NCBI GenBank assembly: GCA_046482545.1
Contig: JAWOEX010000017.1
Coordinates: 1-12,600 of the forward strand
Length of the DNA stretch: 12,600 nucleotides
DNA from: Candidatus Thorarchaeota archaeon
GTDB taxonomy: Archaea; Asgardarchaeota; Thorarchaeia; Thorarchaeales; Thorarchaeaceae
Direction of reading: 5' to 3'
Each line of letters begins with the position of its first letter. Positions within the stretch are counted from its first letter, which is position 1. Of this stretch, positions 1-12,600 are shown piece by piece. The position numbers were made by a program, and so were the translations under genes. The notes beneath the pieces were generated by a model that saw only the letters and a program-made list of their open reading frames with translations, made no database searches and was not told where the DNA came from.

Positions 1-153
1 AGTACCAGAAAAGGCGAATTGGTAGTGAAGACAATAGCCATGTACAGAACATGGTTTTACCGTTCCACAAAGCACAGCTATGAAGGTTTCTAAAGTGAAA
101 ATCAAGACAGAGCTCGATCTATTATTTATGGCCCCTTCAATGCGAAGAACAAT

Positions 154-260
154 TGAGAAATGCTGAGGATGGAGGTACTGCTTTTCTGAGGGTCCGCTCA
201 AATCTTGACAACTCTAGGTGCGCATGAGCTATATTTTCGGTCTGCTTGAAACGCTAATAT
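154..260 (+). repeat. Dispersed ~110-bp direct repeat, copy 1
   Basis: tgagaaatgctgaggatggaggtactgc...ctcaaatcttgacaactctaggtg...atattttcggtctg...cttgaaacgctaatat; aligns by eye with 2681-2793, 5848-5953 and 11039-11148. Confidence 0.95.
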
Positions 261-262
261 AG
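248..262 (+). promoter_or_regulatory. Putative archaeal BRE/TATA promoter at right end of repeat copy 1
   Basis: gaaacgctaatatag: purine-rich BRE-like segment then an AT-rich box; gctaatat ends 38 nt before the TTG at 298. Same motif and spacing in copy 2 (2793 to 2831). Confidence 0.45.
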
Positions 263-297
263 CGATAAGAATGTAGTGTAGGAAAGGGCGAACCTCA

Positions 298-2508
298 TTG
301 ATGCACGGAGTTTACGTTGTAGGAAGGAACGGAGAATTAGTGTACTCAAAGCAGCTTACAGATTCATCATCAAATGAAGAAATAGTAAATCATCTACAGC
401 ATCTGGCCGATTCTCTTCCGACAGAGAGGGAGAAGGGTCAAGTTGAATACAGCGATTTCTTAAATTACAGGGTGTACTATTTTGCTGATTCAGAGTATGT
501 TCTTTTAGTAGTAGCTGACAAAGCAGACGAGAAGAAAATAACCTCTCAGAAGACAAAGATATTCGCGGATACCTTCAGGATGGGCGGCGTTGTATCAGTT
601 TCATCGCATGAGCTTGATAGGCTCATAGATTTCTTGGAAGCACCCCCGTTGAAAGTTGCAGTTATCGGATTCGAAAACCCGAGTCTAGGAAAAGAGGCAT
701 TGTTGAACCTGCTTAGAAGTGAAATTCTGTCCCCTAAGAATGGTACAAGATGGGGAGATACAATTGAGGGGCCCTTATTACAGGAAGAAAACATCAACGT
801 AATTCTCTGGAATTTGGCTGGTCAGTCGCGGTTTAGCATTGTCTGGGGTAAGATGATTGCGAATGCTCAAGTTGTTGTTATTGTCACAGATAGTACCTTT
901 GAGAATGTTTTGAAGAGTAAGAAATTGGTTAGCCTAGCAAAAGAAAAGGTACCCAATGCAAAAATAATCGGTATTGCCAATGAACAAGACCTGTCAACCG
1001 CACTAACACCTGAAAGAATCAGCCATATACTGGATATACCCACATACGGACTCACAGAAATTGATGATTCCCAAGTCGGTCTGCAAGCTACGGAATATCG
1101 AGAGCCTCACCCCATTGCAATAGCGATTCAAGAGCATGATGAACCTTGGCTGGTGATTGGCATTATCAGCAATAGAACAGACTTCAAAGATACGTTCGAG
1201 ATTCAGAAGGCGATTATGGATAGAGCCGATGACATTGCCCATGCCATTCGTGATTCTGAGGATCCATGGGAAATAGTCAGCAATATCAGCGGTTTTGATA
1301 TTCTCAGAGAAAAACAAGAAATTCGTGAAGCAGTCCAGGAAAGGGCATCCAGTATTGCAGAAACTATCAACAAATCTAACCGACCTTGGAAAGTAGTATG
1401 GAAAATCCATTGGTGGAAAGACCTCAGGCAGAACGAGGAAATTCAGCATGCCATCGTGCAAGCCATTGCTGAGTCTAGAGAACCGTGGCGGATAGTTAGG
1501 CGGATAGACAACTGGGAGGCCATACACCAAAACAAGGATATTGGCAAGGCTCTCGCAAGAGCTCTCCATCAGTGTGAGAAACCATGGCGTGTGGTTTCCA
1601 AACTCTACTACCAAGAAGAAATCTGGAATAATCAAGACATTCGGGAAGCTATCTACGATAGAGCTCCCGATATTATCCAAGCCATCGGAAAAGCGGATGC
1701 GGAATGGGAGGAGATCAGTCAACGCTTGAACTGGGCAAAAATCGCTGGGGAAGAACGGACATACGAGGCTTTTGCACGTGCCATACGTGAGTCGGATAGG
1801 CCGTCGCCGGTACTTGAGAGAATCAACCATTGGAGGAATCTAAAGAAAACGTTGGTATTTGGTGAAGTCGATCTTTTAGAGAATCTAAAGACGGATGCGG
1901 ATGTGCAGGAGGCTATTGTGCAAGCCATCCATGAATCTGATGACGCCTTGCAGATTGCGCACGAAATCGGCGATTGGGAAGATGTCATAGGAAATACGGC
2001 CATTCACAAAGCTATTGCAGACGCTCTTCGCGCATCTGACAAACCGTGGCATTTTCTGTTTCGGATTAGTTCCTGTGAAGATCTCAGGAAGAAGGAGCCG
2101 ATTCTTCAGGCCGTTATACAAACCCTTCATGAGACTTCCGAGCCGGCGTGGGTTATTGGTGCTTTGAGTCAGTGGAAAGAGTTTGGAAACACAGAAACGC
2201 TTCGAGAAGCTGCGAAAGGCAGAATCCCTGATATTGCTGAAGAAATTCGTGGACCTAAATATCCAAGTTGGGTTCTCGTTCATATGCGACATTGGGCTGA
2301 TCTTCACAAGCGGGATGATATTGATTACGAAGTCATTGGAAACTGGCGACCAGCAGACATGTTCGAGGAGATTGCAGGTTGTAGGAAGTCCTATTTCTAC
2401 TTCCAAATGCTCATGTCAATCGATTTTATCCGGGAGAACGAACTAATCAAAGACGCCTTCAGAAAACGAGGGTTGTATGATTACTTCTACAAAGGGAGCT
2501 CTAAGTAA
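298..2508 (+). CDS. Longin-like domain + degenerate Arf/Ras-like small GTPase domain + C-terminal alpha-helical repeat protein
   Basis: 736-aa ORF (TTG at 298 or ATG at 301). N-terminus GVYVVGRNGELVYSKQL...YRVYYFADSEYVLLVVAD follows a longin-like pattern (inferred). GTPase scaffold LKVAVIG..GK, LWNLAGQSRF, VVVIVTDST, IGIANEQDL, then about 12 repeats containing AIxES..PW. Confidence 0.85.
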   Translation: MMHGVYVVGRNGELVYSKQLTDSSSNEEIVNHLQHLADSLPTEREKGQVEYSDFLNYRVYYFADSEYVLLVVADKADEKKITSQKTKIFADTFRMGGVVSVSSHELDRLIDFLEAPPLKVAVIGFENPSLGKEALLNLLRSEILSPKNGTRWGDTIEGPLLQEENINVILWNLAGQSRFSIVWGKMIANAQVVVIVTDSTFENVLKSKKLVSLAKEKVPNAKIIGIANEQDLSTALTPERISHILDIPTYGLTEIDDSQVGLQATEYREPHPIAIAIQEHDEPWLVIGIISNRTDFKDTFEIQKAIMDRADDIAHAIRDSEDPWEIVSNISGFDILREKQEIREAVQERASSIAETINKSNRPWKVVWKIHWWKDLRQNEEIQHAIVQAIAESREPWRIVRRIDNWEAIHQNKDIGKALARALHQCEKPWRVVSKLYYQEEIWNNQDIREAIYDRAPDIIQAIGKADAEWEEISQRLNWAKIAGEERTYEAFARAIRESDRPSPVLERINHWRNLKKTLVFGEVDLLENLKTDADVQEAIVQAIHESDDALQIAHEIGDWEDVIGNTAIHKAIADALRASDKPWHFLFRISSCEDLRKKEPILQAVIQTLHETSEPAWVIGALSQWKEFGNTETLREAAKGRIPDIAEEIRGPKYPSWVLVHMRHWADLHKRDDIDYEVIGNWRPADMFEEIAGCRKSYFYFQMLMSIDFIRENELIKDAFRKRGLYDYFYKGSSK
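1114..2505 (+). repeat. Intragenic protein-level tandem repeats, 33-aa unit with 40-aa variants, about 12 copies
   Basis: e.g. IVQAIAESREPWRIVRRIDNWEAIHQNKDIGKA, IADALRASDKPWHFLFRISSCEDLRKKEPILQA, IAETINKSNRPWKVVWKIHWWKDLRQNEEIQHA; longer units add a 7-aa IxDRAxD-like segment. Confidence 0.9.
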
Positions 2509-2680
2509 AAGGGGCCTTACACTTAATGAGAGAGGATAATCTCATGAATTCACCAAATCCCGTGAGAAGAATTATCATGCCTATCAAAAAATGAGTGGCA
2601 AGTTCTAATGGGATGCAGAAGCAATTACATCACAGTGCATCAGCTCTTCTCAAGAATTACAGTGTTAAAACAAAACTAAC

Positions 2681-2793
2681 TGAGAAATGCTGAGTATGGA
2701 GGTATATGTTTTCTGAGGTCTGACCCAAATCTTGGGAACTCCAGGTACTGCACGAGCTACATTTTCGGTCTGGTCGCCTTGAAAGGCTAATAT
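2681..2793 (+). repeat. Dispersed ~110-bp direct repeat, copy 2 (most diverged core)
   Basis: tgagaaatgctgagtatggaggta...cccaaatcttgggaactccaggtactgcacgagctacattttcggtctggtcgccttgaaaggctaatat. Confidence 0.93.
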
Positions 2794-2830
2794 GTCGGAA
2801 TACGTAGGAGAATGCGGAGGGAGAAGCGAG

Positions 2831-3076
2831 TTGATACGCGGAGTCTATATCGAGGGGAAGGGACTCTCTTACTCAAGGGAATATGGGGAATCACCGCTAC
2901 AGGGTGATTGTCCTCATACCAGTGGAATCCGGAAACAAATGACGCAACGTACTAGACAAGGCATGAACGAAGTTCTGATCTTCACGAAGCTCTGGGAGGA
3001 ATTTCAGGGAGAGGTCCAGCTGTCGACTGCGTATGACATTTGGATACTTCCCATCAGTATGCTTGCTGAGATATAG
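2831..3076 (+). pseudogene. Decayed remnant of a longin-like gene paralogous to the 5' end of 298..2508
   Basis: ttgatacgcggagtctatatcgaggggaag versus ttgatgcacggagtttacgttgtaggaagg at 298; (M)IRGVYIEGKGLSYSREY versus (M)MHGVYVVGRNGELVYSKQL; similarity lost after about 20 codons. Confidence 0.6.
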
Positions 3077-3113
3077 CTTTTTTTGGGTAAAAGAAAAAAG
3101 AAAAAATTAATAA
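3077..3113. promoter_or_regulatory. Oligo-T tract (possible terminator) followed by A-tract and TATA-like box
   Basis: T7 at 3078-3084 right after the TAG at 3074-3076; then aaaagaaaaaagaaaaaattaataa. Confidence 0.35.
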
Positions 3114-3260
3114 CCAATTAGTATAGTAACTAGCTCAGACCGGAGTAGTAGGTGAGGATGTTTTGTTGAACATCGAAAAGGATGGTTGCATTGATTATCT
3201 GTTATTCATCCTCAGCTTCAATACTATTCGGGCATGTGTTATGTAAGAAGGTTAAGACAG

Positions 3261-5142
3261 ATGGAATCACGAAGAAGAAGAATCTTCGTTGTCTTGCTGC
3301 TAATTACCGTTTTGGTAGGATTAGGGGGAAGTCATTACTTCATTCAAACAGTTCACGGTTTGTCGTGGTATGGTTGGAGTTCGAAACTTGTTGGAGATAT
3401 CTCAGAGAGTCATATATCTGATTACTGGACTGTCGCCAGCTCTCCAAAATCTGGATATGAGAATTATCTCTGGTCGAATTGGCATGACGTTGTCGACAGT
3501 GAACACGATTACTGGAGTAATAATGACAAAGAGATGGTCTTCAGCACGTACTCCAGTAGTTCCACCACGGTGGGGCACATCGAGTTCAAATCAAAAGCCT
3601 CCATTCAAGATACTGAGAAACTAATATTCAAAGGAAGGTTGGGGGCTAGATTCACATATTCTGGTGTGAGGACTTTTGGCTGGGCTCAGATATATGACAT
3701 AACTTCTCAGGAAGTGGTTGAAAGTGTTAGTATCAAATCAGGAACGAACGCAAACACATGGAAATGGGAGACTTTCTCTAAGAGCATATCTCTAAACAAA
3801 AATCATCAATATATTATCAGGCTGAAAGCTAAAGATGCATGGATTCAACAGAAAGTCGAAATAGCATGGGAATGTGCAGAAGTCTGGTTCCATGGTCAAG
3901 ATTCGGATTACGGTGTCCCACTTCAACATGGCACGCACACCTGGCGATATGAATGGAGAGGACTTGAATACTGGGCAATGTATGAGTGCCGGGTTAGTTC
4001 TGATGTTGTGTTCCATTCGACACCTATCGAAGATATGTTAAGGGATCATCGTCCTTATGTATTGAATGATTTGAAACCTTTGTACAGCCAAGGCGACCCC
4101 ACCGGATGGGATCCTTGTTATCTTCATGAGTTCCGTAGCGATCCCTTCTACAAGCTAGAAGGCGATGAGTGGTATTCCACTGATTTTCCCGGAAGTATTG
4201 GTTATACTGATTCTTGTGAAACGGAGGAATTAGATGATGGCTATGAGGAGATTGAGGTCTACACACGTAATCCAGACCTATTTGTTTCTGGTCGCCTATT
4301 ATGTGTCCATTCGTTACACCGTGCATGAAACAGGATCAGTAGATGTAACTCTCGAAAATGAACTGGGCAACGAGGATGACAATAAAGCAGGTTTGTCTCC
4401 TCCGGCCTATCCCGTTGCAGGGATTCCAATCGTGACTAACACATATAGTCATGATCAAAAATCATATAGAGTATGGCCACTATATTCCCTAGCTTCATCT
4501 AGTCCGAACCACCAATACACACAACCATCGTTGAACGCCTCCTATGATAGTAGGGGGAATTCTATCAAGCTCGTGGAGAATCACCAGCTATTCAATGTGT
4601 TTCTTATTGGTAGGTACCCAGACTATCTAAAAGCCTATGTTCAACTAAAGATTGAAAGTAAGGAAGATTTGAGTAAATTCATATCAGATAAACGAAAGAT
4701 TGCTAATAACGCTTATAGTAAACTGGCCAAAGAGTCCAATGTACCTGCAACAATAACCTTCAATGGTATTAAGACCGTTGAGGATACTTTAGATCTGGTC
4801 GAAAACTTCGACTTAGACCTCATTCGGTTCAGATTCACAGCTAGGAACAATGACGGACACATAATTAGAGGTCAAGGAAAACCCTGCGGACCGGATTTAG
4901 TCCCACTTGAAACCCTCTACAGCTTCATTGGAAGCCACAAGCTTGAAGGAATACAATCCATTGATGTAAGGGCAACTCCATCAGTCATAGAACAGATCTC
5001 CGGGAGTGGAAAAGTAGCATCTGTGGATTTCTCAGCATTGTGCGCTATTCTCAACGCGAATATAGACGTTGGTGACTTCAATGAAGTAGTCCTCTACGTG
5101 GAGGATGCCTCATGGTACCTCAACCATGCACAGCTAGAATGA
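3261..5142 (+). pseudogene. Secreted/membrane-anchored hypothetical protein split by one frameshift near 4290-4297 (ORFs 3234..4328 and 4234..5142)
   Basis: ATG at 3261 gives MESRRRRIFVVLLLITVLVGLGG (basic + hydrophobic signal/anchor). The two ORFs overlap in a +1 frame relation and join naturally as ...EIEVYTRNPDLFVSG/(VA)YYVSIRYTVHETGSVDV...; may be an assembly error. Confidence 0.65.
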
Positions 5143-5170
5143 AATGAAAGAGAAGTGAATGGGAACATAG

Positions 5171-5854
5171 ATGGAGTCATCAGAAATAGTATTTCGGGAC
5201 TGGAAAAGGCGAGAAAATCAAGTTCTCAGGCGATATCCATTATTTGTTTTGGCATATTGGATTTTGTTGGTGGCCATATTTTACATTCTCCCCCTTCTTG
5301 AAGGAATTCTGGGGAGCAACTCGTACATTCTCGGTATTTTAATGCTATCCCCATTCCTCTTAATTACATTATCAACCAACATCGTATGGTCTCATGAAGC
5401 GTTCGGAACAGCTGCAAATAGCTCGAATTTCAGGGCCAAAAGAGTGTTGCAAGGGGCGTTGAGTTTGGGTATACTGGGTGCAATGATTGCTTCCATTGGA
5501 CTTGGTATCTTGCCACTCACGCCTTCGTCTATGTACAGTATCCGCCTATATATTCTCGGATTCCTGTCTTTTGCCGTCGTCCTGATACCAGTATTCCTGA
5601 CTACAGCTTTGTTATCTGATAATCCTGCCAGATTCCTGAAGGACTGTGTCAAACCTCCGTTGTCTTGGCTGGTATATCCTTGTATCTGGCTCATCTATGC
5701 TGTTCTGCAGCTGTATGGTTTCTTCTTCTCAATCATGCATCCCATGTTATCAGTTGTCTGGGTTATTCCCATAGCCTTGTTGCTACCAATTCAAGTCATG
5801 ATCTTGCCGTATTTCGCCGCACAATCAAGGTACCAAAACAAACTAGTATGCTGA
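5171..5854 (+). CDS. Hypothetical polytopic membrane protein (about 6 TM)
   Basis: 227-aa ORF with repeated hydrophobic segments, 28 nt downstream of the previous gene; TGA stop lies within repeat copy 3. Confidence 0.8.
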   Translation: MESSEIVFRDWKRRENQVLRRYPLFVLAYWILLVAIFYILPLLEGILGSNSYILGILMLSPFLLITLSTNIVWSHEAFGTAANSSNFRAKRVLQGALSLGILGAMIASIGLGILPLTPSSMYSIRLYILGFLSFAVVLIPVFLTTALLSDNPARFLKDCVKPPLSWLVYPCIWLIYAVLQLYGFFFSIMHPMLSVVWVIPIALLLPIQVMILPYFAAQSRYQNKLVC

Positions 5855-5953
5855 GGATGGAGGTACTGCTTCTGTGAGGTTCCGACTCAAATCTTGACAA
5901 CTCTAGGTGTTGCACGAGTCATATTTTCGGTCCGCTCGCCTCGGACATTAGTA
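5848..5953 (+). repeat. Dispersed ~110-bp direct repeat, copy 3
   Basis: atgctgaggatggaggtactgcttctgtgaggttccgactcaaatcttgacaactctaggtgttgcacgagtcatattttcggtccgctcgcctcggacattagta; shares an exact 33-nt run with copy 4. Confidence 0.95.
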
Positions 5954-6300
5954 TCTATCAAACTAAGGAGGAATAAAGAAGCCAAGTAACGGAGCTAATT
6001 TTGATGACAACACCCGACCCATAAAATATTAATCAGGAGTTGAAAAACCAAAGAAACGACGTAGAAACTAGAAAGATAGAATTCAATGAGTACTTGATTT
6101 CGCAGATAAACTGCATTCAGTACAATTTCGCATTCTATCAATCATCTTCGTAAGCATAGCACATCTTGCCAACGCATTCTCCTGATTCGTATAAAGATAT
6201 ATTAGAGATTACAATAAAGGGTTAATGTGGTTTGGAGAGGCTTGTAAGGCAATTGTGAAGGCATAATTTCCAGCATGTTGATTCACCACGAAGTGACAAT

Positions 6301-6909
6301 ATGAATAAGAGGAATATTGGATTGGTAATTATAGTTCTAGCCGTAGTCCTTTCAATGACCCCACAACTAGTTTTTGCCGGTTCAGGTCAGATGAGCAGTA
6401 ACTATGATGACGGGGGACATTGGGCACAATTTGGGAGTTCTGCACAAGATTGGCCCTACTACGAGAAGGTGGGGGTCTGGTCTCATGGTTTGGGATTCCA
6501 AACCGGCGGTGGTGCGTGGGTTGGTGCAGTCGATGAAGATATATCGGGTAGCCATAGTTTCACAATGACAGCGGATATCAGACTCTATGCATTTGTGGAA
6601 GCAGATGGTATTGGAAGTACGGCGCTGGTAGAAGTGTGGTTTGTGATTCGAGATGCGGATACCAAGAATGAGCTTTGGAAAGCAAAAGTTTGGTCCTTTA
6701 GTAGGATGAATTTTGAGTATTATACGTTTTCCGGGACAATATCGGAGTTGAATCCTTCGAGCTTTTCGATTGATAGTCCCAGTGACGATTACCTATTCTG
6801 TGTGGAGTTTAGAGGATATACATCATTCAATGGTCGTGTCTGTAAGAATGGCGACAAGCCAGATCAAAAGGCAATATTATACGTTGACAAGATAACCTGG
6901 CAGTGGTAA
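6301..6909 (+). CDS. Hypothetical secreted protein, Gly/aromatic-rich, probably beta-rich
   Basis: 202-aa ORF; signal peptide MNKRNIGLVIIVLAVVLSMTPQLVFA; no C-terminal anchor. Confidence 0.85.
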   Translation: MNKRNIGLVIIVLAVVLSMTPQLVFAGSGQMSSNYDDGGHWAQFGSSAQDWPYYEKVGVWSHGLGFQTGGGAWVGAVDEDISGSHSFTMTADIRLYAFVEADGIGSTALVEVWFVIRDADTKNELWKAKVWSFSRMNFEYYTFSGTISELNPSSFSIDSPSDDYLFCVEFRGYTSFNGRVCKNGDKPDQKAILYVDKITWQW

Positions 6910-6975
6910 CGGAAGAACCAAATCCAAATAGATGGGCAAAGTATTGAGGATGAAACAGACAGGTTGAGTTTATCT

Positions 6976-7029
6976 ATCGTGGAATGGAGAGAGGGCACAA
7001 TCTCTCTCGATTCCACGATTTTCTTTTTC
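6976..7029 (+). terminator. Strong hairpin followed by T-tract (intrinsic-terminator-like)
   Basis: atcgtggaat-g-gagagag (6976-6993) / loop ggcacaat / ctctctc-g-attccacgat (7002-7019): 17 bp with one G-G mismatch, then tttctttttc. Confidence 0.75.
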
Positions 7030-7320
7030 AAAAAAGTGGTATATTGAAATTAAAAAGGCACAAGAAATAGAAAATGTAGTCCAAACGAAAAGATAGGAAA
7101 ACATCCCGCAATTCTAAATCGGAAGAATATCCATAATAAAACATTCATGGTGCTATCCAGGTGGAGATACTAAAGCAGATGGTATGGGAACTATGTAATT
7201 ACAGAATTAAAAATGATGGTCATGAGTTGTCTGAAATGAAAATATATGTGTTTGTATCAATATAGAGGCCCAAACTGCTTATTAGTTAGGCACAAAATGA
7301 AAATATGTAGGTGTTGGGTT

Positions 7321-8238
7321 ATGCGAAAAACAACGATATCAGTTCGGAGTTTGGTAAAAATTTTCGTTGATGTAAGAGCTCTTGACAGTATCAATTTAGA
7401 TGTCGAACCCGGGATTTTCGGTCTTATTGGACCAAATGGAGCCGGGAAGACCACACTGCTTCGGGTATTGCTTGGTCTAATCAGGTCGGACGGCGGCACT
7501 GCCAAAGTACTTGGTCTTGACATCGCAGAGAGCTCGCTTGAAATTAGGAGAAGAATCGGCGTCCTTCATGAAAAGCCTGCATATCCCAAGTCGATGCAGG
7601 TGATAGAATATATGAATAAGGTTGCCAGGATTTACCGAAGCAACACATCGGCCGAGGAGCTGCTGACAAACGTTAGTCTTGACTATGCGAAGAATAGAGA
7701 AATCGGTAATCTTTCGGCAGGTATGTATCAGCGACTGGGCATCGCCCAGGCTCTGATTGGTTCTCCCGAACTTGTGTTTCTTGATGAGCCCACATCGAAT
7801 CTGGATGTGACCGGGCGCGATGATATCATGAACCTTATTGTTAATCTTCACAACGAACGTGATATCTCCTTTTTCGTATGTTCCCACATCCTCTCCGACC
7901 TTGAACGGGTCTGCCATCAGGTCGCGTTCATAGATAAGGGGAAGATAATAGAAAAGGGTGACACCAGAGATGTCATCGAGAAGTACACATCGAATACGTT
8001 CCGCATCGTAACCTCAGATGCTGTACGGCTTATCGAAGCTGTCAAACAGATTCCCGGGGTAAAAGAACCCAGAGTATCTGGAGGGAGCTCCATCACCTTT
8101 ACTTTAGAGTTAAGGGGGATTGATGATATTCAGGCAGACATCGAGAATGTTGCAGATCCGTTGGATATCAAGCTCTATGCGGTTGAACAAGCTGGTAATC
8201 TTGAGGTCGCTTTCAAGGAGCTTGCTAAACGTGAGTAA
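7321..8238 (+). CDS. ABC transporter ATP-binding protein (ABC-2 / drug-peptide exporter type)
   Basis: Walker A GPNGAGKTT, signature LSAGMYQRLGIAQAL, Walker B LVFLDEPT, H-loop CSH; start placed at ATG 7321 (ggtg upstream) rather than 7246. Confidence 0.96.
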   Translation: MRKTTISVRSLVKIFVDVRALDSINLDVEPGIFGLIGPNGAGKTTLLRVLLGLIRSDGGTAKVLGLDIAESSLEIRRRIGVLHEKPAYPKSMQVIEYMNKVARIYRSNTSAEELLTNVSLDYAKNREIGNLSAGMYQRLGIAQALIGSPELVFLDEPTSNLDVTGRDDIMNLIVNLHNERDISFFVCSHILSDLERVCHQVAFIDKGKIIEKGDTRDVIEKYTSNTFRIVTSDAVRLIEAVKQIPGVKEPRVSGGSSITFTLELRGIDDIQADIENVADPLDIKLYAVEQAGNLEVAFKELAKRE

Positions 8239-9037
8239 GGAACACGAGAAAGTTCACCCGATAATCGAACTTGAATTCAAGTATACCTATCATTTTCCAA
8301 TCCTCGAAAGCATCGTGGCTATTATGTTGTTTATGGCAGCCAGCAGGGGCATAGCTGTTGGCAACGCGTCTGTGGGGTTAGAGCTCAGTTCAGGTCCCAT
8401 GTGGGATGGCTCTCAACTGATCGAACGATACTACGCATTCTTGGAAGGAGGGGCACTTGCGTACGCCATGGCTCTTTCAAGCTTGGTCTCAGTCTTTGCC
8501 CTGTTGATTCCCGCCTTAACTGCTTTCAGCCTGGCACGAAGCTTCGAAGACGGAACACTGCAGACCCTTCTCAGCTATCCACTAAGCCGCTCTCGTATCC
8601 TCCTGACAAAAGTTGCTATGATACTGCTTCTAACCTGTATTCCTGCTACGGTGCTATCTCTTGCCGCAGTTTACATCTACATCCCTGGCGGAATGCAATT
8701 TCTTCCTTTTCTTGCTCTTAGTGTAGCGTTCTCGGTATTCGTACTTGTCGTAACTTCAGTAGGTATACTGATTTCTCTCATTTCAAAACGGACCATGGCC
8801 AGTGCTGCTTCAGGGATGCTAGGATGGACTGGGGTTCTCGCCATCGTCAATATGGATATCGTTCCGGAGTCGATTAAGAGGGTCATAAACCCAGTAAGAA
8901 TCATTACAGAAGCGATTAGAGGGGAAGCGAACACCCTTCTGACATGGGAGATTGCTGGCTCACTGTTGGGGTCGTTCCTAGTCGGCATAGCAATCCTTGT
9001 TCTGAGCATGCTGGTTTTTGAAAGAATGGAGGTGTAA
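8231..9037 (+). CDS. ABC-2 family permease subunit 1
   Basis: GTG at 8231 overlaps the ATPase 3' end; multiple TM helices; motif ARSFEDGTLQTLLSYPLSRSRILLTK typical of ABC-2 permeases; ends FERMEV. Confidence 0.9.
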   Translation: MSKEHEKVHPIIELEFKYTYHFPILESIVAIMLFMAASRGIAVGNASVGLELSSGPMWDGSQLIERYYAFLEGGALAYAMALSSLVSVFALLIPALTAFSLARSFEDGTLQTLLSYPLSRSRILLTKVAMILLLTCIPATVLSLAAVYIYIPGGMQFLPFLALSVAFSVFVLVVTSVGILISLISKRTMASAASGMLGWTGVLAIVNMDIVPESIKRVINPVRIITEAIRGEANTLLTWEIAGSLLGSFLVGIAILVLSMLVFERMEV

Positions 9038-9039
9038 CG

Positions 9040-9564
9040 ATGGTGTCCATGCAAACCCGTGCAGGCTGGCTCATGGTAACTCTTGGCATAACCTTGCTCC
9101 TTGTCTCCTTTCTGGGGGCTGGCAGTTTCGGGCTCCATGCTTCCATAGATAGTGGGATGTACAAAGGATACCTTTTCAGAACGACTGATGCTATCTATGT
9201 ACAGGCGGAAGGGGACACCAACGAGTGCTTCTCTCTCTACATTCTTGACTCGGAGGATACTCTGATCGTTCTTGAAAATGGCTCTTTGGAACAGACAAGT
9301 CCTGTTGCCATGATGGAAAACATCACCCACTACAACGGCCGTGTTGAGCTTCCATCACCGGGGGTCTACACGATCCTTGTCACTCCATCTCAAAATAACA
9401 CAATCAGCGTCAATATAGACATCCAGAGAACAAACCCACACATGAACGCTCTAATCCCTGGTATTTTGTTCGTTGCTGGGGGTGCGATATTCTCCTACAT
9501 ACCAAGAAGAGCTGATAGGATTGAGGAGACACCTAGAGTTGAATCGACAGGAAATACAACATAG
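9040..9564 (+). CDS. Two-TM accessory membrane protein 1 with an extracellular, probably beta-sandwich, domain
   Basis: 174 aa, N- and C-terminal hydrophobic helices, 2 nt after permease stop; paralogous to 10424..10930. Confidence 0.82.
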   Translation: MVSMQTRAGWLMVTLGITLLLVSFLGAGSFGLHASIDSGMYKGYLFRTTDAIYVQAEGDTNECFSLYILDSEDTLIVLENGSLEQTSPVAMMENITHYNGRVELPSPGVYTILVTPSQNNTISVNIDIQRTNPHMNALIPGILFVAGGAIFSYIPRRADRIEETPRVESTGNTT

Positions 9565-9602
9565 CATTATCGGAAAAACAGGAGAACCCCCAGTGAGGAG
9601 AG

Positions 9603-10421
9603 ATGTGTAATATGAAGCGACCACCTGAAAACCTGCGAGAAATCTGGGAGCTGGAATTCAACCAGTTCTATTCGTTTCCGGTTGTTGAGGGAATAGTTGC
9701 GATTTTCCTTGCCATTGCATTCGCCAGTACCATTGGAATATTTGGAAGCCATATGGGGGTGTATATCGAACCGGGGCCAACATGGAATGGTACGGCAGTA
9801 ATTGAATCTGTTTCCGAATATAGACGGACGGTTACAGCATCAGCGTATGCATCATCAGCTCTTGGTTTCGCCCAGATCCTAGCTTTCCTTATCCCGCTGT
9901 TCCTAGCATCCACTCTGGCAGGACGTTTTGAAGATGGCACGCTGCAAACATATTTGTCCTATCCCATTCAACGTTCCACCCTATTGATGGTCAAGGTCTC
10001 CGGGGTCATTGTTGTACTGGGAACAGTTGCAACGTTCGCTTCGCTTTCGATGATATTCCTGTTCATTCCTGGCAGCAAAGATGCCTTTTCCATATTGCTT
10101 GTAACATCTGCACTATGGGCGTTTATCATACTCCTTACGTCAGGAACCACGCTGATATCAATCGCGACCAGAAGTGGTGCTGCCACTGCAATCATAGGAA
10201 TTATCCTCTGGTACGCCGCACAAATGATTGCTGGTTCGCAGGCCACACCAAGCACAGTACGGGCTGTCCTCAACCCAATATCCCTAGCGAGTAGCTATGT
10301 CGCAGGAGGACTCGTAGTACCACAGATTACAGAGGTGTACGTCGGCATAGTCGGCGCGATGGTTGTTGGCGTCCTTGCCTTGACGGCAAGTGTCTTTCTA
10401 TTTGAGAAGGTGGAGATCTGA
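9603..10421 (+). CDS. ABC-2 family permease subunit 2
   Basis: Motif AGRFEDGTLQTYLSYPIQRSTLLMVK; ends FEKVEI; gtgaggag upstream; start may be 9612. Confidence 0.9.
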   Translation: MCNMKRPPENLREIWELEFNQFYSFPVVEGIVAIFLAIAFASTIGIFGSHMGVYIEPGPTWNGTAVIESVSEYRRTVTASAYASSALGFAQILAFLIPLFLASTLAGRFEDGTLQTYLSYPIQRSTLLMVKVSGVIVVLGTVATFASLSMIFLFIPGSKDAFSILLVTSALWAFIILLTSGTTLISIATRSGAATAIIGIILWYAAQMIAGSQATPSTVRAVLNPISLASSYVAGGLVVPQITEVYVGIVGAMVVGVLALTASVFLFEKVEI

Positions 10422-10423
10422 GG

Positions 10424-10930
10424 ATGGCGTCAGCTGCAGGAAGAATAACCAAACTGGTGACGATGATTGGAATCACCTTCTTGCTAGTCTCGTTCATCCC
10501 ATCCGGAAGTTTTGGTCCAGGTAGCTTTGTCGACTATGGTACTTACGAGGGGACAGTTTTCGGAGCCGTTGGAAATATTCACGTAAACATCTCGACCTAC
10601 AATAGCAGTGGACTTCAAGTCTATGTATTGGACTATGACGATTTGACGTCCGCATTGGAAAATGGATCTCTGGAAGGGACTGACCCACTTATGTCGATTG
10701 AAGTGCTCTCGAATTACTCCGGCATAATCGAGATTCCTCACCCCGGATTATATGCCATTCTGTTCACCCCCACATATAACGAGACTGTTTATTGGGACGT
10801 TCAAATCAGTAGGCCGCTCCCTCACACCGGTGCTTTTCATGTTGGGCTAGTTGTTACTGCATTAGGAATCGCGGGGATGATATTGCTGAAAGTGGAAGGA
10901 CATCTTCGTATTCCTGATTTGCAAAGATGA
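10424..10930 (+). CDS. Two-TM accessory membrane protein 2
   Basis: 168 aa; IGITFLLVSFIPSGSFG, LENGSLEGTDP and EIPHPGLYAILFTP match 9040..9564; 2 nt after permease stop. Confidence 0.82.
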   Translation: MASAAGRITKLVTMIGITFLLVSFIPSGSFGPGSFVDYGTYEGTVFGAVGNIHVNISTYNSSGLQVYVLDYDDLTSALENGSLEGTDPLMSIEVLSNYSGIIEIPHPGLYAILFTPTYNETVYWDVQISRPLPHTGAFHVGLVVTALGIAGMILLKVEGHLRIPDLQR

Positions 10931-11038
10931 TCTGTGAGTGCACCCAGGATACCGCCACTAATGCTAAGTAGCAGAGTTACGTATATGGCATACTGTCTTT
11001 TTCACAAAGCTACACTATCGAAAACAAAGCAAAATGAG

Positions 11039-11148
11039 TGAGAAATGCTGAAGATGGAGGTACTGCTTCTTGAGGTTCCGCTCAAATCTTGACAACTCTA
11101 GGTGTTGCACGAGCTACATTTTCGGTCTGCTCGCCTTGGACAGTAGTA
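11039..11148 (+). repeat. Dispersed ~110-bp direct repeat, copy 4
   Basis: tgagaaatgctgaagatggaggtactgcttcttgaggttccgctcaaatcttgacaactctaggtgttgcacgagctacattttcggtctgctcgccttggacagtagta; lies between convergent genes. Confidence 0.95.
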
Positions 11149-11183
11149 GCGGTGAGCTGAACACCTCGCCGGAGCTCGGGCTA

Positions 11184-12053
11184 TCATCGCTTCTTGACAT
11201 AGACAACCATAATGACCACCACTGCTCCTATTGCGGTACCAATCCCAAGAGCATGCAGCGGATGTATGCCCACAGGGGTGGTTGTTTCTGTGGTTGTTGT
11301 CGTGGTGGGATTAGCTCCGCATGGTGGCGGTGGAAGATGTTCAATTGCAACGATTGTGCCATCGAGTGAGATAGACATGATACAAAGAAGCTGTGCGAGA
11401 GAGTAAACAGGTTCGGTTGGGGATGGGTAGCATGCTATAGTGGTATTGATTTTCAAGGTTAATTCCCAGTGAGATTCATTCAGTAACACACTCGCATTAT
11501 CATGCTCGAATTCTGAAATCCCGATATCCCCCATCGCCAGAGAGTCACCAGTATAGCTGCGGTCCCACAGGAAGGGAATCAGGAGGTTATCCTCGCTGAA
11601 GGGCCTGAAACAGAAGTCTGATGATTCATTGAAAGCAAGAAGCGAGGCAATCCCGGTCTTCAGCGATTCTCGCAAATACGAACTTGAGTTGACATTAAGA
11701 TTCACGATAGTATCGAACTCACCCGTCCAATTGAACAGGAGCTGAGTGAAGTGGGTGCTGTTGAGACCTGAAAAGGCCCCATAGCCATTCAAGTTCGTGT
11801 CTAGACCGAAGAGCAATGAGTCGTTGAAAGCGTCCACGATTGGTTGATATTCATCCCAGTTTTCGGCTTGAAGTATGTAGCGTCCGAGCCCTCGACTATT
11901 CAGGTCCCAGCCGTTGAAGGTGATGGTGTTTTCTCCGACCACTAGCGTTGCGGAATTGGAAGTTGGTAGTTGGTTCGCTACTGCAGTTGTAGCCCCGAGT
12001 GACAGAACCAAGAATAGCACAAATAGGCTTATTGTGGTTCGATTCAGCTTCAT
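11184..12053 (-). CDS. C-terminally anchored cell-surface (glyco)protein
   Basis: Start placed at MKLNRTTISLFVLFLVLSLGATTAVA (signal peptide); many N-x-S/T sequons; PPPPCGANPTTTTTETTTP linker; C-terminal TM + KKR; tandem TGA TAG stops. Confidence 0.85.
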   Translation of the reverse strand: MKLNRTTISLFVLFLVLSLGATTAVANQLPTSNSATLVVGENTITFNGWDLNSRGLGRYILQAENWDEYQPIVDAFNDSLLFGLDTNLNGYGAFSGLNSTHFTQLLFNWTGEFDTIVNLNVNSSSYLRESLKTGIASLLAFNESSDFCFRPFSEDNLLIPFLWDRSYTGDSLAMGDIGISEFEHDNASVLLNESHWELTLKINTTIACYPSPTEPVYSLAQLLCIMSISLDGTIVAIEHLPPPPCGANPTTTTTTETTTPVGIHPLHALGIGTAIGAVVVIMVVYVKKR

Positions 12054-12078
12054 TTGTCTTGGTATCCCCATTATTTGC

Positions 12079-12600
12079 TCAATAATTGTTGCTCCCATCA
12101 TAATTGACGCGATGCTCGAAATCCCAATAATAGTGTAATCTTCCATCATATTCTAATTTGTCGTAATCATCATCGGAGTAATTTGCATCATCACCCTCAG
12201 CCATAATTTTTAGTGTATTCCAAGAAATGCCAACATTCTGATAGCACTGAGGATTATCGGTCACATCCCAAGTGGGATCTGCATGAATCCAGTCATAACC
12301 ATCCCAAAACTCAGCCCAAGCATGACCTTTGGAGTGTCCAGTAGTGTTAACACCAGAGGCGTATATGTATCTTGCAGGAATGCCGACAGAACGACAAAAC
12401 GATACAAAAACAATTGCGAATTCATCGCATACACCTTCCCAACCACGGTCTCTGGAATATTTGTCCGCATTGGTTGTATAAAGTGTGTATGAATCATCAA
12501 CAGGGGTCATCAGGTTATTTACACCTCCATTTAGGAATCGACCCACATCAGGAGGGAAAAAGTAATCGAAGTCATCGATGATTATTGCAGCTTGATAGTA
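12079..12600 (-). CDS. Transglutaminase-like (Cys-His-Asp) domain protein, 5' end outside the window
   Basis: GVCDEFAIVFVSFCRSVGIPARY, GHAWAEFW, WIHADPTW; the frame is open to the window edge (YYQAAIIIDDFDYFFPPDVGRF...). Confidence 0.92.
   Translation of the reverse strand, partial: YYQAAIIIDDFDYFFPPDVGRFLNGGVNNLMTPVDDSYTLYTTNADKYSRDRGWEGVCDEFAIVFVSFCRSVGIPARYIYASGVNTTGHSKGHAWAEFWDGYDWIHADPTWDVTDNPQCYQNVGISWNTLKIMAEGDDANYSDDDYDKLEYDGRLHYYWDFEHRVNYDGSNNY

Follow-up and report, generated by a model that had tools for sequence, protein, structure and literature searches.

Introduction

Several types of gene arrays have been described that grow by the addition of cassettes at a fixed place. Additive flexible genomic islands are found at the 3' ends of tRNA genes, including fGI1 of 'Ca. 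Actinomarinales' (PMC7771536) and fGI-2 of Methylophilaceae (PMC10872708). The tycheposon islands of Prochlorococcus are arranged in tandem at tRNA genes and carry site-specific integrases (10.1101/2020.12.28.424599). Sedentary chromosomal integrons and CALINs, archaeal ones included, represent another type (PMC4889954, PMC9668308). In addition, processes that involve the homologous recombination of the host have been reported in bacteria. In E. coli, donor DNA that is trimmed and then re-circularised is inserted through a single crossover that depends on RecA, with duplications of 109-950 bp, and homology-facilitated illegitimate recombination (HFIR) has been described in the same context (PMC3240628). 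In Vibrio cholerae, arrays of T6SS immunity genes correspond to sequential displacement (PMC5361080).

Here, we analysed a 12,600-nt stretch of DNA of a Thorarchaeota genome (hereafter, the window), which is best explained as a slice of an additive gene island probably located behind the single 23S rRNA gene of the host. We found no description of cassette arrays at rRNA gene ends in the literature consulted, most of it non-subscription, and a report on Asgard mobile elements (PMC11529989) makes no mention of rRNA.

Results

Repeats and gene modules of the window

A first-pass annotation of the window had indicated four copies of a ~110-bp repeat, all in the same orientation, that delimit unrelated gene modules. 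The four co-oriented copies were confirmed. Their cores start at positions 160, 2687, 5848 and 11045, with core-to-core distances of 2527, 3161 and 5197 bp, and the sequence blocks named in that annotation are invariant or nearly so across all of them. An nhmmer model built from the four copies yielded E values of 1e-31 to 1e-35, and a wider repeat model gave no match in 100 shuffled windows. The genes present in the intervals also agree with the announced module contents. However, local alignment to the end of the 23S rRNA gene showed that the repeat exceeds 110 bp and that its extent differs between copies. The features are as follows:

Repeat copy 1: 151-246 (core 160-246), minus strand; last ~8 nt of the 23S rRNA and 3' arm of the processing stem
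Module 1: 298-2508, plus strand; 736-residue protein with an Arf-like GTPase domain and C-terminal repeats
Repeat copy 2: 2639-2779, minus strand; stem arm and T-rich trailer after the last ~13 nt of the 23S rRNA
Module 2: 3234-5854, plus strand; three genes for proteins of 364, 302 and 227 residues without Pfam matches
Repeat copy 3: 5820-5953, minus strand; stem arm and trailer after the last ~25 nt of the 23S rRNA
Module 3: 6301-10930, plus strand; secreted protein, ABC ATPase, two ABC-2-type permeases and two small membrane proteins
Repeat copy 4 (the longest): 10999-11182, minus strand; ~55 nt of the 23S rRNA, stem arm and T-rich trailer
Module 4: 11184-12600, continuing into contig C13, minus strand; 321-residue membrane-anchored protein and transglutaminase-domain protein

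The 23S part of copy 4 (11124-11179) corresponds to the terminal hairpin region, and this copy extends beyond position 11148. The T-rich tail of copy 1 is a trailer variant shared by two further copies. Copy 4 is flanked by convergent genes. Copy 3 covers the stop codon of the ORF at 5171-5854, the last of module 2, which corrects the first-pass annotation of the repeat as non-coding in this place. By inspection, the GTPase domain of module 1 has an altered P-loop, and the module 2 proteins are signal-peptide-like or membrane-spanning. Genes for toxin-antitoxin systems and proteins of unknown function also occur among the array cargo. Gene order is unchanged in independent Logan assemblies of two sequencing runs, which extend across copy 2 and the ABC module.

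The repeat is the 3' end of the 23S rRNA gene and its trailer

On the minus strand, each copy of the window comprises the last 8-55 nt of the 23S rRNA followed by the 3' arm of its processing stem. The repeat is thus the 3' end of the host's own 23S rRNA gene with its trailer. Archaeal pre-23S rRNA forms a processing stem with a bulge-helix-bulge motif, normally one per rRNA gene. The element found here is the same, as it comes after the mature end of the 23S rRNA and can pair with the 5' leader, but it is present in about 32 orphan copies without an rRNA gene in front. For the four copies of the window, the predicted energy of pairing with the 5' leader of the 23S rRNA is -70 to -77 kcal/mol (-72 kcal/mol for copy 1), compared with -32 +/- 5 kcal/mol for shuffled sequences. 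An Rfam scan limited to the window gave nothing useful, its fragments of the 23S rRNA being too short, and it was through the genome that the match emerged. A match to a known Rfam family had been listed in the first-pass annotation as an outcome that would speak against its reading; this outcome was obtained in part, with RF02540 for the rRNA portion of the repeat. The proposal of a hitherto undescribed recombination site is not supported, given this identity and a boundary that is spread rather than fixed.

Other identities were considered and rejected. The four copies harbour neither the RYYYAAC nor the GTTRRRY end of attC sites on either strand, in agreement with the first-pass annotation, and no stable hairpin (folding z-scores between -1.3 and +0.5 on either strand of each copy). 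With a best arm match of 7/11, they do not resemble Xer/dif or lox-type sites, in which 11-bp inverted arms flank a spacer of 6-8 bp. Their clustered, co-oriented distribution and a best dyad of 7/11 argue against a MITE or the end of an insertion sequence. The truly dispersed elements of this genome are different sequences. No tRNA or tmRNA fragment was found.

A large array, probably behind the 23S rRNA gene

The genome of the window (G000) belongs to a Thorarchaeota family, consistent with its initial description as Asgard-like, and has a single 23S rRNA gene (C2:80561-83864). It contains about 32 partial copies of the 23S end, on eight contigs only and co-oriented on each, and some of them may belong to other strains, as contigs C17/C45 and C18/C19 branch at shared ends. 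All copies but one are on contigs that form an array of roughly 76 kb, which we infer to be joined to the 23S contig. The copies are thus clustered across the genome rather than scattered. They are 75-98% identical to the anchor and mutually different, the median distance between sites is 2.5 kb, and the orientation of the genes is unbiased (31 sense, 32 antisense).

An intact 23S rRNA gene and partial copies are found on the same contig in four other genomes (G001, G003, G005 and G085), and arrays also occur within long contigs of other genera. They are large and widespread in this one family, and they were not found downstream of the 23S rRNA gene in three complete Asgard genomes of other families. 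The conserved location, the variable content and the direct repeats that mark growth by addition correspond to an additive island. An age gradient along the G000 array was not significant (rho 0.24, P 0.2); decay with distance is seen in G005, G007 and G016, by eye only. The gene rpl37e was considered as the ancestral neighbour of the 23S rRNA gene and rejected, as G001 and G002 have a tRNA-like gene and other core genes at that place.

We determined where the copies begin relative to the 23S end. Among 60 copies of five genomes, 59 start between -71 and +44, the +44 start belonging to a copy cut by a contig end, and copies with at least 90% identity still start at positions from -66 to +16. 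The 23S-side boundary is thus spread over about 100 nt, with a sharp upstream edge near -60 to -71 in G000, G001, G002, G005 and G085 and exceptions near -195 to -207 and -134. Some copies have lost part of the stem arm. A crossover may be located at this edge, near -70, with later trimming accounting for the spread. The copies are not grouped by genome (13 label changes for G000 versus a shuffled mean of 13.1) in a tree that is built on about 130 nt and weakly supported.

Cassettes are shared with sister species

Cassettes shared with sister species are mostly 86-94% identical, compared with 73-85% for non-rRNA core DNA. They have other neighbours in those species, with breakpoints in the repeats, and the junction between cargo and 23S fragment moves with the cassette. 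Module 1 is present in G002 (85.9% nucleotide identity over 2344 bp) with the same junction and different neighbours, and the junction of copy 3 is shared with G001. Module 3 has 94.4% nucleotide identity with its counterpart in G001 and 92.1% with that in G002, at different array positions in both, and the G002 version is devoid of the secreted-protein gene. Module 4 is on the opposite side of module 3 in G001. The 227-residue protein of module 2 has a 54% homologue encoded elsewhere in G001. The comparison bears out the suggestion that modules come and go and change order between lineages, the breakpoints being located within the repeat. The Logan assembly of run SRR31818007 joins the gene of the 227-residue protein to the methyltransferase gene of contig C18 across a 35-nt identical run. 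We did not retain this alternative join as evidence, as a short-k assembler can mis-join at such a run, and the assembly of SRR31818008 breaks there.

Similar layouts at other gene ends

The same layout is found at the end of the 16S rRNA gene and at the 3' ends of the oligopeptidase F and acyl-CoA dehydrogenase genes. In the 16S array, G000 and G001 have the same cassettes in a different order, and the fragments start either in the trailer or up to 36 nt before the end of the gene. For one of these cassettes, the fragment is shorter in G000 than in G001, and therefore trimming happens. The acyl-CoA dehydrogenase locus is an empty site in G001 and G002. In G000, the front position is taken by another allele of the gene end, and two inserts now precede the displaced native trailer, i.e. 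a donor allele adjoins the anchor, the resident sequence is displaced and the junction is variable. Mixed alleles and the spread of the junctions suggest that the same pattern applies at the 23S end. A 365-residue ORF behind the 16S rRNA gene, whose tail is duplicated in the 16S array, was considered as an integrase and rejected, as it has no Pfam match and is the C-terminal part of a ~1720-residue protein. This protein is intact in G002, whereas it has an internal deletion in G001 and is truncated in G000.

Search for a dedicated machinery

The first-pass annotation had predicted a recombinase encoded elsewhere. However, three genomes of the genus, 96-99% complete, yielded no known recombinase family, and the layout also occurs at unrelated sequences. 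Thus, tyrosine recombinases (PF00589) were not found in G000, G001 and G002, and searches for serine and IS110 recombinases (PF00239, PF07508, PF02371) found none in G000. Among 320 array ORFs of 19 genomes, the recurring families include no site-specific integrase, and no family other than cargo recurs beside the arrays. Reverse transcriptases (PF00078) were not found in the genus and are present in 3/31 genomes of the family, and Cas1 was not found in G000, G002 and G005; an rRNA-targeting retroelement and a Cas1-driven array were rejected accordingly. Genes for uptake and end-joining were not found either (ComEC 0/5, Ku 0/31). Full-length DprA occurs in G000 only as cargo and was rejected as machinery. 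The TnpB-like and DDE elements of some arrays occur throughout the genome and show no link to repeat ends, and one Y1 transposase is on an unrelated contig. Scans of metagenome and viral contigs with the trailer pattern gave no match.

Discussion

The array shares with tRNA-end islands an intact RNA gene beside which cassettes are stacked with partial direct repeats between them, the displacement of old arrivals and the movement of cassettes between related taxa. In contrast, its anchor is the 23S (and 16S) end with the processing-stem arm rather than a tRNA gene, and its repeats are of 90-180 bp with variable starts, when att sites have about 20-40 nt. There are about 30 copies, and the integrases that tycheposons carry were not found here. 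The site-cassette-site layout, the co-oriented sites, their median spacing of 2.5 kb, the toxin-antitoxin and unknown cargo and the reordering between lineages are also features of integrons and CALINs. However, the repeats of the window have neither attC boxes nor a stable hairpin, IntI or any other tyrosine recombinase was not found in the genus, and the cassettes are multigene, have their own upstream regions and lie in either orientation. The E. coli and V. cholerae processes (PMC3240628, PMC5361080) have in common with this locus a conserved upstream anchor, variable junctions, a donor allele in front of a displaced resident, copies that are not closest relatives within one genome and no integrase. 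Those bacterial cases are rare events or concern one functional gene class, whereas here the cargo bears no relation to the anchor, and the anchors left behind act as reusable cassette borders. Classical HFIR deletes recipient DNA, whereas here the resident end is kept.

Judging from the sequences, the arrays probably result from homology-anchored capture by host recombination, followed by shuffling via the repeats, an action that would be integron-like without an integron. In favour of this are the identity of the repeat, the spread of its 23S-side starts, the lack of grouping of copies by genome, the identity of shared cassettes above that of core DNA, junctions that move with their cassettes, the reordered 16S array, the acyl-CoA dehydrogenase locus, the negative searches for recombinases and for recurrent non-cargo families, and the E. 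coli precedent. DNA of related Thorarchaeota carrying a 23S end, its trailer and downstream cargo would enter the cell, and RadA-type homologous recombination would anchor it on the conserved rRNA end. The far end could be joined without long homology, by circularisation and then a single crossover or by HFIR, with the joint inside the homologous stretch in the latter case. The donor trailer and cargo would thus be placed in front, and the resident end would be pushed downstream as a 5'-truncated copy. Once flanked by repeats, cargo could be inserted, deleted and reordered by ordinary recombination with no dedicated enzyme. The same process may act more weakly at the 16S end and at 3' ends of protein genes. 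The rRNA end would be a hot spot since no other anchor that adjoins a tolerant intergenic region is as well conserved. However, homologous recombination alone does not predict the sharp edge at -60 to -71, and it should favour longer homology unless long duplications are purged. That ComEC and Ku were not found, that full-length DprA occurs only as cargo and that the age gradient is not significant also speaks against it.

That edge would be accounted for by serial site-specific integration at the 23S 3' end, with a crossover at about -65 to -70, subsequent loss of the integrases and trimming of the fragments. The shorter 16S-array fragment of G000 is evidence of trimming, the layout matches tRNA-targeted tandem islands (10.1101/2020.12.28.424599), and tyrosine recombinases are present in 24/61 genomes of the family. 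We nevertheless consider such integration rather unlikely, as searches of the arrays, and of the three genomes in which they are largest, found neither an integrase nor remains of one, the 16S and protein-gene sites would need several different integrases, and the trailer pattern is unmatched in viral contigs. A nuclease- or transcription-linked break near the rRNA end, e.g. at the terminal hairpin, might instead trigger one-ended repair, in which the trailer of a donor or sister is copied and the resected end becomes linked to foreign DNA; a dedicated, as yet unrecognised protein may take part. Resection after a cut is compatible with an upstream edge that is fixed and a downstream loss that varies, the 16S fragments likewise start near the gene end or in the trailer, and the presence of large, widespread arrays in one family, with none found behind the 23S gene of the three complete Asgard genomes from other families, is also in keeping with it. 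Both the break and this mode of repair appear distinctly improbable, since no conserved candidate gene lies near the arrays and the protein-gene anchors have no known hairpin of this kind; sequence alone cannot separate this process from host recombination. More broadly, it is doubtful that Thorarchaeota possess a dedicated, hitherto unrecognised pathway of gene capture, in which rRNA genes would be cut or recombined at their terminal hairpin and processing stem, in line with the sharp edge near -65 to -70, and cassette libraries on the scale of integrons would be assembled with no known recombinase family.

That the resident trailer was duplicated on the spot and decayed, or that strain variants were mis-assembled, is very unlikely. 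The genome is a metagenome-assembled genome (MAG) with branching contigs, and one Logan contig joins two cassettes differently; but the divergence of the copies from the anchor and from each other, their lack of clustering by genome, the arrays inside long contigs of other genera and the independent assemblies across copy 2 argue against both. Finally, the copies might be kept as functional RNA elements, as terminators or alternative stem arms in read-through transcripts, with the boundaries being secondary. The stable pairing of all four window copies with the 23S leader and their T-rich tails would agree with such a role. However, conservation is what one would see if all copies had once worked as trailers in their donors, there is no orientation bias, and several copies have lost part of the stem arm, which makes this role hardly credible.

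The array represents a store of integron scale, with about 76 kb and about 30 modules on a core housekeeping sequence and no recognisable integrase, in a host lineage close to the origin of eukaryotes. The fragmentation of these MAGs behind rRNA genes is explained by the presence of a cassette array there. If host recombination suffices, cassette arrays could generally form by way of leftover gene ends and would escape the programs that look for integrons and islands, and the trailer would be a marker for Thorarchaeota accessory genes, such as those of secreted proteins, ABC exporters and toxin-antitoxin systems, in metagenomes. Comparisons of reordered cassettes and empty sites make gene exchange among Asgard archaea directly testable.

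Identity of the repeat

The four repeat copies reported by the first-pass annotation lie at the positions claimed and in one orientation, spaced by 2527, 3161 and 5197 bp, and the sequence blocks listed for them are invariant or nearly so. A model of the repeat gave no matches in 100 shuffled windows. The modules in the intervals were also borne out, as follows.

Core from 160, minus strand: copy 1, with ~8 nt of 23S sequence; then module 1, an Arf-like GTPase-domain protein
Core from 2687, minus strand: copy 2, with ~13 nt of 23S sequence; then module 2, three genes without a Pfam match
Core from 5848, minus strand: copy 3, with ~25 nt of 23S sequence; then module 3, a secreted protein and an ABC exporter
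Core from 11045, minus strand: copy 4, with ~55 nt of 23S sequence; then module 4, which includes a transglutaminase domain

As annotated, the four copies have no attC end motif; stable hairpins and Xer-type dyads are also absent from them. A genome search of G000, to which the window belongs, returned ~32 copies (E <0.05), clustered on few contigs and co-oriented within each: C13, C17 (the window), C18, C19, C45, the end of C32, and one on C31. An additional full-length match at the end of C2 runs into the single 23S rRNA gene (C2:80561-83864; Rfam RF02540). All copies map to C2:83805-83991, which covers the 23S terminus (final 0-60 nt) and at most 127 nt of trailer. The core conserved among the copies represents the 3' arm of the stem at which pre-23S rRNA is processed: its computed pairing with the 23S 5' leader amounts to -75.7 kcal/mol, compared with -32 +/- 5 for shuffles, in a duplex with two 3-nt bulges flanking a short helix. 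For the four copies of the window, pairing with the leader comes to -70 to -77 kcal/mol. The repeat, previously proposed as a possibly undescribed recombination site, is thus the end of a host gene with its trailer.

Several unrelated cassettes (window 11180-11210; C45:321, C19:12939, C32:36762) end in a KKR-type stop exactly at the 23S-fragment junction, which suggests swaps among membrane-anchored genes at that point.

Assembly and distribution of the 23S arrays

Contig-end overlaps give the order C32, C17, C13, with either C18 or C19 next; C45 forms another branch from C32, and the total is ~76 kb. The breaks and branches are caused by three cassettes whose starts are near-identical (96% and 93%; window 1-244, C45:4120-4362 and C13:1282-1527), and because of the branching part of the copies may belong to strain variants. 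None of the array contigs overlaps C2; we infer linkage to the 23S gene from the repeat sequence and from relatives G001, G003, G005 and G085, in which the gene and copies share a contig. All genomes compared are MAGs. At C2:1-404, an unrelated open frame is found and there is no match to the 16S piece of C33, probably a local mis-assembly.

Of the 36 other genomes of the family, 30 gave a match to the 23S-end portion of the query, as opposed to 0 of 24 genomes from outside the family; where a genome gave a single match, this was mostly the 23S gene itself. Named records bearing the same trailer are Candidatus Thorarchaeota. Arrays with at least two extra copies occur in G001 and G002 (the sister species of G000), G003, G005, G016, G021 and G085, with a weak case in G007; the copies of each lineage carry that lineage's own trailer. 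Only one extra copy is present in G022, G025, G026, G031 and G083, and none was found within the 9-17 kb behind the 23S gene in G009, G012, G015, G034, G037 or three complete Asgard genomes of other families. In G001, several small copy groups adjoin core genes distant from the rRNA gene, and hence rearrangement can split an array. The 23S gene of G005 harbours a group I intron (L018:18054-18384).

Arrays at other gene ends

Array formation is not specific to 23S. Behind the 16S gene of G000 (C2:1495-32930; L027, L028), there are six copies of the 16S trailer and of the tail of the gene that follows; in G001, the cassettes of this array recur in a different order, with breakpoints within repeats. 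A third array of three copies lies behind the 3' end of the oligopeptidase F gene, from C27:59105-59601 to C3 and C31 (L131, L036, L015). On its continuation, C31, lies a 23S-trailer copy that is truncated and accompanied by its cassette, indicating that cassettes may pass from one hot spot to another.

The 3' end of an acyl-CoA dehydrogenase gene is duplicated around two inserts in G000 (C26:256122-260800; L145), a site that is empty in G001 and G002. The G000 gene ends in a different allele, followed by the two inserts and then by the native trailer with ~8 nt of gene end. Here the resident allele has been displaced, and the comparison indicates that incoming DNA carries its own copy of the anchor, the gene end duplicated at the borders. 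Smaller direct duplications, either of intergenic DNA or of the ends of genes, surround short inserts, one of them with PIN genes, at C38:289-2491, C28:8945-10839, C9:55451-56741, C12:125014-127025 and C38:66237-67867. At the position of the C9 duplication, G001 has an ABC module bounded by 23S repeats.

In several genera of Thorarchaeota (L132-L135, L129-L130), a ~1720-aa protein of unassigned family is encoded convergently to the 16S gene, and its paralogues adjoin TnpB-like elements in G000.

Movement and content of the cassettes

Module 1 is also found in G002, with an identical junction to the 23S fragment and different neighbours. Module 3 has kept its downstream junction in G001 and its upstream trailer in G002. 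Reordering, which the first-pass annotation had proposed to look for between strains, was confirmed between species, as modules 3 and 4 are in reversed order in G000 and G001. Cassettes common to species are mostly 86-94% identical (except for two pieces, with 79% and 82%), compared with 73-85% for non-rRNA core DNA, which points to exchange later than species divergence. In a weak tree, repeat copies of the three species are not sorted by genome (the label changes 13 times for G000, against a mean of 13.1 after shuffling), as would be expected if each copy had a separate donor. Among the cargo are toxin-antitoxin pairs of the PIN and nucleotidyltransferase-HepT types, as well as peptidases, a transporter, DprA and an IS transposase; 31 cassette genes are oriented one way and 32 the other.

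Search for a recombinase and possible mechanism

The recombinase supposed to be encoded elsewhere did not materialize among known families in genomes of the genus. Our searches found no tyrosine recombinases in its three genomes, no large serine recombinases or IS110 enzymes in five array-bearing genomes, no resolvase-type serine recombinase in G000, no reverse transcriptase in the genus and no Cas1 in G000, G002 and G005. ComEC (0/5) and Ku (0/31) were not found either. The 320 ORFs behind 23S genes in 19 genomes clustered into cargo families only, with no conserved engine gene among them.

Dispersed ~1.9-kb elements occur across G000 (e.g. C20:228500-230456, C23:122316-124205, C28:133365-135325), and their 545-560-aa proteins resemble a Cas12f/TnpB-domain protein of G031. 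G000 also has several dozen related ~590-bp non-coding elements, and a ~150-bp element is present in 17 copies. In G031 (L020:1-1980), a TnpB-like gene ends ~190 bp from a 23S fragment starting near -110 to -134, a position from which this fragment could be a candidate guide for the adjacent protein.

The 23S-side breakpoints of 60 copies, counted from a point 4 nt beyond the Rfam 23S end, range from -71 to +44, with one of the 60 at -198. They vary even among copies of at least 90% identity, and 23S fragments are longer in G021 and G031. The sequence comparisons lead us to favour, with some reserve, a mechanism based on host homologous recombination, which would anchor donor DNA on a conserved gene end; the far end would be joined without long homology, and the residual repeats would then permit cassette insertion, loss and shuffling through ordinary crossovers. 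There is a precedent in E. coli, where donor DNA that has been trimmed and re-circularised is integrated through a single, RecA-dependent crossover, leaving duplications of 109-950 bp (PMC3240628); for the immunity-gene arrays of Vibrio, a similar model of anchoring and displacement has been put forward (PMC5361080). Homologous recombination does not account for the sharp edge of the breakpoints near -65 to -70, which could reflect purging of long duplications. That the edge is the mark of an integrase since lost, with later trimming, seems unlikely to us, and a preferred break site appears less probable still.

Relation to known systems

The array works like an integron but fails integron tests (PMC4889954, PMC9668308). 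It looks similar to additive islands at tRNA ends (PMC7771536, PMC10872708, 10.1101/2020.12.28.424599); however, tycheposons have an integrase, unlike the Thorarchaeota array. No published description of rRNA-end cassette arrays was found in the literature searched, which does not prove that none exists. We file the array as an additive genomic island anchored at an rRNA end, with no integrase found and on the scale of an integron. The present analysis adds the size of the array in the genus, its reordering across species, the comparison with the empty site and the finding that the ends of protein genes are affected as well.

Follow-up and report, generated by a model that had tools for sequence, protein, structure and literature searches.

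The fusion protein P0001, encoded in the 12,600-nt stretch of Thorarchaeota DNA analyzed here (the window), is a recent, genus-limited chimera carried on a mobile cassette, in which a longin domain, an Arf-like G domain and an alpha-solenoid of helical repeats follow one another in a single chain. It is well supported, and we consider it highly probable, that a core longin-GTPase gene was duplicated into a cassette of a genomic island, suffered motif loss, was joined to a repeat domain and was moved between species. The best explanation for the resulting protein, which we favor with slightly better than even confidence, is that a cassette-borne, dead longin-GTPase copy and its repeat arm act as a nucleotide-independent binder.

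A single open reading frame on the plus strand (298/301–2508) encodes P0001, and the features in and around it are collected in Table 1. The initial annotation proposed one polypeptide with longin-like, Arf-like and solenoid-like modules at 298–2508, and all three modules are real, as judged by fold, Pfam match and structural model, respectively. Misassembly is ruled out by Logan contigs spanning the ORF and by a colinear, 78%-identical protein encoded in the independent genome GCA_018335335.1; single Logan contigs from two DNA runs, possibly the window's own source, cover the whole ORF with identical letters and flat depth. Both fusion copies (P0001 and P0002) are free of frameshifts and internal stops. 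Neither a signal peptide nor a membrane segment can be discerned in P0001, and a marginal, partial PADLOC match of P0001 to a dGTPase (E 9e-4) was dismissed. Short RNA contigs from two metatranscriptome studies, 100% identical to the gene, cover the longin domain, the junction and the repeats, which is a weak sign of transcription because DNA carry-over is possible.

Table 1. Features of the fusion gene and of the flanking 23S rRNA tail copies in the window; dN/dS values compare the two fusion copies, a single sequence pair.
Feature	Position	Strand	Remarks
Orphan 23S rRNA 3' end and trailer (processing-stem strand), left boundary of cassette	143..271	-	Native-tail homology at 160-246 (-7 to +80 from 23S end); same junction in G002 and G001
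TATA-like element, putative own promoter	247..262	+	About 40 nt before start; kept in all three cassette versions (junction alignments)
Fusion ORF P0001	301..2508	+	735 aa counted from ATG 301; alternative start is in-frame TTG at 298
Longin domain, aa 1-115	301..645	+	About 30% identity to longin of core gene; second helix shortened
G domain, P-loop to switch I, aa 116-168	646..804	+	GKE in place of GKT and two inserted residues in G1; G2 Thr motif gone; dN/dS 1.19
G domain, switch II to alpha4, aa 169-250	805..1050	+	Most of it about 90% identical to core gene; synonymous sites saturated; dN/dS 0.22
Fusion junction	1051..1113	+	G5 and helix alpha5 of parent replaced by linker into repeat 1
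Eleven three-helix 33/40-aa repeats with Pro-Trp motif	1114..2334	+	Alpha-solenoid; family not named; dN/dS 0.29-0.38
C-terminal capping unit	2335..2505	+	End motif common to stand-alone and STAND-fused relatives
Orphan 23S tail copy, right boundary of cassette	2670..2785	-	2687-2779 corresponds to -12 to +80
Third orphan 23S tail copy	5834..5968	-	5848-5953 corresponds to -24 to +80
Fourth orphan 23S tail copy	11030..11179	-	11045-11179 corresponds to -55 to +80

AF2 models were made separately for the longin domain and the repeat domain. The model of the N-terminal 115 aa (pLDDT 76.8) has the longin order of a strand hairpin, a helix, three strands and two helices, with a five-stranded sheet and no N-terminal helix. 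In the VIA structure comparison its best match is Sec22b (Z 12.9, rmsd 2.5, 113 aligned), and Vamp7, AP sigma/mu, TRAPP and delta-COP follow at Z 11.7–12.4; roadblock domains reach at most 10.3. This order and the Z value above those of roadblocks bear out the longin-like N-terminus of about 115 aa that had been predicted. Adaptor, SNARE and TRAPP longins are nearly tied as matches, with Sec22b, Vamp7 and AP sigma/mu within 1 Z unit and TRAPP/delta-COP at 11.7–11.8, at identities of 8–14%. Between the two fusion copies the longin domain has a dN/dS of 0.72, which is no significant constraint.

The G domain (aa 116–255, nt 646–1065) matches Pfam Arf with an E-value of 1.9e-9 (37.7 bits against a cut-off of 22.3), consistent with the small-GTPase scaffold placed earlier at about 649–1065, and phmmer against PDB gives 8.8e-9. 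Intact G1, G2, G4 and G5 motifs have all been lost in the fusion; the surviving parts are the P-loop Gly-Lys, the switch II Gln and the G4 Asn/Asp. The Mg-binding Thr of G1 is replaced by Glu or Lys in the fusion copies, the G4 substitution K228E is present in both copies, and the G3 substitution D171N occurs in P0001 alone, P0002 retaining the Asp. Among the near-invariant columns of the core family, 75 of 165 are altered in the fusion, six of these being absent past the junction. An amphipathic helix before the G domain is a defining trait of the Arf family and ArfR (bioRxiv 2024.02.28.582541); such a helix is absent here, as the longin domain fills the N-terminus in both the fusion and its parent. 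Judging from the motif sequences, P0001 would not be a GTP switch and has probably lost GTP binding.

Selection is split across this domain. In the single sequence pair available for dN/dS, the two fusion copies, the segment from G1 to switch I evolves neutrally (1.19) and that from switch II to alpha4 is constrained (0.22, p 1e-4); positive selection was not detected between these copies. When the switch II–alpha4 segment is compared with the core gene, pN is 0.08 at a pS of 0.75, indicating conservation by selection; recent gene conversion was dismissed because the synonymous sites are saturated. The same segment is also the best-preserved part of the repeat-less copy in genome G001 and of three unrelated fusions (P0003–P0005), and its conservation includes charged stretches, whereas the equally structural beta1–alpha1 half drifts. 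As switch II–alpha4 is a folding core too, this conservation need not imply a binding surface. For the longin-G part of the fusion paired with the product of the gene immediately preceding the core gene, complex prediction gave an uninformative score of 0.03, which counts neither for nor against a contact.

Eleven repeat units span aa 272–678; they measure 33/34 or 39/40 aa, apart from one of 48, and the capping unit closes the array. The repeat region is matched by 41 other 50%-cluster representatives, mostly in several stretches each and with E-values down to 1e-46, indicating that the periodicity is not due to chance; a plain self-BLAST of P0001 gives no off-diagonal match. Thus, the array of 33/40-aa repeats described in the initial annotation stands, and its count of about 12 is revised to 11 units and a cap, with one unit of 48 aa. 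The AF2 model of the region is an all-helical solenoid (pLDDT 88.6, pTM 0.83), as had been expected of the repeats. Both dN/dS values for the repeats, 0.38 (p 4e-4) and 0.29 (p 2e-9), indicate purifying selection, and the tail (0.75) is under no significant constraint. Differences between the two copies are somewhat clustered at few repeat positions in 5–7 of the 11 units, these being small numbers. Most relatives (23 of 41) are stand-alone proteins, in eight others the repeats form the C-terminal part behind a P-loop NTPase whose Pfam matches to nSTAND are weak, and none of the 41 contains a longin domain or GTPase. The repeats are absent from the 24 genomes examined outside the family and so far occur in Thorarchaeota-type genomes only; two inspected relatives sit amid housekeeping genes.

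The repeat family is unnamed in Pfam and has no specific adaptin match. Foldseek of the solenoid model against PDB gave no match at E ≤ 0.001, the repeat profile had no match in PDB nor the repeats in Pfam, and an ESM Atlas feature search with the repeats yielded no usable match. In the structure search of the solenoid, beta-/alpha-adaptin occupies ranks 5–7 with Z ~9 and rmsd 6.5–7.4, below unrelated RNA-binding solenoids and under the stated background of the tool for helical repeats (Z ~13). An atlas match reached a TM of 0.58 to a HEAT/GCN1-like cluster.

The parent of the longin-GTPase half is the gene G000:C20:74563-75438, which encodes 291 aa with intact G1–G4 and 49% identity over aa 1–255; its best PDB sequence matches, in pairwise comparison, are Arl1, Arf1 and Asgard ArfR. 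An operon partner (C20:73448-74572) lies upstream of it, and a coiled-coil protein is encoded downstream. The core longin-GTPase is a single-copy Thorarchaeota gene (463 clusters) found in 68 of the 85 other family genomes. A second longin-GTPase copy is present in 3 of 86 genomes, which are all and only those of this genus. In the tree, the cassette copies and the genus's own core genes fall on one side of a branch with support of 100/96, although the cassette rows are long branches and their placement could partly be attraction. The longin-GTPase pair was inherited as a unit from the core gene. The three-part fusion itself is found in 2 of 86 family genomes, both of one genus, the third genome of which (G001) has the repeat-less copy; a scan of metagenome contigs confirmed no further fusions. 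The fusion therefore recurs in one further genome, with switch II–alpha4 and the repeats under constraint, and is neither unique nor devoid of purifying selection. A recent domain shuffle, one of two readings offered in the initial annotation, is supported by this restriction to two genomes of one genus and by the grouping of the longin-GTPase half with the genus's core gene. A literature search, largely without subscription papers, found no description of this fusion or of 23S-tail arrays in Asgard archaea.

Direct repeats of the 23S rRNA 3' end lie on either side of the fusion gene, and all three copies in the genus sit between such orphan tails. About 32 copies of the repeat are present, in a single orientation and with variable 5' edges. 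In this assembly the island is scattered on short contigs and not joined to the 23S gene, contiguity with which is seen in G001 and G005 only. The region has the traits of an additive island, namely direct repeats of the 3' part of the anchor gene downstream of the intact gene (G001, G005) and cassettes common to species with differing neighbors and at higher identity than core genes. Island genes show no co-orientation (32 vs 33), and other cassettes carry toxin-antitoxin-like, DUF4268 and DprA genes; most neighbors of the fusion gene in the window are membrane, secreted or ABC genes. The initial annotation had mentioned neither these direct repeats nor the broken GTPase motifs.

DNA homology with G002 begins within the left repeat and stops at the 3' end of the gene, the neighbors being different. 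The dS of the cassette is 0.30, far below that of the core gene in the same two genomes (1.28), indicating transfer between species. This transfer most likely proceeded by homologous recombination via the flanking rRNA-tail repeats. Searches for PF00589, PF00239, PF00078 and PF02371 (tyrosine/serine recombinase, reverse transcriptase, IS110 transposase) gave no match in three 96–99% complete genomes; another enzyme, or an integrase supplied in trans, may be the cassette mover. In the assembled contigs, a joint of 180 and 2714 was rejected as a sign of cassette excision, since it has a 24-nt side only and other repeat copies account for it. The repeats were also rejected as attC sites, as they have no R boxes (RYYYAAC...GTTRRRY) and folding z values of -0.2 to 1.0 (both strands, four copies), and were dismissed as tRNA fragments or a separate Rfam RNA.

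In the explanation that we favor, the origin is well supported: in one Thorarchaeota genus, the core longin-GTPase gene was duplicated into one of the cassettes of an accessory island accumulating downstream of the 23S rRNA gene, and the copy was stripped of its nucleotide-binding machinery and of the last part of its G domain. In two species this copy is joined to a mobile helical-repeat domain, and the cassette has moved between species; the repeat-less G001 copy may be either a precursor of the fusion or a truncated form. The retained switch II–alpha4 face, perhaps together with the longin domain, might still contact a partner of the parent GTPase, and the solenoid would be a new ligand-binding arm. 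There is an even chance that P0001 is a nucleotide-independent cytosolic binder, serving as a constitutive adaptor or as a competitive modulator of the host longin-GTPase circuit.

Alternatively, the solenoid could be the functional unit, with the longin-G half kept just well enough to fold after a repeat gene landed in frame behind an already expressed cassette. Such an origin fits the 23 of 41 stand-alone relatives, the lack of significant constraint on the longin and P-loop half, and the existence of a repeat-less version whose left junction and promoter-like element are the same; we regard it as rather unlikely, because switch II–alpha4, with its synonymous sites saturated, has kept ~90% identity to its counterpart in the core gene, charged stretches included, while the beta1–alpha1 half drifted, and because neither copy has a frameshift or internal stop. 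A catalytically dead, surface-conserved copy of a host protein is also the pattern of a decoy. By analogy with plant NLRs, P0001 could belong to an antiviral sensor as an integrated decoy, in which the dead copy of an essential host GTPase baits a viral protein that attacks the genuine one and the repeats capture or report the intruder. The eight relatives with the repeats C-terminal to a P-loop NTPase and weak nSTAND matches, the toxin-antitoxin-like, DUF4268 and DprA cassettes of the island, and the concentration of between-copy differences in 5–7 of 11 units (small numbers) are in line with this role. It is nevertheless doubtful: no STAND, effector domain or partner gene for the repeat family is found in the cassette or the rest of the genome, PADLOC gives no meaningful match, the two inspected relatives lie among housekeeping genes and the window neighbors are mostly membrane, secreted and ABC genes, and positive selection was not detected. 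Equally doubtful is the wider idea that the rRNA-tail island captures host genes to yield new proteins, the dead core GTPase being an integrated decoy, directed against viruses, on a repeat domain taken from STAND-type receptors.

The other reading in the initial annotation, that the fusion parallels the AP/COPI architecture, is not supported, given the core-gene ancestry, the broken motifs, the lack of a specific adaptin match and the two-genome range. As a single-chain forerunner or homologue of these adaptors, P0001 would unite a longin subunit, an Arf switch and an adaptin-like trunk, and AP sigma/mu and zeta/delta-COP are indeed among the top longin matches, and adaptins stand at ranks 5–7 (Z ~9) of the solenoid search. 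However, that Z is under the ~13 background at an rmsd of 6.5–7.4, Foldseek at E ≤ 0.001 and the PDB profile search are empty, and the repeats are three-helix units, whereas adaptin trunks consist of two-helix HEAT repeats. The GTPase is moreover motif-dead and lacks the amphipathic helix, and just two of one family's 86 genomes have the fusion, which is younger than the divergence of the genus; range and ancestry already effectively refute such a forerunner, which we judge extremely improbable. An atypical but active GTPase switch that regulates its own solenoid in a Roco-like manner is very improbable as well. The P-loop Gly-Lys, switch II Gln and G4 Asn/Asp survive and P0002 has the G3 Asp, but Glu or Lys stands in place of the G1 Thr, the switch I Thr motif is gone, both copies have Glu for the G4 Lys, a linker substitutes for G5/alpha5, and the P-loop/switch I segment evolves neutrally.

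These results dispose of an attractive but false lead: the three adaptor-like folds joined in a single Asgard chain represent a recent shuffle that is silent on coat ancestry, which calls for caution in eukaryotic-signature screens relying on domain content. They also provide a rare traceable case of Asgard archaea building new architectures out of signature domains, three sister genomes preserving the core gene, the repeat-less cassette copy and the fused cassette copy, with the cassette mobile between species. Cassette cargo of host core-genome origin bears on the open question of the sources of gene cassettes, and the contrast in selection between the two parts of the G domain suggests a candidate face for partner binding on a Thorarchaeota GTPase that is conserved but as yet uncharacterised. 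If P0001 did prove to be an integrated decoy, it would be an archaeal counterpart of the integrated domains of plant NLRs, guarding a eukaryote-like GTPase circuit.

A longin domain and a small GTPase in one chain are a known Asgard architecture (PMC10933270, PMC11914678), reported as a Rag/Arf-like class (Tran et al., 2024; PMC10933270) and as longin-bearing AArfs (Zhu et al., 2025; PMC11914678); ArfL and ArfR were described by Vargova et al. (bioRxiv 2024.02.28.582541). In the Asgard fusions the longin domain is directly followed by an Arf-like G domain, and the parent gene encodes exactly such a protein; unlike them, P0001 has broken nucleotide motifs, a replaced alpha5 and a 470-aa solenoid, and its gene is a second copy borne by a mobile cassette. 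A longin fold, an Arf-like domain and an alpha-solenoid likewise occur in eukaryotic AP-1 to AP-5 and COPI-F adaptors with Arf1, but there they are distributed over separate chains, the Arf being active and inserting into membranes and the trunks consisting of HEAT repeats, in contrast to the one chain, dead G domain and three-helix repeats of P0001. Pseudo-GTPase platforms such as AAGAB, which binds AP sigma longins (PDB 9ddt title), resemble P0001 in having a small-GTPase fold without catalytic motifs, but are of independent origin and comparable only in the shared fold. As in STAND NTPases with repeat sensors (Avs/NLR), the repeat family of P0001 is C-terminal to P-loop NTPases in eight relatives, and as in NLR integrated decoys a dead host-protein copy is fused to a repeat domain; unlike these receptors, P0001 has no STAND module or effector, and a defence role is putative.

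With integrons and CALINs in Archaea (Ghaly et al., 2022; PMC9668308) the island shares a long, repeat-delimited array of small cassettes, toxin-antitoxin-like cargo and the absence of an adjacent integrase, but its repeats, which lack R boxes and form no hairpin beyond what shuffled sequences give, are not attC, and its genes are oriented 32 vs 33. Additive flexible genomic islands at tRNA/tmRNA 3' ends (Lopez-Perez and Rodriguez-Valera, 2016; PMC4898812) similarly have stacked cassettes, stable-RNA direct repeats and high-identity sharing across species. Here, by contrast, no integrase is found in the genome, the anchor is a 23S rRNA 3' end with its processing-stem strand, in ~32 copies with variable 5' edges, and the source of this cassette's cargo is a core gene of the host itself.

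The window is a complete contig (C17) of a 3.05-Mb genome that is 98.9% complete, and its ORF at 301–2508 (+) encodes a 735-aa fusion protein (P0001) whose closest named relative is annotated as Thorarchaeota. Single contigs of two DNA runs, which may be the source of the window, span the ORF without differences, and a second genome of the genus (G002; GCA_018335335.1) encodes a protein (P0002) that is 78% identical to P0001 in a gap-free alignment; the fusion ORF is therefore not an assembly artefact. P0002 also settles the matter, raised in the initial annotation, of whether the fusion recurs in other genomes. Residues 1–115 are predicted to adopt a longin fold (pLDDT 76.8), with Sec22b as the top structural match (Z 12.9), Vamp7 and AP sigma/mu less than one Z unit off, and TRAPP and delta-COP next (Z 11.7–11.8). 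As SNARE and AP longins head the list within one Z unit, the model points to a longin domain without favouring an adaptor longin specifically. Residues 116–255 give a Pfam Arf match over the family cut-off, and residues 272–678 comprise 11 repeats that measure 33/34 or 39/40 aa and show a Pro-Trp motif, confidently modelled as a solenoid of three helices per unit (pLDDT 88.6). The three modules first discerned in the sequence are thus all borne out by the longin model, the Arf match and the solenoid model, and the array of about 12 33/40-aa repeats stands with a corrected count.

Foldseek searches with the solenoid gave no match at E ≤ 0.001, and VIA returned a flat list with RNA-binding solenoids on top and adaptins within the stated background (Z about 9, rmsd about 7); in the atlas comparison, the TM score to a generic HEAT cluster is 0.58. 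Because the model is confident but the adaptin matches are at background level, the predicted solenoid is considered real, and homology to adaptins is not shown by Foldseek, VIA or the atlas. A search of 1.84 billion representatives yields 41 relatives of the repeat domain, of which 23 are stand-alone, eight carry an N-terminal P-loop NTPase with weak nSTAND Pfam matches and 10 have other N-termini; a longin or GTPase is present in none of the 41. Named relatives are labelled Thorarchaeota or Lokiarchaeota MAGs, and genome searches find the family in 15 of 36 same-family genomes versus 0 of 24 others. The repeat is a promiscuous, lineage-specific module without a Pfam name. Eight Thorarchaeota-type STAND-like NTPases with C-terminal repeats and varied N-termini (P0010, P0013, P0016, P0018, P0023, P0038, P0044 and P0045) are candidates for NLR-like receptors.

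The longin–GTPase half has a counterpart on a core contig of the same genome, a 291-aa longin-GTPase gene with intact G1–G4 motifs (C20:74563-75438) that overlaps a conserved upstream gene. Relatives of this core gene fall into 463 clusters, and 68 of 85 further genomes in the family carry it as a single copy; a second copy is confined to the present genus, where all three genomes have one. Maximum-likelihood analysis places these additional copies, on long branches, with the core genes of their own genus inside the family (100/96). Longin-GTPase fusions in Asgard archaea have already been described (PMC10933270, PMC11914678), and thus two of the three modules came jointly.

The fusion gene lies in a cassette between direct repeats, which Rfam identifies as the 3'-terminal bases of the 23S rRNA gene together with the trailer, in reverse complement (rRNA tails; see table). 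About 32 orphan copies occur over seven contigs, which are chained through end overlaps. Their start points vary between −59 and +49; the end point is +80 in most of them, inside a stretch pairing with the 5' leader. In G001, the third genome of the genus, and in G005, tail copies lie downstream of the 23S gene on one contig; this join is absent in the assembly of the window's genome (G000). At least three tail-type matches each are present in G003, G004, G005, G016, G031 and G032. The tail copies at the end of C32, beside core genes, look most decayed.

Locations of rRNA-tail repeats, the tail-delimited island and the repeat-less cassette gene
Feature	Location	Remarks
Direct repeats flanking the fusion gene	window 143-271; 2670-2785	
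Further repeat copies in the window	window 5834-5968; 11030-11179	
Tail-delimited accessory island	G000 contigs C32, C13, C18, C19, C45, C31, C2 end	~75 kb
Repeat-less copy in G001	L068:6422-7186 (G001:C84)	GKT and NKQD kept; G2 and DxxG lost; stops directly after beta6

In G002, the fusion gene also lies between two 23S tails, with neighbours differing from those in the window; homology to the window starts within the left tail and stops at the 3' end of the gene. The 254-aa repeat-less copy in G001, likewise between tails, shares the left junction and a TATA-like element with the fusion cassette, and a protein search with it found no close relatives. Between the two genomes of the fusion pair, dS is 0.30 for the cassette versus 1.28 for the core gene, indicating interspecies transfer. 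Along window 301-2505 compared with the other fusion copy (L010), dS climbs from 5' to 3' (0.06, 0.15, 0.36, 0.28, 0.49, 0.41), as if the part adjoining the left tail had been exchanged more recently.

Window 5970-11030 is a further cassette, with genes for an ABC ATPase, a secreted protein of 202 aa and two pairs of a permease and a small membrane protein; DNA 92–94% identical to it is present whole in G001 and without the 202-aa gene in G002, each version between tails and with different neighbours. A membrane-protein ORF (window 5171-5854) runs into the left edge of a tail, which supplies its stop codon. Window 11184-12600 and the start of C13 form a two-gene cassette for transglutaminase-like and membrane-anchored proteins, with a related cassette in G001. 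A single island cassette (L005:4920-6627; G000:C13) carries DprA and a phosphoribosyltransferase-like gene, probably ComF-type, and may be relevant to recombination and the uptake of DNA. On contig C2, which ends with the 23S gene, a second array (G000:C2:13666-32912) holds six partial copies of the sequence that directly follows the 16S rRNA 3' end, with one more on C9. The 23S gene of G000 (L004:8562-11865) is about 3300 nt long and those of three relatives about 3080–3100 nt, which suggests that ~200 nt have been inserted.

In the fusion G domain, G1 of P0001 has a two-residue insertion and Glu in place of Thr (P0002 has Lys there), the Thr motif of switch I is lost, the G3 Asp is Asn in P0001 only, the G4 Lys is Glu in both proteins, and G5 and helix alpha5 are replaced by the fusion junction. 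To judge from these motifs, the fusion GTPase is in all probability a pseudo-enzyme. Selection splits the domain in two: in the single sequence pair P0001–P0002, dN/dS is 1.19 from the P-loop to switch I and 0.22 (p 1e-4) from switch II to alpha4, with 0.38 and 0.29 in the repeats and about 0.7, not significant, in the longin and the tail of the protein. Against the core gene, pN is 0.08 and pS 0.75 for the switch II–alpha4 segment, so that a recent gene conversion is ruled out. This segment is the best-kept part also in the G001 copy and in the unrelated multidomain proteins P0003–P0005. The latter (also L100:4017-6068) form another family of ~680–700 aa in which the same G domain has been captured, with unrelated regions on its N- and C-terminal sides; switch I is eroded in two of them, and rRNA tails are absent at the single locus seen.

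Folds, motif loss, ancestry, selection and mobility of the fusion are established; for its function, we give about an even chance to a soluble, non-switching protein acting as a constitutive adaptor or competitor. GTP switching would have been lost, one retained face of the parent G domain would bind some partner of the core GTPase, with the solenoid serving as a second binding arm. Transcription of the gene is hinted at by short identical RNA contigs from two studies, including one that runs past the end of the G domain into the linker, but these may be DNA. A reading of the N-terminal half as a folded passenger is rather doubtful. Less probable again is that the protein serves as an integrated decoy for some viral antagonist; the STAND link of the repeat family and the toxin-antitoxin-like neighbours suggest this, but no effector is present.

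An active, atypical GTPase is very unlikely given the motif changes, and slightly more so is a forerunner of adaptors. For the latter, the longin ties with non-adaptor longins and adaptins stay at the solenoid background; of the two interpretations in the initial annotation, the recent domain shuffle is retained and the parallel to AP/COPI architecture given up. The fusion carries no weight as evidence on coat origins. A variant of the known Asgard longin-GTPase proteins, it is of interest because gene capture and domain shuffling can be traced in it, and also for the unnamed repeat family.

As to movement of the cassettes, tails acting as attC sites were rejected, and cassette genes also face both directions. 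No tyrosine recombinase, serine recombinase, reverse transcriptase or IS110 transposase was found in G000, G001 or G002; the tyrosine recombinase family PF00589 has zero matches in these whole genomes and is present in 16 of 41 family genomes versus 14 of 14 control genomes. The closest described system to the 23S-tail island is an additive island at tRNA 3' ends (PMC4898812), to which the present finding adds a cassette whose cargo is host-derived and shuffled.
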